Shown: positions 1 to 64,000 of the stretch, piece by piece
Layout of the letters: each line of letters opens with the position of its first letter
Numbering within the stretch: the stretch's first letter is position 1
IMG/VR virus record: IMGVR_UViG_3300042691_030776
DNA length: 64,000 nt
Strand: one strand, 5' to 3'
DNA from: a virus
The notes under the pieces: model-generated
The model's input: the letters and a program-made list of their open reading frames with translations, nothing else
Told to the model about the DNA's origin: nothing
Databases searched by the model: none
Program-made: the position numbers and the translations under genes

Positions 1-418
1 GTATCTCTACTACTTTGAGATCGCTGAACTTGGAGTTTACTGCTTCGCCTAACTCTCTAACCACTTGTACTAAAACAGGATCATCTCGATCCAAATCTCG
101 GTCCGAAAATACCTGCTGGCTATAGAGCTGATTATGCTGTTGACGTTCGGGCAGGGTCATGGAGTGCCAGGTCTCTGCATCGGGATCTTCAACACGGTGT
201 TCGGGAGCCACCAACCAAAACCTTGGACCCACGATGCTAAGGCGGTTCTCTTCGATCCAGTACGGAGTACTCGTTATTTCAAGATAGCGTTTTATTCCTT
301 CTGCACTTAAACCAAAACCGCCATGTTGTGTGTTTATAACAACATAGCGGACGCCTTGTATTTCGTTGAGTAACTGTCGTTGGTCTCGAGTGAGATTAGG
401 GTCCTGTAGAGCTTTCAT
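1..418 (-). CDS. Conserved phage hypothetical protein (3' end runs off window)
   Basis: Not in ORF track; manual translation MKALQDPNLT...YVVINTQHGGFGLS...DRDDPVLVQVVRELGE...LKVVEI, open to window edge. Confidence 0.75.
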   Translation of the reverse strand, partial: MKALQDPNLTRDQRQLLNEIQGVRYVVINTQHGGFGLSAEGIKRYLEITSTPYWIEENRLSIVGPRFWLVAPEHRVEDPDAETWHSMTLPERQQHNQLYSQQVFSDRDLDRDDPVLVQVVRELGEAVNSKFSDLKVVEI

Positions 419-692
419 AGGTTTCCCACGAGTTGGTTTCATCATTCCAGTGTCGGCTGTCTGTAATACGCAGATCCGTGGTCCACCCAAACACATTGAC
501 AGTGATCCACGGACCTGCATGGTCTGTTTGACGCCAGTTGAGATCCACAGCCAGTTCAACCCAGTTAAACATGTAGCGACTGAACTGTAGTTCAACGAAC
601 TTATAGGTTGATAGTTGCCAAGAACGATTCCAGAGATTTTGGAAAGATTTACAAGGCCAAGGGTTGCGTAATCTTATACTGAAATCAATCAT
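396..692 (-). CDS. Hypothetical protein
   Basis: 98 aa ORF in the operon downstream of ligase, overlapping both neighbours. Confidence 0.6.
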   Translation of the reverse strand: MIDFSIRLRNPWPCKSFQNLWNRSWQLSTYKFVELQFSRYMFNWVELAVDLNWRQTDHAGPWITVNVFGWTTDLRITDSRHWNDETNSWETYESSTGP

Positions 693-837
693 CGTGATTT
701 TCCTCTAGATATAAAGTACCTGTGACCCGATCAATTTTCATCCCAGACTCGTTGATAAAATAAGGCAAAGATTCTTGGGACTGTTCAATATCAATCATGT
801 ATTCGCCTGCTGTGGTAAACTTTAAATCCTGCATCAT
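685..837 (-). CDS. Small hypothetical protein (~50 aa)
   Basis: Not in ORF track; MMQDLKFTTAGEYMIDIEQ...EENHDD*, start overlaps ligase stop and fills the gap exactly. Confidence 0.55.
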   Translation of the reverse strand: MMQDLKFTTAGEYMIDIEQSQESLPYFINESGMKIDRVTGTLYLEENHDD

Positions 838-2207
838 ATTTTTTCTCCTGCTTCCCAACCACGGAATCTCACGAATCTAGGAAATCTCAGACTGTAGGTA
901 CCATCTTGATTTTGTGTCACCGCATCAGCTTGGACTTCAACCACACGACCAACAAGGTCATTGCGGGCGTTCCAATACTCATCACGATCGCTATCAGACA
1001 AGCCGCTACCAACATTAACACGAATATCACGTCCATTGTCAACTCCTTCACAGATTATAGCACCCAGGCGGCCTTGGTTACGACCGGTGCCTTCTTCAAA
1101 CCCAACTATATCAAGATCCACAGTGATTGTGGGTTTCCACTTCATCCAAAAACTGCTACGCTTACACTCATAAGGAGCATCCACTGCCTTGATCATTATG
1201 CCTTCATAGCCTTCGATCACAGCATCATTGGCAAATCGGCGCATGATATCGTGTCCTTCGGCTGTGTCAAGATCCACATCCATGCCGGGCATCACACGAA
1301 CACATGGACTGTTGTCAATGGCTTCACGACTGTCTTCTAAGATCTGAGTGCGCTTGTGCTGTTGTGCATTCCAGAATCCTCGTTCAAAATCAGCGATGGG
1401 CAGGATATCAAACACATAGTAAGTCATGCCTTCTGTTTTGGCATCACTCTTGCGATGTGCTTGACGCATGAGTTGTTGGAAACTCTCGCCCACGATCTCG
1501 CCGTCTAGCACAAAAGGACCCTTGGTGGCAAGACTGACTTGATTGCGGAAAGTTTCAATGGCCTCAGCCACTTGTGGAAAGTTGTCAAAGGGTTTGCCAT
1601 TGCGGCTGTAGAGATTAACTGTGTTCTTTGTGACCACTGCCAGCACACGCACACCGTCGAGCTTACACTCAATGCGTTTCTTGCCTCTGAGTTTGCTTTG
1701 ATGATCATTGGAATCCGTGGCCAACTGGCAGGTAAACACAGGAATCTTCCATTCTGAGTTGCCCAGCACTTTGTTCAAGGTTTTTTCTGAGATGCCACAG
1801 CGCAGATCTTTGATCAGCACACGACGGGCCAAGCCGTTCCACTCCTCAGAGTCAAAACGACTGGCCAGTTCTTCTATCTTGTCCTTTGCTTTGCCGCCAG
1901 TGATGCTACGAGTACGCAGGGCCTCTGTCAGAGCCCAGAACTCAGTCCAAGGATTATCTTGGCCTGTGAGTCCTGAGGTTTCAGGAACTTTCTTTATACC
2001 ATAGACGAAATAAGGATTGTAGGCCAGGTAACAGTTGTATAAAAAACACTGAGCACCTGCTGAGCCCAAGCGGGCCGCTACTAGAGCCTTTTCGATCACT
2101 GCTTCTTTGTGTAGCCTAGAGTCTGAGCCTTCGAGATCTTGTATCCAATCTGCCGCCACTTTGAGTCCGTTGTATTCTTTATTTTGCCAATCGCGAGCCT
2201 GAGTCAT
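834..2207 (-). CDS. lig: ATP-dependent DNA ligase
   Basis: Motif I ECKLDGVR, motif III VLDGEI, EGIMIK, KWKP, OB domain VGSG and SLRFPRF. Confidence 0.95.
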   Translation of the reverse strand: MTQARDWQNKEYNGLKVAADWIQDLEGSDSRLHKEAVIEKALVAARLGSAGAQCFLYNCYLAYNPYFVYGIKKVPETSGLTGQDNPWTEFWALTEALRTRSITGGKAKDKIEELASRFDSEEWNGLARRVLIKDLRCGISEKTLNKVLGNSEWKIPVFTCQLATDSNDHQSKLRGKKRIECKLDGVRVLAVVTKNTVNLYSRNGKPFDNFPQVAEAIETFRNQVSLATKGPFVLDGEIVGESFQQLMRQAHRKSDAKTEGMTYYVFDILPIADFERGFWNAQQHKRTQILEDSREAIDNSPCVRVMPGMDVDLDTAEGHDIMRRFANDAVIEGYEGIMIKAVDAPYECKRSSFWMKWKPTITVDLDIVGFEEGTGRNQGRLGAIICEGVDNGRDIRVNVGSGLSDSDRDEYWNARNDLVGRVVEVQADAVTQNQDGTYSLRFPRFVRFRGWEAGEKI

Positions 2208-2223
2208 GCCTGTACCTTTTTAT

Positions 2224-2472
2224 TTAAACCAGATCCACTTGGAAATCAATATCCATTTTTTGCATGCGACCATCATACACTGAAGTACGACTGGCCAAGC
2301 TTCGGATACCTTCGCGAGCGATACGTTCAAGAGCAGTCCATACTGCCACCCGCTGTTCAACGAAACACATCTCAGTCATGCCCTTGACGGTGGTATGGAA
2401 TCCCACACCATTTACGATGACACGGATTCGTTGACTGTTATTCAGTCCAGCAATGATTCTTTTTTCACGCAT
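2224..2472 (-). CDS. Early hypothetical protein
   Basis: 82 aa; RBS TAGGAG and sigma70 promoter directly upstream. Confidence 0.75.
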   Translation of the reverse strand: MREKRIIAGLNNSQRIRVIVNGVGFHTTVKGMTEMCFVEQRVAVWTALERIAREGIRSLASRTSVYDGRMQKMDIDFQVDLV

Positions 2473-2504
2473 ATCTAGCTCCTACTCTGTTACTGTATTC
2501 TATT

Positions 2505-2533
2505 ATTATAGCAAAATGGCCGTTTCTGGTCAA
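2505..2533 (-). promoter_or_regulatory. Sigma70-type early promoter
   Basis: TTGACC-17 nt-TATAAT (GGTTGACCAGAAACGGCCATTTTGCTATAAT). Confidence 0.85.
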
Positions 2534-2535
2534 CC

Positions 2536-2567
2536 AAAGAAAAACCCTGCATCTAGCAGGGTCTTTT
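2536..2567 (-). terminator. Intrinsic terminator (possibly bidirectional)
   Basis: AAAACCCTGC-ATCTA-GCAGGGTCTTTT inverted repeat flanked by A and T tracts. Confidence 0.8.
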
Positions 2568-2583
2568 GCTGGGTCAGTGAGTA

Positions 2584-4824
2584 CTAACTTCGTATTACTA
2601 GGGCCTCTGCTTGCTCTTTGGTGTACTGGTTTGGAGCCAAGGTACCTGGTTCTTCGATGCTTTCGGTGGGCAACGATGTGTCTTGTTCTAGCCCTGCGGC
2701 TGCCAGGCGTTCAGAATTTCGGCCTTCGCGCATGGCCGCGATCATAGCTTGTCCACCAAGATTGTTGGCCACAGCCACACGTTCCAACCACATAGCAGGG
2801 CCACCAAACTCTGTGTACTTGGCGTATTCAGGTAGTTGCTCTGCAAAACTCATTGCCACGTTGTTGTTGGGCAATATGTCACTGGCCACAAGATCAATCC
2901 TTTGTCTGTTGAGATACTCTCTGCCCAGTTGATCTTGCCAGGCTTGTTCATTGTTGTAAACTGTCTGTGCTGTTGAATAGTTGTCGATTATGTCTACAGA
3001 CGCTACAGCAGTTACAGGGATGATGCCATTGATCCAGGCATCCTCGTATGCTTCTTCGGCTGTGCTATAAGGACCATAGGTTCCGGCTGCGGCCCAACCC
3101 GCTGGTATTTCTACTTCCCAAGCTGGTGGATCTAGCATTGGATCAGGTGCAGTGTTTACAGGACCAAATGTACCTTGGCTAAACGCCTGTATTGTTTCAT
3201 AGATACCTTGAACTTGTGTAAACTCTGAAAACGCACCTGCCGCATTCAACTCAGCTAACTTTGTGGAGTTATCTTGTAAATAAGAACCGCTGTTGTATCC
3301 GGCGGCAAAACCAATAACATCGGATATTACCAGTTTTCCAAGAGCTCCTGTGCCCAGAGGAATGTCGTAGTCTTGATTGTACTGAGTATTCCAATAATCA
3401 AGAACACCTTGTGGAATATATTGAGTTTGCCCTTGTATCAGCGGTAAGTCTTCAAGATTTTCCAATCCGCCAATGGTCACGGCCAGTGTGTCTGTCGAAG
3501 AGTTCTGTATGCCTTTGATCTGTAACAAACTGCGTGACAAGGCATCATTGGCCACTGCAAGATCATCAGGTATTATACCTTTGAGATCTTGGCCTAGATG
3601 ATTGAGTTGAGGATTCACAGCACCTGATTCATCCTCATATATGGCTCGGAATCCCACACTGGCAGTTCTCACAGGAGTGGTCAGTGTGGTATAACTCTTG
3701 CCAAACAACTTAGTAGGATTAAGAAGATCCTGACCTGTGCGAACTGCTGTTTGTGTGTTGTTGAGGATGGCCTTGACTTGAGATACCTCTGTGGGAGACA
3801 ATGTGCCAAGCTGAGCATATATGTCTTTTTGTATCGAAGGAGGAAGATTGGCACCTGTCCTGGCCAGAGTATTCAAGTCCACTCCTAGATCTTTTAGAGT
3901 GATATTACGAGTAACATCTGTCAGGCTGATGGTAGATTTACCGCCGGTGAGCACACCATAGGCCGATGTCACTATGTTATAACCAAGCTCTTGTGCTGTT
4001 TTTTCGCTGATCTTGATAGTTCCTAACTTTTCGTACATGGGTCCCAAGGTTCCGTTATTTTCCATGTTGGCCATGAGCTGTCCGGGAGACCCAAGATTTT
4101 TTAGATTTTCCCAACTCACAGTATCACCAAGTTGAGAGATGTCGTCACCTAAGCCTTTGACCCAGTTGGATACTCCGGTGACACCAGCTGTGATAGTTTC
4201 TTCCATGCTGGTAAAAGTTTTTTCTAGATACTTGCCACCGCGTTCGGCCGCATTGACAAAACTGTTGGCAGTGTTGACATAGCTCTGTGCTGTGTTGAAT
4301 ATACTTCCTAATATTTTTGGATCGCCAACCAATGCACCCGCAACCAGTGTTCCAGTGCCTCCCAAGGATTGACTTGCCCATTTTATGCTTTCTTGGATGG
4401 CTGTGGTGTAAACTTGTTCTGTGACCGTTGCTAAGAACTGTGCAGTCTTGGGACCAAAAGTACCAGTCACGCTATTGAGAACTTCTTTACCAGCTGCCGC
4501 GGGTGCAGTGGAAATAGCGTTCCAAGCTTCACGCATGGGCTGTGTGAACTCTAGCACAGCATTTTTCATCTCGCCCAAGGTTTGTGTAAGACTGCTGTAC
4601 CAACTCTGGCTAGTGGTAGTCAACAGGCCCTGAGAAGTGGCCTGTGCAGTACTCATGACTTGACTGGTGCCATCAGGAAAGAACACAGTGACTTCGCTCA
4701 AAGAACCCAGCGCGGCTTCTCCTCCAATGGGTGCGCCACCAAGTATTTCTGACAGGCCGCCGTTGGCAATGAACGACGCGGCCGCGGTCATTATGATCGA
4801 GGTTAACGCACCTGCGCAGGCCAT
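2584..4824 (-). CDS. Large hypothetical protein, probably virion/baseplate-associated
   Basis: 746 aa, T/G/A/N-rich, hydrophobic N-terminus, immediately downstream of PAAR gene. Confidence 0.55.
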   Translation of the reverse strand: MACAGALTSIIMTAAASFIANGGLSEILGGAPIGGEAALGSLSEVTVFFPDGTSQVMSTAQATSQGLLTTTSQSWYSSLTQTLGEMKNAVLEFTQPMREAWNAISTAPAAAGKEVLNSVTGTFGPKTAQFLATVTEQVYTTAIQESIKWASQSLGGTGTLVAGALVGDPKILGSIFNTAQSYVNTANSFVNAAERGGKYLEKTFTSMEETITAGVTGVSNWVKGLGDDISQLGDTVSWENLKNLGSPGQLMANMENNGTLGPMYEKLGTIKISEKTAQELGYNIVTSAYGVLTGGKSTISLTDVTRNITLKDLGVDLNTLARTGANLPPSIQKDIYAQLGTLSPTEVSQVKAILNNTQTAVRTGQDLLNPTKLFGKSYTTLTTPVRTASVGFRAIYEDESGAVNPQLNHLGQDLKGIIPDDLAVANDALSRSLLQIKGIQNSSTDTLAVTIGGLENLEDLPLIQGQTQYIPQGVLDYWNTQYNQDYDIPLGTGALGKLVISDVIGFAAGYNSGSYLQDNSTKLAELNAAGAFSEFTQVQGIYETIQAFSQGTFGPVNTAPDPMLDPPAWEVEIPAGWAAAGTYGPYSTAEEAYEDAWINGIIPVTAVASVDIIDNYSTAQTVYNNEQAWQDQLGREYLNRQRIDLVASDILPNNNVAMSFAEQLPEYAKYTEFGGPAMWLERVAVANNLGGQAMIAAMREGRNSERLAAAGLEQDTSLPTESIEEPGTLAPNQYTKEQAEALVIRS

Positions 4825-4825
4825 G

Positions 4826-5110
4826 TTAGGTTCCTACTATGACGTCAAGACTACCAAAGGCTCTGGGATGGAAACAAGTGTCTGGTGAGCCCACATACAC
4901 AATGGGCTTGCCTTCTGCTGTGACCGACAAACTACCCAGGGTAGTGACTGCCAAACAGTGTAGTTTCTTCTTGGGGCAAGGTGGGTGTGGTGTGACAAAG
5001 GTGCCTGTGGTGCAGGCTGGTCGGCCATTGATCAGCACACTCATGGCGCCAGGGAAGATTGCAAGTCCTCCTGCTATGTTTGGATCTCCGATTCTTACTG
5101 CTGGTGGCAT
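4826..5110 (-). CDS. PAAR spike-tip protein (T4 gp5.4-like)
   Basis: PAVRIGD, SVLINGRPA, GKPIVYVG repeats, His/Cys metal ligands, GSLDVIVG C-terminus. Confidence 0.9.
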   Translation of the reverse strand: MPPAVRIGDPNIAGGLAIFPGAMSVLINGRPACTTGTFVTPHPPCPKKKLHCLAVTTLGSLSVTAEGKPIVYVGSPDTCFHPRAFGSLDVIVGT

Positions 5111-5113
5111 ATT

Positions 5114-5419
5114 TTATCCTGTTATGATTTGCTTGGCTGTGGGAGTTACGATACCTGTAGTGGCTTCGATATACTTGGCCCGTACATCTTCGCGAGTCTC
5201 CGCAGACAGCGCAATACTAGCAGTATTTATATGTACATTTTTGTCTGAATTTGAGCTGAACAAACAAGGCATCATTTGCAGGCCTTGTGGGCCCAACACC
5301 ATGCTAATGGGCTGTGCGACTTCTATAGTGTCAGCAGTTTTGCTGTGGATTTTGGCAGTGATTTCTTCACCGCTGACCAGTTTGAAAGTGTAGATTTCGT
5401 TGAGTTGTAAATGATTCAT
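5114..5419 (-). CDS. Hypothetical protein, possible Sm/LSm-like fold
   Basis: FKLVSGEEITAKI N-terminal strand motif and YxEATTGIVTP tail. Confidence 0.55.
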   Translation of the reverse strand: MNHLQLNEIYTFKLVSGEEITAKIHSKTADTIEVAQPISMVLGPQGLQMMPCLFSSNSDKNVHINTASIALSAETREDVRAKYIEATTGIVTPTAKQIITG

Positions 5420-5685
5420 AGGGTTCCTAGGTTATCAGTAAGGCCCAAGCGAGTACGAATCTCGTCTGTGCTCAGCTTACTTAAACCTTGGAAACCACCT
5501 TCTACAAATAACTTACCTTCGTAATAAATCTGTGGAACTGTGCGATGCCCTTGCTCCATGATAAACTCACGTGCTGTATTATCTTCATCGATTTTTACTT
5601 CTTCAAATGCAATGTCTTTATTTTTTAACAATGCCTTGACTTGATCGCAAAATGGGCAATGTTTTTTTGAATATACAGTAAGCAT
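5416..5685 (-). CDS. grx: Glutaredoxin
   Basis: CPFC active site, RTVPQI, GGF; start refined to ATG 5685 after RBS AAGGA. Confidence 0.92.
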   Translation of the reverse strand: MLTVYSKKHCPFCDQVKALLKNKDIAFEEVKIDEDNTAREFIMEQGHRTVPQIYYEGKLFVEGGFQGLSKLSTDEIRTRLGLTDNLGTL

Positions 5686-5705
5686 GATTTTCCTTTTGTT
5701 ATATT

Positions 5706-6356
5706 TTAACGAACACCCGAAGCAAGAACAATCTTGCAAATGTGTTCCAATCGTTCAATGTGTTCATATGCTCGCCAAGGCGTAGTGTCAATAGCCACAA
5801 CACCGTGCCCTTTGATGCCAACAATGTCATAGGCAATGTTACCATCGTCATCTAACTGTAAGTTCTTATGACATTGATCTGCAAGCTCTTGACTGATGGG
5901 CGGAACATCACCTACATTGGGTGCGACCCGGGTGTATCGGTTGAGTTCAGGAAATGATTTGCTGACCGTGCTAAGGTCAATGCCAGCATGCATGGCCGCA
6001 ATACAGTAAGTAGGATGAACGTGTATGACTACTCGAACTTCACCACGATGCTGTCCCATATTTCTTTGTAAGCCAAAGTGTAGAGGTATCTCCCCACTGG
6101 GTTTTAAGTTGGCACTGATATCAGTATAATAATCTTCTTCCCATCCTTTTGTTAGGAAAGGAGGAGTTGGATTTATCTGCGTGATTAGTTTAATCTTCTT
6201 AAACTGGTCAGGTTGCAGAGTTTGCTTTCGAACACCACTGGGTGTGATATAAAAATGATCACGGTCGTGATGTCTGATGCTGATATTTCCATCACGACTT
6301 GTAATCCAGTTACGCTTGTAGGCGTCTACTAGAATGTCACAACAAGTTTCAAGCAT
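5706..6356 (-). CDS. Class II aldolase/adducin family protein
   Basis: DGNIS, ITPSG, PSGEIPLH, HVHP, GHGVV Zn-binding motifs. Confidence 0.88.
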   Translation of the reverse strand: MLETCCDILVDAYKRNWITSRDGNISIRHHDRDHFYITPSGVRKQTLQPDQFKKIKLITQINPTPPFLTKGWEEDYYTDISANLKPSGEIPLHFGLQRNMGQHRGEVRVVIHVHPTYCIAAMHAGIDLSTVSKSFPELNRYTRVAPNVGDVPPISQELADQCHKNLQLDDDGNIAYDIVGIKGHGVVAIDTTPWRAYEHIERLEHICKIVLASGVR

Positions 6357-7480
6357 TAGAGACTCATTCCTGTAAATGTGTTTGAGTCAACATCTTGCTT
6401 GGTACCGCCGATCACATAACTAGTGATTTCGGTTTCTTGTGGTGCCACTTGAACATCACCACCAGCGATCCATTTCTGTGTCCAAGGTAGTGGATTTGAA
6501 CCGCCTTTGTAATGATTAGGTAAGCCCAGAGCAGTCATACGCTTGTGGGCGATCCACTCTACATAGTCGCAGAGTAGTTGTTTGTTGAGGCCAATCATTG
6601 ATCCATCTTTGAATAGATAATCCGCCCAGGCTTCTTCTTGCGCCACAGCAGATTCAAACATGGCCACTACTTCAGCTTCGGTCTCTTGACGGATTTTAGC
6701 AAAGTCAGGGTCGTCCTGTGGCAGTATCTTTAACAAACTCTGACTGAATCCAAGATGCACATTTTCGTCACGTGCGATTAGCTTAATGATCTTGGCATTG
6801 CCCTCCATCTTCTTGAGTTCTGCAAAGGCCCAGGAGCAAGCAAAACTCACGTAGAAGCGGATGCCTTCCAACACGTTTACACTGTTGAGGCACAGCCACA
6901 GTTTCTTCTTGAGCTCGTATTCAGACACTTCAAACTTGACTCCGTTACATTCATGATTGCCAGCACCCAGCAATAGATACCATTGGCTGTAGCGTATGAG
7001 ATCGTCGTAGTATTTGGAAATGTCGTTGCCACAGGCGATGATATCATCCACTTCCAACATTTCGTCAAACACTCGGCCGGGATCTGAGTACACGTTACGG
7101 ATGATGTGGGTATAACTACGGCTATGGATGGTCTCTGAGAAGGCCCAAGTCTCAATCCAGGTCTCAAGTTCAGGCAGTGTGACTATGGGCAAGAATGCCA
7201 AGTTGGGACTACGACCTTGCACAGAGTCTAGCAAGATCTGGCGCTTGAGGTTGGCAGTAAAGATATGCTGTTCAAAGGGTGTGAGATCTTTGAAGTCCTT
7301 GGCATCACGCAGGACATCAACTTCCTCTGGGCGCCAAAAAAATCCCAACTGCTTGTCAGTGAGTTTGTCAAACTGACGATACTTCAGTGTATCGTATCTT
7401 TGCATTCCAAGGCTGCCTTGTGGGTCAAGGAAGGCCAGGCTGGTGGTGTGGTCACGCTTGTTTAAATTCAATACGCTCAT
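6356..7480 (-). CDS. nrdB: Ribonucleotide reductase class Ia beta subunit
   Basis: FFWRPEEVD, ETIHSRSY (Tyr radical), EGIRFYVSF, DENVH; start refined to MSVLN. Confidence 0.97.
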   Translation of the reverse strand: MSVLNLNKRDHTTSLAFLDPQGSLGMQRYDTLKYRQFDKLTDKQLGFFWRPEEVDVLRDAKDFKDLTPFEQHIFTANLKRQILLDSVQGRSPNLAFLPIVTLPELETWIETWAFSETIHSRSYTHIIRNVYSDPGRVFDEMLEVDDIIACGNDISKYYDDLIRYSQWYLLLGAGNHECNGVKFEVSEYELKKKLWLCLNSVNVLEGIRFYVSFACSWAFAELKKMEGNAKIIKLIARDENVHLGFSQSLLKILPQDDPDFAKIRQETEAEVVAMFESAVAQEEAWADYLFKDGSMIGLNKQLLCDYVEWIAHKRMTALGLPNHYKGGSNPLPWTQKWIAGGDVQVAPQETEITSYVIGGTKQDVDSNTFTGMSL

Positions 7481-7491
7481 TGTTTTCTCTT

Positions 7492-9801
7492 TTATATTTT
7501 GCAACTATCGCAATCAGCATCGTCTGCGATCATTTCTGGTGCTTCGATCAGTATTTCTTGTTTGTTGATCCTGTCAACATCTATCTCTCCAGACCCATCA
7601 TAGGTGTTAAAGTAATAGAGTTGTTTGCCGCCATACTTATAAAACATGATCATGTGCTTGAGCATTTCGCTCATTGGAATCTTTTCATCTTCAAAGAACT
7701 GTGGATTGTAACTGGTATTCACAGAGATACCTTGATCGATATACTTCTGTAGCACTGCCATGATCTTCAAATAACCTTCAGGACTACGTTGATCCCAAAG
7801 CAGTTCGTACTTGTTCTTGAGGCGTCGGTATTCAGGAACCACTTGCCTAAGAACACCGTCCTTGCTCTGCTTGATAGAAACATAGCTCCGTGGTGGTTCT
7901 ACACCATTGGTGCTGTTAGAAATCTGTGCTGACGTTTCAGCAGGCATTAGTGCCATGAGCGTGGAGTTACGGATACCAGTCTGTTTCAACTGTGCTCGTA
8001 GTCCTGCCCAATCAACAGCGTCAACATGAGAAACTAGTTCGTCGACTTCTTGCTTGTAAGTGTCCACGGGCAATATGCCATCGCCGTACTTGGTTTCATT
8101 GCTCTTGGGACATGCGCCAAACTCACGTGCAAGATCAGCTGATGCTTTGATCAAATAGTACGACCAATACTGTGCCCAACGATCTACCACAGGCAATGCC
8201 GCTGGGTTACTATAGCTTAGATCATTCTTGGCCAACCAGTAGGCAAAGTTAATAATACCAACACCCAATGGTCTACGAGCTTCTGTGGCCAACTGTGCCG
8301 CAATGATGGGATAGTTCTGATAGCTTAACAGCGCATCAAGTCCTCGCACTGCCAAAGTACAGGCTTTTTCCATGTCTTCAGGATCACGGAATACACCCCA
8401 GTTGATAGCACTCAGTGTGCAAAGAGCGATCTCTCCATTGACATCATGTACATCGTCAAGAGGCTTGGTAGGCAATGTGATCTCACAGCAGAGGTTGCTC
8501 ATTTTAACAGGTGCCAAGTCTGGTTTGAATGAGCCGTGAGTGTTGGCATGATCAACGTTTTGTAGATACACACGACCGGTGTCTTTGCGTTCTTGCATGA
8601 ATGCAGTGAACAGGTCGATGGCTTTGACTTTCTTCTTACGGAGTTTGGTATTTCGTTCGGCTGTTTCATACAGTTCACGGAAACGATCTACATCAGTGAA
8701 GAAAGCTTCGTACATTTCTGGCACATCATGAGGCGAGAACAGGGTGATATCTCCGCCGCTCAACAGTCTTTCATACATGACTTTGTTGAACTGCACACCA
8801 TAGTCCATGTGGCGCACACGATTGTCTTCAGTACCTTTGTTGTTTTTCAACACCAGCAGGTCTTCAACTTCGTAATGCCATATGGGATAATAAAGAGTGG
8901 CGGCTCCATTGCGTACACCACCTTGGCTACACGAGCGGGTAGCCGCCTGAAACATTTTGTAAAAGGGAATCACACCAGTGTGGTATGCATCACCGTTGCG
9001 AATGGGGCTACCCAAAGCACGGATACGTCCACCACCGATGCCGATACCGGCCTTTTGACTCACATACTTTACAATACTGCTAGATGTTGCATTGATCGAG
9101 TCAAGACTGTCTCCTGTTTCAATCAACACACATGATGAAAACTGTCGCATGGGTGTACGCACACCTGCCATCACAGGAGTAGGCAAGCTCACTTGATGCT
9201 GGCTGATAGCATCATAGTAATCACGCACCCACATCATACGACTGTCACGAGGATAATGTTGGAACAGCGTGGCCGCGATCAGAGCATAGGCCATCTGTGG
9301 TGTTTCAAAGATTTCTTTAGTCACCCGATTTTGCACTAGATACTTGCCACGAAACTGTTCCATGGCCGCATAGGTCAGCTGTTCGTCACGATCGTGGCGG
9401 ATGAAACTGTTGATACGCTCCCATTCATCTTCAGTGTAGGCTGCGAGAAGCTCGCTGTCATAGAATCCTGCGGCAACATTTTTCTTGACCAAGTCAAGTA
9501 TGTGCCAAGGTTGGAACTGCCCATACACTTGCTTACGAAGATGATATACAACCAGTCGACCGGCCACATACTGATAGTTGGGAGTTTCTTCTGTGATGAG
9601 ATCTGCCGCCGATTTGATCAGGGTTTCCTGGATGTCAGCTGTTTTTATTCCATTGTAAAACTGTATGTGTGATTTGATTTCAACTTGGCTGGCTGAAACT
9701 CCTGTGATGCCTTCTGTGGCCCAAAACACTACTTTATGGAGTTTCTCTAGATCTAGTGGCTCCCGACGGCCGTCTCTTTTTGTGATTTGTATTTGTGTCA
9801 T
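7492..9801 (-). CDS. nrdA: Ribonucleotide reductase class Ia alpha subunit
   Basis: ATP cone (ITKRDG), QFSSCV, SNLCCEI, LYYF, C-terminal CDSCKI. Confidence 0.97.
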   Translation of the reverse strand: MTQIQITKRDGRREPLDLEKLHKVVFWATEGITGVSASQVEIKSHIQFYNGIKTADIQETLIKSAADLITEETPNYQYVAGRLVVYHLRKQVYGQFQPWHILDLVKKNVAAGFYDSELLAAYTEDEWERINSFIRHDRDEQLTYAAMEQFRGKYLVQNRVTKEIFETPQMAYALIAATLFQHYPRDSRMMWVRDYYDAISQHQVSLPTPVMAGVRTPMRQFSSCVLIETGDSLDSINATSSSIVKYVSQKAGIGIGGGRIRALGSPIRNGDAYHTGVIPFYKMFQAATRSCSQGGVRNGAATLYYPIWHYEVEDLLVLKNNKGTEDNRVRHMDYGVQFNKVMYERLLSGGDITLFSPHDVPEMYEAFFTDVDRFRELYETAERNTKLRKKKVKAIDLFTAFMQERKDTGRVYLQNVDHANTHGSFKPDLAPVKMSNLCCEITLPTKPLDDVHDVNGEIALCTLSAINWGVFRDPEDMEKACTLAVRGLDALLSYQNYPIIAAQLATEARRPLGVGIINFAYWLAKNDLSYSNPAALPVVDRWAQYWSYYLIKASADLAREFGACPKSNETKYGDGILPVDTYKQEVDELVSHVDAVDWAGLRAQLKQTGIRNSTLMALMPAETSAQISNSTNGVEPPRSYVSIKQSKDGVLRQVVPEYRRLKNKYELLWDQRSPEGYLKIMAVLQKYIDQGISVNTSYNPQFFEDEKIPMSEMLKHMIMFYKYGGKQLYYFNTYDGSGEIDVDRINKQEILIEAPEMIADDADCDSCKI

Positions 9802-9808
9802 CGCTACC

Positions 9809-10240
9809 TCAGTTAATTTTCTTTACTACCGCTTGTGAATCTATGCTTCTCTTGATACTGACTTGTGTGGATGTGATATTTAACAACTCCCCAGGGGCCC
9901 AATTCAGGATATATTTTCCCTCGTTCACTAGAACTAAATTGTCTCCAGAACCGCTGTTCTCGGCTATTTGCACAGCGGTTATGTCACTTCTTCCAGTCAT
10001 TTGGATAGTATACACTATGCCGAGAGCTTTTGCAAGACTGCAGAAGTAGTTATCGGCCAAAAGCTGCCAGGGATCAGGCCAATCGGCCAAGTCATCCCAA
10101 TGCAGATAGTGGTTGACAATAGGAACACGTTGCCACCAATCGTTTATGGCCAGCAGTGCGTCTTCTAATGGATTATCAATATTGGCTGTACGCAGTTCTC
10201 TCCACTGCGCCAACCGTTCTTCGTAACGGTCAGGCCACAC
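9809..10240 (-). CDS. Conserved hypothetical protein
   Basis: 143 aa, WPDPWQLL motif; GTG start. Confidence 0.65.
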   Translation of the reverse strand: MWPDRYEERLAQWRELRTANIDNPLEDALLAINDWWQRVPIVNHYLHWDDLADWPDPWQLLADNYFCSLAKALGIVYTIQMTGRSDITAVQIAENSGSGDNLVLVNEGKYILNWAPGELLNITSTQVSIKRSIDSQAVVKKIN

Positions 10241-10242
10241 AG

Positions 10243-11883
10243 TTATCCTAGATAGCTGATGGAGTATTTTAATGTGCCGCCAGAAGCGATGCCGACGAGT
10301 GTATATTGTATGTTGATATTGGTACCACTTTGTATCACACTTAACACTAGATCTGTAGGATTGTTTTCAGTGTAATCGTCGGTGTAACTCAATGTGCCTG
10401 CGGAATCATCACCGTCTTGGCAAACTACTTGTAGTGTTCCAAAACGATTGGTCAAGTTCAAGTCATCTTTGAATCTATATTGCATGTTAAACGCCTGTGC
10501 TTCTGCTGTGTTGATAGTTATGACAGTTGTGGGACTGCCCGCAAGATCTAGATAAACTTGTTGTCCAGCGTTTTGTGTGTAGGTGCCAAACTTATAACGT
10601 TCACCTTTGTCAAGTGCAAATACTTTTTTGTTGTTGATCTTGATGCGAGGTTCGAGTACGTTGAATGTTTCGTCACGCTCAAACATGTCGCCTAGAGATA
10701 CGTTGTTGTCATTTCGGAAATCAATGATGGGTGCAGTGGGTGTTTGATTTCCGCCCTGGAAGTTCGTGGCCACATCTAAGAAAATATTGTAGCCAGTCAT
10801 GTTGTTTTCTACATCATTAGCAGTGGGCGAGGATCCAACAATGATGCCTTCTTGAGCGATATTGTCAAAAAGATTATGCAATACACGGAAACCCACAGGA
10901 CCTGGATCTCCGGGCGCTGTTTCTGTTCCTAATAACACACCTTGATATAAAACGTTGAACTTTGAGTTTTGTACAGTGATGCCTTCCACTTGTTGATCAA
11001 CATCAAACGCATAGGTCATGCCTGTGAAATGACAGCTATCAAAAGTCACTGTGTTGGTGATGTAGCTCACTGTGCTGGCAAACTGCACACAGGCTATGTC
11101 AGCAGTGGTCACGTCGCCAGGATTGTTTTCAATGTAGCTTTGACTAAATGGCCCATTGAAGCTGACATCTTGGAAAGTGATTTGTTCTGCATCTTCTACC
11201 AGGAAGAGATCAATCTCTTCGTTGGTTTCAAATCCCATGTTGTAGATTTCAATGTTTTGCGGTGGAGCCGCACCGTTGTTGCCAATATTCACACCTGTTT
11301 GTTGTAGGCTGTCGGCTGTGCGGGCAACATAAGACCCAAAGGTCGAATCCACAGCGGCATTCATGAAGATTACAGAACTATCGCCACCTTCACCGTAGAG
11401 CTTGGCATAGGGAGGAATATTGATTGTGTCTGTCACACGATACACGCCAGCAGGGAAAAATAAACTACGGCGTACCTGTGGGTTGTTTTCGCGACAGAAC
11501 ATTTGGAACAAGGCACGATTTATGGCATCAGTGTCGTCGGTTTCACCGTCACCAGTGGCACCAAAATCTTTGACTGATGCCATTTCATCCAGCACTGATT
11601 GTAGTGTACGCTTGACAGGATCGCCAGATGTAGGACCTGTTTGTACTGTGTATCCACCTGCTTCACCTTTGTAGGTATAAAGCCCGGCAATGGCAAATAT
11701 ATCAGAATACTCAGTAAGGATTTCGGTATTGCCGATAGCAGGAGCACCTTCTTGTATGGTACCGTTGCCAATGAAAAGTCTGCGCTCGTCAATGACCCAT
11801 CCAAACTCTGCACCCGCTAACTGCGGTAAGTTTTCACTGAGTCCTTTGCGTTGAGTAATACGTGATATCTGAACTATTGCCAT
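10243..11883 (-). CDS. Virion protein with pectate-lyase-like beta-helix (tailspike/depolymerase-like)
   Basis: N-terminal LAGAEFGW...RLFIGNG anchoring module; SVKDFGATGDGETDDTDAINRAL and LFFPAGVY (Pectate_lyase_3 pattern); late TAAATA upstream. Confidence 0.75.
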   Translation of the reverse strand: MAIVQISRITQRKGLSENLPQLAGAEFGWVIDERRLFIGNGTIQEGAPAIGNTEILTEYSDIFAIAGLYTYKGEAGGYTVQTGPTSGDPVKRTLQSVLDEMASVKDFGATGDGETDDTDAINRALFQMFCRENNPQVRRSLFFPAGVYRVTDTINIPPYAKLYGEGGDSSVIFMNAAVDSTFGSYVARTADSLQQTGVNIGNNGAAPPQNIEIYNMGFETNEEIDLFLVEDAEQITFQDVSFNGPFSQSYIENNPGDVTTADIACVQFASTVSYITNTVTFDSCHFTGMTYAFDVDQQVEGITVQNSKFNVLYQGVLLGTETAPGDPGPVGFRVLHNLFDNIAQEGIIVGSSPTANDVENNMTGYNIFLDVATNFQGGNQTPTAPIIDFRNDNNVSLGDMFERDETFNVLEPRIKINNKKVFALDKGERYKFGTYTQNAGQQVYLDLAGSPTTVITINTAEAQAFNMQYRFKDDLNLTNRFGTLQVVCQDGDDSAGTLSYTDDYTENNPTDLVLSVIQSGTNINIQYTLVGIASGGTLKYSISYLG

Positions 11884-11903
11884 TCTTGTCTCCGATCACG
11901 TAT

Positions 11904-12614
11904 TTAGCTGGTCAAGTAGTAGAGCTCTATCCGCTTGTTCCACTCGTTTTTCCAGTGGGAGAACTCATCTTTTTCCACCACAAACTCCAAATACTGCGGT
12001 GTTGAATAACTACCATCTTCTAAGAGTTTGGGCTGGGCGGCCATTAAAATAACACCTGTATCTATAGCAGTACCGTGCATGTGATCGTGCGCCTGTGCAT
12101 AGGCAGCCAACTGTAGGAAATAGTCTTCGATCCACTCACGTTTTTTAGGTTTATTGGTCTGTTTAAAGTCCATGATCGCAGGACGGCCTTTCCACATGCC
12201 CACACAGTCCGTGGTTCCGGCATACAAGCCTGAATAATACAGCGGAACTTCACAGCCCCAAAACTCGTCGACATTGCACAGTCCTTCTAATATAACCTGT
12301 GCGGCCATGAACCAGCTGGGATGTGCAAATGGATTACCGGGCAAGGGTTTCATGTCGTCACTGAGGATGTAGCTTTCCAAGTATGCATGCATTCTTGTGC
12401 CTCGGTTGGCAGCTTCTGTCGTGATGGCCTGTGCCTGTGCTTCTCCCACACGCTTTTTCCAGTTGGCCAGAGCTTCACGTTTTTCCTGTGGTTTAGTTTT
12501 ATCTAAAATAGTAGTGACACTGGGCACTTTAGATCCGTCAGGCAAACAATAATGACGTTTGCCTTCAATGGTGGTACGATCAAGTGGTGTGTAGTTATAG
12601 CGTTGTGTTATCAT
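11904..12614 (-). CDS. PD-(D/E)XK exonuclease (Cas4/MGME1-like)
   Basis: PSVTTIL, RGTRMH, YAGTTD, IMDFK, QLAAY; start overlaps iscA stop. Confidence 0.88.
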   Translation of the reverse strand: MITQRYNYTPLDRTTIEGKRHYCLPDGSKVPSVTTILDKTKPQEKREALANWKKRVGEAQAQAITTEAANRGTRMHAYLESYILSDDMKPLPGNPFAHPSWFMAAQVILEGLCNVDEFWGCEVPLYYSGLYAGTTDCVGMWKGRPAIMDFKQTNKPKKREWIEDYFLQLAAYAQAHDHMHGTAIDTGVILMAAQPKLLEDGSYSTPQYLEFVVEKDEFSHWKNEWNKRIELYYLTS

Positions 12615-12943
12615 TAGACTCGGAAACTTTCTCCGCAACCACATCGGTCGCGTTCATTAGGGTTAATAAAATCAAATCCTTCATTGAGTCCGTTGCGGAC
12701 CCAGTCCATGGTCATGCCTTCGAGATAAGGGCGGTGCTTGGGGTCTACATAAACACGTACACCATTGACATCATAGTGTGCTACGCAATGTTCTCGCCCT
12801 TGCTCAACATCGACATATTCTAGGACGTATGCAAGGCCACTGCAACCTGTGGTTTTAACTCCGACCTTGATGCCTATACCTTTTCCTCTACGTGCAATGT
12901 TTTCTTTAATCTTGCAAGCGGCCAACTCTGTTATATCAATCAT
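12614..12943 (-). CDS. iscA: Fe-S cluster A-type carrier IscA
   Basis: GVKTTGCSGLAY and CGCGESF. Confidence 0.95.
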   Translation of the reverse strand: MIDITELAACKIKENIARRGKGIGIKVGVKTTGCSGLAYVLEYVDVEQGREHCVAHYDVNGVRVYVDPKHRPYLEGMTMDWVRNGLNEGFDFINPNERDRCGCGESFRV

Positions 12944-13938
12944 GATATTTTTCTTCCAACGTATTCTTCAACCAGTCTGCGATAGTTGATTTTGTTGTAG
13001 TCTGCTATGGCATTTATTTCGTAGATCATGTTTTGTTGCTGTTGCTTATCTAGGTTGGCAATACGACGGATTTCATCGCAGATCATATCAAATCTTTTTT
13101 CTGGGTTGGGTTCATGATCATAACTTTCGTCAATCCAAGGAGAAAATGTTTGAAAGCCCAACCGGCGGAGCTCATCCAGCTGAGCTGGTGTTCCTAACAA
13201 CAAAAAAGGTTTACCCGAAATCAAACACTTGGCAGTTTTTTCTGTCCACCAACCGCAGTCATAAACATTGGTCTCTAACACGATCTCTATCTGATAGAGA
13301 GAGAAAATATTATGGTAGTCTGGCAAACAGTTAAACCCATCGACTCGGCCATTGTACCCACCTTCTATGGTGGCATTTTTTTCTTCTCTGTGTCGTAACC
13401 AATCAAGTTCAGCAGGGAACCATTTTTTAACTGATTCAAACTCGTATTCGGCCCACTGTAAACTAGGTTGAAAAGCCACCACGCTGTGTTGTGACATTTC
13501 TGTTTCAAGAAAATGCGCCATTAAAAATCTGTGCGATGTAAATCTTCCAAAAAATCCTCCAAACAATCGAGCATTGGGATCTCTTGTGCATTTATCAACT
13601 TCAATGTCAAACGCATGTATGAAACTCGTACTAGGTTTAGTGATCACTGTGGCCCAGGGCGTTTCAAATCGTGGTACGTGATCATAAGTTTCAAGGATAA
13701 GCCTGTCCTTCGATACTGACAGTGTAGTGGCTAGATGTTCTAGCACTCGATCAAACGCCACCAATCTAAATGGTTCTGTCTCGTGAGAAACAAATCTCAA
13801 AACTCGATTATTGATTTTATCTCTAAGTTGATACAATGTCCTATACAGTTCAGGAATATGATGCACATATCCGTCATGCTTGATATAATCAGTCAGCTGT
13901 ACGGTTACCTCACGGTCTGTGACATTTACGCAATCCAT
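12940..13938 (-). CDS. Putative glycosyltransferase (TEKT family, GT-B-like C-terminus)
   Basis: TEKTAK...KPFLLLG...LRRLGFQTF...IDESYD, shared with 44467 and 55547 ORFs. Confidence 0.55.
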   Translation of the reverse strand: MDCVNVTDREVTVQLTDYIKHDGYVHHIPELYRTLYQLRDKINNRVLRFVSHETEPFRLVAFDRVLEHLATTLSVSKDRLILETYDHVPRFETPWATVITKPSTSFIHAFDIEVDKCTRDPNARLFGGFFGRFTSHRFLMAHFLETEMSQHSVVAFQPSLQWAEYEFESVKKWFPAELDWLRHREEKNATIEGGYNGRVDGFNCLPDYHNIFSLYQIEIVLETNVYDCGWWTEKTAKCLISGKPFLLLGTPAQLDELRRLGFQTFSPWIDESYDHEPNPEKRFDMICDEIRRIANLDKQQQQNMIYEINAIADYNKINYRRLVEEYVGRKIS

Positions 13939-14325
13939 TTAAGCCTTGTGTTTCTGTCGATAGTCTTCTACTGCGGCCTTAATGGCATCTTCGGCCAGGA
14001 TGGAGCAGTGTATCTTCACCGGTGGCAATGCTAGTTCTTCGGCGATTTCACTGTTTTTGATTGTGGCTGCTTCGTCAAGGGTTTTTCCTTTGACCCACTC
14101 TGTGACCAGGCTCGAGCTTGCAATAGCCGATCCGCAGCCATACGTTTTAAATTTCGCATCTGTAATAATACCTGTAGCATCATCCACCTTGATCTGTAGT
14201 TTCATTACATCCCCGCAAGCAGGTGCACCAACCATACCAGTACCAACGGTAGGATCAGACTTATCAAGAGCACCAACATTACGGGGGTTTTCATAGTGAT
14301 CTATGACCTTATCGCTGTACGCCAT
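13939..14325 (-). CDS. iscU: Fe-S cluster scaffold IscU
   Basis: YSDKVIDHYENPRNVG, GAPACGD, GCGSAIAS, LPPVKIHC. Confidence 0.97.
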   Translation of the reverse strand: MAYSDKVIDHYENPRNVGALDKSDPTVGTGMVGAPACGDVMKLQIKVDDATGIITDAKFKTYGCGSAIASSSLVTEWVKGKTLDEAATIKNSEIAEELALPPVKIHCSILAEDAIKAAVEDYRQKHKA

Positions 14326-14343
14326 AAGAACCTCCCTTTAGTT

Positions 14344-14372
14344 ATTATACGTGATTATTTACTTTAGGTCAA
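14344..14372 (-). promoter_or_regulatory. Sigma70 promoter with nested late TAAATA box (iscU operon)
   Basis: TTGACC-taaagTAAATAatcacg-TATAAT (17-nt spacer), then RBS GGGAGG. Confidence 0.8.
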
Positions 14373-14694
14373 TGGCACGCTTGGCCATTTGGTTCACGGT
14401 TTTTCGAGCTTGATCCACGCTCATTTTTTGATCACTGGCTTGCGGTGTCATCGACCCTTTCCAAATGATTTCGCCATTTTGGATCGAGTCGATGATGTTG
14501 TTGAGTGGAGGTTGCACTGCCAATGTCTCCAATCTTTCGGGTGTCATATTGATACCGTTCTCATGAGCAAGACTCACAAAGGTATCCACGTTCATGGGCT
14601 TGACTGCATCAGTATCTTGTGCTCGCTTGAGTAAAAACTGGCCTATAGCGGCCAGTTTTGTTGAGTCTGGATCCTGGAACTCTCGGATCAACAT
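14359..14694 (-). CDS. Hypothetical protein
   Basis: Start refined to MLIREF just after upstream stop. Confidence 0.65.
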   Translation of the reverse strand: MLIREFQDPDSTKLAAIGQFLLKRAQDTDAVKPMNVDTFVSLAHENGINMTPERLETLAVQPPLNNIIDSIQNGEIIWKGSMTPQASDQKMSVDQARKTVNQMAKRAIDLK

Positions 14695-14695
14695 A

Positions 14696-16135
14696 TTATC
14701 TACGATCGCGGCCGAGTGCTTTGGCTGGCGGTAGTTCTTCGCTGTCTTCGGGTGGAAGATTGGCATCGAGATCCAAGTCAGCATCCATGTCTACTTCACC
14801 AGTGTCAGCACCGGGTACAGCGCCTCCTGGAATGGCAGGGGCTCCCGCGGCGCCAGCATCTTGTCCGGGTACCACTGGGGCTTGACCTGTGAGCACACCT
14901 TGTGCGGTTTCCAGCTGGGTTTTGCTACCCTGGAGGCCCTGGATGAGACCTTGTAGTGCGGCTGTGACATCATTGTTGAACTGTTGTGCTTGATCCATGC
15001 CAACGTCATTGCGGATTGAGTCTACAAGAGCTGGGAGATCTTTGAACTGCATGGCCGACACTTGTTCGATCATTTTCTGGATCTGATCTACCATGTCTTG
15101 TGCGGCTAGTACTACTTGAGCTTGTTGTAACTCGCTGGCTTCACGTAGTCTGCGACCACGAGCTTTTTTAGATTCTGCGGCAGTGGCAGTCTTCAACATT
15201 TGTTGTAATCGAGTTGCTGTTGATGGGTCGCTCATGGCTTTCTGTAAGCCACCCAACTGTGTGCCAAGTGCGGCACGTTGACGAGGATCCAATGTTTTAC
15301 CTTGAACTGCTGTGTCAATGGCCTTGCCAAGCAGATTGGCTTGACTTCCTTGACCTGTGGCTGTGGCAACTTTTCTCACACCCGATGCGGCAGCGGCTGC
15401 CTGTGCAGGATCTTGTTGCGCCATGGCCATGCCTGGTGCGGCACCTGGCTGTGATTCTCTGACTCCACCTGCGGACATTTTGGCTAGATCATTCATGGCC
15501 TTGCGAGCCTGCATGCGATCCATGGTGACTTGATAGTCTTTACCACCAAACTCAAACTTAGGATAACCATAGTCTGCGGCTCTGGCATGTGCTTTGATAA
15601 ACTCAGCTGTGGCCTCTGGACCACCTAGTTTGGCGCTGACTTTGCGCCAGGCGTTGACCAAGGCATCATGAGTGAAGTTGGCTGCCTGGCGACCTGCAGA
15701 GCCTCCAAGAGTAGTTCCTGTCATAGCAACCGGTAAACCAGTTCCAAGGCCGCCACCGATGGCACCACCAGGTCCCAATGCAAGACCGCCGATTAATGCA
15801 CCAGGTATAGCTCCTAGAGCAAAACCAATACCAGCACCTAAAACTTCGCCTGCCGCTTTGCCTACACGTTGCATGCTTTGTGGTGCGGCTTCGCCTAGTC
15901 TGTTGACCAAGGCCTGTTCCATCATCATCAACTTAAGATAAGCTGGATTGCGCTCACTGCGATGAAACTCTGATGTGTTCCGATGCTCGCGGATAAGACC
16001 ACGCACTTTTCGTAGCATAGCCGAGGCTTGCTTGGGCGATATTGAAGTCACGGCCAATGACTGGCCAAACTGACTTTCAAATACCTTCAGGCTTTGTTGT
16101 GTTTTGGTTCTTGATTCCAATTCTTGCAGTTTCAT
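14696..16135 (-). CDS. Putative internal head/prohead protein with glycine-zipper segment
   Basis: MKLQELE N-terminus, GxxxG-rich hydrophobic stretch, helical C-terminal domain. Confidence 0.55.
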   Translation of the reverse strand: MKLQELESRTKTQQSLKVFESQFGQSLAVTSISPKQASAMLRKVRGLIREHRNTSEFHRSERNPAYLKLMMMEQALVNRLGEAAPQSMQRVGKAAGEVLGAGIGFALGAIPGALIGGLALGPGGAIGGGLGTGLPVAMTGTTLGGSAGRQAANFTHDALVNAWRKVSAKLGGPEATAEFIKAHARAADYGYPKFEFGGKDYQVTMDRMQARKAMNDLAKMSAGGVRESQPGAAPGMAMAQQDPAQAAAAASGVRKVATATGQGSQANLLGKAIDTAVQGKTLDPRQRAALGTQLGGLQKAMSDPSTATRLQQMLKTATAAESKKARGRRLREASELQQAQVVLAAQDMVDQIQKMIEQVSAMQFKDLPALVDSIRNDVGMDQAQQFNNDVTAALQGLIQGLQGSKTQLETAQGVLTGQAPVVPGQDAGAAGAPAIPGGAVPGADTGEVDMDADLDLDANLPPEDSEELPPAKALGRDRR

Positions 16136-16562
16136 CTCTGAATCCTTTTTGTTGCCAGTATTTAGCCAGATTTAAACATTCTTCAAGATGTTCTTGTGCG
16201 TGTTTTAAACGTACTTGGCTTTCGACCAACCTATCGTTTGTCACTGATTTTCGCACGGTATCTTCGCTGATTTCTAGCGTATATTTATAGTGTGATATTT
16301 CGTTTTGACGACGTTCGACTTCTTGATCCAACGTCAATAACTGCTGTGCCAGTGCATCTTTGCCATACTTGTCAGCTACGCACCAACTTATAGCAACCTT
16401 GCTAGAACTAGGTTCAGCTGCCAGGGTGGCACTGCGATAGACCTGATAACTGCGCGGAGTTCTTGTTATTGTGTACTTGCCAAATGCTCGTATCTCGTCA
16501 TCCAAGCGTATGATAGCGTTGGAGTTGTTTAGTAAGTGATCTCTAGTGAGACGCTCCAGCAT
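16077..16562 (-). CDS. Hypothetical coiled-coil protein
   Basis: Track ORF 16077-16886; upstream part overlaps 16583-16843, so probable start is ATG 16562. Confidence 0.6.
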   Translation of the reverse strand: MLERLTRDHLLNNSNAIIRLDDEIRAFGKYTITRTPRSYQVYRSATLAAEPSSSKVAISWCVADKYGKDALAQQLLTLDQEVERRQNEISHYKYTLEISEDTVRKSVTNDRLVESQVRLKHAQEHLEECLNLAKYWQQKGFRDETARIGIKNQNTTKPEGI

Positions 16563-16582
16563 GAGCTGGGCTTGGCGTTCGC

Positions 16583-16843
16583 TTATTTTAGGACGTAGTT
16601 TGTGAGCAACCAGCCCACTGTTGCGACCAGCGATACTATGATTCCGATCCCCCAGCTGATCAGGCGATCGGTGTTCTTTTGGCTCATGACCTGTATCATG
16701 TCGTGGACTTCGCGGACCACTGCGTTTAGATTGATCACGGTCTGCTCCACGGTTTCCAGCTTTTCTTCCAGGTACTTGTACCTCTGGGCGCACAGTTCCA
16801 CGTGAGTTTCCAGACTTTTCTTTTCGATGTCCGTTGTTTCCAT
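16583..16843 (-). CDS. Coiled-coil protein with C-terminal TM helix (holin/XhlA-like architecture)
   Basis: Heptad repeats followed by LISWGIGIIVSLVATVGWLL. Confidence 0.6.
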   Translation of the reverse strand: METTDIEKKSLETHVELCAQRYKYLEEKLETVEQTVINLNAVVREVHDMIQVMSQKNTDRLISWGIGIIVSLVATVGWLLTNYVLK

Positions 16844-16866
16844 TAGAATCTTTCTTGTTTGATTGT

Positions 16867-17343
16867 TTATTTATTTGTTTGGGCATGATAAATGATGTTG
16901 ATATTTGAGCCTTGTGTGATCAGCCAAGGATCCATTTTCGCTGTTTCTGTTAATCCCATGAGCATGGGTGTACGATCACTGTCATTTTTTAACAACCAAA
17001 AGTCATCATTGTCCACACTCCATTGCGACTGCGGTTCTATTTCAAAGGTAAACCGCCAAACTTGTACGTCTGGCCCGGCCCAGGCAAAATCCTGGGGCAC
17101 GTTTGTTACAATCTCTGGATCTGAGATTTCAAATACTTGTGTTCGCATTCCCACTAACTGTAGTATGGTATCTAGATTGCGCTGTTGATTGCGAGCACGA
17201 GCCAGTTCCAGTTGATCGTTTATCACTGTGCCGGTTTTACTGACATAGGGGTATTCTATGTTGCGTTGGTGTCCGTTTACTGCTGTAGCCGTGATATCAA
17301 ACAAGCACAAACATTCAATCTTTAGCATTGTGCTTGAGTTCAT
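16867..17343 (-). CDS. Hypothetical protein
   Basis: 158 aa; LFDITAT and RNQQRN motifs. Confidence 0.65.
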   Translation of the reverse strand: MNSSTMLKIECLCLFDITATAVNGHQRNIEYPYVSKTGTVINDQLELARARNQQRNLDTILQLVGMRTQVFEISDPEIVTNVPQDFAWAGPDVQVWRFTFEIEPQSQWSVDNDDFWLLKNDSDRTPMLMGLTETAKMDPWLITQGSNINIIYHAQTNK

Positions 17344-17557
17344 AATATACCTTGACCTGATCTAACATTTCTTTGAGAGCAGGATCTCTAATAGAAGCTC
17401 GGCGTATGTTCCCCCAGAGTTTGTCTTCCTTGATTTGGTTTATCTTGTCCTGAGTTTCTTTATCAACAGAAACTAGTTCTCGATCTTGTTTGCCAACATG
17501 CCTCCGATAAACTGTGTGTCCACCGTCGGGGCTTTCAAAAACATATTCTCCGCTCAT
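17315..17557 (-). CDS. Hypothetical protein
   Basis: 80 aa, YVFESPDGGHTVYRR; TAAATA 5 nt upstream of ATG. Confidence 0.7.
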   Translation of the reverse strand: MSGEYVFESPDGGHTVYRRHVGKQDRELVSVDKETQDKINQIKEDKLWGNIRRASIRDPALKEMLDQVKVYYELKHNAKD

Positions 17558-17574
17558 GCAGGTATTTAAGCCAT

Positions 17575-17607
17575 AAAAAAACCCTAGTTAAAGAACTAGG
17601 GCTTTTT
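17575..17607 (-). terminator. Intrinsic terminator
   Basis: CCCTAGTT-AAAG-AACTAGGG stem flanked by A/T tracts. Confidence 0.85.
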
Positions 17608-17626
17608 AGGTTAAAGTGTCGAGCGA

Positions 17627-18010
17627 TTAAGCAGACAACTTGAAACCGTTGTTTGTTGCGCTATTCAACTGGAAGCCAGTGTATGTGATGTTTGCGGCTG
17701 CCAAGAAAGCGGCTGCATCAGCAAAAGCACCTGTTGGGTACACAGCAACAGAAAGTGCTACGCCGTCAACTTGGTACATAGCTACAGTAGATGTTTGCTG
17801 GATCGCTGTGATAACGTTAGCAACATACTCTGCTACACCGCCTTCGCCGTTGATGCTGTTGTTAGCAACTGCACGGAAGAAGTCGAGCTTAGGACCTGCT
17901 GGCTGGACTGGAACGCCTGCCAAAGATGTTGAAGGTGCAACTGGACCGTTTTGTACGTCTAGTGCGAATACTGGTTGTGAATCACCATTGACTCTTGTAA
18001 ATTGTGCCAT
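17627..18010 (-). CDS. Probable abundant virion structural protein
   Basis: Own TATAAATA promoter, RBS AAGGAG and terminator; A/G/N/T-rich. Confidence 0.6.
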   Translation of the reverse strand: MAQFTRVNGDSQPVFALDVQNGPVAPSTSLAGVPVQPAGPKLDFFRAVANNSINGEGGVAEYVANVITAIQQTSTVAMYQVDGVALSVAVYPTGAFADAAAFLAAANITYTGFQLNSATNNGFKLSA

Positions 18011-18049
18011 TTTAAATCTCCTTAATATATGACCTCATTGGGCCTACTT

Positions 18050-18060
18050 TTATTTATACC
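18050..18060 (-). promoter_or_regulatory. T4-type late promoter
   Basis: TATAAATA on minus strand upstream of 18010. Confidence 0.7.
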
Positions 18061-18082
18061 TGAACGGAGAAATCGGTGGGTA

Positions 18083-19936
18083 TCAACCTTGATCGGGATT
18101 GTTTTGGGCAAAGTTTGCTCGGCTAAAACGCATACGGTCCACAAACTTTATGCCGTGTCCAACGTAGCCTTCGTGCCCCGGCTCGTTGCCAATGTAAGCC
18201 CTGACATCGTGCGCTTGACTGTCAAGCTGTTGTACCAGAGCATTTTTAACAGCCGTGATATCAAGGAACACTTGGAACACAGCGGCCACTGCTTGTTTGT
18301 TTTCTGTAGCCCACTCGAATATACGCGGTGCTTTGGCAGGTTCCTTGGCTTGTAACCAAGGGCCAAACCCACCTATGAGATTGTTGAAGTTACCTTCTCT
18401 CACACGACTGTTGATGTAAGTTTTCATCAACTGTGGCAGATTTGTTATTTTTCTGGCTCGCAGTTCCTGAGGATTAAACAGCTGATCAATGGCCGCACCT
18501 TGTGTGGTGGCTATCTTTCTAATGTCACCCATGGCACCAGCATCCAGCGTGACTGGTTTTGGATCTTTTAAGCTAGGATCTAGTATCAACAGTCCAGGAA
18601 CTGGTCTTAGATCGGCAGCTCTGATTGGCTGTGCTGGTGCACCAGGCTCTGCCAATGATGTATGAATGACCACTCCGGCTTGGCTCTGTCCAACTTGTTT
18701 TCCTAACTCAGAACTAGCAGGTACTGCATAAGTCACTGTGTTGGGGCGAAACACATATTCACCGTTGACGACCTGCGGAGTTGCGCTGTACAACAGATCT
18801 CCTTGTATGTACCCACGGAAGTCAGCAGGCACGGCAGCTTTTAACAATGGAAACAGTCGTTGATATAGTGCAACTAGTTCGCCACGCTCGCCGCCGCGAG
18901 TGGCCATGATGCGAGCAATCTGTTCAGGAGATGTGGCCAAGCCGTCGTAACCTTTGGCTCCAAATCCACTCTTGTCTGTAAGAACAAACTCTCCATTGGG
19001 TTTACGGCCAAATATGATAGCAGGCTTTCCGTCCCACTTGACTGTGACTGAACTGGGATCTTTGGCCGCGTTGGTCAAGCCTATGATAGCTTTTTGTATG
19101 CCTTGGCTACCTATTTCAAATACCAAATCCTCAGGATGTTCGATTCTCCCGGCTTCCATGATCATGACCATGCCTTGGTTGACAATACGGTCGCGCAGTC
19201 GGGCCAAGAAGTGTACATCATTCTCAGCCACAGGTGCATCAGGATCAGGCAAGCCTTCACGTGCTAGATATTCTCGAAAGTCTGCCAGCTTGGCATCACG
19301 CTGTGGATCTTTGGCCAACGATGCATAAATGCTTTCAACATTCTTCAAGTTTTCTCTTGTGGCTCGTTTACCCAACAAGGTTTTGGCCACATAGTCAGGA
19401 TCCAACCCACCATCCACCAGTTGGTTTGTGGTGCGGCTAAACATACCATTGGCTCCTACTTTGAGGCCTAGCTGTTTGGCGATACTACTCATTAGCACAT
19501 TGCGATTCATACCTTTGTAGGCACTGTCTTCGCCGCCTGAATAAAAGAATGTGCCCCAGTCTAGGTTGGGAAAAAACATAAAATCTGTTTGTACGTACCC
19601 ACGTTTGGGATCTCCGGCAATGGGAGTCCTTAAGTGTACCTCACCACCTTTTTTGATCCACTCCTTGGGTTCAAGCCCATGGCTCTGTGCCCATTGTGTG
19701 AGGTTGGCAGCCAGTTGATCCTTGGATATCTCGCTGAGATCTACACCAAGATCTAAATCGCCTGATGTGGTTTTTTTGCCCGTGCTGCCTAGCCATCGCT
19801 CGCGTGGAAACTCCAGGCCAGTGAGTTGTTCTATCCACATCACTGTGGCTGCTACATCGCTCTGATTGATCCGTTGTGTGAGTGGGTTTCCGTCTTTGTC
19901 TTTGAAGACGTTGCCACCTTCAGATAGTAGCCGCAC
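18083..19936 (-). CDS. Fusion of pol-beta-type nucleotidyltransferase and ligase-like (KxDG) domain
   Basis: LGSTGKKTTSGDLDLGVD (GS..DxD) and VQTDFM; second half HPED...TVKWDG...YIQGDLL...HEGYV. Confidence 0.65.
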   Translation of the reverse strand: MRLLSEGGNVFKDKDGNPLTQRINQSDVAATVMWIEQLTGLEFPRERWLGSTGKKTTSGDLDLGVDLSEISKDQLAANLTQWAQSHGLEPKEWIKKGGEVHLRTPIAGDPKRGYVQTDFMFFPNLDWGTFFYSGGEDSAYKGMNRNVLMSSIAKQLGLKVGANGMFSRTTNQLVDGGLDPDYVAKTLLGKRATRENLKNVESIYASLAKDPQRDAKLADFREYLAREGLPDPDAPVAENDVHFLARLRDRIVNQGMVMIMEAGRIEHPEDLVFEIGSQGIQKAIIGLTNAAKDPSSVTVKWDGKPAIIFGRKPNGEFVLTDKSGFGAKGYDGLATSPEQIARIMATRGGERGELVALYQRLFPLLKAAVPADFRGYIQGDLLYSATPQVVNGEYVFRPNTVTYAVPASSELGKQVGQSQAGVVIHTSLAEPGAPAQPIRAADLRPVPGLLILDPSLKDPKPVTLDAGAMGDIRKIATTQGAAIDQLFNPQELRARKITNLPQLMKTYINSRVREGNFNNLIGGFGPWLQAKEPAKAPRIFEWATENKQAVAAVFQVFLDITAVKNALVQQLDSQAHDVRAYIGNEPGHEGYVGHGIKFVDRMRFSRANFAQNNPDQG

Positions 19937-20591
19937 CGCCGCCTCCGATGGTCATAGTACCGCCTGACGCGGCCGAAGCCATGTCCATGGCCTGCTGTAC
20001 AAGATCAGAGTGTAAGTCAGTATAGGTAGGAACTTCAGCACCACGAGGATCAATGAAACGTCCTTTAGAACTGTCCCAGGTATATTGGATCCTGCTGGTT
20101 TTCCTGCCCACAGTGGTGGTGGTATTTACTACCGTACCATTGGGTATTACAAACACAGGGTTGGCCTGTGCTTTGAGATATCCAGGAATAAAATGATTTG
20201 TAAAATATTGTTTTACTGCTTCGATACTCTGCACAGGAATCATTGTTCTCAGTGGGTATTCATCAACATTGACTTTGGCTGCTTTTTCTAACCAACTACG
20301 AAATAATCCTCGGTACTCATCATCGCTGAATGGTTTGCCTGCCGCGGCTTCTATACGCTCAAATTCTTTGTCCCAAGCCTGTGTCCAGGCAGCTGCCAGC
20401 TGACCTGCTTGTTGATTGGCTTTCTCTGCTCCTACTTTGTCGGCTAGAGCTTTATACCACTGGGGAGTAATATCACCTTTAAACGAAGCAAATGCCTGTT
20501 TGATTTTTTGGGCATTCTGAGCTTGGCTGGCTTTTCCAATAGCCCGCAAATCATCGAATACTCCCTCTTTGACAATATCATTGACTTTCAT
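19920..20591 (-). CDS. Hypothetical protein
   Basis: 223 aa, MKVNDIVKE N-terminus. Confidence 0.65.
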   Translation of the reverse strand: MKVNDIVKEGVFDDLRAIGKASQAQNAQKIKQAFASFKGDITPQWYKALADKVGAEKANQQAGQLAAAWTQAWDKEFERIEAAAGKPFSDDEYRGLFRSWLEKAAKVNVDEYPLRTMIPVQSIEAVKQYFTNHFIPGYLKAQANPVFVIPNGTVVNTTTTVGRKTSRIQYTWDSSKGRFIDPRGAEVPTYTDLHSDLVQQAMDMASAASGGTMTIGGGGAATI

Positions 20592-20826
20592 CAGTGCGCC
20601 TTACTGTGCGTGTAAACTTAGATGCATCACGCATCTTTATGGCATTGATCAGTTTGCGCTGTAGATTTTCTGCTTGTTCAGCATCGTAGGTTTGCTCAAT
20701 CTGCTCCATGAGACGTATGGCACTGGCAATGATATTGCTGGCGCGATTTTCTATCACATGTCGGCGATCTCGGTCGATGTACATAGCATCGAGCTCTTCT
20801 AATATACTACGGGTCTTTTTTTGCAT
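20578..20826 (-). CDS. Conserved hypothetical protein
   Basis: MQKKTRSILEEL...; late TAAATA upstream. Confidence 0.7.
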   Translation of the reverse strand: MQKKTRSILEELDAMYIDRDRRHVIENRASNIIASAIRLMEQIEQTYDAEQAENLQRKLINAIKMRDASKFTRTVRRTDESQ

Positions 20827-20850
20827 GATCACAAAGCCTTTGTTTTATAT

Positions 20851-21858
20851 TTATTGGCTTTGTCCACAAACGTCATTGCAAATAACCAAGCGGCCCGCTT
20901 CAAATGTAGGGATCGACCAGGAGTTTTCCACTGCGGAAAACCAGGAAATACATGACTCCATGCTGTTTTCCAGGGCATTATTATTCTTTATCAACGGACT
21001 GACTTGGGCATTGGCGGCCTGATGATAGTTGCCATGCCCATATTGCCGTGGATTAAATCCCAAAAAGCAACAGGGATATACATCACCAGTGCTGGATATG
21101 TAAACAGATTTGTTCTTTTGTACCTGGCATCCAATAGGCTTGGGTTCTCGGCCAGGCACAATGTCCTCTAGTAAGACCTCGTCTGTTTTTCTACTGTCGA
21201 ACAGCACTTTGAAATCTGTAGTTTTTGGTCGTCCAATCACGTGTGTTAGTTGGCCTTGCGTGTTGTAAACAGGAGCCTGATCTCTACCATGATTGACCAG
21301 TCGAAACTCCTGGAATCCCATGGTGCTGGCAAGAGCGCGAGCTTGATCCCATTGATGTTGATTGTGGTCAAACTCGATCATTTTCCACACAGCATGCCCG
21401 CCTGCTGAAATAAAGATTTGTGCATTTCGGATAACTGTGGAATAAAGAGTATTTTGACGGTAAAGACTGTGAGTATCTTCCAACCCATCGATGCAAAAAT
21501 GCACTATTGTTCCCAGCCGAGCCAAGGCTTGCCAAAACTCTCGATCTCTGGCGCCGGCATTGGTACTGATCGTGATAGAAAGATCAGGATTAGTTTGTTT
21601 AAAATATGAGAGTATAGAAACAGTGTGTGGATTCATCACCGCATCACCAAAATTTCCATTTACATATATTTCTTTGATCTGGCCAAGAAACTCTTTGGAA
21701 AATATCTGTTGTGCTTCACTCAAGGTCATGTCATGTTCGAGATAGCCATCATTGTAGGGATAGCCGTAGAAGTTCCTGGGGCACAGCGGGCAGGCCGCGT
21801 TGCACCTACTGGATATTTCTAAATGTACATGACGCACCTGATTGATGTCGTACATCAT
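20851..21858 (-). CDS. Radical SAM protein with SPASM/Twitch domain
   Basis: CNAACPLC; C-terminal C...GDVYPCC...CNDVC. Confidence 0.9.
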   Translation of the reverse strand: MMYDINQVRHVHLEISSRCNAACPLCPRNFYGYPYNDGYLEHDMTLSEAQQIFSKEFLGQIKEIYVNGNFGDAVMNPHTVSILSYFKQTNPDLSITISTNAGARDREFWQALARLGTIVHFCIDGLEDTHSLYRQNTLYSTVIRNAQIFISAGGHAVWKMIEFDHNQHQWDQARALASTMGFQEFRLVNHGRDQAPVYNTQGQLTHVIGRPKTTDFKVLFDSRKTDEVLLEDIVPGREPKPIGCQVQKNKSVYISSTGDVYPCCFLGFNPRQYGHGNYHQAANAQVSPLIKNNNALENSMESCISWFSAVENSWSIPTFEAGRLVICNDVCGQSQ

Positions 21859-23255
21859 CCATTGGCTTTGATATTGTTCAACATTTTTTTCAATGCTGAG
21901 CTGTGTACATCAGCTGATACTTTGGCAACTTCACCAGTTTCTTCATCCACTGATTCAGATACTTGGCTCTTGGCCTTGATTGATTCATAGATGCTGGGCT
22001 TCTTGACAAATCCTGAACTTTGCTGTTGATCTTCTCCAAGGTCTCTGATGCGCAGACTCTCAATATCAAACTCTAAATCTACCTTTTGCCCCACACCCGA
22101 AGAACTTCGGGTTTTCATCAGCTGGATTTGATAGCGTCCACGCTCACGCATGGCTCTACTGGTAAAGATACCAAATACATTGTCCGCTGTGTTGATCTTA
22201 CTAATACCGCCCGATATATGGCTGTGGTCAAACTCGATCTCCTCCACTGCCGCACGATTTAGCTGTGAAGCTGTGACAAACAACACATTGAGCTCTTTGG
22301 CCAGATTGCGTAGTTCTTCTGACACATATTTGTCTTTGACAAACAAATCATTAGGCGATACCTTGGCGCTGACAGGCATGATCAAGTCCAAGTAGTCTAC
22401 ACATAGGAAGTCTACTCGTTTGCCTGTCTTGACCTGTAGCTCTTTCAAGTATGCACGGATATCATTCACTGTTGATTGTGCTGGCATGTACTTGATCTGT
22501 AGCGCACCAGACTTTTTCTGCATCATCTTGACCTTCATTTCCACTGTGTCAATGTCTCGGAAGATCTCTTTGCTGGATGTATTTGTCATCATGCTATCAA
22601 TACGCATTGAACACAGCCCTTCACTCAGTTCTAGTGTAATGTAGCATCCGTTGAGTCCTGCCTGTGCCCAGTTCACTGCCAAGTTCTGCATGAACAAGCT
22701 CTTGCCCGAGCCTGAGCCACCTGCAAAGATTTGTAGTTCACCGCGATTGAATCCACCATACAGCAATCGATCCAGCGCAGGCCACCCTGTGGAGTTTTGC
22801 CCGTTGTTGTTTTTTAGAGCCATGAGCCGAGCTCTGGGGTCATCAAAGTAATCTGTGCCAAGGTCTTTGGTCAACGAAATCTGCACAGCATCTTTGATCA
22901 ACTTTTCCACAGGATCAAAGTTACCTTTTTCCAACAAGTCTGCTGACTTAAGGATCGCACGTTCTAGTTCCTGACGGCGGGTAAATCCCTCAAACTCTTC
23001 CATGAACCAGTCAAGATGTCCGTCATTGAGTTCAGGAATCTCTTCCAAGTTTACGCTGGTCACTGCTCGTACCTGCTTACGATCAGGCAGTGTCTTGTGC
23101 TTGTCGGCGTGTTCTTTGATAAACTTGGCCGCACTACGCAGACTACGATCAAAGTTTTCATCGTTATAGATGTTTTGCACTCGTACAAAGCTCTGTGCGT
23201 CTTGCAACATAATCTCAAGAAACAGTCGCTGGACTTCTACTGAATAATCTTTCAT
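21855..23255 (-). CDS. Replicative DnaB-family helicase (T4 gp41-like)
   Basis: GGSGSGKS, ITLELSE, VDYLDL, TASQLNR, MKTR. Confidence 0.93.
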   Translation of the reverse strand: MKDYSVEVQRLFLEIMLQDAQSFVRVQNIYNDENFDRSLRSAAKFIKEHADKHKTLPDRKQVRAVTSVNLEEIPELNDGHLDWFMEEFEGFTRRQELERAILKSADLLEKGNFDPVEKLIKDAVQISLTKDLGTDYFDDPRARLMALKNNNGQNSTGWPALDRLLYGGFNRGELQIFAGGSGSGKSLFMQNLAVNWAQAGLNGCYITLELSEGLCSMRIDSMMTNTSSKEIFRDIDTVEMKVKMMQKKSGALQIKYMPAQSTVNDIRAYLKELQVKTGKRVDFLCVDYLDLIMPVSAKVSPNDLFVKDKYVSEELRNLAKELNVLFVTASQLNRAAVEEIEFDHSHISGGISKINTADNVFGIFTSRAMRERGRYQIQLMKTRSSSGVGQKVDLEFDIESLRIRDLGEDQQQSSGFVKKPSIYESIKAKSQVSESVDEETGEVAKVSADVHSSALKKMLNNIKANG

Positions 23256-23269
23256 AATATCTTTCGTTG

Positions 23270-23968
23270 TTATGTATCAATGTTGTCAATGATATCTAAA
23301 ATCATTTCGGCCAACTTGGCGTGTGTGTTGGGCCCAGGATGGGTATCCAAAGGTGCATCGTCGGTCTGTAGGTCAGCAATGCTGTGCCAAGGGTTGATCC
23401 ATTGCTTCCAGTCAATGAGTTCAAGATTATTTTGTAGTCGTTGTTTGAAATCTTGTGTTTCCTGTTCTGACAGTCCTTGATACAACTGCCGAGCATATTG
23501 GCTAGGTTCTGTTCCTGTCAGCATGTCCTCGGTCCAGGGTAGCATACCGTTGACAAACCAAATGTTACTGCTGGCATCATCGGCCATTTGTTGTAGTATC
23601 CTTGTGTAGTCTATTAGACTCATTATATTGCCATAGTCATGATTCAGCAACTGGTATTGGGCCACAAATGATCGGTCAACCAGACCATTGTCGGCATAGC
23701 TACCAATATAGAATCCTTGTTTGGGACTGGGGTAGACCCAATGCCTATGTAGAGCACTCCATTGCACAAAATAGGCATCGTGCGATCTATCCAGCAAGGC
23801 CTTGGCTGCACGAGTGAATATCTTCAGATTGCTGGATCCACCTTCAGCTTGATTGTCAGCATGAGTATGCATGGTTCGTGACACGATGTTGGGATATATC
23901 GTTGGATCTTGTTGCTGATCAGGATATCCTGCACCCATGGTAATGCTACATCCGCCAAAGTAAATCAT
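23270..23968 (-). CDS. SGNH/GDSL-fold hydrolase or acyltransferase-like protein
   Basis: GCSIT block I, GGSSN, C-terminal DTHPG. Confidence 0.65.
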   Translation of the reverse strand: MIYFGGCSITMGAGYPDQQQDPTIYPNIVSRTMHTHADNQAEGGSSNLKIFTRAAKALLDRSHDAYFVQWSALHRHWVYPSPKQGFYIGSYADNGLVDRSFVAQYQLLNHDYGNIMSLIDYTRILQQMADDASSNIWFVNGMLPWTEDMLTGTEPSQYARQLYQGLSEQETQDFKQRLQNNLELIDWKQWINPWHSIADLQTDDAPLDTHPGPNTHAKLAEMILDIIDNIDT

Positions 23969-24672
23969 GTCCACCCCAAGTGTTTGATCCTGGGTTCCAG
24001 CACAGTATCATACCAGTGACGATTGCCCACTGCGCTGTGATGACCGTGCCAGCCAAAAGAGTCAAAGTCCACTGGACGATTGATGCCTTTGTTGACAGAA
24101 TAATATGTGTCCTCAAACAAAATACTGTAAGGATCTGCCAAGAAGCGTCGTTGGATACTGCCCAACACTGGCCAATCTGTTTGAGGTTGGAAAGGTTCGG
24201 CCAAATTCACTATCAGCACATGCGGCGTCCAGCCTAGGATGTACTGTTTTAAAAGAAACAGCTCTCTCAACACCTGTGCTTCTTGCCAACTGCGATTCCA
24301 GCTCATGACATAACCTTTGCCCAACTGATGTGTGGTCACTTGGCGTAGCCCATCATGCTCTAGTATAGGTTGGCGATCTATTTCTTCAAGATTGTTAAAA
24401 AATCTATACCGTATGGGAGGCTGTCCATCAGGATCATACACAGTAAAACGTTCAATAGGCGGAACACCAATGATTACGTAGTCATCTCGAGCAAATCCAG
24501 CGCCAGCAACAACAAGATGTGATATGCTGTCAATGTTGTTGCCAGGCCAGCTGTAGTTCTCTATACCGTGAATTTTCAAAGCAGATGCAATCAGCCCCCA
24601 CCAAGAATCCTTGGGTTCTACACAGAATCCTGGTGTGCTGTAACTATCGCCGTAGACAAATAATCTAGCCAT
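23965..24672 (-). CDS. SGNH/GDSL-fold protein
   Basis: YGDSYS, PGNN, C-terminal GHH. Confidence 0.65.
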   Translation of the reverse strand: MARLFVYGDSYSTPGFCVEPKDSWWGLIASALKIHGIENYSWPGNNIDSISHLVVAGAGFARDDYVIIGVPPIERFTVYDPDGQPPIRYRFFNNLEEIDRQPILEHDGLRQVTTHQLGKGYVMSWNRSWQEAQVLRELFLLKQYILGWTPHVLIVNLAEPFQPQTDWPVLGSIQRRFLADPYSILFEDTYYSVNKGINRPVDFDSFGWHGHHSAVGNRHWYDTVLEPRIKHLGWT

Positions 24673-25624
24673 GAATCTTCCTGAGCAAGTTATTGCGAGC
24701 TATTTCTATCTTGATACGACTGGTATTTCTAGCTTCAAAAATACTCAGCATGGTTGTTGTACGACCATATTTCTTTACAGAATCGTTGACGTCTTTGACG
24801 TCTGCGCCCCAACTTGGCATGCTCACTGCCCATCCTAGTTCTATAGCGCGATCCACCAGCTTCAATCCTGCTTCGTCTTGATCAGGTACTACTGTGATTT
24901 CTCTACCTAGAGATCGTATCAATCGAACCTGTGCATCATTGATTTCAGCATGTAACACTGCCAGACCGCCGATGCTGAGTGCATCAAACACGCCCTCGAC
25001 TACGATGGCATGTTGCCAACTGTTCTTTTGCAAATCTGTGCCGAATACGTATCCATGCTGTATGTCTTGTATGTATTTGGGTGTACGATCATCTAAAAAT
25101 CTTGTGGTATGCCCGACCACCTGTCCATTGTGTGTGAATGGTATCAATATGCCCGGTCGCGGCATGGTCTTGTACAACAAAGGATAATCTCGAGGTATGC
25201 AACGATCTTCAAGATATTGCAGTGCTGTGTCATTTAGGGGTTGTGTGTCGGCTGGTAAGTTTCGATCTTCGAAGTTGATGTCCTGCAACTTTTGAAGTAC
25301 CTGCTGTCGTTCGTCGAGCATGCCAGCGATATTTTTATGTTTGAGACTTTCAAGATTGATACGCTCGATCTCATTTCGATCAACATTGAGCCAGCCCAAC
25401 AGCTTACGAGCTTTAAACGACAAGTTCCGTCCCAACACAAAGCTGGCAGTGAACCCGCAGTTGAAACAATGATAGCTCCAACCTTGGTCTGTTGTTTTGA
25501 GGCCGCCACGTTGTCGTCGATCTGGTGACTCACCATTGTGGACGCAACAAGGCGCATTGAAGCTTATCCAGCCCGAGCTGGTGCTTTTGCGTTTGGCTGG
25601 TAGGTAAGAAAGTACATCTATCAC
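24665..25624 (-). CDS. DNA primase (T4 gp61-like)
   Basis: Zn domain (PCC...HCFNC); TOPRIM VVEGVFDAL, PDQDEAG, KDVND. Confidence 0.9.
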   Translation of the reverse strand: MIDVLSYLPAKRKSTSSGWISFNAPCCVHNGESPDRRQRGGLKTTDQGWSYHCFNCGFTASFVLGRNLSFKARKLLGWLNVDRNEIERINLESLKHKNIAGMLDERQQVLQKLQDINFEDRNLPADTQPLNDTALQYLEDRCIPRDYPLLYKTMPRPGILIPFTHNGQVVGHTTRFLDDRTPKYIQDIQHGYVFGTDLQKNSWQHAIVVEGVFDALSIGGLAVLHAEINDAQVRLIRSLGREITVVPDQDEAGLKLVDRAIELGWAVSMPSWGADVKDVNDSVKKYGRTTTMLSIFEARNTSRIKIEIARNNLLRKIHG

Positions 25625-26361
25625 TCTAACATTTTAGCATACTTTATGTGTTCAATCAAGTGATCTGCTATGAGTTGATGGCCTTTTTCATTGGGATGCC
25701 CTCCCCGAGCAAAGGGTTCGATTCCCAGTTCTTGCTTTTTTTGGTGTAGTATTTCGCGCCAGCTCAGTCCTGGATAGATTAGGCTAGGCACAGTCACACC
25801 ATATCGATTTGGCAACACTGAGAACTGTATCACGGGGATTCCATATCGGCTCACAGCTTGATCAAACAGATTGATCGTTTGTTGGAAATTATATTCTGCC
25901 CAGTCTGCGTGGTAACTCATGCCTAACCAAAGCTTCTGAAGTTTAAACCAGTTTTCGTCGATGTCCGGATTGGGTTGTGTGAGCCAGGTACCATGCATGT
26001 GTCGATTCCACTGTGGATCTTTGCGGCTGATTTCGTGCAAGGGATTAAACCAACTCTGTCGAGTAGCATCTGTCAGCCCTACCAAGAACAGTACATCATC
26101 TGTGCTTTGACCATTGCGGAGATACCACATAAAGTTCCAACGCATGCTTTCTAGGCTAGAACCCGGAAAGGCCATGTTGTCTAGTTCAAGACCAAAGTGT
26201 TCAGCCACCCGACCAGCATAACAATGTTTTAATCTGTAGGGACGATTTTCATCGTAGTGATCTCTAAATTCATCATCAGATAAATCTCGAAATTCAGGGG
26301 CGATAAGTTCGTCACCGTAGGTCCAGCTGTCGCCAAACACTACTAGTTTGCGTATCTTCAT
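25621..26361 (-). CDS. SGNH/GDSL-fold protein
   Basis: FGDSWTYG, PGSS, GHPNEKGH. Confidence 0.7.
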   Translation of the reverse strand: MKIRKLVVFGDSWTYGDELIAPEFRDLSDDEFRDHYDENRPYRLKHCYAGRVAEHFGLELDNMAFPGSSLESMRWNFMWYLRNGQSTDDVLFLVGLTDATRQSWFNPLHEISRKDPQWNRHMHGTWLTQPNPDIDENWFKLQKLWLGMSYHADWAEYNFQQTINLFDQAVSRYGIPVIQFSVLPNRYGVTVPSLIYPGLSWREILHQKKQELGIEPFARGGHPNEKGHQLIADHLIEHIKYAKMLE

Positions 26362-27353
26362 CTAAATGCTATTGAAGTGATAAATCCGTTGTTGATTGCG
26401 GCGTTGGGGTTATTGACGTAGCCTTCACCACCAGTGATCACCACCGCACCTGTGATGTTACCGCCTGATGCTGTGGCATACCCTGTGGCTCCAGTACCTT
26501 CGCCATGGATATCAATGTTGGGGAATGGTGTAGATATCCACTGACTGCCTTGATTGTTCATGGTGATATTGGTCACATTACCACCACTGACTACAACATT
26601 GCCAACCTTGGCTTTGTAACCATATTGGTTGACTTCAAAACGAACATAGTTATGATAACCTTCGATGTTCCAGTGATCGCGTTCAACTTGATTGATATAC
26701 TGGCGCTGGCTACCTATGTCGTACCATGGTCCCAACTGCGTGTTAGATCCTTGTGGTTTTACGTTGCCTGAAAAGTTGTCAAACGTCATCTGGAACGTGA
26801 CCAAGGGTCGGCCCTGTACATACACAGATGATGTGTGATTCCGGTTGGGATTATCTTGACTGATTTCTGGGTTGGTGGGCACAGTCATTATTTCACTGGG
26901 CACAAAGTCTGGATACACCGAATCTAGTATATCTGCTTTGCCACGACCTCCTGAATAAGCATCTGTAAACACAGGTTCGTAGAGTGAGCTAGTCACTGTG
27001 TTGCGTTCAAGACTCCAGCCCACGGGCTGTGCATCTATGGAATCAAGTTCTGTTGACAGCAGTGTTACTTTGGCTCGTCCATAGGTGGCATTCAGGATTT
27101 CCAAGTCTTTGCTCAACAACAGTATGTCTCCGTTGGTGCTGATCAGTCTAAATGTGATGGTGCTACCCGTGATGTTCACGGGCTTTTCGTCTTGATTGAC
27201 GAACTGGAATAATATGACGTTGTCCACGCCACGATGTATTTTTAGATTTTTTGTGTACACAGGTTGCCACCTCCGGTCAAAGTAAGCACCACTGGTATCA
27301 ATCATTAATACCTGTTGTTTTTGTTGATATAAATAGGCAGTGGTAGAATACAT
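26358..27353 (-). CDS. Probable virion structural (baseplate/tail) protein
   Basis: GVDNVILFQFVNQDEKPVNIT (BppU-N-like) and Gly-rich beta repeats at the C-terminus. Confidence 0.55.
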   Translation of the reverse strand: MYSTTAYLYQQKQQVLMIDTSGAYFDRRWQPVYTKNLKIHRGVDNVILFQFVNQDEKPVNITGSTITFRLISTNGDILLLSKDLEILNATYGRAKVTLLSTELDSIDAQPVGWSLERNTVTSSLYEPVFTDAYSGGRGKADILDSVYPDFVPSEIMTVPTNPEISQDNPNRNHTSSVYVQGRPLVTFQMTFDNFSGNVKPQGSNTQLGPWYDIGSQRQYINQVERDHWNIEGYHNYVRFEVNQYGYKAKVGNVVVSGGNVTNITMNNQGSQWISTPFPNIDIHGEGTGATGYATASGGNITGAVVITGGEGYVNNPNAAINNGFITSIAFR

Positions 27354-27377
27354 AAGAATAATTTCCTAAAGATATTT

Positions 27378-27755
27378 ATGGGCACAGAGATCTTCGCTAA
27401 AATAGCCGAACGCTATCCTTTTATAACATTCTGCGCTTATGCAGGCAACGAATACATCGGTGTGGTGCAGAATCGCGATGACGCTGTTACAACCATCTAT
27501 GACTTTGGAAACATACCCAATCCTGAACTTAAAAAACTGTTTCTAGAGCTGGCCAATCAATGGTGGTGGGAAAGCAATCGTAGCATACCCATAAACATAT
27601 TCTTGAAGAACGACTGGGAAATATTCCGTCCTTTCTTAAAGACTTTTGTCAACAAAGATCTGGAAATATTGCACGGGCCTTGCACCAGCCTAATAGACAT
27701 CGCCCGTAAAAAGAGCAAACGTAAATCAATCACCCTGGTCCGCAGAATGGACTAG
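27378..27755 (+). CDS. Conserved hypothetical protein
   Basis: 125 aa, WWWESNRSIPINIFL, basic C-terminus; TATAAATA at 27328-27335. Confidence 0.75.
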   Translation: MGTEIFAKIAERYPFITFCAYAGNEYIGVVQNRDDAVTTIYDFGNIPNPELKKLFLELANQWWWESNRSIPINIFLKNDWEIFRPFLKTFVNKDLEILHGPCTSLIDIARKKSKRKSITLVRRMD

Positions 27756-28301
27756 ATTCATGTGCAAGGCCACCAACTGTGCGTAGCCCACTGCATGACT
27801 TTTCTTAAAGAAATAGCTATCGTCTGCAGGACGAGTCCAAATGTCTTGGGCTATCGTGGGCCACCCACCTTGTGCTAGATGCCGCTTGGCCGGACGTATC
27901 ACAGCCAACAACATGGCCATACGCGGTATGCTATTGGGTTGTAGTTGCTGTACCAAATCATAATGATTGCCAATGTGTACAATCTTTTCGCAAAACTCTC
28001 GCTCTTGCAATCTATGCCAAGGTGGTTCCTGGCTCAACATCTCATCGTAGTGCGCTGGATCACGTACCAACTGATACACAGTCATGTTCAGCAAATCTAT
28101 CTTAAAGTACCCACGTTGTTCAGCTTGTTGATAGTCTATGGCCGCACACTTATTCACCGGATCCCTGGGTATTTCAGTGATATAAACACCAGAGTTGTGC
28201 CGGCGTACTTTGTTATCAACTGTTTGACGTGCCGGTATATGCTGTATCAGTTTCAGCACTTGTTCTCTGTCTGCCAGATCGATATCTACGTCTGCACTCA
28301 T
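27726..28301 (-). CDS. Miniature DNA polymerase III alpha (DnaE)-like catalytic domain
   Basis: DVDID, HNSGVY, GYFKIDLL, IRP, FKKSHAVGY follow DnaE motifs in order; TGATG overlap with upstream gene. Confidence 0.8.
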   Translation of the reverse strand: MSADVDIDLADREQVLKLIQHIPARQTVDNKVRRHNSGVYITEIPRDPVNKCAAIDYQQAEQRGYFKIDLLNMTVYQLVRDPAHYDEMLSQEPPWHRLQEREFCEKIVHIGNHYDLVQQLQPNSIPRMAMLLAVIRPAKRHLAQGGWPTIAQDIWTRPADDSYFFKKSHAVGYAQLVALHMNLVHSADQGD

Positions 28302-28981
28302 CACCAACCTGCTTTCTTTAACATTTCTCTAGCATATTCTTGATCTGCTGGATAGTCTCGGAACTTTTTCTGCCAGCACTCTGGATCAATCCAGGGCCAT
28401 ACGATCTTAGTCTGATCAGGATCCATGTTCTCTAACCAGGCTTGGCCACTTTCACAGTTATACAATACCCAGGCGCTGACCCGACCTGTACTGATGGCAT
28501 AGGCAATGGCATTGTCATTGCCATATCTTAAGAAATCCTGAGCAGGATGTTCATGTGTTTCACTCCATTTGATAGAATGTTCTATGGCACGAGCCAAAGC
28601 ATCGTTCACAGATTCTCTACGAAGATAGTCTGTCAGATATTCGGTATAGATTGAGTCGCGGCACCAATGATCAATCTTTTTATTTTTTTCTACTACCCAT
28701 TCTATAAATCTTGGTGTGTTTACTGCATTGATATCTACACAGTACCGGCCAAACTTGGCAAAGGCCCTATAGTAAGGACTGCGAGCAAAATCATCAAAAG
28801 TCTTGAGCTTGGCAGACCCTTGGGTCATTTCGTAGAAACGCAGATAAGCCTGTAATCCTAACTGTACTCCTCGATCGTTCTGGCTTTGAAAACGTTTTTT
28901 CTGCTCGCACACATGCACAGCGAGACTGGTTTCTCTCTGGAAATCTTTTTCGCAGTATTGGCAAGTATACTTCTCAGTCAT
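28301..28981 (-). CDS. Zinc-finger protein
   Basis: N-terminal CQYCEKDF...HVC. Confidence 0.7.
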   Translation of the reverse strand: MTEKYTCQYCEKDFQRETSLAVHVCEQKKRFQSQNDRGVQLGLQAYLRFYEMTQGSAKLKTFDDFARSPYYRAFAKFGRYCVDINAVNTPRFIEWVVEKNKKIDHWCRDSIYTEYLTDYLRRESVNDALARAIEHSIKWSETHEHPAQDFLRYGNDNAIAYAISTGRVSAWVLYNCESGQAWLENMDPDQTKIVWPWIDPECWQKKFRDYPADQEYAREMLKKAGW

Positions 28982-28983
28982 AG

Positions 28984-30147
28984 TTATTTAGAAAACCAGT
29001 TTTGAGGTATCCCAAGTCTAGAAATATCATTGGTCACACAGTGTATGCCACAATCCCAAAAATACTTGTGCCGGAATGGCACCACATGCACTTCAATGCC
29101 GTGTCGAGCACAGGCCGCTTCAACTTGATCGTTGTGTGTAGAAACTACAATGTTCTTAGGATCAACTATCAATATGTTTACATCAAACACAGTTTCGCTG
29201 ACCTGTCCGACCCATTCATCAAAGTAATGATCTACCATGTGTATGAGATTGTTGTCTTGCTCAAACCCAGGCATGAACCAGCGTCCTTTGTTGCGCTTCA
29301 TTGAAAACTCAAACTCTCGCATGTGAGCATAGTTAGAGGGTGGCAAATATACCACTTCCCATTCAGGGAATGTGTCTGCATAGGTAGGTACATCATTAAG
29401 ACTGATGATCAATCCTGGTGTCACAGGACAATACACAGCATCGCCGTGGCCGCCGGAGTTGACCACACGATTCACAGTGCGGGGAAACAACTTGTTAACC
29501 TGATCTAATATAGCTTGTTTGTCATCATGGTACGTTTGTGTGGCAAAGAAAAGGTTCTCACCGATGCGACTAACAAAACAACCGTTGATAAAGTCGAGAT
29601 CTGTGTACACAATCTCGTTGCCTTGATTGCTTATTTCATCAAACACATGATTGTAAAAGTTCAACTTTCCATCAAGGTGTTTCTGATCGACTTCGCAAAA
29701 TCTTGCAAACTTTTCACGGACTTCTTGTGCATGGTTTGGCCATGCTTCGTAGAAATCACTGGGGCGCACATAGTCGGGGCAATGCGCTGGCTTGTTTTGT
29801 CTGTAAAACACTGACCAGGCATGACTAGCATTGGGCACCTTGGGCACCCAAAATCTATCTTCGATCATTAAAAAGTAATCTCTAGGAGCAGTAGGAGGTT
29901 GTACCCATTTGCCATTGATGTAAAGATCTTGTAGATTGTCTGGGAACTTAGGTCTATGAACTTTCACGCCAAATCTTTGAGTCAACAGTTTGATAAGCCC
30001 TTGATAGTCTTCTTCTGTTTCCTCGGCCAGCTTTTCAAATCTTGACCTTGTGTTGGAATCTTTGATCCATGAATAAAACTCTGGAGGATATGTTCGTCCT
30101 ACCAAACACACTTGCAACGGATCCCAATGTTGATATACTGAATACAT
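28984..30147 (-). CDS. Amidinotransferase-family protein
   Basis: WDPLQVCLVG, PRD, HGD, C-terminal GIHCVT catalytic Cys. Confidence 0.8.
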   Translation of the reverse strand: MYSVYQHWDPLQVCLVGRTYPPEFYSWIKDSNTRSRFEKLAEETEEDYQGLIKLLTQRFGVKVHRPKFPDNLQDLYINGKWVQPPTAPRDYFLMIEDRFWVPKVPNASHAWSVFYRQNKPAHCPDYVRPSDFYEAWPNHAQEVREKFARFCEVDQKHLDGKLNFYNHVFDEISNQGNEIVYTDLDFINGCFVSRIGENLFFATQTYHDDKQAILDQVNKLFPRTVNRVVNSGGHGDAVYCPVTPGLIISLNDVPTYADTFPEWEVVYLPPSNYAHMREFEFSMKRNKGRWFMPGFEQDNNLIHMVDHYFDEWVGQVSETVFDVNILIVDPKNIVVSTHNDQVEAACARHGIEVHVVPFRHKYFWDCGIHCVTNDISRLGIPQNWFSK

Positions 30148-30587
30148 TAATCTGTTTTTCCTTGATTTTTTACTAGCTCTTTGATGTCTGCCTTTGTTGT
30201 CATTGATGCCAATGTATCAATATCCGACATCTTCATTGCAGGATATAGGTCTATCAATGCTTTTTTTACTTCGCTGTTGCCGGAATCTTTTTTCTTGGGC
30301 GCGATCCATTGATGCCGATGTGCTCCCATGCCCGGACTCACGGATGTGGCCATGAGCCATTGAAGCTTGGGATGTTTGTTTACAGCAAAAAAATGTTTGT
30401 TAAGTCTTTCATTGGTGGCAATGACATAGAACTCTTGTAGTTCGCGGCCACCTTGTACACTGGACCCCCACCGTATCATGAGATAGTTTGAGAACTTTTT
30501 GCGTTCTTCGTCTGTGAGCTCGTCATAAAAATCGCGATTCTTGCGATCAAACTCTGACATTTCGTTTTGTATTGACAGCTTGTCCAT
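30147..30587 (-). CDS. Putative clamp loader small subunit (T4 gp62-like)
   Basis: FSNYLMIRW...N...HPKLQW...WI pattern; replication context. Confidence 0.5.
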   Translation of the reverse strand: MDKLSIQNEMSEFDRKNRDFYDELTDEERKKFSNYLMIRWGSSVQGGRELQEFYVIATNERLNKHFFAVNKHPKLQWLMATSVSPGMGAHRHQWIAPKKKDSGNSEVKKALIDLYPAMKMSDIDTLASMTTKADIKELVKNQGKTD

Positions 30588-31096
30588 TACCAGGCTTTGT
30601 TATAATCAACTACTTCACAGTTTCTGCTGACATCTTTGACAAAATAAACACAGTCAGGTTCCGGATCGTTGTTGAGAGGTATGCACAGCATCTGACCATT
30701 CTTGAGTTTGGGTGCATACCACGCAACATCATGATACACGTCCACGATCTCTATGTCAAGAAAACTGGGCCGGAACGATGTCAGTGGATTGAACTGGAAT
30801 GCTTTGAATCCTCGATCATTGATCGATGTCAGTGGTAGCATTTCTAAGTCTCCCATGTCGGGCTCACCTATGAGTATTTGCCAGTCGATGGGCATCTTTA
30901 CACGATGTTCGCCAATCTGTAGTACCAGTGCGGGAGAGTTAAAACTTTCAAGAAAGATCAAAGGTATGTAATGGTAGTCAGGATCTGAAGGATCTGAGTT
31001 GTCCAGGATCGCGAACCGCATGTCATCTACTTCTTCGGGTAGCGTATCTAAATCATAGGCTGTGTTGTCTAGTGTCAATATTTTCATGTTATCCAT
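30587..31096 (-). CDS. Conserved hypothetical protein (possible Hint-like beta fold)
   Basis: 169 aa beta-rich, acidic. Confidence 0.6.
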   Translation of the reverse strand: MDNMKILTLDNTAYDLDTLPEEVDDMRFAILDNSDPSDPDYHYIPLIFLESFNSPALVLQIGEHRVKMPIDWQILIGEPDMGDLEMLPLTSINDRGFKAFQFNPLTSFRPSFLDIEIVDVYHDVAWYAPKLKNGQMLCIPLNNDPEPDCVYFVKDVSRNCEVVDYNKAW

Positions 31097-31710
31097 TATA
31101 CGATGTTATTGCGTATTCCGCGACCTAAGATTACTCCATATTCACCAGATTGTAAAATCTGATATCCTTGGGTCATAAGATATGGTACCACTGCTCCGCC
31201 TTTGCCTATGTACACACCGTTGTATAGATAAGTGTCGTCAATGCAAACAACGCTACGCTGAGACATATAAGGCATCAGAGTAATCATTTGATCTAAATGG
31301 CTAACTTGGCAGTTGAGATTGGTCATTTCCAATCCCATTTTACGATACCACGCTTGTTGTTTTTGTATGTCTTCGCTGGGCAGAGCAGGTTCCCAATCCC
31401 AGTCAAAGTTATCCAAATACAGAACTTTTATTTGTCGAGCTCGTTGATCAAAACTCTGACACCAATCGTTGGCATCAGCACAAACAAACTCCAATCTTTC
31501 TAGGTGATCTTTATTTACAGTTTTAATCACACGATGGTAAGCTTCTGGATCAAGATCCACTGTGATCATTCTTGTATGGTGTGTGTTGGCGAGATCAGCA
31601 AAATACGCTGTGCTACCTTCCCAGCGATCCGACCCTATCTCTACCATGATCTCGTGAGGCTCAAAAAACCCATGAAGATATCGACCCACTTCGCGAAACA
31701 AACTGCCCAT
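31096..31710 (-). CDS. Class I SAM-dependent methyltransferase-like protein
   Basis: MVEIGS, ITVDLD, LYLD, CIDDT, GKG. Confidence 0.7.
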   Translation of the reverse strand: MGSLFREVGRYLHGFFEPHEIMVEIGSDRWEGSTAYFADLANTHHTRMITVDLDPEAYHRVIKTVNKDHLERLEFVCADANDWCQSFDQRARQIKVLYLDNFDWDWEPALPSEDIQKQQAWYRKMGLEMTNLNCQVSHLDQMITLMPYMSQRSVVCIDDTYLYNGVYIGKGGAVVPYLMTQGYQILQSGEYGVILGRGIRNNIV

Positions 31711-33176
31711 TATGTAGTCATCCACTCTAGTTTTTCTTGTGTGAACGGGTAGCGAGCTTCTTTGTAGTAGGCCTTGCGCTTGGTCAAGTGTCTTTTGGCA
31801 AATCGGCAGGTGGATGTGATATCCCAGATTTGAACATGGTCTTTGTCCTCTGCTTTTCTAATACCACGCCCAATACTCTGTATAACTCTGACAAAGCTCT
31901 TTCCGGGCTCCACAAGCACCAGATTGAAAATCCTAGGAATGTTAATACCAACAGCAGCCACACCATAGGTAGCAACAATAATCTTATCGGTAGCCTCAGC
32001 CACTTCATCATACTCATCCTGTCTGTCCTTTGCTTTGGTTGCACCACTCACAAACACAGCACGTTCACCAAGTCTACGTACTAACTCCTGCCCGGCCGTG
32101 ATACGATCTACTAACACCAAGGTATTGCCTGTTTCATTGACTTGGCTTATCAAACTAGCCATGGTATCAAGTCTGCCTGATTCTTCCAGCAGATATTTTA
32201 GTTCGCTCTGATAGTTGTTGTATTCAACATGGTCTACCAACTGCACAATATTGACATGGCATTGTGCCAGCACACCTCGATCCTGTAGTTCAGCGGCTGC
32301 CAATCTGTTTATTACTGGCCCAAGGCTGACATGTATGGCTTGGAACTCAAAGTCTTCTTTGGGTATAGTACCAGTCAGTCCCCAGCGAATCGGCACTTCT
32401 GCCATGACCCCTGTCAGCAAGGTTTTCAGTGCATCAGCTTTGGCCATGTGTACTTCGTCAACGATGACACACACAACACCCTCTAGGAACTCACCAATGG
32501 TGATATCTGCTGATTGGTTCTTGGTATTCTTTAACAGCACATTGAGACTCTGCCAAGTGCAGATGGTATGTTGGCGTCCAAACTCTTTGCGGTCACCAAA
32601 GAACACACCTACATCTAGTTCCATGTTGATGTAGTCTCGTTCTGTTTGTGTCACCAGACTTTTGTTTGGCACGATCACTATGCTTCGACCATACGGTGTT
32701 ACAGCATGGCTCAGTGCGGCTGTCATGATTGTTTTACCTGCACCTGTGGCCACTTCTTGTAGGCATTGTGGATTGGCTAGAAAGTTGTTGACAATCTCTA
32801 CCTGATAGTCACGCAACATGACAGGCTCTCCGGCCTGGGGGTGACCTTTGGGCCATGAGATATCTTTAAAAGAGTCTTCTCGTACTTGTTCAAACTCAAA
32901 TGTAGTAGAATATGTTCTCTGATCATCAAGTTCGATATCGTAATCGTATTCTTCAAGAATGGGAATGATTTCGGGTAACAGATTTACATAAGTGCTACCG
33001 CCCAGTTGGAAAAAAGAAACTTTGCCATCCCACCGGCCCAAACGTACCGCAGGTAGATAGCGAGCATAAGGAACATCGTATTTGAACTTGTTGACCAGAG
33101 CGCGGCGTGCATCCAGTTCTAGTCCTTCGATTTTGACATTGACTTCGTCAGTTATAATCAGTCGGGCAGTTCGCAT
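31710..33176 (-). CDS. uvsW: SF2 DNA helicase (UvsW-like)
   Basis: LRDYQ, ATGAGKT, DEVH, GLTGT, QSIGRGIR. Confidence 0.9.
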   Translation of the reverse strand: MRTARLIITDEVNVKIEGLELDARRALVNKFKYDVPYARYLPAVRLGRWDGKVSFFQLGGSTYVNLLPEIIPILEEYDYDIELDDQRTYSTTFEFEQVREDSFKDISWPKGHPQAGEPVMLRDYQVEIVNNFLANPQCLQEVATGAGKTIMTAALSHAVTPYGRSIVIVPNKSLVTQTERDYINMELDVGVFFGDRKEFGRQHTICTWQSLNVLLKNTKNQSADITIGEFLEGVVCVIVDEVHMAKADALKTLLTGVMAEVPIRWGLTGTIPKEDFEFQAIHVSLGPVINRLAAAELQDRGVLAQCHVNIVQLVDHVEYNNYQSELKYLLEESGRLDTMASLISQVNETGNTLVLVDRITAGQELVRRLGERAVFVSGATKAKDRQDEYDEVAEATDKIIVATYGVAAVGINIPRIFNLVLVEPGKSFVRVIQSIGRGIRKAEDKDHVQIWDITSTCRFAKRHLTKRKAYYKEARYPFTQEKLEWMTT

Positions 33177-33991
33177 TAAAGTATTGACAATGAAAAATAG
33201 TTATCGTTTATTATAACATTCTCTTCGAGTGTTTGTCTAGCAAGTGTGAGATTTTTTTCCCAATCACATAGATTACCCAGAGACAAACTGCCCGGTAATG
33301 GTACAAGATTTTTTTGCTGACTCCATTCAAGAAACTCAGCAGGCGGTGTAGCTTGATATGGGCGTCGCAGATTTATGCCAACAAAGGCATCAATATTGTC
33401 CCAGTTGCAATCGTCTTCCCAAATGTCTTGATATATGTCAAGGTTCTGGAACTTTTCAAATGCAAATCTTCCGTGCCCCGGATATTCAACATAGAGATTA
33501 GAAACTTGCCAGGTAAATAGGTCTCGTTTAAAAGGATTATCAACTCTCCAGTTAGTAGAGTCTCGGAATGCATAGTTAAATGACTGCTCAATCAAGTGTA
33601 TGTGACAGTTCATTTCCTGATAGGCCTGGAAGTATTTGTTGTCAATCTTGAAAAGCAAATCACTGAGCTTTGGTATCTTGGCTCGAGTATCTGCCCAGGC
33701 CTTGTGCAGTGTATTCAACTGGCGTTGATCATACCAGTTTTCAGGTTTCTGGAATAGAGGAAGTTTTAACTTTCCTAAGATTTCATTGACAGTATCAATG
33801 TATTCTATTTCTTCTTGAATGAACCGTTGTGTGTTTCGCGGAAAGAAAAACTCATCAACAAGTTGCCCGCCGGACTTGTACCTATTGCCCTTTTCTTGGC
33901 TGGTTTCTACAAACCAAGTGGTAAACTTTTCGTGGTGAGCGTCAAATAAAATACTGTCGTTGGTTTTGTTCCAGGTGAGTTTCAATCTCAT
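33176..33991 (-). CDS. Hypothetical protein
   Basis: 271 aa; LNTLH...NCHIHLIE. Confidence 0.7.
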   Translation of the reverse strand: MRLKLTWNKTNDSILFDAHHEKFTTWFVETSQEKGNRYKSGGQLVDEFFFPRNTQRFIQEEIEYIDTVNEILGKLKLPLFQKPENWYDQRQLNTLHKAWADTRAKIPKLSDLLFKIDNKYFQAYQEMNCHIHLIEQSFNYAFRDSTNWRVDNPFKRDLFTWQVSNLYVEYPGHGRFAFEKFQNLDIYQDIWEDDCNWDNIDAFVGINLRRPYQATPPAEFLEWSQQKNLVPLPGSLSLGNLCDWEKNLTLARQTLEENVIINDNYFSLSIL

Positions 33992-34004
33992 AATAGTATC
34001 TTTT

Positions 34005-34033
34005 ATAATAAGAGATTGTATTTAAGAAGTCAA
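34005..34033 (-). promoter_or_regulatory. Sigma70-like promoter with nested TAAATA
   Basis: TTGACT-tctTAAATAcaatctct-TATTAT, 17-nt spacer. Confidence 0.55.
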
Positions 34034-34063
34034 AAAAACAGGCACCTTTTTAGGGGTGCCTGT
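34032..34063 (-). terminator. Intrinsic terminator of ATPase transcript
   Basis: ACAGGCACC-loop-GGTGCCTGT followed by a U-tract on the minus strand. Confidence 0.85.
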
Positions 34064-34069
34064 GTCAAA

Positions 34070-34110
34070 GTTGGAATGTCTAGGAGCTAGACTATTGATG
34101 ACACTCCAAC
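34070..34110 (-). ncRNA. Candidate 3'-UTR hairpin RNA with anti-Shine-Dalgarno loop
   Basis: 11-bp stem GUUGGAGUGUC/GACAUUCCAAC (one G-U); 19-nt loop AUCAAUAGUCUAGCUCCUA. Confidence 0.55.
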
Positions 34111-34117
34111 GATACTG

Positions 34118-35140
34118 TCAATGTTTCATGACAGTATTTTCGGCCAGTGCTCGCCAGTTGGCGCTCACTTTGGTAAGGTCCGCAATCTTAAGAGCCATAC
34201 GCAGGCTCATTTCGCGGAGTTTGTCTTTGTTCTCGTCCATGAAGTTGAGAATCTCATCACCTTGTTCAGGTGTGAAGTCGTAGTCATTAAACAGTTGACC
34301 CTGGCGGAAGATCTGCTTGATACGCAGGAACTTGTCGCGCATGGTGTCCAAAGTCAGGTCCAAGAAGTGGCACCGGCTCTGCAGAGCTTCAAGGTGATCT
34401 TGCAGTTTCTTCGACTTGAGGTGATCAAACTTCAAGTTGGTAATAAAGATCGCAGAGCCTTTGAAGTCAAATGAGTCAGGCACACCTTCACGACGGAGCA
34501 TGGCTGAGTCGGAGTTCCAGCAAATACGACGCTTCTTGCCTGAGTCCAGGGCGGCCTTGAGGATGTTCAATGCCACGTCATCTTGGAACACACTGTCACA
34601 GTCATCAAACACCAAAACGTTGTTGGGATCACTGTGACGATACAGAGTGCAGTACAAGCCAATGGGTGTCATCGCACCTTTGATCACTTCGTACTTGATC
34701 TTGCGACCAGACAGCTGATCAAACAAGCCAGCCTTTTCCAGCTGGAACTCAACACCATAGGATTTGCCCACACCCGGAGGGCCAACTACGATCATGGCAC
34801 GGATGTCTCCGGCGATAGCGGCCTTGGTCATGTCGTCAAGGATGTTGAATCGTTGCTCAATACGATGCATGACTTCTTCGTCGGTTTCTACCTTGGCAGG
34901 TTGTTTGAACTCTACTACCTTGTCTGCTTGACCCATGGGCTCTCCATCTACAAACTCAATGTCATTGATGCTGTCAACTTTCACGCGGATTTCATCAGGG
35001 AAACCCGGAAAATAATCACCGTTGGCCACGGTAACAAAGTTACCTTTGGCGCTGGTAGTAAAATCTTTCACCAGTGCAAAAGTAGCATTGGTGATAGGCT
35101 TGTTGCGGTAAACGCCGCGAACGATACGAACTGTAGTCAT
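34118..35140 (-). CDS. AAA+/P-loop ATPase (early)
   Basis: Walker A GPPGVGKS, Walker B VLVFDD, IFITN sensor, ALQSR arginine finger. Confidence 0.88.
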   Translation of the reverse strand: MTTVRIVRGVYRNKPITNATFALVKDFTTSAKGNFVTVANGDYFPGFPDEIRVKVDSINDIEFVDGEPMGQADKVVEFKQPAKVETDEEVMHRIEQRFNILDDMTKAAIAGDIRAMIVVGPPGVGKSYGVEFQLEKAGLFDQLSGRKIKYEVIKGAMTPIGLYCTLYRHSDPNNVLVFDDCDSVFQDDVALNILKAALDSGKKRRICWNSDSAMLRREGVPDSFDFKGSAIFITNLKFDHLKSKKLQDHLEALQSRCHFLDLTLDTMRDKFLRIKQIFRQGQLFNDYDFTPEQGDEILNFMDENKDKLREMSLRMALKIADLTKVSANWRALAENTVMKH

Positions 35141-35172
35141 TTAGTCTGCTCCTAAAATGATTGTTAAACTGT

Positions 35173-35362
35173 ATTGTATGCTAGTGCTCTTTTTGTGTCA
35201 ACTGGCACTGTTTGCTACAACCTTTTTACTTACTATGCTAGTATTATAGCAAAATGGCTGTTTCTGGTCAACCCCGTGTTTTTCCGGGCTTTTTTGGTGT
35301 TGTTTTTTTGCAACATCTTTATTTTATGTTATTATTGTAGCATTTATCGCATTTCTGGTCAA
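35173..35362 (-). promoter_or_regulatory. Three tandem sigma70 promoters
   Basis: TTGACA-17-TACAAT (35173-35201), TTGACC-17-TATAAT (35243-35271), TTGACC-17-TACAAT (35334-35362). Confidence 0.85.
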
Positions 35363-35366
35363 CCAT

Positions 35367-35397
35367 AAAAAAAGGGCTAAAAATAGCCCTTTTTTTT
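35367..35397. terminator. Bidirectional intrinsic terminator
   Basis: AAAAAAAGGGCTA-AAAA-TAGCCCTTTTTTTT. Confidence 0.85.
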
Positions 35398-35411
35398 GTA
35401 GTAATAAACTA

Positions 35412-35810
35412 TTACATTATAGTACCAAGTGGATGGTTACGCATGTTGAACGTTATTGTTTCACCAGCACTGATCTCAAAATACCAGCCTGCCCAGTTGG
35501 GTGCAGGAGTGAATCCTAAGTCAGACGCTGGTTCTTCAGGTGCTTGTCCATTGATAAGAATATTCTGGCGCATATCGCAGAGTGCTTGTCCTAAGCAAGC
35601 TCCTACTGTGACTACCCCTGTAGTGACTGAAATACTCACAGCTGATATTGCATCGTCTGTGGCGTTGTCCCAATCAAACTCTAGTAAATGAAGATCTGTA
35701 TCCAGCGGCATTCCTTGCCCAACTTGACCACTGTGAATTTCAACTCCATCTTTGATCACTGTTATTGCTGCCGGAGTTGAAAAAACTCTTCCTAATATAT
35801 TTACTTGCAT
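35412..35810 (-). CDS. Hypothetical late protein
   Basis: 132 aa; TAAATA and RBS AAGGA upstream. Confidence 0.65.
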   Translation of the reverse strand: MQVNILGRVFSTPAAITVIKDGVEIHSGQVGQGMPLDTDLHLLEFDWDNATDDAISAVSISVTTGVVTVGACLGQALCDMRQNILINGQAPEEPASDLGFTPAPNWAGWYFEISAGETITFNMRNHPLGTIM

Positions 35811-35841
35811 AATAAATCCTTTATCTGATGATGTATTTATA

Positions 35842-36612
35842 CTATTTCCAATGTGTTAACACAGTTGTGTCATTGATTTCATGTGGTTTTGGTTGCCCGT
35901 GGAATATCAAGATACTTGTATCGTTGGGCAATACTGTGCCCGAGCCAGGATTTTTATGTTTACGATGTCTAAAATCGTAGCCACCATCCAGCAGTTCCCA
36001 GCGCCAGCTTTTCACACAATTTTGATCAAAATAACCTACCTGTCCGACAGGCACTTTTTCTTGGATATAATCTTGGTCTCCGTGCCAGGGTGATTTACGA
36101 TGGGCAACTTCGCCGGGTTCAAACTCCCTGTAGACATAGTTAAACTTGGTTGGATCAAACCACATCACTGATGAGTTCAAGGTAGCACGGCTGGGCCGGA
36201 ACAGGTACTTGAAATCTTGCACTGCCCATAACTTATCTGTGGGCAACCGCCATATCCAATCTATGTTGCCCACTATCACTGTGTCTAAATCAAAATACAA
36301 CATGGGCCCAGAATGGTATCGTGAATCAAAAAGCTGTATCTTATACCACCAGCTACGTTTGGGTCCGCGTATGCCGGGCCACTCTTGCAGATGATGATGT
36401 ATCATATGCCCTGGCACCACTCTGTTCTTTTCGGTATACACATGCATACGCACCGTGGGTGTGAGATTGCGACACAGGCTGTTATACAAACGCTCAACAT
36501 AGTTCCACTGATACTGTACATCATGTATAAGGCAAGCACAGTCAATGGTCGTCAACACTGTTGGCTGTTGGGCCTGCGCTTTTCTAGCTCGTTTTTCTTC
36601 TTTGGTTTCCAT
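35842..36612 (-). CDS. GT-A glycosyltransferase (GT8-like)
   Basis: WWYKIQLF, YFDLDTVI, NSSVM, GDQDYI, FHGQPKP. Confidence 0.8.
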   Translation of the reverse strand: METKEEKRARKAQAQQPTVLTTIDCACLIHDVQYQWNYVERLYNSLCRNLTPTVRMHVYTEKNRVVPGHMIHHHLQEWPGIRGPKRSWWYKIQLFDSRYHSGPMLYFDLDTVIVGNIDWIWRLPTDKLWAVQDFKYLFRPSRATLNSSVMWFDPTKFNYVYREFEPGEVAHRKSPWHGDQDYIQEKVPVGQVGYFDQNCVKSWRWELLDGGYDFRHRKHKNPGSGTVLPNDTSILIFHGQPKPHEINDTTVLTHWK

Positions 36613-37466
36613 TATGTTTTCAATGCTGATTCAAGTCTGCGGTACCACAAACCTTGAGCTATTTCTTCCTGGGTGTATTCTGTGTGGCATATCTCAACGA
36701 TCCACTGATCTCGATCCACGGTGTAGGGCTGTTCAATATCGCTGATCTTTGTACTTACCGGCCAGGCCAGGCTGGATCTATCTACTATGGGTCTAGTTCC
36801 GGCCAAGGCCGCTTGTATGCCTGGGCCTGAGTTATAGTTGACAATGGCATGACAATCAAAGGTCAAGTTGTAGCTGTCATAGGTATTGACTATTTTAACA
36901 GGTTGTTCTATGACAACATCTCGAGGCAAATGTACAAGTCCAGCCCAATCCAAAGGACTTCTAGGATGCGGTCTTACCACGATGGGTCGATCTGTTACTC
37001 TACGTAGTTGTTCTACCTGGTCAACTACCCACCCCTCCACGCTGGCCAAGCCCACTGCTTGTTGACTGCGAGCATGCTGTGCCGCTATCACTATCTTGGG
37101 GTTGCGACTGACATTGATGGCTTGGCTGATACCCAGTCTTTTGGGGCGATTCCAATCTAGATTTTCTGTGTGCCCGTAGTAGCCGTTAGCGGTGATAGAG
37201 TTTACAGCAATCTTCCAAGTTTCACCGCGATATAGAGATCCTATGTCTATGATAATGACTGGCTTGTTTTGGCCGCGATAATGCGACCATACCATCTGAT
37301 TGGCAGCTAGACGTCCAGACCACAACACTGACCATATCACTGCTGTGTCAGCATCCTGAGAGTTTTCTACTGGCTCAAGGCCATGTCTACGACAACCATC
37401 TAGGAACGCAGACAGTATAGAGGAACCATTTAAGGCAACTTGTTTTGGAAAATAGGCTATACGCAT
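36612..37466 (-). CDS. GT-B glycosyltransferase-like (KpsS/capsule synthesis-like C-terminus)
   Basis: DRPIVVRPHP, VNYNSGPGIQA. Confidence 0.65.
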   Translation of the reverse strand: MRIAYFPKQVALNGSSILSAFLDGCRRHGLEPVENSQDADTAVIWSVLWSGRLAANQMVWSHYRGQNKPVIIIDIGSLYRGETWKIAVNSITANGYYGHTENLDWNRPKRLGISQAINVSRNPKIVIAAQHARSQQAVGLASVEGWVVDQVEQLRRVTDRPIVVRPHPRSPLDWAGLVHLPRDVVIEQPVKIVNTYDSYNLTFDCHAIVNYNSGPGIQAALAGTRPIVDRSSLAWPVSTKISDIEQPYTVDRDQWIVEICHTEYTQEEIAQGLWYRRLESALKT

Positions 37467-37468
37467 AA

Positions 37469-37484
37469 GGTTAAATATTTAACC
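37469..37484. promoter_or_regulatory. Palindromic bidirectional late promoter
   Basis: GGTTAAATATTTAACC perfect 16-bp palindrome with TAAATA on both strands, between divergent ATGs. Confidence 0.75.
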
Positions 37485-38288
37485 ATGAAACTACCACCCT
37501 TACAAGGAACCCTAGATCAACCAGGATTCTTTATCTATGCTGCCGCTGACGCTACATATTTTGATGAGTATGCTGTGCCGTTGATCAACAGCGTGATCAA
37601 AAATACTCCGCACGGAATCCATATACACATCTACAACCCCAGACCAGACCAGATTGAGCGTTGCCAAAACACTCCCAAAGTGTCAGTGACTTGGGAAACC
37701 TTTGACGAGACTCTGTTCAAATCGGCTCTGAAGTTCTGGACTAGGTCAGACTTGCCCGATCCATATCTTGCTCGCAGAAATCGCATGCTGGGTACCAAAG
37801 TAGTAAACAAGAATTTGCCCCTAGAAGAAAATCTAGCAGTTTGGTTGAAGAAAACCTACTATGCCTGTGTGCGTTTTATCCGACTGGCTGAGTTGGTAAA
37901 ACAACCTAGGTCGTTCTTGGCTATCGATGTGGATGGTATAGTGCGGAGTTCTTTCCAATACGAGTTTGATGACAACAAAGATTTCTACTTGCATGTCAAA
38001 GAAAAAGGCGGGCACCTGGCTGGAGTATTGCTGGGTACTCGTAATCCTCGTTCGGTAGAGTTCATACAACGTCTGGCCAATGACATATCACGCGAGTTTG
38101 AGCAGGACAACATCTACTGGTTCTTAGATCAATATTGCTTAGACAACCTAGTAGACCAGTACAACAAAGGCTATCTGCCACTGAGCTACATTGATTGGCA
38201 CATGAAACCTGAAAGTGCGATATGGTCTGCCAAGGGTAGACGCAAAGAACTAGCAGTGTTCAAGCAAGAACAAGATCGCTACCGATGA
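37485..38288 (+). CDS. GT-A glycosyltransferase-like protein
   Basis: YYACVRF, AIDVDG (DxD), WFLDQ; start refined to ATG 37485. Confidence 0.65.
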   Translation: MKLPPLQGTLDQPGFFIYAAADATYFDEYAVPLINSVIKNTPHGIHIHIYNPRPDQIERCQNTPKVSVTWETFDETLFKSALKFWTRSDLPDPYLARRNRMLGTKVVNKNLPLEENLAVWLKKTYYACVRFIRLAELVKQPRSFLAIDVDGIVRSSFQYEFDDNKDFYLHVKEKGGHLAGVLLGTRNPRSVEFIQRLANDISREFEQDNIYWFLDQYCLDNLVDQYNKGYLPLSYIDWHMKPESAIWSAKGRRKELAVFKQEQDRYR

Positions 38289-38899
38289 AAAAAGTTTTTT
38301 CCTACTGGTTGCCCGATGATGAAGATCATTTTAGTTCTTTTATCAACAGATATGCCAAATGGGGCGAGCCTCCTGAATATCAATATCAGGTGCGTAACAA
38401 GGCCATGACCTTTGTAGACAAGTTCGATGTCAGCGTGGACATAGGAGCCAATCTGGGTCTGTGGAGCCAGAGCTTGGAACAAAAATTTTTACAAAACTAC
38501 GGTATAGAACCCATACAGGAGTTTTCGCAATTTCTCAACCTGAACGCACCACGCACCCGTGTCATATACACAGCATTAGGATCCAGTCCAGGATCGCTGA
38601 ACATGACCAGAGATCAACACAACTACGGCAAAAATCAAATCTGTGATACGGGTAACATCACAGTATCAATACAAAAACTGGACGATCTAGATTTACCCCC
38701 AGCAGATTTTATCAAGATAGATGTTGAAGGGTTTGAATACGAGGTTTTAAAAGGTGGGGAACAATATATAAAAAGCTCCTATCCAGTGTTGGTAGTTGAG
38801 CAAGAACAAAAAAAATCTGTGTCTACACAACTATTGTTGTCCTGGGGATACAGTGTAGTAGATAGTTTCAAACACGATTACATATATAAACGACTATGA
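38285..38899 (+). CDS. FkbM-family methyltransferase
   Basis: VDIGANLG, IEP, FIKIDVEGFE. Confidence 0.88.
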   Translation: MKKVFSYWLPDDEDHFSSFINRYAKWGEPPEYQYQVRNKAMTFVDKFDVSVDIGANLGLWSQSLEQKFLQNYGIEPIQEFSQFLNLNAPRTRVIYTALGSSPGSLNMTRDQHNYGKNQICDTGNITVSIQKLDDLDLPPADFIKIDVEGFEYEVLKGGEQYIKSSYPVLVVEQEQKKSVSTQLLLSWGYSVVDSFKHDYIYKRL

Positions 38900-39522
38900 A
38901 CGCAAAGTTAAACGATGAATACATAAACCTGGTCAAAATGCAAAGGCCATATGTGGAAGGCAACACCAATGAAGAAATGTTTGCCTGCTACATGCAGGAT
39001 GTTGAACAGGACTACAAGGACATACGAGAATTTTTAAATCATACCACCAACCTAGTGGATCTTGGTTCCGGCATGGGAGGTATAGATTTCATGATCAAAC
39101 GTCTGCATCCTAACATACACATTACTTTGTTAGACGGAGAGCAAGTTGAAGCAGGTGAACACTACGGCTACAAAGAAGATCTAAAGTTTTATTCCAACAA
39201 TGCAGTAGCCAAACAATTTTTTGATGACAATGAACTTGCCGTTGATTTCTATTTGGCTCAAGATGATCTTGTGTTGCCTTGCGATACTTTGATCAGTTTG
39301 AACTCTTGGGGGTTCCATTATCCAATCAATCGCTACATAAACTTTGTCAAAAACAATCGTCCCAAGATTATTATTCTAGATATAAGATCTAGCCGACAAA
39401 ATCTTAACGAGTTACAAGCTCTGGGCTATGTATATCATGCGACCTTGCGCACTTGGGGTAGTAAAAAGTCTAGAACAGTGCTATTTGACCCATTGACGCA
39501 TGTGGGCCCAACACCGACCTGA
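38896..39522 (+). CDS. SAM-dependent methyltransferase-like protein
   Basis: VDLGSGMGG, LLD, SWGFHYP. Confidence 0.7.
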   Translation: MNAKLNDEYINLVKMQRPYVEGNTNEEMFACYMQDVEQDYKDIREFLNHTTNLVDLGSGMGGIDFMIKRLHPNIHITLLDGEQVEAGEHYGYKEDLKFYSNNAVAKQFFDDNELAVDFYLAQDDLVLPCDTLISLNSWGFHYPINRYINFVKNNRPKIIILDIRSSRQNLNELQALGYVYHATLRTWGSKKSRTVLFDPLTHVGPTPT

Positions 39523-40425
39523 CTGTAGATCTTGAAAACTCCAGTGACACTGAGCCAACTTTTTAATCCAATGTGATCTGTCGGGCATCACGGGATTTTC
39601 TATCTTGCTAAGATCAGTGTTGGATACCTCCCCTGCCTGACAATATCCTGGATCATCTGTGATAAACGCAGGTACACCTTCTATCACTGCCACAGAACTA
39701 GGAGTAGAGTTGTGACATACCACTGCCCAACAGTTTTTTAAATCTTCAGTGATGTGTCGTTCTTGAGGGCTCATCACAGCATTAAACTTAGATAGATCTA
39801 CTCCCACTGGAAAGTTTTTCCAGTCTCCAGGGTGCCAACGTAGTTTGACGGGCCTGTCTGTGTGTTTTCTAATCTGTAGAAATGTGTTATCTAACCACTC
39901 CATGAGATTTTGTCCGCGCATACTCCAGCCCATTGGACGTTGTAAACAAATCAAAACATGTTCTCCTGTCTGCCGCCACGGAGCAAGATCCATGTTGTAA
40001 TCTCTGCGTATGTTGACCCAGTTTTCGTCGCCCGGATGATCGTTACAGTATATTCCTGTGGCCGGAAACACACCATTGAAACTGTAGCGAAGATACTTGT
40101 GAGGATTGGCTCGATTTTTGTAAATGAATACGTTACTGTCAATGCTGAGCCAATACTTGCCAAGCTGACGCTGTGTGTCCATTACCATTTTACGTACCTT
40201 GTAGTGAGGCAACCGTGTTTTGGATGGATTGGAATCAAATGCATTGCCAATGATGGCCGCAACATCACAAGGTTCATAAGTCTGACTCATGGTGGTGGTA
40301 GCGTTGTCTCCACACCTAGCGGCACCTTGTACAAGGTAGGTCAACGCGGCTACTTTTTCATCACCGTTGATGTGCTTGGGCAAACTACCAAGATAGCTTT
40401 TAATAACTAAGGATCTGGCGCTCAT
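39481..40425 (-). CDS. GT-B glycosyltransferase-like (KpsS-like)
   Basis: TDRPVKLRWHP, VCHNSTPSSVAVIEGVP. Confidence 0.65.
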   Translation of the reverse strand: MSARSLVIKSYLGSLPKHINGDEKVAALTYLVQGAARCGDNATTTMSQTYEPCDVAAIIGNAFDSNPSKTRLPHYKVRKMVMDTQRQLGKYWLSIDSNVFIYKNRANPHKYLRYSFNGVFPATGIYCNDHPGDENWVNIRRDYNMDLAPWRQTGEHVLICLQRPMGWSMRGQNLMEWLDNTFLQIRKHTDRPVKLRWHPGDWKNFPVGVDLSKFNAVMSPQERHITEDLKNCWAVVCHNSTPSSVAVIEGVPAFITDDPGYCQAGEVSNTDLSKIENPVMPDRSHWIKKLAQCHWSFQDLQSGRCWAHMRQWVK

Positions 40426-41494
40426 TGTTTTCCAATACTAACTGCCAGGCTTCTCCCGACAACATTTCATTGAGACTGAACTGCCCATATGCTATCGAGC
40501 ACAACCATTTGTAAACAATATCCTCGCTGTGCATTACTGGATTTTCTATCTGTGTGAGATCATTACTGCAGACTGGCGCGGCAGCTGTGGGAGCCAGCGC
40601 AAAAGCTGGTATGCCGTACTGTACAGCTTCTACTGCGGCTATGCTGTTGTAAGTCACTAGAGCATAGATATCATCGCCCAACGCATCATAGATAGTATCG
40701 TTGGTTCGTTCTCCACGGCCAGCTTTTTCTCTAATGACTATCTCTCTGTCTGTGTGTTTTTTTATAGTGGCGATGGTATTTTTAATCCATTGATCACGAT
40801 CTTCACCATAATATTCAAATGGCTTTTGTGTGCTCATTACTAGTAGTATCTTACTGCCAGAGTTTCGCCAACCGTAATAGCGTAGATTGGGATTAAACTT
40901 AACCAACTGTTTCCAACGATCATCGGGTACATCCATGATGTTAGGATGTTGCATGGCATTTTTTACTATTCGATGATAGACTTTTCTACCAGTGCGATTG
41001 TTTTCGCAACGGTAGTTGCCTAGATATCCAGTTTCAATAAAGTAGTAATCTTTGTTATTTTTTATTGCATGATCTGCTATCTTACCATTGGCTATACCTC
41101 GTATGAGTATTGGTCCATTGATGTTTTCATACTCATCCCAATAGCGAGACTTGTCTAAGAATTTACTCTCTGGGTATGCTGCCATGATCATAGCAGGATA
41201 GTCACTGAACTTGATACAACGATCCAGTTTTTCATTGAGAGAGATAATGTACTGTTTGAACTGACGATCTATAGATTGATCTTTGCGTTTTTTAAAGTAA
41301 ATCCTTGCCATTTCAGCCTCATCGGTATTGGCCACTTCAAAAAAAGTCTGTTCAATGTTACGAAGCGTGTTGACTTCATTGTTTAACATTCTTGCATCAG
41401 CAACATTGTGCTTGAGTGCCGATTCGATGGTTGTATGTTGGGTGCGATATTCTTCGCTGGGCCAACGATCAACCAAGGCCACTGGTAATGTCAT
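40400..41494 (-). CDS. GT-B glycosyltransferase-like (KpsS-like)
   Basis: TDREIVIR, VTYNSIAAVEAVQYGIP; start refined to ATGA overlap. Confidence 0.65.
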   Translation of the reverse strand: MTLPVALVDRWPSEEYRTQHTTIESALKHNVADARMLNNEVNTLRNIEQTFFEVANTDEAEMARIYFKKRKDQSIDRQFKQYIISLNEKLDRCIKFSDYPAMIMAAYPESKFLDKSRYWDEYENINGPILIRGIANGKIADHAIKNNKDYYFIETGYLGNYRCENNRTGRKVYHRIVKNAMQHPNIMDVPDDRWKQLVKFNPNLRYYGWRNSGSKILLVMSTQKPFEYYGEDRDQWIKNTIATIKKHTDREIVIREKAGRGERTNDTIYDALGDDIYALVTYNSIAAVEAVQYGIPAFALAPTAAAPVCSNDLTQIENPVMHSEDIVYKWLCSIAYGQFSLNEMLSGEAWQLVLENNERQILSY

Positions 41495-42180
41495 TGATCG
41501 ATCCTTTGCTGACAGTATTCTGTATAAATCCTTTCTCTGTGCCACTCATCGCCTTGTGGTGTGTCTGCAAACTCGTGGAAGCAAGGAGTTCCCAGCGTGT
41601 AGTGCAACAGTTTGGCATTGGGATTCGCTCCATATTCATCGGGCAACCAGTTCCACTCAGGAGGAAGTTCACCTATACGGTCATCGTCTAACCACGAGAA
41701 GCGGTGGAGGAAACTGCCGGTTGACTGCTGGACAAACTCAGGGGTAAGGCGCCGGTTAGGAAAGCTACTACAGTTCCACAGAATAACACTACTCCAATTT
41801 TTTCTAGGATAGTCTTCATTTTTCGCTCCAAGATATTTAATGGGCATTCGAGTTTTGTAATCGTGTTTGACTACCATGGCATCTTTGTTCATTTCTCTAA
41901 GAGCCCATAGCTTGGTAATGTCATCACGTACAATCATATCACCATCAATAAAAATTGCCCACCCTTGATAGTGCATGAGGTATGGTACAAGAAATCTTGT
42001 ATAGATAAAATGATTACTGCCATCAGTGTGTGTTTCGTCGTAATCTTTGAACAGATTCAACGCCACTGGGTGTATGGCCACAGGGCCGGTGGCATGTCTG
42101 ATGATAGAGTTTACACAGGTATGAAAAGCTATGGCTTCTCTTGGGTCGTACCCTACAAATACTGGAATGATTTCTTTCAT
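41491..42180 (-). CDS. GT-A glycosyltransferase
   Basis: VGYDPRE, FIDGDM, YPRKNWSS, HYTLGTP. Confidence 0.85.
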   Translation of the reverse strand: MKEIIPVFVGYDPREAIAFHTCVNSIIRHATGPVAIHPVALNLFKDYDETHTDGSNHFIYTRFLVPYLMHYQGWAIFIDGDMIVRDDITKLWALREMNKDAMVVKHDYKTRMPIKYLGAKNEDYPRKNWSSVILWNCSSFPNRRLTPEFVQQSTGSFLHRFSWLDDDRIGELPPEWNWLPDEYGANPNAKLLHYTLGTPCFHEFADTPQGDEWHRERIYTEYCQQRIDQ

Positions 42181-42941
42181 TGTCGTTCTATGTCAACTTC
42201 TTCACAACGATCGCCGTACTGTATCTCTATGATTTTCAATGGCTCTGTGCCTTCGTTGGCCAGTTGGTGCCACTCTCGACGATTGATTACTAGCATCTGA
42301 TGCTGTGTGTATCGACCATGTAACTCTGCATCTGACGATCTATTTATAGTGTACAGCGTGGCTTCACCTTCGCTGACAAACCAAACTTCGCCACGATCCT
42401 CATGACGTTGCATGCTCAGTGATTTTCCAGGCTCAACTGTGAGTTCTTTGAGCTTGACTCGTTGATTAGGTTCATGCAACACACGATAGTAGCCCCAATC
42501 ACGTGTGGTTTTGGGTGCTCTCCATTCTTCTAGTATCCAAGAGCTTGAGTTGTTTTTATCAAACCCACCGACTCCAAACATAAACCGGAGATTGTCATCT
42601 TTGACATCCATTTCTGGAATGTTAGAGTCAGTGCGGTCGCCGCCGTTGGCAAAAATGATTTCATCTCTGGGATACATGGCTCGGACATTTCGTATGGCTT
42701 CTCTACTGGAACCATCACTGTCGTCGTAGAGCACACAGTGATCCACCATGCGTAGGCTCTGGATGATGTCAACACGCTCTCTCAACGGCAAGAACGGACG
42801 TCCTTTTTTACGTGTGAGCCAAGCATCAGAGTTCACCCCAACAACCAGGATATCGCCTAGTTGTTTGGCAGCCTGGAAATAAGCAAGGTGACCTGAATGC
42901 AAAGGATCAAAGCCACCAGTTACAAGTACGATTTTTTTCAT
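42177..42941 (-). CDS. Cytidylyltransferase (HxGH) fused to mannose-6-phosphate-isomerase-type cupin
   Basis: GGFDPLHSGH, ANGGDR; C-terminal WGYY, LSMQRH, WHQL, EIQYG. Confidence 0.88.
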   Translation of the reverse strand: MKKIVLVTGGFDPLHSGHLAYFQAAKQLGDILVVGVNSDAWLTRKKGRPFLPLRERVDIIQSLRMVDHCVLYDDSDGSSREAIRNVRAMYPRDEIIFANGGDRTDSNIPEMDVKDDNLRFMFGVGGFDKNNSSSWILEEWRAPKTTRDWGYYRVLHEPNQRVKLKELTVEPGKSLSMQRHEDRGEVWFVSEGEATLYTINRSSDAELHGRYTQHQMLVINRREWHQLANEGTEPLKIIEIQYGDRCEEVDIERQ

Positions 42942-42968
42942 ATAGTATTTATATACCACTATATTGGA

Positions 42969-43709
42969 CTATAAAATCATCTTTGTTTGCATAAGGAAGT
43001 CAAATAATTTTTTGTGACCTTTTTGATTTGCATGTTTGCCGTCGGGAAAAAAATATTCAGGATTTGCATCCCATATTTGTTGTCGAGTGAGCGTGTTGTC
43101 AATCAATGATTCTATAAATGAAATCATAGTCGGATCATCTGTGCGATTTTTAAGGAAATCTGCGGCTTTAGAGCTTATAGAAAAATTTTCTTTGTTGACC
43201 CTGTGATCATCGTTGACACATAAGTTTGTAAAACTCTGACACACTACTTCAACTCCAGGGTACTCTTGTTTGAACTGATCTAACCAGATAGTATCTTCTA
43301 CTCCACCAATCAACTTTATTGATACTGAATATTTTTTTGAAATTTCGCTCAGCCCATAATAAAATCTACTGAGATATCGCAAATGTATATCTTCGTTCAA
43401 AGGATCTAAGAAGTTTGTATCAAAATCTATACAGTAAGTCGCTGGAGAAAAATCTCGATACCATTCAGTCTGGAAGACAAAAATAGTTTGTACTGTTTCT
43501 ACTAGATGTAAATGTGTTCCAGATATAAAAAATCTATGGATAGATCTCAATATATCTTGATTGCTGAAACCTCCTTGACTCAGATTGATTACTCGTTGTC
43601 CTGAATCTCTGATGTACCATGCAAGACCGCCGTGCAAGATTTCATCTGGACCAGAGTATCTTTGTGGCCATTCGCCGCATCCCCAACTATCCCCGGATAT
43701 TATTACCAT
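42969..43709 (-). CDS. SGNH/GDSL-fold protein
   Basis: GDSWG, GGFSN, DGKHANQKGH. Confidence 0.65.
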   Translation of the reverse strand: MVIISGDSWGCGEWPQRYSGPDEILHGGLAWYIRDSGQRVINLSQGGFSNQDILRSIHRFFISGTHLHLVETVQTIFVFQTEWYRDFSPATYCIDFDTNFLDPLNEDIHLRYLSRFYYGLSEISKKYSVSIKLIGGVEDTIWLDQFKQEYPGVEVVCQSFTNLCVNDDHRVNKENFSISSKAADFLKNRTDDPTMISFIESLIDNTLTRQQIWDANPEYFFPDGKHANQKGHKKLFDFLMQTKMIL

Positions 43710-43721
43710 GCTTTTTTGTGA

Positions 43722-44480
43722 TTATTGATGCCCCATCCAGCTCAAACTCTTATCAATCCAAGACAGAACTAGGTCATGCTGACGTAGATAACCATACTTG
43801 TTGATGGATTCTTCGGCGGATGCGGGCAGTAGACCTTTTTCTGCCAGACTGTACCAGGTGCTAGTTTTAGGATCGCTGGGTGTTTGATTGCTGTTATAAA
43901 CTATGGCATGTAACCAAGGATCAGTAGGATTCTTTAAGAAAAATCCCGAACGACAATCCCATCCTGAGACAGCTAACATATGTATCAAACTGACCATGGT
44001 ATGATTGTAGTAACAACCCGATGGTTGATCAAAGGACTGTCGTGAAAACTCTATGTTAGTAGTTTGCGGTACTACCAGTACCAACATACCATCTTTGGCA
44101 CATAGTCTGCGCCAGTTTGCCAGGCACTGTAAAGGATTGATCATGTACTGAAACACATCATGGCACCATAGGATATCTTGGCTGTGTTTGATCTGCTGTA
44201 GTGTTTCCAAATCATTTCTAACATAAGTTATGTTGGCGTCTTTGGCTTCTCTACTGATGTTATCCAATAAGTCTATGCCGGTACATCTAATGTTTAGAGG
44301 AGTAGGTTCGTCGTCTCTAGTGGTTCTAGTGGCCCACCATTGTAGATCCAGAGCTTCGTATCCACAGCCAAGATCCATCACACGACCAACACTTTCCATG
44401 AAGTCGTCGTGTTCGTAGAGATCATTAAGAATTCTCAAACTGTGTGCATGACTTTCTTGTGCGTTTTTAAAATTTGCCAT
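43722..44480 (-). CDS. Class I SAM-dependent methyltransferase
   Basis: VMDLGCG, GID, DGMLVLVVP. Confidence 0.75.
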   Translation of the reverse strand: MANFKNAQESHAHSLRILNDLYEHDDFMESVGRVMDLGCGYEALDLQWWATRTTRDDEPTPLNIRCTGIDLLDNISREAKDANITYVRNDLETLQQIKHSQDILWCHDVFQYMINPLQCLANWRRLCAKDGMLVLVVPQTTNIEFSRQSFDQPSGCYYNHTMVSLIHMLAVSGWDCRSGFFLKNPTDPWLHAIVYNSNQTPSDPKTSTWYSLAEKGLLPASAEESINKYGYLRQHDLVLSWIDKSLSWMGHQ

Positions 44481-45537
44481 GTATTAGTCCATTAACGGCT
44501 TGCTTGTGTTTATCTAGAGCAGTGTCATATATATGTTTTATCAACTGAGCATTATGTAACAATCTATTCCAGTGTTGTTTTCGAAATAATGCAAGGTTAT
44601 CTTGTTTACAAATATTAGACACTAACTGCACTACTTGTGTCATGCGAGTCCAAGGATCTTGTGTTTGATCGTAGGCATGCCCATCAAATATGTCATCAAA
44701 TACATCAAACCCTATTTTCCTGACTTCATTGACCAGTCCAGGAACAGCGTACCACACAGGAAACTGATGCCAGGCCAAGGCCTTGAATGTTTTTTCTGTG
44801 ATGAATATACTAGTCCATGTGTTAGGGTCAAGCTGGCTGGAACTTTCTACCACAAGGTTTAACGGTGCTTGATAGAACTTTTCGTGATCGATGCGATGCT
44901 GAAAAACCTCATCGGCCATGGGTCGATCTACGATCATTGGAAACGGTTGCGGATATACTAACTTTTTAACTTCGTCGCTGGCATCAACTCCGTTGGTACC
45001 AAATGTCATGATCATATCATTGACATTGATTTTGGCCAGCAGTCGTTTGGCAAGGTTGCCTCGACCAACGCTGGCTCTACGCATCAAGCATACTAGCTTG
45101 TGGGTCATGGGAATAGATTCCCAGTCTATATGGTAGTGCTCAAGATGCATGTACCAGTTACCATTATAGATCAATCTGTCTGGCAGACTAACAGCCGGGT
45201 AAGGTAAAACAGTGACATCTTCAACTGCGCTGAACACTACTCTTATGTTAGAGGATGGTACTTTTAACTTAAAAACAAGATATTTGTAAAAGTTATAAAA
45301 ATCGTCTGACGAAATACCTTCGGGTTTGAGATCAAACACTAATATATGATTTTTTATATCCTGTCGAGTTATGCCCTTGCGTCGGCAGTCTTGTTCAAAA
45401 ATTACTTGTACCGCAACTTCTCCACCTCTCAGTAAATCAGCTGATATTTCTTTCCAAAGAGCATAATGTATTATATTGCCTTCCTTGGTCACTCTTTCTG
45501 GAGGAGGGTTGATTCCTGGTAATATAGTTTCGCTCAT
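44467..45537 (-). CDS. Putative glycosyltransferase (TEKT family)
   Basis: FITEKTFK...P...GFDVFDD...YD. Confidence 0.55.
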   Translation of the reverse strand: MSETILPGINPPPERVTKEGNIIHYALWKEISADLLRGGEVAVQVIFEQDCRRKGITRQDIKNHILVFDLKPEGISSDDFYNFYKYLVFKLKVPSSNIRVVFSAVEDVTVLPYPAVSLPDRLIYNGNWYMHLEHYHIDWESIPMTHKLVCLMRRASVGRGNLAKRLLAKINVNDMIMTFGTNGVDASDEVKKLVYPQPFPMIVDRPMADEVFQHRIDHEKFYQAPLNLVVESSSQLDPNTWTSIFITEKTFKALAWHQFPVWYAVPGLVNEVRKIGFDVFDDIFDGHAYDQTQDPWTRMTQVVQLVSNICKQDNLALFRKQHWNRLLHNAQLIKHIYDTALDKHKQAVNGLIHGKF

Positions 45538-45986
45538 ACTTGTATGTCTTCCATGCCAGCTGTGCGCAGTCTAACAATATGGCCCATCTGCCACTGTTTG
45601 GTGTCAAGACCTTTCATGATACCTAACCAACGATTGCGTAACAATGCTACTTCATTAATTATGGTTTCAAAATCAATCACTTCGTCTTCTCCATCCACAT
45701 ATTTCTCTGCGTCACGGCTGGTCAGCGCACGAGCATAGCCTTCGAGATATTTTTGGAAGTGACGTCGACGTATCTTTCTCAACTGTATGTTGAGATAGTT
45801 GAGCACTGCTTCAATCTCTTGCAGTTGATTGAAACGATGTTCGGTTATGCCCGGCAATGCTGAAATATTTTTTTCAACCAGGCCGCCAATACGACACTCT
45901 TTTTTAGCTTCGTTGAGCTCGTGTTCATAGTGCTGGATAAAGTCAGGTATGTTGCCAAGATTGGCTGTTACTTTACTATACCACAT
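45534..45986 (-). CDS. uvsY: Recombination mediator UvsY-like protein
   Basis: Helical; YVDGEDEV and C-terminal LRTAG; in operon with uvsX. Confidence 0.7.
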   Translation of the reverse strand: MWYSKVTANLGNIPDFIQHYEHELNEAKKECRIGGLVEKNISALPGITEHRFNQLQEIEAVLNYLNIQLRKIRRRHFQKYLEGYARALTSRDAEKYVDGEDEVIDFETIINEVALLRNRWLGIMKGLDTKQWQMGHIVRLRTAGMEDIQV

Positions 45987-47223
45987 GTTCAAACTCCTTG
46001 ATCAACCACGGAAATGTTTTTTTCCAATCGAGTCCGCGGCGTAGATCTATTTCATTGAGAAAGTGCAACAGATTATCAATCTGTTCACTGTTGCGTTGGT
46101 GCGTGTTAAACTCTGTTTTCAATCCAGCCATTAACGACCTGGCATGTTTTTGTTGCCAAGTCTGATCGGGCATTTCACTGAGTACAAGATCCAGCTCCTG
46201 ATCAAAGAATCCAGCACCAAAGATACCTGGATAGAGATGCGGTCTATTATTGCAACTCATAAAGTAGTGACCAATCTCTCGATGTTGCCTTTGTTGATTG
46301 ACAAATCTTACAAGATCAATCATAGATTTCATGCCTAGTGCAGTGATTGTCTGATTGATGTTAAGTGTAATCCAACGCTGTGCTACAAGATACTCAAAGT
46401 TACTTTGCCACTCTTTCATGTCAATACCGTAACGTATGTACTCTTGCTCACTGCCCCAACAGTCAATACTACATGTAAGATCAACTCGTTTGATACGTCG
46501 TTGCTTTAACAGAGACTTGATACGTTCTAAAAACTGTTCAAGTTTGGCTCGAGAAACTTTTAAGTTAGAAACAACATTAAACTCTAACTCAGGATTGCTG
46601 TGTTGTTCAAGAAACAACAAACACGTTTCAAACTGACTTTGAAAGAAAGGTTCGCCGCCTAGCACATGTAGTCTGCGCAGAGTTGAATAGTTATCTTCCA
46701 TCCATTGCCAAAACTTCAACGACAGCACGTCAAACTCAGAGGTTTTGATTGAAGTATTTTTAATCTCCAGTGTGTTGTATTTGAAATCGCTGTGGCGTAG
46801 ATTTTCTTGCTGTATCCGACTGCTGAACTTGTCTTCACAGTAGATACAACTCATGTTGCACACATTGTCTAAATATACCTCAACAATACGAGGAGTGACT
46901 TCGACCGCAGTAGGGTTGATGTCTAACTCTGGTGGAACTAGATTAGGAATCTCAATCTGAAACTGTCTGTCACTTTTACCGCCAGCACGTTCAATGTTGG
47001 CACAGTATTCACAGCCGCCTTGTGGCCATTGGCCGTTGAGCATGAGTTGACGATCATTGAGTTTTTTTTCTGTGTTGTGGAAACGTTCAAAATGTTCAGG
47101 GTCAATCTTTGTCTCGTTTACACGATGACAACTGTTGGTTTCGCCCGTGTAGAGATGTATGGTACTCCAAGTCCATTTAAGCTGACATGCTGTTTCTGTT
47201 TTGATAGGAAAGTATTTGTTCAT
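45976..47223 (-). CDS. Radical SAM protein (N-terminal Cys cluster)
   Basis: CNMSCIYC, LGGEPF, SID, YIRYG. Confidence 0.88.
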   Translation of the reverse strand: MNKYFPIKTETACQLKWTWSTIHLYTGETNSCHRVNETKIDPEHFERFHNTEKKLNDRQLMLNGQWPQGGCEYCANIERAGGKSDRQFQIEIPNLVPPELDINPTAVEVTPRIVEVYLDNVCNMSCIYCEDKFSSRIQQENLRHSDFKYNTLEIKNTSIKTSEFDVLSLKFWQWMEDNYSTLRRLHVLGGEPFFQSQFETCLLFLEQHSNPELEFNVVSNLKVSRAKLEQFLERIKSLLKQRRIKRVDLTCSIDCWGSEQEYIRYGIDMKEWQSNFEYLVAQRWITLNINQTITALGMKSMIDLVRFVNQQRQHREIGHYFMSCNNRPHLYPGIFGAGFFDQELDLVLSEMPDQTWQQKHARSLMAGLKTEFNTHQRNSEQIDNLLHFLNEIDLRRGLDWKKTFPWLIKEFEHVV

Positions 47224-48365
47224 TGTTCAAGCCAGCTGGATAACGAAGATGGAAACACAGATAAACTCAACGATCTTCGTTGTGCAAATTCTTTGATATA
47301 TGCTTTAAGATTATACACTTGTTTGTCGGTGGGTTCAACCTCTAATGCACCAGACACAAACTCAGGCAGTAGTGCTAGATCTTTTTTAATCATGCTTTTG
47401 GTTTCTTGATCTAGCACACTGATTGATAGGTAATCTGGATCGGTACAGGGTTGAAAGTTAATAGGTACACTGTCGGCCCAGCGAATAAACTCTAATAAAC
47501 CGGGCAAGGTTAGATTGGTAACAGTGGCGTTGAACTCATAACTTATGCCCTGTTGTTTTAACTGATCAATATTATTGTTGAAACGTTGCCAAGTATTACC
47601 GTATCTTGTAAACTCGTAGGCAGCACCTGTGTTCTCGGCACTGATTACTACTGTGACATTGTCTGATAGTCTTTCAACTTCGCGACCAAACCGTCGTTCG
47701 TCAACTCCGAGACCTGACCAAATCTTTACTTTGACATGTGCCGGTATGGACTCAACCAATCGGTGCAAATCAAGATAGAGAAATGGTTCTCCGCCTGTGA
47801 TCATTACTTCTTTGAGTGTGGGTGATTGGCATAACTCGACCAGTTCTTTGAGCATGAGCTGACGTGTAGCAGATGATGCAATCTCTTTTTGACTTATGAA
47901 CTGTAATACACGATCTTTATCATTGATGACAAATCTATCGTCGGTTCTTTCTACTGGATAGGTAGCTTGAGCAACATCTCTGCTCCAGGCAGTGCTGTAA
48001 AACTTGCAACAGTACACACAGGTCATATTGCAATCAGTGCCCACTATGACATTCACTGTTTCTGGTGATGCCACTGTGTTTGTGTGTGTTTGGGTTTGCC
48101 CGTTGGTTGTCAAACGTCTACTAAACATTCCTTGTGACTCAGGAATCCAACAAGATGCACTGCAAGTTGAAACTGGAACGTTGTCCAGCATCATTTGTCG
48201 TTCTTTCTGTAACTCAGGAGTGTTGAAAATCTGCCCTGGATGTTGTCGAAGCCAGGACAGATCTATACGTTGTGGTGTTGCCGCACAACAACTAAAAGTA
48301 TTAAACTTTTCTAAATCAACTGACAGCCACCAAAACTTTTGATTGCAATAATAGTTTGACATCAA
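47220..48365 (-). CDS. Radical SAM protein (N-terminal Cys cluster)
   Basis: CNMTCVYC, TGGEPF, N-terminal C..SCC..CSASCW. Confidence 0.88.
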   Translation of the reverse strand: MMSNYYCNQKFWWLSVDLEKFNTFSCCAATPQRIDLSWLRQHPGQIFNTPELQKERQMMLDNVPVSTCSASCWIPESQGMFSRRLTTNGQTQTHTNTVASPETVNVIVGTDCNMTCVYCCKFYSTAWSRDVAQATYPVERTDDRFVINDKDRVLQFISQKEIASSATRQLMLKELVELCQSPTLKEVMITGGEPFLYLDLHRLVESIPAHVKVKIWSGLGVDERRFGREVERLSDNVTVVISAENTGAAYEFTRYGNTWQRFNNNIDQLKQQGISYEFNATVTNLTLPGLLEFIRWADSVPINFQPCTDPDYLSISVLDQETKSMIKKDLALLPEFVSGALEVEPTDKQVYNLKAYIKEFAQRRSLSLSVFPSSLSSWLEQ

Positions 48366-48601
48366 TAGTCATCGTCGTAGTCATCTTCTTCCTCCTCCTC
48401 AAGTTCTTCTTCTTCCTTGAGGTAGTCAGCTAGAGCACGTTTGATGTCTCCGTCACCTTTGAAAATAGTTTTAATATCTTCGGCATCTACATCGTTGTCG
48501 ATGAGAATACCGACCACTGTTTCTGCGGCTTCACTGCGATCAACTGAGTTGATATATCGTTTTACTTCGGTCCAAATTTCGCTTGCTAGTTCAACTGACA
48601 T
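48362..48601 (-). CDS. Small acidic hypothetical protein
   Basis: 79 aa with poly-E/D tail. Confidence 0.7.
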   Translation of the reverse strand: MSVELASEIWTEVKRYINSVDRSEAAETVVGILIDNDVDAEDIKTIFKGDGDIKRALADYLKEEEELEEEEEDDYDDDY

Positions 48602-48605
48602 CAGG

Positions 48606-49664
48606 TTATTCCTCCGTATCTGATTCAGCTGTACTTACCTCGGTCTTTTGATTTTTAAAATCAGCCATGACTTTGTCCAGACAACCGTCTTCATTGGATT
48701 CCCAACCTTTGCGGAAGTATTTGATAATCTCTCCTTGGCTGGTCACAAACATAAGCCTGTTACCATCCTTCTTGAGCAGTCCTTTTTTCTCGGCCAAGTC
48801 AGTTAAACCGCTGTAGGGATTCATGCCTGTTTCATAAGGAATCTTGACTTGCACACCTTCAAAGGGTTTGGCATAGCGTGTTTTCATGACCTTGCATGCT
48901 GAACGAATACCCATGACGTCTGTGACCTTGTTGCCATCTTCATCTTCTTTGAGCTTGAGTTTCTTCATGGCTACAACGATAGACGACGCATAGATAAAGC
49001 CCTGACCGCCTGAGATTTTATCATCAGGATCAAACATGTCTTGTGACGCATAGGTATGATTGGTACATACCAGACCCACATTGTAACTACCAAACATGTT
49101 GACACAGTTACGCACCAAAGCTGTGAGTGCTTTGGGTTTACGACCCAAGTCACCTTTCATTTCGCCGGCATCAAACTGATTCACATCAGTGGGTGTGAGT
49201 AACATACCTAGCGAGTCGATCACAAACATGACTTTGGGACGCTCGCCTTCGGCCAAGGCTTTGTAGTCACTCATAAATGTGGAAATAGTTTTGGCAACAT
49301 CGTCAATCATGGCCATGCTCAGCTTGAGCAGTTTGCTTTCGTCTGTGTCCACACCAAGTGCTTTGAGCCAATCTTCGTCCAGTGCGTTTTCACTATCAAT
49401 CAGCACAACAAAGATGCCTTGTTCTTGTGCATTCTTGATAATGTTGCCTGAGCAGATGTACGATTTACCTGCACCTGACTCGCCGGCAAACACAGTGACC
49501 TTGCCCAGTGGAATACCGCGATTAAAATCTCCGCTGATGAGATAGTTTAAAGCATAGTTACCTGTAGAGATCCAATCGGTTGGATCGTTAAAGCCTATCG
49601 AAAGACCGTCGATTGATTTTGTGATTTCCTTACGGAATTTTGATACATCAAATGGTTTACCCAT
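48606..49664 (-). CDS. uvsX: RecA-like recombinase UvsX
   Basis: AGESGAGKS, IDSENA, IDSLG, TNHTY, SGG, KTR. Confidence 0.93.
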   Translation of the reverse strand: MGKPFDVSKFRKEITKSIDGLSIGFNDPTDWISTGNYALNYLISGDFNRGIPLGKVTVFAGESGAGKSYICSGNIIKNAQEQGIFVVLIDSENALDEDWLKALGVDTDESKLLKLSMAMIDDVAKTISTFMSDYKALAEGERPKVMFVIDSLGMLLTPTDVNQFDAGEMKGDLGRKPKALTALVRNCVNMFGSYNVGLVCTNHTYASQDMFDPDDKISGGQGFIYASSIVVAMKKLKLKEDEDGNKVTDVMGIRSACKVMKTRYAKPFEGVQVKIPYETGMNPYSGLTDLAEKKGLLKKDGNRLMFVTSQGEIIKYFRKGWESNEDGCLDKVMADFKNQKTEVSTAESDTEE

Positions 49665-49687
49665 ATTTCACCTATAGTTTGAGAAGA

Positions 49688-49714
49688 AACACAAGGGCGC
49701 CATGCCCTTGTGTT
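49688..49714 (-). terminator. Hairpin/terminator after SSB gene
   Basis: AACACAAGGGC-GCCAT-GCCCTTGTGTT perfect 11-bp stem. Confidence 0.7.
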
Positions 49715-49729
49715 AAACGCTCGTATATA

Positions 49730-50719
49730 TTACTGCTTGTTTTGTCGAGCGCGGATCATTGCCAGAATGTCTTCGGCTTTTTGGCCCGAAGCGGCTGGCT
49801 TCTGCACCGGTGCTGTGGCGGCAGGTGCATCGTCCTCATCAAACGCACTAGAAGAAACAGGTGCGGCCTTGTCCACCGGTGCGGCTTGTTCTGCTACAGT
49901 TTCAGAGCCTGTGGAAGAACCTTGCGGAGCCGCTACACCAGCAGGGCGGAAGTACGCACCCCAACGGTCGGGATCGTAAGGTTTGCCATCAACCGAAGCC
50001 TCAAACATTTCTTTCATGACTTTGAGTTCAGCCTCTGATGGTTTCTTAGGAAGGAAGTCGGACAGAGTAAACAAACCGTGAGTTTCGATAGCGGCCTGTT
50101 CTACTTCGGTCAATGCGCTTTCCTTACGAGCCCATTTACTGGTACTGTAGTCTGCGTAACCACCCTTGGATGTCTTGGTGATACGGAAGTCCAGACCACG
50201 CATCAAATCAGTTGGCAACTCTTCCAGTTCTGGATCCATGAGTGCTGATTTGATTGTTTGGAAAATCTGAGGACCAATGATGAATCGGCGGATCGGATTT
50301 TCAGGATTCTTGTCATCAGCAAGTGGGTTCTCACGAACGAAACCTTGCATGATGTAACTGCGCTTTTTCCAATACTTACGGCCCATGTCTTCAAGAGCTT
50401 TGTCTTTGAACCATGTGCGTACTTCTGCCAGGATTGGGCAAGCCTCTCCCCACATTTCCACACAAGGAACTTGTACTTGAACCTGCTTGGATTCCATTTC
50501 CCCTTTGATGCCGTTAAACGGTAGTTTGATCATCGCACGTTCAACCCAGAAGAAAGTGTTCTTTGAGTCGCCGTCAGGAAGGAAACGAAGCGTTGCGCTT
50601 TGTCCTTCATCGATATTCCAGTGGGGGTAGATTGCGTTGTCGCCGCCTGATTGTTGATTACCGCCTTTGTTCGACTCTGCGGCTTGTAGTCGAGCGCGGA
50701 TTTCTGCTAATGATGCCAT
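49730..50719 (-). CDS. Single-stranded DNA-binding protein (T4 gp32-like)
   Basis: LRFLP, C..CP, YWKK, GYADYSTSKW, acidic/low-complexity tail. Confidence 0.88.
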   Translation of the reverse strand: MASLAEIRARLQAAESNKGGNQQSGGDNAIYPHWNIDEGQSATLRFLPDGDSKNTFFWVERAMIKLPFNGIKGEMESKQVQVQVPCVEMWGEACPILAEVRTWFKDKALEDMGRKYWKKRSYIMQGFVRENPLADDKNPENPIRRFIIGPQIFQTIKSALMDPELEELPTDLMRGLDFRITKTSKGGYADYSTSKWARKESALTEVEQAAIETHGLFTLSDFLPKKPSEAELKVMKEMFEASVDGKPYDPDRWGAYFRPAGVAAPQGSSTGSETVAEQAAPVDKAAPVSSSAFDEDDAPAATAPVQKPAASGQKAEDILAMIRARQNKQ

Positions 50720-50764
50720 AATAGAAATTGTCCTTTCAAGAAATTTATGTGCCTATATATGCCT

Positions 50765-50808
50765 TGCATACACCCAACTGAGTGTAGCATAGATATTTAT
50801 ACTGTCAA
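50765..50808 (-). promoter_or_regulatory. Nested sigma70/late promoter and leader hairpin of SSB gene
   Basis: TTGACA-gTATAAATAtctatgc-TACACT; hairpin UACACUC-AGUU-GGGUGUA. Confidence 0.65.
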
Positions 50809-50863
50809 CGTCAAAAGAGTTATTTTCTTTTGTTGTCTGTCCTATATGTTTAAATATCAGCAT

Positions 50864-51499
50864 ATGACACAGTATAACACATCTGCACAACAAGTCAAGA
50901 TTTATGATGAAACTAGTTTAGTCAGCTCAGTTGCTCCTAACCTTTGGGAAGTTGATCAATGCTTTGGATCAGAAACTTACCAAAAATTAAGAAACATGAT
51001 TGACGCCGAAGGAAATTTATTTTCCTGTGTTGGACTCAAAAAAAGACTAGAACTTGTTTATTCCAGCAAAGACTACTTGTTGATTAACGAAATAGGCGGT
51101 GCCATGTCAGAGGCGATTTCTACCATAGTAGGGCATCGGGTATCATTCATGACTGCCAAATATTGGATAGATCTGCCTACATTCGGGTGTCAAACACACG
51201 CTGATGCAAAAGAAATTTTTGTTTCATATCAAGTTTACCTAAACTCTTCTTTAAGAAATGAGATTAGATCAGAACCTCATATGCCGACCACCGCAAAGAT
51301 TGTCAACTATTTAGATACAATCCATGGAGAGGCACTAATGGCACAAGGCGCAAAGTTCTTGCATGTAGATCCACCAGCACAGATTAAATTCTGGCCAAAC
51401 AATGGGTATATTAACCTGAACTCAGATCTTAAACCGCATCAGGTCATTGGTAGCTGGGACACCAGAACCAGTGTAATGTTTCAGTATTCTCGAGTATAA
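50864..51499 (+). CDS. 2OG-Fe(II) oxygenase-like protein
   Basis: HAD, QVYL, NNGY, distal H and R-x-S; start refined using TAAATA-7 nt-ATG. Confidence 0.65.
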   Translation: MTQYNTSAQQVKIYDETSLVSSVAPNLWEVDQCFGSETYQKLRNMIDAEGNLFSCVGLKKRLELVYSSKDYLLINEIGGAMSEAISTIVGHRVSFMTAKYWIDLPTFGCQTHADAKEIFVSYQVYLNSSLRNEIRSEPHMPTTAKIVNYLDTIHGEALMAQGAKFLHVDPPAQIKFWPNNGYINLNSDLKPHQVIGSWDTRTSVMFQYSRV

Positions 51500-52044
51500 C
51501 TCAATACCAAGACTTCGCGTATTGAGTTGTTAGGGACTCGGTCGATCATGCCATTGAACCCCCTTGGGTCGTTAACATATATTGAAGCCATGTTTGGCTC
51601 ATAATGTACAATATCTACATCATGTCTTGTCAGCTTGCGCTTTGGTTGATAGTCTATTTCTGAAGTTTCATTGACTTCTCGATCGTGACAAAAAGCAAAA
51701 CTCATTCTTGCATCGTTGCTTTCGGCCATGACGACTTGCACTTGTACATAGATATCAGGATGTAGTCTATGCATCATGATTGAGCTGCCAGGAAGATCTA
51801 TACTGACATAGGCCACTTGTGGAGAGATTTTTTGTCCAATAATCGAACTGATTCTTTGTTGTTCTTGGCGCACAATGTCCTGTAGCTCTGGACTGTCACT
51901 CCATGGTGTGAGCAATCTATCATCGTACTGCATGGAAAAAGGCACACGTGATTTACGATAAAGTTCTTTGATTTCACGGAATCGTTCTTGGGTAAAATAT
52001 GGATGTAACTGCCAGAGTTGTGGAGTGATGCGATACTCGCTCAT
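51481..52044 (-). CDS. Divergent 2OG-Fe(II) oxygenase-fold protein
   Basis: IDLPG..MH, VQV, distal R align with the convergent neighbour; metal ligands look degenerate. Confidence 0.45.
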   Translation of the reverse strand: MSEYRITPQLWQLHPYFTQERFREIKELYRKSRVPFSMQYDDRLLTPWSDSPELQDIVRQEQQRISSIIGQKISPQVAYVSIDLPGSSIMMHRLHPDIYVQVQVVMAESNDARMSFAFCHDREVNETSEIDYQPKRKLTRHDVDIVHYEPNMASIYVNDPRGFNGMIDRVPNNSIREVLVLSYTREY

Positions 52045-53432
52045 CGTATTGCCGCGAGTGATTGTAGTCTGCCTAGCTTGATTGATTCATACATACCGCA
52101 CTCGTTCATACCATGTACAGGGCACTCAGTACCTTCCGCGGTCATATTGCATTGAGTTTCATTTGTTGGTTGTTGTTGTTGAGAATCCAATGCACGGTCT
52201 GTGGCGGCCATCTGTTGATCTGCTGGTATCCCTAGTGCTGTTAAACGTTCCATCACTCGTGAATCATCCCAAGCATTAGCGTCGGGATTCTTGTCTGCAA
52301 TGTCTTTGAGTATGTCAAATAAATGATCATCGCCTATCAAATCATACAGTTGTTCGGTGGCATTGGTGGCGTCAGGACCTACTACCAATGGCTTGCTCAT
52401 TAGGTCTTGTACTTTCTTTGCAGATTCAGGGGTATCTGGCAACGCCCAGGTACCTTCCATCACACGGCTGGCCCAGGTTTCGAAGATGTCTGCTTCTCTG
52501 AGAGGTGCTTCCTGTAGTTTGGCCAACACAGGTAGAGCCTGTTCTATTCTTGGATCTAGACTTTGTTGTACAAATAATTCACGTATGGTTTCTACTGCTT
52601 CATCAACAGTGGTGATCTGCGCTGGATCAAATGCAGTTTTTTCTTCATGATACCCTCTACGACTGATCAATCGTTTGGCTTTGGCCTTGAGATCTGTGTA
52701 GTGACGTACAGCGGCTTCGACCATGTGTGCCGCACCACCATCATAGTTCTTGTGACGAGATGCTCTGACAAAGTTTGCTAGAGTGCGCATTTCTTCAACC
52801 ACTTCGTTGATATGCTGGCCAAACGCATCATAGGGATTTCCACCTTCGGCCACATGGCGTGCCAGCATGCGGCCATGCATGAGGCTACGACTAGGTACTT
52901 TAAACCTCTCGCCTTCGTCAGTTTCAACATAGATACTGTCAATGTTGCGATATCTAGCATCGCCTTCTTCAAGATCTCTGCTGTGTTTGATACGTAAACG
53001 AGTTTTTTGAGGTTGATCGCTGTAGCTGACTTTGCGTGTGCCGTAGTAGCTTTCAAAGATACTCTCTTTCACAGCGGCCATGGTCTTCATATTGTACTTG
53101 AGGCGAGATAGATTTTTTAAACTAAATGTCAATAAGTTGCGTTTGGCAAACATGCGCACAAGGTACAAAAAGTCGTACCAGTCCTTGCGATCGTCACCTT
53201 CCATGGCCTTGCCCATGTTGTCACCAAAATAGATATCTAAGTTACTTTCGCCATCTAACACCATAACCACAGCACCATAGTCCTGCTGATCTGTGCGATA
53301 ATCAAAGCTGATTATTTCTGCGTCAGCAGGATCGTCAGCAGGCTTGCCCATAGAATCTAGAGCTTCGGGCTCAAAATCTCTGGAAACAAGAAGATCATAT
53401 AGTTGTTGTGCGGCTGTGTTGGATTGACTCAT
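52041..53432 (-). CDS. Conserved late hypothetical protein (probable head-associated)
   Basis: 463 aa directly downstream of terminase; own TAAATA; C-terminal CPVHG motif. Confidence 0.65.
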   Translation of the reverse strand: MSQSNTAAQQLYDLLVSRDFEPEALDSMGKPADDPADAEIISFDYRTDQQDYGAVVMVLDGESNLDIYFGDNMGKAMEGDDRKDWYDFLYLVRMFAKRNLLTFSLKNLSRLKYNMKTMAAVKESIFESYYGTRKVSYSDQPQKTRLRIKHSRDLEEGDARYRNIDSIYVETDEGERFKVPSRSLMHGRMLARHVAEGGNPYDAFGQHINEVVEEMRTLANFVRASRHKNYDGGAAHMVEAAVRHYTDLKAKAKRLISRRGYHEEKTAFDPAQITTVDEAVETIRELFVQQSLDPRIEQALPVLAKLQEAPLREADIFETWASRVMEGTWALPDTPESAKKVQDLMSKPLVVGPDATNATEQLYDLIGDDHLFDILKDIADKNPDANAWDDSRVMERLTALGIPADQQMAATDRALDSQQQQPTNETQCNMTAEGTECPVHGMNECGMYESIKLGRLQSLAAIR

Positions 53433-53445
53433 AGTATTGTATTTA

Positions 53446-55011
53446 TTAGAAGGCCGCTATGAAAGGCATGGGTTCTATGATCGTGTCGCTGTGATCACGC
53501 AGTTGTGTATCGAGCTCGGTATGATAGTTTTGTAGCAGTTGCATCATGCGCACAGCCAGCACAGTTGCCATTACCAAATCGTCGGTTTCGCCTACTTTTG
53601 CGGCATAGCTTACTCCATGGGCAATAAAACTCTTGAGCTCTGACACCAGGCCAGCGGAATGTATTTTCATCCTATCAGTTTCTATGAGATTTTTCAGTTT
53701 GGCACAGGCCGCGAGTTTGGGCTTGTTTGTGGTATTGAAACCCTTGCGATATCTGCGCCCTGAACTAGTGCCCGACTCGCTGAGGAAATAACCTTGTATG
53801 TTTTCTTCTCCGTATTCTGCTATGGATATCAGCGCGGCTTCACCAATGGTATTATTTTCTATGCTGTAGTAAATGCTCTTGGCATCTTTAACTGCATCAT
53901 TGATGTGTCGGCAGATGTCTGCCAGGATACGTACCTGCTCGGGTATGGTAGTTCTGTTGTGGCGCCACTCGGCCACCTGCTCTGTGGTGTTGGCATCAAA
54001 TACCTGTATGGCGGCTGGGTCTCCACCTGTACCCAGACTAGGGTCTAGAGCCACAACATAATATCTATCTTTTTCTGGTCGGCGGAACCAGCGTACTTGC
54101 CCAGTTTTATAGAGCACATCACTGGATCTAAGGTCGATCAACTTGGTCGGTGATATCAGTGTTTCATCATCGATGATAAACTCACAGTCCATCTCTCTCC
54201 GGAAGCGTTCTTCTCCCAGTATGGCTCGTTGTTGTTTAGCCCAGGCATCATCACGATCTGGATGTTCTCTCCAAAAAGCACGGAATGCTTTAAAACCATT
54301 CTGCCCAATAGACGTTTCGTTACCGTACTCGTCTTCAAGTTTGTTGGCCATCTTCCAGATCAACGCAAACTGATCTTCGTCTGAGTTTGGTGTTGATGTG
54401 ATGATCGCTTTACCACCAGTACTCAGTGTAGGTGTGATCGAAGTCCAGAACTCTTTGGCGATTGTGGGTCGCACGAATGCAAACTCGTCACAGTAGAGCA
54501 GTGTGATACTCATACCACGACCAGTATTTTCAGTAGTAGTCTGTGCCACGATACGACTACCGTTGTCAAACTCTAAACTGCCTTTGTTGTAACTAGTAAC
54601 ACCTGCACGGATATGGTCAGGACAGGCCTCGTAAGCATATCGTACACGTTGCATGATCTCTTGCGCACCCAGATACTTGTGCGCGGCCACGAGGATTGTG
54701 GAATCCGGAACGAACATGGCATACCATAAAAGATAACCAGCAGCCGAGGTTGATTTGCCCGTTTGCCTAGGCATCATGGAGATAGAGAATCTATAATTGT
54801 GATATGTCTCTATCAGTCTATCCTGGAACTCGTAGGGCTGATACAGCATCTTGCCGTGCAAAGGATGCTGGATAAAAAAGAAATGACTCATGAAATACTG
54901 CGGTCCTGTGTCAGGATCTGCACATTTCAAAAACTCATCGATTTGTTGTTCAGTGTAATGATGTCGGCGGTGTGGAGCCTTGATCAGTACACCTTCTAAA
55001 CTTTTTGACAT
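53446..55011 (-). CDS. terL: Terminase large subunit (T4 gp17-like)
   Basis: PRQTGKS, LLYCDEFAF, ITSTPN, RNase H DPS, DDLVMA. Confidence 0.95.
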   Translation of the reverse strand: MSKSLEGVLIKAPHRRHHYTEQQIDEFLKCADPDTGPQYFMSHFFFIQHPLHGKMLYQPYEFQDRLIETYHNYRFSISMMPRQTGKSTSAAGYLLWYAMFVPDSTILVAAHKYLGAQEIMQRVRYAYEACPDHIRAGVTSYNKGSLEFDNGSRIVAQTTTENTGRGMSITLLYCDEFAFVRPTIAKEFWTSITPTLSTGGKAIITSTPNSDEDQFALIWKMANKLEDEYGNETSIGQNGFKAFRAFWREHPDRDDAWAKQQRAILGEERFRREMDCEFIIDDETLISPTKLIDLRSSDVLYKTGQVRWFRRPEKDRYYVVALDPSLGTGGDPAAIQVFDANTTEQVAEWRHNRTTIPEQVRILADICRHINDAVKDAKSIYYSIENNTIGEAALISIAEYGEENIQGYFLSESGTSSGRRYRKGFNTTNKPKLAACAKLKNLIETDRMKIHSAGLVSELKSFIAHGVSYAAKVGETDDLVMATVLAVRMMQLLQNYHTELDTQLRDHSDTIIEPMPFIAAF

Positions 55012-55049
55012 ACATTTACTTACCAAAATATACACATATAAATATTCTT

Positions 55050-55595
55050 ATGAGTGATACACTAATATTAGCACCGGACTACCAACCGGTCAACTACTTG
55101 CCACTGTCAACCATAGACTGGCAAACTGCTATAAAACTGTTCTTCCTGGACAAAATCCAAGTGCTAGAATGGTATGATGATTGGATCGTGCGTAGCGCCA
55201 AGCTAGAGATGCGAGTTCCTGCCGTGGCTGTGACAAAGAAAGGTTTTGGCAAGAATGGTGGCATGCGATTCAGCAGACAGAATCTTTATCTGCGTGACTT
55301 GTTTACTTGTCAGTACTGCGGTGACACATTCAATGGCAAACAGTTGACCATTGATCATGTGCTACCACGTGCTCAAGGTGGTACCACTACCTGGGAAAAC
55401 TGTGTGGCTGCTTGTAAAGAATGCAACTCAGAAAAAGGCAACAAGATTTGGCGCCCAAACAAAGTTCCTGTGAAACCAAACTACTGGGCCTTGGTCAACT
55501 CTGTGAAGAGTACCTACACAGGTATTCGCCACCCTAGTTGGAATCTTTATCTTGGACTCAAAGATAGCGAGTCTAAGAGTTTAAGAAATCGTTGA
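55050..55595 (+). CDS. HNH endonuclease
   Basis: RD..CQYCG...TIDHVLP...W.N...ACKECNSEKG. Confidence 0.9.
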   Translation: MSDTLILAPDYQPVNYLPLSTIDWQTAIKLFFLDKIQVLEWYDDWIVRSAKLEMRVPAVAVTKKGFGKNGGMRFSRQNLYLRDLFTCQYCGDTFNGKQLTIDHVLPRAQGGTTTWENCVAACKECNSEKGNKIWRPNKVPVKPNYWALVNSVKSTYTGIRHPSWNLYLGLKDSESKSLRNR

Positions 55596-56572
55596 TCCTT
55601 GTGTATCTGGAACCAGGCTCTGAGTTCTACCAGCCTGTTCCAGTTATGTTCTGTGACGTGTGCCACTGAGTTGGCAAACTCAGCAGAACCATTGGCTACT
55701 ATATCTTTGACTGTTGCAACTACTTTTAATGCACGATCCGTTTCGTTTTGTATAGTGTCATAACTTTCATCAATGTAGTTACCAAACGTCTTAAATCCTA
55801 GGGTGCGTAGTTCTTTCAACGAACCTGGCACGCTCATCAGCACCATTGGCATCTTTGCCGCAATAGGACGCCAAGTTTTTTCAGTAAACCAGGATCCTTC
55901 TGTGGTCAGCGTTTCTGAGCTCACTTCAAAGGCACACTGATTGTAAAGATCCAAACTAGGTACCATGCTCTTTTGCCATAGCATAGGAGCCGAATCTTCT
56001 CCTACGTAGTGTGCAGGAGTTGTTGGTTGATTCCATCCCCAGTTCCCATCCCTATGATAAACCATGATTGAGTTATTACCAACGTCAGACAATCCTTCCC
56101 AGATAACATCACGTGCATGAGCATGACGTCCCATAGTAAGCAAGAAGTCTTTAGTGATATTTTTTGACAGTTTGAGTGATATACGCTGTTCTACCAATTC
56201 AATGAATCTTGATTCTGGGTCCAATGCCACTGAAATATTTTTAAACCCATGATCAAACCAAGCTGATTCTATCACACAGGTTATATTTTTTGCTTCGGGT
56301 TCTTGATCTAGTTCTTTCATCCAAGACATCTCATATTTGAGTATCACAGGAGAGTCTACATTGCCTACTAGTAAAACGTGATTGTTTTTTAACAGAGAGT
56401 AGAGTTTTTGTTTTTGATTTTTCCAAAGTTCTGATAACCATACACAGTCAGTGATCACAATGTTGTCAACAACATCAATATCTCCTGAATCACGATAAGG
56501 AATCGCAAAGTGATTACAAAAAAACTTCCAGTGTTGGGTTTCTATGATAGGAATGATCGTAATAGGCTTCAT
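55547..56572 (-). CDS. Putative glycosyltransferase (TEKT family)
   Basis: FTEKTWRP...LRTLGFKTF...IDESYD. Confidence 0.55.
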   Translation of the reverse strand: MKPITIIPIIETQHWKFFCNHFAIPYRDSGDIDVVDNIVITDCVWLSELWKNQKQKLYSLLKNNHVLLVGNVDSPVILKYEMSWMKELDQEPEAKNITCVIESAWFDHGFKNISVALDPESRFIELVEQRISLKLSKNITKDFLLTMGRHAHARDVIWEGLSDVGNNSIMVYHRDGNWGWNQPTTPAHYVGEDSAPMLWQKSMVPSLDLYNQCAFEVSSETLTTEGSWFTEKTWRPIAAKMPMVLMSVPGSLKELRTLGFKTFGNYIDESYDTIQNETDRALKVVATVKDIVANGSAEFANSVAHVTEHNWNRLVELRAWFQIHKDQRFLKLLDSLSLSPR

Positions 56573-56607
56573 CCCTTATATAGCGGGCAAAATGATTGAT
56601 ATCTAGA

Positions 56608-57042
56608 TTATTGACACCAGCTTTGTTTGGCATCACCGTAGTATTCACGAGCAAAGCCATTGCGGATCAGTTCAGCACGTAGGCTCACACCGTTTAGAAT
56701 GATGTCTCCCAGTACACGGCCACCAAACTTATCCCATCCATAGAGAATGACTTGATGCTTCTGTGTAGTTGCAACTGCATTCTTAGTGAAGGCTGAGGCG
56801 GCTTGGCCTCGCTGATCTTCTGAAGGGCACTGCGCACGGAATCCTTTTTCTGGTGTGTCAACTCCGTAGACTCTGACAGCAAGTTCTGGTTTGAGTGGTG
56901 CTGGTAGAAAGGGTGCCGCTATGACCACTGTATCGCCATCGTTGACACGGACGATTTTAGCATCATAGGTTACTCCTTGTGGTGTTTTTTGTGCAAATGC
57001 TAACACCGGCATCATTAACAAAGTTAATAATAGTTTTTTCAT
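56608..57042 (-). CDS. Thermonuclease (SNase) with signal peptide
   Basis: MKKLLLTLLMMPVLAFA signal; DGDT, VRVYGVDTPE, DKFGGRVL. Confidence 0.9.
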   Translation of the reverse strand: MKKLLLTLLMMPVLAFAQKTPQGVTYDAKIVRVNDGDTVVIAAPFLPAPLKPELAVRVYGVDTPEKGFRAQCPSEDQRGQAASAFTKNAVATTQKHQVILYGWDKFGGRVLGDIILNGVSLRAELIRNGFAREYYGDAKQSWCQ

Positions 57043-57043
57043 T

Positions 57044-58651
57044 TTAGGTTATCTCCTGCCACTCTACGCTGGCATACACGTCTTGATTAGTACCGGTGGT
57101 GGCCATGGTTATTACATATTCGTAGGCTACGCCAGTGAATGGCTCTCTCTCCAGTTGATACTCAAATGTGAACACTTCTTGTGTGGGTGCCCCAGCAGTT
57201 TGATTTGAACTGTTGATGAATGATTGTTCGGCAATGTCTCCTGACACTATAGCCGTGGGTGCGAGATTGTATTGTACTGAACTGTCGGCTGCTGAGTCTA
57301 CCCAGCTACCACCCGAAGTAATGGCTTTTTTATAAACACGGAACTGAAACAAACTTTGGGCTATAGGAACTAATGAATAGTTTATAGGAATGACCACAGA
57401 ATTGAGTCTGTTGCTTTTGAGTCGAATAGCTATCACAGGTTTGAAACTTTGATCGTTAGGCAGTGTTATCGGAGAGCCGATCAAGTGCGAGGCCGCACGA
57501 GGATTACCCGAACCTGATAACTGGAATCCGCCTTCTGAAATCACTGTACTACAGATCTGTGTCATCATGCTGGCACCAGTGGTGGCACCAGTATTGGTTA
57601 TTTCATAGCGTATGGGCAAGCTGGCTGTAGTCATATAGACCTTGGTATTGCCCAGCTGATTGGCATGATTAAAAGTGTGGCAAGTAATAAACACACCATC
57701 AATGACAAATCCCACACGGACCGATCCCACACCCAGCCACTCTACGTCAGCCCACTGGATCTGTGTTCGTTGTGGATAAAGATTTATACCATTGGGATTG
57801 TTAGCATTGACTACCCCAAGCAGTTGATTGCCATTCCAAGCATCCTGACGCACACGTTCTTCTACTCCTGTTGATCCTGAACGGATCACAAAATAGTTAT
57901 AAGTACCGTCGTTTTCAAAGAACACACCGTCGTTGGCATCAAACAAGCCCACACGCTGGCGTAGATTGGTCTTGGGTTCGTTCATGCAAAAAGTGTTCAG
58001 TGTGAGTTGGCTCTTGCCTGGTTGGTAAGGAAATGGTTTCAGTGTTTCTCTCAACACGCTGTCGCCTGACGTTGACCCTACATTGAGCTGGAATGAACTT
58101 TGATTCTGAACATAAACTACGTTGCCTGTGCCCGACACATTGCTGGCAAACTGGCCATGATCGTAGTAACGAGCTTGTGTGTCAAACAAGGTAAATGGAT
58201 TGCTTACACGCAAGCGGCCAAACGCATCTGATGTGGTTCCATTAAAGCCAGAAATGATCACGTTGGCATCGTCAGCCAACACTACATTAGCTGTGCCTGA
58301 AATCCCCACGTTGCCCGACACCACCCATGGATCTGTGCCTTGTGTGACGTTGACGTTACCCGTGATTCCTACATTGCCTGATGTGATAGCCACATTGGTA
58401 TTGCCAGTAATGACCCAAGGATCTGTACCTTGCAACACCGTGACATTGCCTATCACCGACACAGGCATTGAGTTTCCTGACAAATCGATGTTGCCCAATG
58501 CTCCAATAGACACGTTGCCAATCGAGACGTTGCCAATCAAGGCCGCGTTGGTACGTACAAACACATTGCCTGTGGCTTCGTCTAGTTCCAAAGCCTGTGT
58601 TATGTTACGCAGATACCATGGTGCGACTTCAGTTGGGTTTGGTGTAGCCAT
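57044..58651 (-). CDS. Probable virion fibre/structural protein
   Basis: N-terminal GNV beta repeats (QGTDPWV x2), DAFGRLRVS, lectin-like C-terminal domain. Confidence 0.6.
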   Translation of the reverse strand: MATPNPTEVAPWYLRNITQALELDEATGNVFVRTNAALIGNVSIGNVSIGALGNIDLSGNSMPVSVIGNVTVLQGTDPWVITGNTNVAITSGNVGITGNVNVTQGTDPWVVSGNVGISGTANVVLADDANVIISGFNGTTSDAFGRLRVSNPFTLFDTQARYYDHGQFASNVSGTGNVVYVQNQSSFQLNVGSTSGDSVLRETLKPFPYQPGKSQLTLNTFCMNEPKTNLRQRVGLFDANDGVFFENDGTYNYFVIRSGSTGVEERVRQDAWNGNQLLGVVNANNPNGINLYPQRTQIQWADVEWLGVGSVRVGFVIDGVFITCHTFNHANQLGNTKVYMTTASLPIRYEITNTGATTGASMMTQICSTVISEGGFQLSGSGNPRAASHLIGSPITLPNDQSFKPVIAIRLKSNRLNSVVIPINYSLVPIAQSLFQFRVYKKAITSGGSWVDSAADSSVQYNLAPTAIVSGDIAEQSFINSSNQTAGAPTQEVFTFEYQLEREPFTGVAYEYVITMATTGTNQDVYASVEWQEIT

Positions 58652-59037
58652 TATCGTGGATATCCTTTAAATGCTTTGATTGGACTGTTTTTAGCTACAA
58701 ACTCTGGCTCGTCACTCTCTGGAGTTGACACTATTCGTTTACCACCGGGGGTACCAGTCATCCTCAGTGCGGCATCTATCACAGGCTTTATACCTGCATT
58801 CATACCTACTACTACGCCGTGTTCGCCAAACGGAGTTTCTTTTGACCAATCAGGTTTATATGGATTGACATCGTCTGGTTTGTTGTCGGCTCTGGCACGA
58901 GCCATGGCCACACCAAATCTATAGTTATTGTAAGGATTAGACGCACTGAGTCCCGGAAGCACATAAGTTTGTCGCATAGGAGCGGCTTGCTCTGGCGCAA
59001 GATCGTGTTGTTCAGTGATGAACTCACGAGCTCTCAT
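58651..59037 (-). CDS. Putative internal head protein (paralog 1)
   Basis: MRAREFITE...SPIKAFKGYPR. Confidence 0.65.
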   Translation of the reverse strand: MRAREFITEQHDLAPEQAAPMRQTYVLPGLSASNPYNNYRFGVAMARARADNKPDDVNPYKPDWSKETPFGEHGVVVGMNAGIKPVIDAALRMTGTPGGKRIVSTPESDEPEFVAKNSPIKAFKGYPR

Positions 59038-59405
59038 CTTGGATATCCTCGAAATCCCTTGATAGGACTCACACGATTGACATCCTTCATTTCTTCTGAA
59101 TCCATATCTCCGTTGTTGACGTCATCATATTCTGCCCCGGCAGCACGGAACGCTTGCTTCAGCATATTTTGTTCTTCTTGCGTGTAAGGGTGTGCTGTCC
59201 TACGAGTGCCCACCCAACTCTGTTGATCCATATCAATAGGAGCATCGCTGCCGTCGGCAGATGCTACGGCCATCATCACACGATTTAATACATAGTCTGA
59301 GTTAGTTCTTTTACGATCTCGGAAAAGATCCAGGCCACGAGTGGCTTGTTGATGCCTGTGACTTATTTTCGCCTTGCGCTCAATGATAAACTCACGTGCT
59401 CGCAT
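59034..59405 (-). CDS. Putative internal head protein (paralog 2)
   Basis: MRAREFIIE...SPIKGFRGYPR. Confidence 0.65.
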   Translation of the reverse strand: MRAREFIIERKAKISHRHQQATRGLDLFRDRKRTNSDYVLNRVMMAVASADGSDAPIDMDQQSWVGTRRTAHPYTQEEQNMLKQAFRAAGAEYDDVNNGDMDSEEMKDVNRVSPIKGFRGYPR

Positions 59406-59407
59406 AT

Positions 59408-59686
59408 TTAGAACACGCTTTCTTGAGCCGAACTTGCTGTTCCTATTTCAAGTGCAGTAAAGTCTGAACCAGCGACTGTTACTTTGTTGCCTGCGCCAGC
59501 GTAGACTTCAAAAACAGTATTGGCTGGAATGTTGATGGGATTTGAATAAATGTTGCCCACAGCCGCGGCAGATCCCAATGCAGTGGCATAGGCTTGATAT
59601 GTCACTGCACTTGTAGTAGTGGTTATCTGTAGTTTGTCTGTATAGACTGTGGCATTAGCCAGTGATGTATATACGTTTGCGGCCAT
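59408..59686 (-). CDS. Small virion-type beta protein
   Basis: 92 aa, A/T-rich, RBS upstream. Confidence 0.6.
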   Translation of the reverse strand: MAANVYTSLANATVYTDKLQITTTTSAVTYQAYATALGSAAAVGNIYSNPINIPANTVFEVYAGAGNKVTVAGSDFTALEIGTASSAQESVF

Positions 59687-59701
59687 TTTCTTTTTTCCTC
59701 T

Positions 59702-60337
59702 TTACCACGCACGGCAAGACCAATATCTTGCCTTGGTTCTTGGTCCTGGGTTGTCGCAGTTGTGTCTAGCACGGAAGCTCTTACGACGAGCAGGATTTGA
59801 TTTTTTAATCTTCATGGTCTTCTGGCCGGCACGTTTAGCTGATGTGCCACCGTGACCAAAGTTTACTTTCTTGATGTTACCTGAGCTGGGATCACGAACA
59901 TACACTTTGAATTTCTTGACATCGCCGCGCATGGGTTTGCCTAACGGCACGTTACGACCTTGGTATTCGGCTTCGTCAACACCAATGGGATCTTGTGGGC
60001 CTGTTCCTTGTGGTGCTGGTATGCCAACATCACTGCCTGGTTCTTCTTCAGTGGGGTCTTCGCTGACCAATACATCATCCACGCTCATTTCTTCGTCTAC
60101 ACACCCACAGGCTTCTTGCATGCATTCTGAACAGATATCTTCTACTGCATAACCATAGCTTTCTAAAATACCAATGAGCTTTTCATCAGCTTCGATGCAA
60201 AGTCTATCTTCTTCAACAGCGATAATATGGCTTTCGATCAAACAATCTTCTTTGATGTTGATCGCAAAGTCATCGCCTATTGCTGGGTTGTCTACCCACT
60301 GTTCAGATTCAACGATGTATTCTTTTAGTGATTTCAT
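59702..60337 (-). CDS. Putative internal head protein with basic C-terminal domain
   Basis: MKSLKEYIVE; EAEYQGRNVPL...RRKSFRARHNC...YWSC. Confidence 0.7.
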   Translation of the reverse strand: MKSLKEYIVESEQWVDNPAIGDDFAINIKEDCLIESHIIAVEEDRLCIEADEKLIGILESYGYAVEDICSECMQEACGCVDEEMSVDDVLVSEDPTEEEPGSDVGIPAPQGTGPQDPIGVDEAEYQGRNVPLGKPMRGDVKKFKVYVRDPSSGNIKKVNFGHGGTSAKRAGQKTMKIKKSNPARRKSFRARHNCDNPGPRTKARYWSCRAW

Positions 60338-62127
60338 TGTGCTTTAAACTGTTTATAAAGGCTGGTCAAATGAGACTCTATATCTGCTTCTTCTTGCACA
60401 CGCACGGCTGTGACCGGAACCGTGGTCTGACCATTGCCAGCAATGTCTCGTTTTTCTTTGTTCAATCCACCTGCTATGGTCTTGGTCATGTACTCTGTGC
60501 TTTGCACTTCTGGTTCTGGACTGTTGGCAACATCTTCTTCCATTTGCTCGCAACCACATCCTTGCTGGCCGCAAACAGGGCAAGTTTCTTTGTAGCCGCC
60601 AGCGGAACCAAGACCGGCTAGTTTGAGAATCTGTGCTAGTTTTACTGCATCTTCGTCTGTGGCATTGACCGAGAGACTTTTTGTACCATCTTCGCCCATG
60701 CTCATGTTGATGCTCATGCCTTCTGACAGCATGTTGAGTTTCTTTTCAAAACTTTCTGCGATCTGGCTTTCGTAAACACCTTTGCCAAATATCATACCTT
60801 TTTTACCTTTGCCGCCTGTGGGTGCCGGTGCTACTGATCCCGCTACTGTTGACTCTTCGGTTTCTTCCTTCTTTTTCTTTTCAGGAAGACCTTTGTGTTT
60901 AGTTTTTGCAAAATCTTCAACATCGCCCTTCTTCATTGTACGGGCAACTTTTTTAAGCTCAGGACTTGCGCCTCTGATCTTTTCACCTTTTTGCATGGCA
61001 TGTGCCATACCCATGAAACGTTGTTGCTTTTTGCTTACGGCTTTTTCAGCAACAGGCATTTCTTCGCCACGTTCGGCTTCTTGGCTGGACATATAGTCAC
61101 GTGCTGTGTCAATGTAATCCATGGCCTTGGTAATCTTTGATTGCACCCACTCTGGTAAGTTCTGATCATCGCCTAGGATATCATGCAGTTCTTTGGCAGC
61201 GGCTTCAATGGTATGAAGTTGTTCTTTGGCCATGTCGCCTTCACGATCATATTCACCACGATCCACTAACTGTGTTTCGTCTTCTTTCATCTTGAGAAGT
61301 TTGCTACGACCTGTGGGACCTTTGGCTCCTAGTTTGCGACCTGTGCCTGCTGGACGACCTTTTTTCTTAGGACCATCGTCTTTGGTCTTGGATTTTTTCT
61401 TTGCCTTGAGATTACCATGTTCGTCATAGTCATCATCTGACGTGTCGTCACGGTCGCTACGGTATCCATACTTCTTGTGTATGTTACGCTCGCTTTCGGG
61501 ATCTTTCTGATTCTTGCTCATGGCACCTTGTAAGCCTTTGAGCAACTTCATGTCTAGTTCTTCAAGATTACCTTCGCGTACAGTTTCCATGTCTCCATCG
61601 CCGTCAAGGTCGGCTTTCTTTAGTCCAGCGGCACGAGCTTTCATCAAGTTGCCTGTGAACTTGTTGCCTTCTTCCATGTCGGCTTCGTCCATCTTATCAT
61701 ACTTGGCACGAATGTTAGCCATTTTGTCTTTGCTGGCGCCTTCACGACCGGCCTTCTGCAACGCCTTCATACCAGTTTCGCCATATTTCTTTTTGCCTAG
61801 ATATGCTTGCAGTGCGCTTTCATCCATGCCACTCTCTTCCACATCTTCTTTGGCTCGCAGTTTCTTCAACACAGCGCCAGCAACTTTTTCACCGCGCTCT
61901 GCTGAGCCATAGGCCTTGCCGGCCTTGGCAGCGATTGTGGCAAATGCTTTGCCTGGCTTGCCAATGTCTTTGCCAGCACGAGCGGCCTTGGCGCTATAAT
62001 CAGCTTCTTCCATTTTACCTTTGCCATCTTCAGCATAGTCAGGAATACCATTTTTGTTGGCATCTGGTCGTTTACTTTCCAGCAAGTTCATCTTACCTAG
62101 TATGTCATACATGTTGTTCATTTTCAT
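60334..62127 (-). CDS. Multi-module charged prohead/internal polyprotein
   Basis: Modules separated by (M/V/L)xE sites; PEWVQSKI, AVSKKQQRFMG, KKKGRP AT-hook; start refined to ATG 62127. Confidence 0.6.
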   Translation of the reverse strand: MKMNNMYDILGKMNLLESKRPDANKNGIPDYAEDGKGKMEEADYSAKAARAGKDIGKPGKAFATIAAKAGKAYGSAERGEKVAGAVLKKLRAKEDVEESGMDESALQAYLGKKKYGETGMKALQKAGREGASKDKMANIRAKYDKMDEADMEEGNKFTGNLMKARAAGLKKADLDGDGDMETVREGNLEELDMKLLKGLQGAMSKNQKDPESERNIHKKYGYRSDRDDTSDDDYDEHGNLKAKKKSKTKDDGPKKKGRPAGTGRKLGAKGPTGRSKLLKMKEDETQLVDRGEYDREGDMAKEQLHTIEAAAKELHDILGDDQNLPEWVQSKITKAMDYIDTARDYMSSQEAERGEEMPVAEKAVSKKQQRFMGMAHAMQKGEKIRGASPELKKVARTMKKGDVEDFAKTKHKGLPEKKKKEETEESTVAGSVAPAPTGGKGKKGMIFGKGVYESQIAESFEKKLNMLSEGMSINMSMGEDGTKSLSVNATDEDAVKLAQILKLAGLGSAGGYKETCPVCGQQGCGCEQMEEDVANSPEPEVQSTEYMTKTIAGGLNKEKRDIAGNGQTTVPVTAVRVQEEADIESHLTSLYKQFKAQ

Positions 62128-62131
62128 TTCC

Positions 62132-62734
62132 TTATCTGGCTGAGCTGTGTACAGCTGGTATTTTGTTTTTTCCACCAATGGGACTCTTGTCTCCCATTGG
62201 GAAGTCGTCTGTGGTCACTGCTGGTGGAGTCTTACCTCCAGCCACAGTAAACGAACTCTTGTAAGCGTTCTTGACCACAACTTGATGTTCTTTAGGGGCT
62301 GCAGAATAATCTTTTTTAAGATCACGTTGCTGTTTATCAGGGGCAGGATAATCAGTATCAGTGAGAAGATTTTTGCTTTCAGCATCTTGCTTGACTGCTT
62401 CTTGTTCGGCACTGTCAGCATACTGTTTATCAAGTATGCAGATGCGATTGGGATCCAGACCTAGTAACTCAGCTATCTGGGTGATCTGTGGTGGAGTTGC
62501 TGGATAGTTAAATGTTACATCAACGAATGTCATGCTTTCGTTTGGATACTTGGGAAAATCAGGCAGATTTTTCTGCACTGGTGTTTTCTTGGCATCAGTC
62601 ATTGACACCACATCAAACTGCTTGAGTTTTTCTTTGAACCCAGCCATGAAACCAGGAGGTAAATCTCCTGCTATTTTGATGCGATAATCGTATGTTTGTT
62701 TAGATTCTGTTAGGTATTCTGCAAAAGTTTTCAT
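62132..62734 (-). CDS. Putative head protein with capsid-targeting-like N-terminus
   Basis: MKTFAEYLTE; TAAATA and RBS upstream. Confidence 0.65.
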   Translation of the reverse strand: MKTFAEYLTESKQTYDYRIKIAGDLPPGFMAGFKEKLKQFDVVSMTDAKKTPVQKNLPDFPKYPNESMTFVDVTFNYPATPPQITQIAELLGLDPNRICILDKQYADSAEQEAVKQDAESKNLLTDTDYPAPDKQQRDLKKDYSAAPKEHQVVVKNAYKSSFTVAGGKTPPAVTTDDFPMGDKSPIGGKNKIPAVHSSAR

Positions 62735-62759
62735 ATCAATCCCCTATATCATATTTAGC

Positions 62760-63245
62760 CTATTCAGGCTTCTTTGGTTGTTCGCGTCGTACCAAACGAT
62801 CCAGCAGTTCATTGCGATCCAAGATATGTCCTGTGCCTGTTGTAACCGTGGGCCCATCGTCGGCAGCGTCTCTGTCCATCTTTGCTTTTTGCAACTGTAG
62901 TTGTATCATCTTGAGTTTTTTGTTCATCTTGGCTGTTTTGGCAGTGATGGCATGGCCTAGCATGGCTCCGGCCACAGCAAAAATCTCAGAAGCATATCTA
63001 CTGTCAACTTGCATACCCAGATCCATGAGACTATCGTAGCTTTCTGTGGCTTTTTTGGCCAGCTCGTCCATTTCTGTATCTGACGCTTCTAACCCTTTTA
63101 CTGTGGGCAGTGCAGATTCTATCTTGTCCAAGGTGGCCAAAGATTCGGGCAGTATAGGGAGCACGGGTTCTGACGGCGTTTGATCGTCTAGAGATTCATC
63201 CTCTTTGCGAGGAAGATCAAACAGTTCTTCAAGTTTTCGAGTCAT
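62760..63245 (-). CDS. Probable terminase small subunit (gp16-like)
   Basis: Helical core, SRYASEIFAVA..., next to gp4-like gene. Confidence 0.45.
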   Translation of the reverse strand: MTRKLEELFDLPRKEDESLDDQTPSEPVLPILPESLATLDKIESALPTVKGLEASDTEMDELAKKATESYDSLMDLGMQVDSRYASEIFAVAGAMLGHAITAKTAKMNKKLKMIQLQLQKAKMDRDAADDGPTVTTGTGHILDRNELLDRLVRREQPKKPE

Positions 63246-63261
63246 GCGGGTATTTACCGCA

Positions 63262-63696
63262 TTATTTCTTGCCGTTACGGAAGATATCGTCTTCGGTGAT
63301 CACACGGAACTGTATACCTTGACGGCGACACCACTTGGTGGCCGCGTCCCATTTGGCATAGTTTACAGCAACAATGGCGCGGTCTCGTACCGACGCTTTG
63401 CTTTCTAGTATGCTTTGTTTCTTGGGCTTGATCTCAATGAGTTCAGTTTTCACTGTGTTGTCACGTGTGCGGTACTGTATTAAGAAATCAGGAATATAGT
63501 TGGTCATCTTTCCTGTGAGTGGATTACGATATGGAATAGATATAGATTCGCTGGCCCAGCCCACGATGCTGTCATTGTTGTCGCAAAATCGCATGAAAGC
63601 ATGTTCCCATCCAGATCGGTATTTGGGTTTGCTTTTGCCCATATACTTCTGTGGATTAACGACTTCAAAGAATCCTTGTGCGTAGTTCCTGCTCAT
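63262..63696 (-). CDS. Head completion nuclease (T4 gp4, TnsA-like)
   Basis: NPQKY, YRSGWE, WASE, YIPDF, EIKP, N.AKW. Confidence 0.88.
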   Translation of the reverse strand: MSRNYAQGFFEVVNPQKYMGKSKPKYRSGWEHAFMRFCDNNDSIVGWASESISIPYRNPLTGKMTNYIPDFLIQYRTRDNTVKTELIEIKPKKQSILESKASVRDRAIVAVNYAKWDAATKWCRRQGIQFRVITEDDIFRNGKK

Positions 63697-64000
63697 GGTA
63701 ATACATTACGAGCCGCATAGAAGTTAGGAGTGACTAACGCATTGATTCCCAACAGTGTAGCATTGCTACGTTGATTGTTGAGATAATAACACAGTGTTGA
63801 ACTCAACTCCAGTTGGTCTTGTCCTTGTATCTCTGCCAAAAGATCCATCACAGGTCTTTTGCTATAGTCTGCCACTTGGAATAAACTTACTGTAAAGTTT
63901 TGAGCCGCAAGTTTGTCTTTGAATGTTCTGTTGAAATAGCTGAGCACTGCGTCATATTGATCAACTGGAACTTCTATTTCAAAAGTATAGAATCGATCAA
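63693..64000 (-). CDS. Hypothetical protein (5' end off window)
   Basis: Frame stays open from 63947 to window end (DRFYTFEIEVPVDQYDAVLSYF...). Confidence 0.65.
   Translation of the reverse strand, partial: DRFYTFEIEVPVDQYDAVLSYFNRTFKDKLAAQNFTVSLFQVADYSKRPVMDLLAEIQGQDQLELSSTLCYYLNNQRSNATLLGINALVTPNFYAARNVLP

Follow-up and report, generated by a model that had tools for sequence, protein, structure and literature searches.

C-family DNA polymerases are the replicases of bacteria and are normally longer than 1000 aa. In cyanobacteria, dnaE can be split into two distant genes; intein fragments on the two products allow them to be joined by splicing to full-length DnaE. A split, minimal form of the α subunit of DNA polymerase III (Pol III α) has been described from sequence in group 2.2 jumbo phages by Iyer, Anantharaman, Krishnan, Burroughs and Aravind (Viruses 2021, PMC7824862). 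The split mini-DnaE family is very common in these phages, and Iyer et al. propose a modular Pol III as a model of the ancestral enzyme. Here we describe a 191-aa open reading frame (ORF) in a 64-kb window, the whole stretch of DNA that was analyzed from an uncultured giant (jumbo) phage. Sequence comparison and a structural model indicate that this ORF very probably encodes the C-terminal unit (C unit) of the two-piece minimal Pol III α of group 2.2 (RaK2/PA5oct/Atu_ph07-like) jumbo phages. By its sequence the ORF belongs to this known family, and the split enzyme itself is not new.

The coordinates of the ORF and of the surrounding features are given in Table 1. As initially annotated, the 191-aa frame is intact (27726-28301, minus strand, open throughout), its length being counted from an ATG. 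An in-frame TTG located two codons upstream would produce an alternative protein of 193 aa, but the 191-aa form is preferred because the C units of relatives start with MSAD[VI]DID from an ATG. The TGATG overlap reported between the C-unit gene and the zinc-finger gene was confirmed as well: the A at position 28301 is common to the ATG of the C unit and the TGA stop codon of the 226-aa gene (28301-28981).

Table 1. Position of the putative C unit, its motifs and the neighboring genes in the 64-kb window.
Feature	Position	Strand	Evidence
Putative C-terminal (Mg2+- and template-binding) unit of split minimal Pol III α, 191 aa	27726..28301	-	PHROG 11778, family profile, AF2 model
DxDxD motif (D4, D6, D8), equivalent to E. 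coli D401, D403, D405; predicted metal ligands on first palm strand	28278..28292	-	Profile alignment, E. coli 399-417
KxD motif (K67, D69), equivalent to E. coli K553, D555; predicted third catalytic carboxylate	28095..28103	-	Profile alignment to GLVKFDFL
Fingers remnant, R136-P137 (E. coli R639-P640) to K166/H169 (E. coli K758/H760)	27795..27896	-	Alignment to E. coli 636-641 and 739-769
Zinc-finger protein of 226 aa (a single C2H2-like finger and an all-helical domain)	28301..28981	-	phrog_11058, AF2 pLDDT 90
125-aa conserved gene, convergent with C unit, 3' ends overlapping by 30 nt	27378..27755	+	phrog_11637, E 1e-33
146-aa conserved gene of block	30147..30587	-	phrog_11758
169-aa conserved gene of block	30587..31096	-	phrog_11279
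UvsW-like SF2 helicase, upstream boundary of module	31710..33176	-	phrog_16, E 1e-72
Primase (T4-type primosome, gp61-like), downstream of C unit	24665-25624	-	phrog_47, E 4e-36
DnaB/gp41-like helicase (T4-type primosome), downstream of C unit	21855-23255	-	phrog_19, E 4e-70

The similarity of the C unit to Pol III α is far above chance. The protein matched the PHROG 11778 family 'DNA polymerase' (E 4e-57) and, weakly, positions 773-809 of the phrog_405 profile, which represents full-length DnaE. When the C unit was used as a single sequence, phmmer found no match in the PDB, and Pfam gave no match at E ≤ 1, including PF07733 and PF17657. The family profile built from 85 relatives retrieved Pol III α chains alone from the PDB, with E values between 7e-6 and 2e-4 (approximately 1 for the following match), and hhalign aligned the C unit to residues 541-642 of E. 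coli DnaE (E 7e-5). Comparison of the AF2 model of the C unit (pLDDT 96.7) with known structures, which had been proposed as a check of the DnaE assignment, returned C-family polymerases only. All top Foldseek matches (18/18) were DnaE or PolC, and VIA-align produced Z scores of 10.2 to 6.5 with these proteins over 185-190 of the 191 residues (189 for the Z of 10.2), while the first unrelated fold appeared at Z 3.6. In this alignment the model maps onto residues 398-782 of E. coli DnaE. The predicted fold comprises the latter half of the palm of DnaE and a shortened part of the fingers, with DxDxD on the first strand and next a short hairpin in place of the large DnaE thumb, K67-x-D69 on a later strand, and R136-P137 and K166/H169 on subsequent helices. 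The PHP domain, most of the thumb, and the clamp-binding and OB domains are missing, as had been noted, and palm and finger remnants make up the 191 aa entirely.

Five DnaE motifs had been recognized in the ORF in the same order as in DnaE, and the alignment contains all of them in that order. DVDID (residues 4-8) pairs with DFDVD of E. coli DnaE (401-405), RHNSGVY (H35, G38) with KHAGGV at 510, GYFKIDLL (K67, D69) with GLVKFDFL (K553, D555), IRP (R136, P137) with FRP (638-640), and FKKSHAVGY (K166, H169) with FNKSHSAAY (K758, H760). Among 85 diverse relatives that are 26-53% identical to the query, D4, D6, K67, D69, and P137 are invariant, and D8, H35, G38, R136, K139, K166, and H169 are conserved in at least 90% of the sequences. 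The C-unit gene is under strong purifying selection (dN/dS 0.03-0.06), and D4, D6, and D69 are retained by all 85 relatives; relaxed selection and loss of the Asp residues, which the initial annotation had named as signs against its proposal, were not found. The term miniature DnaE used in that annotation applies in part: the three catalytic Asp are kept, but the protein is not the whole enzyme. Even with all three Asp, the C unit is not a complete mini-DnaE because the triphosphate-binding GS element is absent; the protein lacks the GRGS nucleotide-binding palm segment and begins three residues before DxD.

In relatives, the GRGS palm segment is encoded by a separate gene of 157-177 aa (N unit) located 30-224 kb from the C-unit gene. 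N units were found in Phosso, PA5oct, RaK2, Vibrio 2.275.O, Atu_ph07, G004, and the IMG/VR contig G005. They score above the Pfam PF07733 cut-off (profile positions approximately 20-95), and their GRGS motif is invariant. The N-unit profile aligns to residues 345-392 of E. coli DnaE, and in the 73 distinct N units analyzed (73/73) a stop codon follows right after EFL[KR]. This end corresponds to the 'FERFL' position of DnaE, a few residues ahead of the point at which the C unit starts. Because the N units end where the C unit begins, the C unit is best read as one half of a split polymerase; the suggestion that the ORF encodes one of the subunits of such a C-family enzyme agrees with the presence of the GRGS half as a separate gene in relatives and with the existence of a fused form. 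This natural fusion, P0279 (375 aa), contains N and C units in a single ORF, its PF07733 match spans the N/C junction, and it is the only N/C fusion seen; a word-based search for longer proteins detected no fused forms near the query sequence. N and C units were present together in 16/16 relatives (isolates or records at least 52% complete), and 9 of the 10 large contigs picked for the N unit carry a C unit too. In the 64-kb window, a tblastn search using the N unit of Phosso returned no match with E below 0.09, and no GRGS motif is present in an open frame. The products of the genes at 28301, 30147, 30587, and 27378, previously listed as candidate partners, are not the partner half, which in relatives is encoded tens of kb away and in this phage would lie outside the window. 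We infer the two-piece arrangement in this phage from relatives that are at most 60% identical in the C unit.

The zinc-finger gene is a conserved neighbor of the C unit within a five-gene block kept clade-wide. The order and orientation of the 169-aa, 146-aa, zinc-finger, C-unit, and 125-aa genes are maintained in approximately 90 metagenomic loci, and the block is also present in Phosso, Atu_ph07, PA5oct, RaK2, and Vibrio 2.275.O, with C-unit identity to these five cultured phages down to 34-44%. The 169-aa protein is 61-97% identical between loci. In nearly all related loci and in the five cultured phages, the zinc-finger gene is upstream of the C unit and the 125-aa gene is beside it on the opposite strand. 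The zinc-finger gene directly adjoins or overlaps the C unit in approximately 40% of the loci; translational coupling of the two genes is not obligatory because variable genes (0.2-2.7 kb) often sit between them. The designation of this neighbor as a Zn-finger protein holds: the profile of its finger matches C2H2 fingers, and C7, C10, H23, and C25 are invariant, as are many further residues of the protein. Searches with the zinc-finger protein gave nothing at E ≤ 0.001 by Foldseek against the PDB, a best Z of 4.7 by VIA-align against 48,161 chains, only its own family as confident matches in BFVD (with 'helicase loader' rows at E 0.6-1.9), only unnamed viral clusters in the ESM Atlas, and a probability of 0.6% in hhalign to E. 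coli DnaE. Rows obtained with T4 gp59 were weak (PDB 1c1k, Z 3.4; hhalign probability 0.2%), and the search with PF08994 (gp59) was uninformative, with no match anywhere, control genomes included. The profiles of the 169-, 146-, and 125-aa proteins had no match in the PDB, and none of the four neighbors of the C unit resembles a DnaE domain or a solved structure in sequence or in fold.

The five-gene block is located inside a larger conserved replication cluster that extends from UvsW to DnaB. The uvsW gene annotated upstream of the C unit was recovered with phrog_16 (Table 1). A clamp-loader-like gene had also been proposed, and this assignment stands weakly for a 340-aa AAA+ protein (34118-35140) that has the SRC motif in common with T4 gp44 (E 0.003), but the 146-aa product could not be tied to gp62: Pfam gave no match for 27 members of its family, and the hhalign probability to T4 gp62 was 0.4%. 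In the Atlas, PF16790 occurs in 11% of one cluster of the 146-aa protein, which we regard as a lead only. Searching with the PolB of G005 did not find a family B polymerase in the window. The PolB and other DnaE parts that had been suggested as search targets were not found in the window; both are present in relatives, the family B polymerase in 5/5 of them and also in G004. A promoter and terminator scan of positions 26300-33300 produced counts not above those of shuffled sequences.

Taking these results together, we propose that an N unit of this phage, like those of relatives, would provide the first half of the palm together with the GRGS loop, which binds the triphosphate of the dNTP, and that the N and C proteins would associate and complete one β-sheet. 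There is no room for intein halves, and therefore any N/C association would be non-covalent. The pairing would rebuild a nucleotidyltransferase active site of approximately 350 aa able to add dNTPs to a primer via two-metal catalysis. Because PHP, clamp-binding, HhH, and OB domains are absent, this enzyme should be poorly processive and non-proofreading. It would most likely have a side job beside the family B replicase, for instance in extending or handing off primers, in filling gaps, or in repair, and such a job fits the place of the C-unit gene between the UvsW and the primase-helicase genes. That the enzyme is an active polymerase, what it acts on (DNA or RNA, with or without a template), and that the two units bind each other are all inferences. 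Our literature search turned up no experimental study of the split enzyme and no biochemical test of any family member, and the PA5oct omics paper does not mention the split enzyme.

The conserved block raises the possibility of a mini-polymerase with more than 2 subunits, an extension of the two-piece enzyme rather than a strict rival to it, in which the 169-aa, 146-aa, zinc-finger, and 125-aa proteins would be accessory parts. The zinc-finger protein and its neighbors would then supply DNA- or primer-binding, thumb, or processivity functions, replacing the missing DnaE domains. We consider this unlikely. The maintenance of the five-gene order and orientation in the metagenomic loci and the five cultured phages, even where C-unit identity falls to 34-44%, is consistent with it, as are the direct contact or overlap of the zinc-finger and C-unit genes in a fraction of the loci and the invariance of the zinc ligands and many other residues of the zinc-finger protein. 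However, the zinc-finger gene is often separated from the C unit by variable genes, none of the four neighbors resembles a DnaE domain or a solved protein, and the kept order may only mirror the common replication operon from UvsW to DnaB. A complex prediction of the N and C units, with the zinc-finger protein as the scored partner, reached 0.06 where the mark is 0.32; this counts as evidence in neither direction.

Much less credible is the alternative of the initial annotation that the palm was repurposed as a stand-alone nucleotidyltransferase acting without an N unit, such as a template-independent transferase or an enzyme that makes signalling nucleotides. The C unit is predicted with confidence to fold alone, has all three carboxylates and K67, and is encoded far from the N unit in every relative, but it has neither the GS loop nor the initial helix-strand of the Pol β-like fold, which are the triphosphate binders. 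Moreover, the existence of the N unit as a separate gene in all sufficiently complete relatives (16/16), its precise termination at the beginning of the C unit, and the natural N/C fusion all argue against this function. The least probable of the readings considered is that the C unit is a non-catalytic relic, a DNA- or protein-binding module that interferes with host Pol III or serves as scaffold and uses its Asp residues for metal binding or structure only. That these phages already have a family B replicase (5/5 relatives and G004) and that no activity has been shown for any family member are compatible with such a relic. Nevertheless, D4, D6, D69, and K67 are the exact catalytic residues of DnaE and are invariant where identity per column is otherwise 26%, GRGS is invariant in the N unit as well, the dN/dS of the C-unit gene is low, and the DnaE domains that bind the clamp, τ, and ε are all absent. 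We therefore favor the two-piece polymerase.

The C-unit half is very abundant (6324 clusters at 90% identity). A catalytic core of approximately 350 aa split through the palm into 2 proteins would be the smallest C-family version known. Were it active, it would show what the C-family fold needs at minimum, reveal the job of a second polymerase beside PolB in giant phages, and could serve engineering as a compact enzyme. If the neighboring proteins were subunits too, the enzyme would resemble the modular Pol III that Iyer et al. proposed as a model of the ancestral enzyme. For the annotation of the 64-kb window, the gene represents half an enzyme and not a complete mini-DnaE, and the break point, the fusion, and the zinc-finger block supply constructs and candidate partners for biochemistry.

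Compared with the part of Iyer et al. 2021 available to us, the fixed break point, the natural fusion, which is rare, and the five-gene block that includes the zinc-finger gene are new; the words 'zinc finger', 'Zn-finger', and 'C2H2' have no match in that text (PMC7824862). The C unit described here belongs to the same family as those of Atu_ph07, RaK2, PA5oct, and Phosso (34-44% identity) and matches them in size and in Mg2+- and template-binding content. In PA5oct, the C unit is encoded by a 200-aa CDS at positions 143938-144540 of the record. It is at most 44% identical to the C units of cultured phages and 93-95% identical to those of uncultured ones. The flanking UvsW, gp61-like primase, and DnaB/gp41-like helicase genes suggest that this phage has the T4-like replisome type of group 2.2, a family B polymerase is seen in relatives, and the N-unit gene of group 2.2 relatives is likewise far from the C-unit gene. 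Contig G005 carries, alongside its split N/C pair, an unsplit PHP-less DnaE-like gene (566-aa ORF, L100:1450-3150) that is also a phage-borne shortened Pol III α. Its product is a single chain (Pfam PF07733, E 3e-41; PF17657, E 1e-16) and has no counterpart in the 64-kb window.

The C unit has the Pol β-like palm in common with DnaE and PolC (E. coli 2hnh and 5fku, Thermus aquaticus 2hpi and 3e0d, Geobacillus kaustophilus 3f2b), and all have the DxD and third Asp, the Lys preceding the latter, and the finger motifs RP and KSH. However, the 385 aa of E. coli DnaE 398-782 correspond to 191 aa in the C unit, in which the thumb is cut to a hairpin and approximately half of the fingers is deleted, and the PHP, clamp-binding, HhH, OB, and τ-binding domains are lacking. 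The palm of DnaE is a single chain with a GS loop, whereas that of the split enzyme would be formed by two polypeptides. As in the cyanobacterial split dnaE, the C-family catalytic subunit of these phages is derived from two distant genes. Unlike the cyanobacterial halves, the phage N unit (which stops after EFL[KR]) and C unit (which starts with MSAD-VDID) contain no intein sequence, and the phage split point is inside the palm.

The C unit, very probably the Mg2+- and template-binding half of a split minimal Pol III alpha, had been read in the initial annotation as a miniature DnaE. Searches of Pfam with the C-unit protein and of solved structures with the single sequence gave no match. Against PHROG profiles, the protein matched PHROG 11778 ('DNA polymerase', 197 positions) with an E of 4e-57, and weakly positions 773-809 of PHROG 405, the full-length DnaE. 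A scan through all 1.84 billion representatives returned 398 C-unit clusters, nearly all of 180-220 aa. When a profile built from 85 diverse family members, which share 26-53% identity with the query, was compared with all PDB sequences, only Pol III alpha chains were detected (E 7e-6 to 2e-4; next match, E about 1), an assignment with which hhalign against E. coli DnaE agreed. Confidence in the AlphaFold2 model is very high (pLDDT 96.7, pTM 0.89). All top 18 Foldseek matches to it in the PDB were DnaE or PolC, and VIA-align placed 185-190 of its 191 residues on 15 C-family polymerase entries with Z of 10.2-6.5 (best unrelated fold, 3.6), covering residues 398-782 of E. coli DnaE. Profile, Foldseek and VIA-align all lead to C-family polymerases; apart from the Pfam and single-sequence searches, which found nothing, several lines concur that the C unit is DnaE-like.

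Mapped against the E. coli dnaE sequence, C-unit D4, D6 and D8 correspond to D401, D403 and D405, H35 and G38 to the KHAGG strand at 510, K67 and D69 to K553 and D555, R136-P137 to R639-P640, and K166 and H169 to K758 and H760. In the 85-member alignment (mean column identity 26%), D4, D6, K67, D69 and P137 are invariant, so that the three catalytic aspartates (D4, D6 and D69) are all kept, and D8, H35, G38, R136, K139, K166 and H169 are at least 90% conserved. Pairwise dN/dS against four close relatives was 0.03-0.06 (dS 0.8-1.7), showing no relaxed selection. Translation from the ATG gave the intact ORF expected, and its TGATG overlap with the zinc-finger gene is real because the C-unit ATG and the upstream TGA have one base in common. 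Relatives begin MSAD[VI]DID, also from ATG, and this identical start supports the ATG as the probable start rather than a TTG lying two codons before it. At its 3' end the C-unit gene overlaps the 3' end of a convergent 125-aa gene by 30 nt (27726-27755), and many related loci likewise have an overlap there, of 7-23 nt.

The C-unit chain begins three residues ahead of the DxD motif. Missing from it, therefore, is the helix-loop-strand that comes before this motif in the Pol-beta-like palm and bears GRGS, the triphosphate-binding motif (E. coli 361-364). By itself, the C unit makes up just one half of an enzyme. A DnaE PHROG search of Sinorhizobium phage Phosso revealed another small ORF (177 aa) at a distance of 224 kb from the gene for the C unit; its product (the N unit) ends in ...GVGRGSS...ELDFDEFLN followed by a stop. 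The N-unit gene is also present in PA5oct, RaK2, Vibrio phage 2.275.O, Atu_ph07 and two IMG/VR contigs of related phages (G004 and G005), and its product scores above the Pfam PF07733 cut-off over profile positions about 20-95. All 73 distinct N units (157-177 aa) stop directly after EFL[KR], and their profile aligns with E. coli DnaE 345-392, ending at FERFL; placed on DnaE, the two units therefore adjoin each other, and nothing but the NPERVSMP linker is lost between them. The C unit was found on 9 of 10 large contigs picked for the N unit, the tenth being 34% complete. All 16 records that are isolates or contigs of 52% completeness or more contain both halves, spaced 30-224 kb apart, and the four records without one half are all fragments (22-34% complete). 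A metagenomic ORF of 375 aa (P0279), the only fusion listed among the best 150 representatives, joins the two halves, and its PF07733 match spans the N/C junction. Neither break-point end has room for intein pieces. The complementary N unit, its co-occurrence with the C unit and the natural fusion bear out the suggestion that the C unit is one subunit of a split C-family polymerase, and we regard its identity and the two-piece architecture as very probable.

Searching the 64-kb window for PolB or other DnaE parts yielded neither a family B polymerase nor an N unit. This is unsurprising: 28 and 36 kb separate the C-unit gene from the two ends of the window, and in the relatives examined the halves are never closer than 30 kb. 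The present phage presumably has an N-unit partner; the nearest relatives in which both halves were observed have C units 55-60% identical to the present one. The complete 328-kb phage G005 carries an unsplit, PHP-less DnaE-like gene plus the split pair, and with PolB thus has three polymerase systems; the 64-kb window holds no counterpart of this gene.

Given the fold, catalytic residues and selection shown here, and the complementary partner and fusion shown in relatives, we propose that the N and C halves would assemble non-covalently into a single palm. The GRGS loop of the N unit would place the dNTP triphosphate, D4, D6 and D69 of the C unit would hold two metals, and contacts to nucleotide and template may be made by K67 and what remains of the fingers. 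Lacking clamp-binding, HhH, OB and PHP parts, the enzyme is expected to work distributively and without proofreading, and it might suit a side role beside a family B replicase in primer extension/hand-off, gap filling or repair. Templated DNA synthesis is the predicted activity, which we consider reasonably likely, with less confidence than the identity and architecture.

Genes of the C-unit neighbourhood and related polymerase ORFs
Feature	Coordinates	Strand	Remarks
DnaB-like helicase	21855-23255		replication cluster
Primase	24665-25624		replication cluster
C-unit gene	27726-28301	-	191 aa
Zinc-finger gene	28301-28981		226 aa; directly upstream of C unit
Amidinotransferase-like gene	28984-30147	-	387 aa; between 146-aa and zinc-finger genes
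UvsW-like helicase	31710-33176		replication cluster
AAA+ protein	34118-35140	-	340 aa; phrog_1250; Walker A GPPGVGKS
N+C fusion ORF (P0279)	L089:1066-2193		ENA metagenome contig, 2.4 kb
DnaE-like gene of G005	L100:1450-3150		566 aa; ~6 kb from G005 C unit; PF07733 E 3e-41, PF17657 E 1e-16

The C-unit gene is located within a T4-type replication cluster. About 90 related loci show one gene order: UvsW, the 169-aa, 146-aa and zinc-finger genes, an insert that varies in size (0-2.7 kb), then the C unit, the 125-aa gene on the opposite strand, a structural-like protein, primase and DnaB. The five-gene core (169-aa, 146-aa, zinc-finger, C-unit and convergent 125-aa genes; 27378-31096) is common to Phosso, Atu_ph07, PA5oct, RaK2 and Vibrio 2.275.O (loci L001, L006, L093, L094 and L095), with order and orientation kept across the whole RaK2/PA5oct/Atu_ph07/Phosso clade; its best-conserved member is the 169-aa protein (61-97% identity). 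The zinc-finger gene directly adjoins the C unit in ~40% of loci, and the coupling is therefore common, not obligatory. The amidinotransferase-like gene, whose product matches HsvA (E 7e-7), StrB1, AGAT and SxtG in its C-terminal catalytic region, is a variable insert: it is missing at that site in a 78%-identical relative, and some other loci have it between the zinc-finger and C-unit genes. The replication genes alternate singly with modification-type genes (20851-21858, 23270-24672, 25621-26361 and 31096-31725), among which are a radical-SAM-like gene, a methyltransferase, a weakly GDSL/SGNH-like gene (25621-26361) and two unassigned ORFs that match neither Pfam nor PHROG; several of these interleaved genes are absent or substituted in related loci.

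In the zinc-finger protein a single C2H2-like finger, whose ligands C7, C10, H23 and C25 are invariant, is followed by a confident all-helical domain (pLDDT 90) that matched no solved structure and nothing named in BFVD. Many of its homologues (L007-L090) apparently start with GTG or TTG; the start in the window is ATG. As a T4 gp59-type helicase loader it gave weak rows only, and profile comparison lends this no support. The AAA+ protein has an LQSRC motif like the clamp-loader SRC motif of T4 gp44 and probably represents the large subunit of the clamp loader; neither gp62 nor gp45 had an identifiable counterpart in the 64-kb window.

Our literature search found no experimental work on the split mini-polymerase. 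Some members carry the GenBank/RefSeq labels 'DNA polymerase' or 'DnaE-like DNA polymerase III alpha'. The split minimal Pol III alpha of group 2.2 jumbo phages was already described by Iyer et al. 2021 (PMC7824862), who likewise suggested a side role beside the family B replicase. The present C unit is at most 44% identical to that of any cultured phage; its gene is a divergent, new sequence of this described split-polymerase family, whose activity is predicted.

Follow-up and report, generated by a model that had tools for sequence, protein, structure and literature searches.

The window analysed here, a stretch of 64,000 nucleotides of the IMG/VR virus record IMGVR_UViG_3300042691_030776, raises the question of whether the 3' end of an early transcription unit encoding an AAA-type ATPase carries an RNA element that acts on the translation start of the same message. 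Post-transcriptional autoregulation via an mRNA's own 3' end is, to our knowledge, described in few bacterial cases only, and literature searches found neither a case of 3'-end autoregulation in a lytic phage nor a report on the regulation of nrdC.10, of which the ATPase gene is a homologue.

The ATPase unit and the pairing of its two ends

The minus strand of the window carries, in order of transcription, three early promoters, a short A/U-rich leader, the ATPase gene, a hairpin, a U-rich spacer, a terminator and a further early promoter. The features of this unit, and a second gene start with complementarity to the hairpin loop, are:

35173..35362 (-), stack of three early promoters of sigma70 type driving the ATPase unit (promoter scan, 10-11/12 matches each)
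35362-35334, 35271-35243 and 35201-35173 (-), the individual promoters P1, P2 and P3 (scan and sequence reading)
35136..35154 (-), ATPase translation initiation region (SD, spacer, AUG), the 5' pairing partner (sequence, duplex and whole-mRNA fold)
34118..35140 (-), AAA-type ATPase of 340 aa, homologue of NrdC.10 (T4-type), phrog_1250 (homology)
34070..34110 (-), hairpin with 5' arm 34110-34100, loop 34099-34081 and 3' arm 34080-34070 (fold and stem covariation)
34080..34094 (-), anti-RBS core, 3' loop half (invariant columns in type-A alignment A1; ~60 IMG/VR hairpin contexts)
34064..34069 (-), short U-rich spacer of 6 nt from hairpin to terminator (alike in types A, B, D and E)
34031..34063 (-), intrinsic terminator with a 9-bp stem and a U-tract (scan, with the terminator at 34063-34038 and then the U-tract; fold)
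34005..34033 (-), early promoter 3' of the terminator, PeSL-like, its -35 box overlapped by the terminator U-tract
2474..2484 (-), RBS of gene 2224-2472 (82 aa, early promoter 2533-2505), a candidate trans target with 11 nt exactly complementary to the loop

The hairpin, within the last ~80 bases of the message, begins 7 nt 3' of the ATPase stop codon. Its 11-bp stem (34100-34110 / 34070-34080), in which one pair is G-U on the minus strand, encloses a loop of 19 nt (34081-34099); a preliminary description of this locus had read the same stem and wobble pair from the letters. Folding of the region, which that description had proposed as a check, gave -31.7 kcal/mol for 34025-34125(-) with z = -4.3, a value equalled by 0 of 200 shuffles. 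Rfam covariance models had no match at the gathering score anywhere in the window.

Regarding the pairing partner, the loop forms with 35136-35154 a duplex of 7 bp, a 1-nt bulge, 6 bp, a small internal loop and a further 3-5 bp, with a predicted energy of -19.5 kcal/mol (RNAduplex, isolated loop) that none of 1000 shuffled loops attained. The RBS of gene 2224-2472 gave -20.2 kcal/mol, and these two sites rank second and first, respectively, among 75 predicted gene starts, the next reaching -14.2 kcal/mol and the median being -6.9. The 11-mer complement occurs within the window only at 34081 (+) and 2484 (-). Both pairings had been put forward in the preliminary description and both hold, including the exact 11-mer match, as do all of the coordinates stated there. 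The other RBSs of the window are weak and diverse, so the loop pairing is not a generic SD effect, and no terminator-proximal, SD-covering complement was found in the other transcription units of the window.

In the whole-mRNA fold for the window, 18 of the 19 bases of the RBS segment pair with the 3' element (P ~1.0). Across 12 representatives, folds of the full-length mRNA (1.1-1.2 kb) contained the RBS x 3' element pairing in the MFE structure of eight, and the ensemble probability of this pairing was 0.6-1.0 in seven representatives and ~1.0 in the window. These folds, which describe thermodynamic equilibrium and ignore ribosomes and kinetics, show that a closed loop of the full-length mRNA is predicted to be energetically favoured.

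Similar early promoters had been described before both gene starts. This is borne out by the promoter word GGTTGACCAGAAA, which a window search located at 35364, 35273 and 2535, but the ATPase promoter closest to the gene (35201) has a -35 context unlike that of the other two. A 13-nt -35 word is common to P1, P2 and the promoter at 2535 (window 35233-35364 (-)), and the gap of ~60 nt between P1 and P2 contains a small hairpin and a 27-codon ORF without an SD. A promoter belonging to the hairpin itself was considered in the window and rejected, as a -35-like word overlaps the stop codon but is not kept in close relatives. On the 3' side of the terminator, gene 33176-33991 lacks an SD and starts ~7-10 nt past the point where transcription from promoter 34033-34005 is predicted to begin (window 33991-34033 (-)); its early message looks nearly leaderless, as judged from these positions.

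Conservation, position and strand of the 3' element

Megablast against cultured phages gave no match; there is no cultured close relative, the best protein identity being 39%. In IMG/VR, hundreds of contigs carry the ATPase at 60-96% identity, including complete genomes of 337-352 kb, and the relatives compared here are ~190 IMG/VR contigs of T4-like jumbo phages of roughly 340 kb. An automated pass over 192 loci located the ATPase start, the stop and the first downstream intrinsic terminator, and an element was scored wherever the 62 nt before this terminator hold at least 7 nt fully complementary to the ATPase RBS, SD included. Of the 146 distinct RBS/3'-end combinations, 132 have such an anti-RBS element 5' of that terminator, compared with 1/72 in the control, for which the terminator of the preceding unit was used. 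The element was retained in 63 of the 64 cases in which one to five small genes are inserted between the ATPase and the terminator, with distances from stop codon to element of up to 2.1 kb. It thus stays at the terminator despite inserted genes and is tied to the 3' end of the transcription unit rather than to the stop codon of the ATPase. Two complete type-A genomes and one nearly complete type-D genome (types are defined below) hold the element once each.

Regarding its absences, the lineages without the element (L059-L064) are also without a GGAGC-type RBS; exceptions are L053 and L065/66, which have a GGAGC-type RBS and no recognisable element. None of seven cultured T4-like or Ackermann-type phages (T4, S13, Morttis, VAP7, Boboto, 207E48.1 and Aeromonas 31) has the element.

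The hairpin stem varies around a constant loop: 47 distinct type-A hairpins present at least 10 different stems around an invariant 13-nt loop core. In alignment A1, double changes were detected in 10 of the 11 type-A stem pairs (0/500 shuffles, with no slid register coming close), and similarly in six of the seven type-D pairs (0/500 shuffles). The stems of the relatives contain ~35 G-U pairs vs one C.A, which implies an RNA on the ATPase sense strand only, and the comparison shows the predicted hairpin to be an RNA of that strand.

This bears on a reading in which the conserved sequence is the start of a small antisense gene, with its plus-strand SD and ATG at 34081-34100, a possibility that the preliminary description had named as contrary to its own. 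The plus-strand ATG at 34098 does open an ORF of ~61 codons (listed from an upstream GTG as a 75-aa ORF), and ATG, GTG or TTG is present at this site in several relatives as well. However, the start codon is missing in several lineages, the length of the frame ranges from 4 to ~61 codons, the stem wobbles point away from the plus strand by ~35 to 1 and the promoter scan found no antisense promoter, so that neither start codon nor ORF length is conserved and we regard such a gene as wholly improbable.

Matched changes in RBS and 3' element

The ATPase RBS and its 3' element fall into seven types, given here with both partners written 5'-3':

Type A: RBS UAGGAGC(N)UAGAC; 3' element GUCUAGCUCCUA
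Type B: RBS AGGAGCUA; 3' element UAGCUCCU
Type B': RBS AGGAGCUAA; 3' element UUAGCUCCU
Type C: RBS CGGAGCAA; 3' element UUGCUCCG
Type D: RBS GGAGCCAACCA; 3' element UGGUUGGCUCC
Type E1: RBS GGGCUAGUAA; 3' element UUACUAGCCC
Type E2: RBS GGGCUAGAAA; 3' element UUUCUAGCCC

In each type the two are Watson-Crick complements over 8-11 nt, most type-A RBSs pairing with a 1-nt bulge and not perfectly. Where the RBS has U, A or C directly after the SD core, the element correspondingly has A, U or G; in type D, the 10-11 paired nt run across a spacer of unrelated sequence as far as the A of the AUG; type E has an altered SD core with the matching change in the element, and E1 and E2 are a single compensatory A-U flip apart. 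The mean longest complement was 8.6 nt for own pairs vs 6.8 for cross pairs, and only 2 of the 5040 possible assignments in a permutation of groups (7 x 7 matrix) reach the true one. RNAduplex on whole 73-nt UTRs was noisy (own -15.4 vs cross -14.4) because terminators are GC-rich, and was replaced by anchored and longest-complement tests.

On a tree of 65 ATPases (IQ-TREE) the types are polyphyletic, with 14 changes where seven would be the minimum, which indicates that RBS and element were replaced together repeatedly. In independent contrasts of the seven RBS/element word pairs, the RBS was concordant wherever the element differed, with no opposite case, each single-trait test being underpowered (best p = 0.06). 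Types A, B', D and E each occur in more than one ATPase clade of the tree. The pattern suggests that the 5' and 3' regulatory ends may be swapped among phages independently of the coding sequence.

Conserved and co-varying complementarity beyond a generic CUCCU, the lack of which in relatives the preliminary description had named as refuting its idea, is thus what the seven matched types, the permutation and the joint switches on the tree display. The pairing of RBS and 3' end predicted from these comparisons is real, strongly conserved and co-varying, and the sequences of the relatives likewise show structure, strand, the fixed position at the operon 3' end and co-evolution of both partners. 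In comparative terms, such natural covariation corresponds to an experiment with compensatory mutations.

Regarding the context of the element, types A, C (second copy), D and E carry the anti-RBS within the 3' half of the loop, and in type B it is single-stranded, immediately 5' of a hairpin. Protein-binding hairpins, too, typically combine a conserved loop with a variable stem, and the hairpin might be a protein-binding signal, an RNase-processing signal or a 3' stabiliser in which the likeness to an anti-RBS is incidental. This would leave unexplained both the matched changes of loop and ATPase RBS in seven types, SD core included, and the type B motif outside a loop, and we consider it improbable.

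A DNA-level origin is less probable still. The partners are inverted repeats of 8-11 bp in DNA flanking the ATPase cassette, in a region full of PeSL-like shuffling cassettes, and could be recombination or inversion sites or paired sites of a DNA-binding protein. The wobbles at the ends of the RBS-element helix (15 G-U vs 14 A-C) are without the strand signature seen in the hairpin stem, and are therefore neutral on this point. Against such an origin, one repeat is a working RBS at normal spacing to the AUG, the other always stands in a single-stranded RNA context beside a terminator on the transcribed strand, the ATPase gene is inverted in none of the ~190 loci and the repeats are too short for homologous exchange.

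Probable mode of action, candidate targets and known counterparts

The 3' end of the early ATPase unit is probably an anti-RBS RNA module that limits ATPase translation and is thus autoregulatory. It would consist of a hairpin presenting the complement of the ATPase SD and spacer (to the AUG), the U-rich spacer and the intrinsic terminator; as soon as transcription has passed the 3' end, the loop would pair with the ATPase RBS and block 30S binding. We infer repression from analogy with systems in which such a pairing was assayed, among them Bacillus subtilis, where distal anti-SD-like 8-mers were measured to repress in cis across hundreds of nucleotides (PMC12697547).

The same pairing might instead protect or activate the message, by keeping a RegB-like endonuclease away from the GGAG of the SD or by stabilising the mRNA ends, with a helicase or ribosomes reopening translation. 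Covariation demonstrates the pairing and not the sign of its effect, the phage is T4-like and T4 RegB cleaves the GGAG of early SDs (review PMC3014915), and the stability of B. subtilis hbs mRNA is governed by a contact between 5' and 3' UTR (PMC5737220). However, the pairing spans SD to AUG, the classic geometry of repression, and distal anti-SD sequences repress when assayed (PMC12697547, PMC3868564); a protective or activating role is accordingly judged unlikely.

If the module represses, it could do so in two ways. In cis, the mRNA would form a closed loop, the nascent message being translated and then closed when the 3' end emerges; in trans, a nuclease-resistant double-hairpin 3' fragment with spacer and terminator would outlast decay of the mRNA and, as a small RNA, titrate new messages. 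Either way the output of a gene with three strong early promoters would be capped, as negative autoregulation or as a timer restricting translation to nascent transcripts. The element is strictly co-transcribed with the ATPase, which argues against a free-standing regulator and fits both modes, and the odds of cis and trans action are roughly even.

The preliminary description had suggested a cis lock or a 3'-UTR sRNA that shuts off a set of early genes. Its core, the pairing of RBS and 3' end, is conserved and co-varying, but the set of early targets is not general and appears in some lineages only. The match at the RBS of gene 2224-2472 is reduced to 8+2 nt in a 95%-identical relative and absent from distant relatives, and two further genes have matching RBSs in the type-D genome. 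A multi-gene regulon was rejected for the two complete type-A genomes, in which the 11-mer occurs once each and has no other exact target. As far as complementarity can tell, these additional early genes may serve some lineages as secondary targets in trans, or the matches could instead result from copying of promoter/RBS cassettes.

A more tentative proposal is that the 3'-terminal fragment acts in trans as a phage sRNA, an RNA counterpart of T4 RegA/RegB, silencing the ATPase and a few lineage-specific early genes whose RBSs have evolved to match. If so, types A to E would be orthogonal seed/RBS pairs evolving as a lock-and-key family across jumbo phages.

The type-D 9-mer has 19 copies in the 349-kb contig G008 (which lies behind locus L261) vs none for the reversed control; 15 of the 19 are in-frame Gly-Ala-Asn repeats and not RBSs (e.g. 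91462, 108137 and 112184), the proteins in question probably being large and fibre-like. In another relative (L213:2942-3040, genome G006), a few bases separate the end of a sigma70-like promoter word from the 5' arm of the hairpin; hairpin and terminator could there be made as a primary small RNA of ~75 nt.

Regarding known systems, the P1/P7 c4 antisense RNA of a temperate phage controls antirepressor synthesis and is likewise a phage RNA co-transcribed with its target, its loops pairing with the RBS region of the same transcript; unlike the present element, c4 lies 5' of its target and is freed by RNase P. The closest known systems are icaR and OppZ/CarZ, and it is the phage version that is new, the regulatory principle being known. 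OppZ and CarZ of Vibrio cholerae are autoregulatory, 3'UTR-derived sRNAs that are released by RNase E, depend on Hfq and act in trans (PMC7398697). By computation the phage element shares with them its place at the extreme 3' end of the operon, right before the Rho-independent terminator that it shares with the mRNA (132/146 loci), complementarity to an RBS of its own operon and the negative-feedback logic of one regulator per transcript. It differs in that the predicted target is the RBS of the first cistron, a hairpin loop presents the seed (types A, D and E) and the carrier is an uncultured lytic jumbo phage.

In Staphylococcus aureus icaR, a 3'UTR anti-SD pairs with the mRNA's own SD, blocks translation and creates an RNase III site, and cis and inter-molecular pairing were weighed alike (PMC3868564). 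The phage mRNA similarly has, by computation, a 3'UTR anti-SD motif complementary to its own SD. In contrast to the long 3'UTR of icaR with its documented RNase III cleavage, the phage element is compact, a hairpin placed ~10 nt away from the terminator, and is supported by broad comparative covariation.

T4 RegA and RegB are proteins with many targets that bring about post-transcriptional shut-off of early mRNAs (PMC3014915). They resemble the proposed module in acting on the initiation regions and GGAG of early messages and curbing early protein synthesis, but here an RNA carried on the transcript of the target itself would be the agent.

PeSL cassettes are known from T4-type phages (PMC2839356, PMC4122927) and are described, in the portion of PMC4122927 available, as terminator/promoter/SD cassettes mediating shuffling. 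In its terminator/promoter part, the anti-RBS hairpin excluded, the present locus conforms to this, as a sigma70-like early promoter followed by an SD adjoins the terminator stem-loop and there are repeated promoter words and adjacent gene insertions; neither an anti-RBS hairpin nor RBS-3' covariation is described for PeSLs in that portion of PMC4122927. Such regulatory cassettes would thus be able to bear a further RNA layer. In virulent Pseudomonas phages, candidate UTR-derived RNAs were reported, with no function given in the accessible part of the report (PMC10914365).

The proposed device is a conserved feature of a large clade of uncultured jumbo phages and flags the NrdC.10-like ATPase as a protein whose dosage these phages may control tightly. 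The natural covariation has also yielded several distinct seed/RBS pairs that look usable as synthetic translational controllers. In a cultured jumbo phage, Pseudomonas phage PAC2 (L298, PA5oct-like), the NrdC.10-like gene has 8 nt between SD and AUG that are complementary to the 3' arm of a hairpin directly past the stop codon (sites ~2460-2490 and 3640-3685), the 5' arm of this hairpin being a repeat of the RBS-proximal word; the gene may carry an analogous device in a phage with existing transcriptomes.
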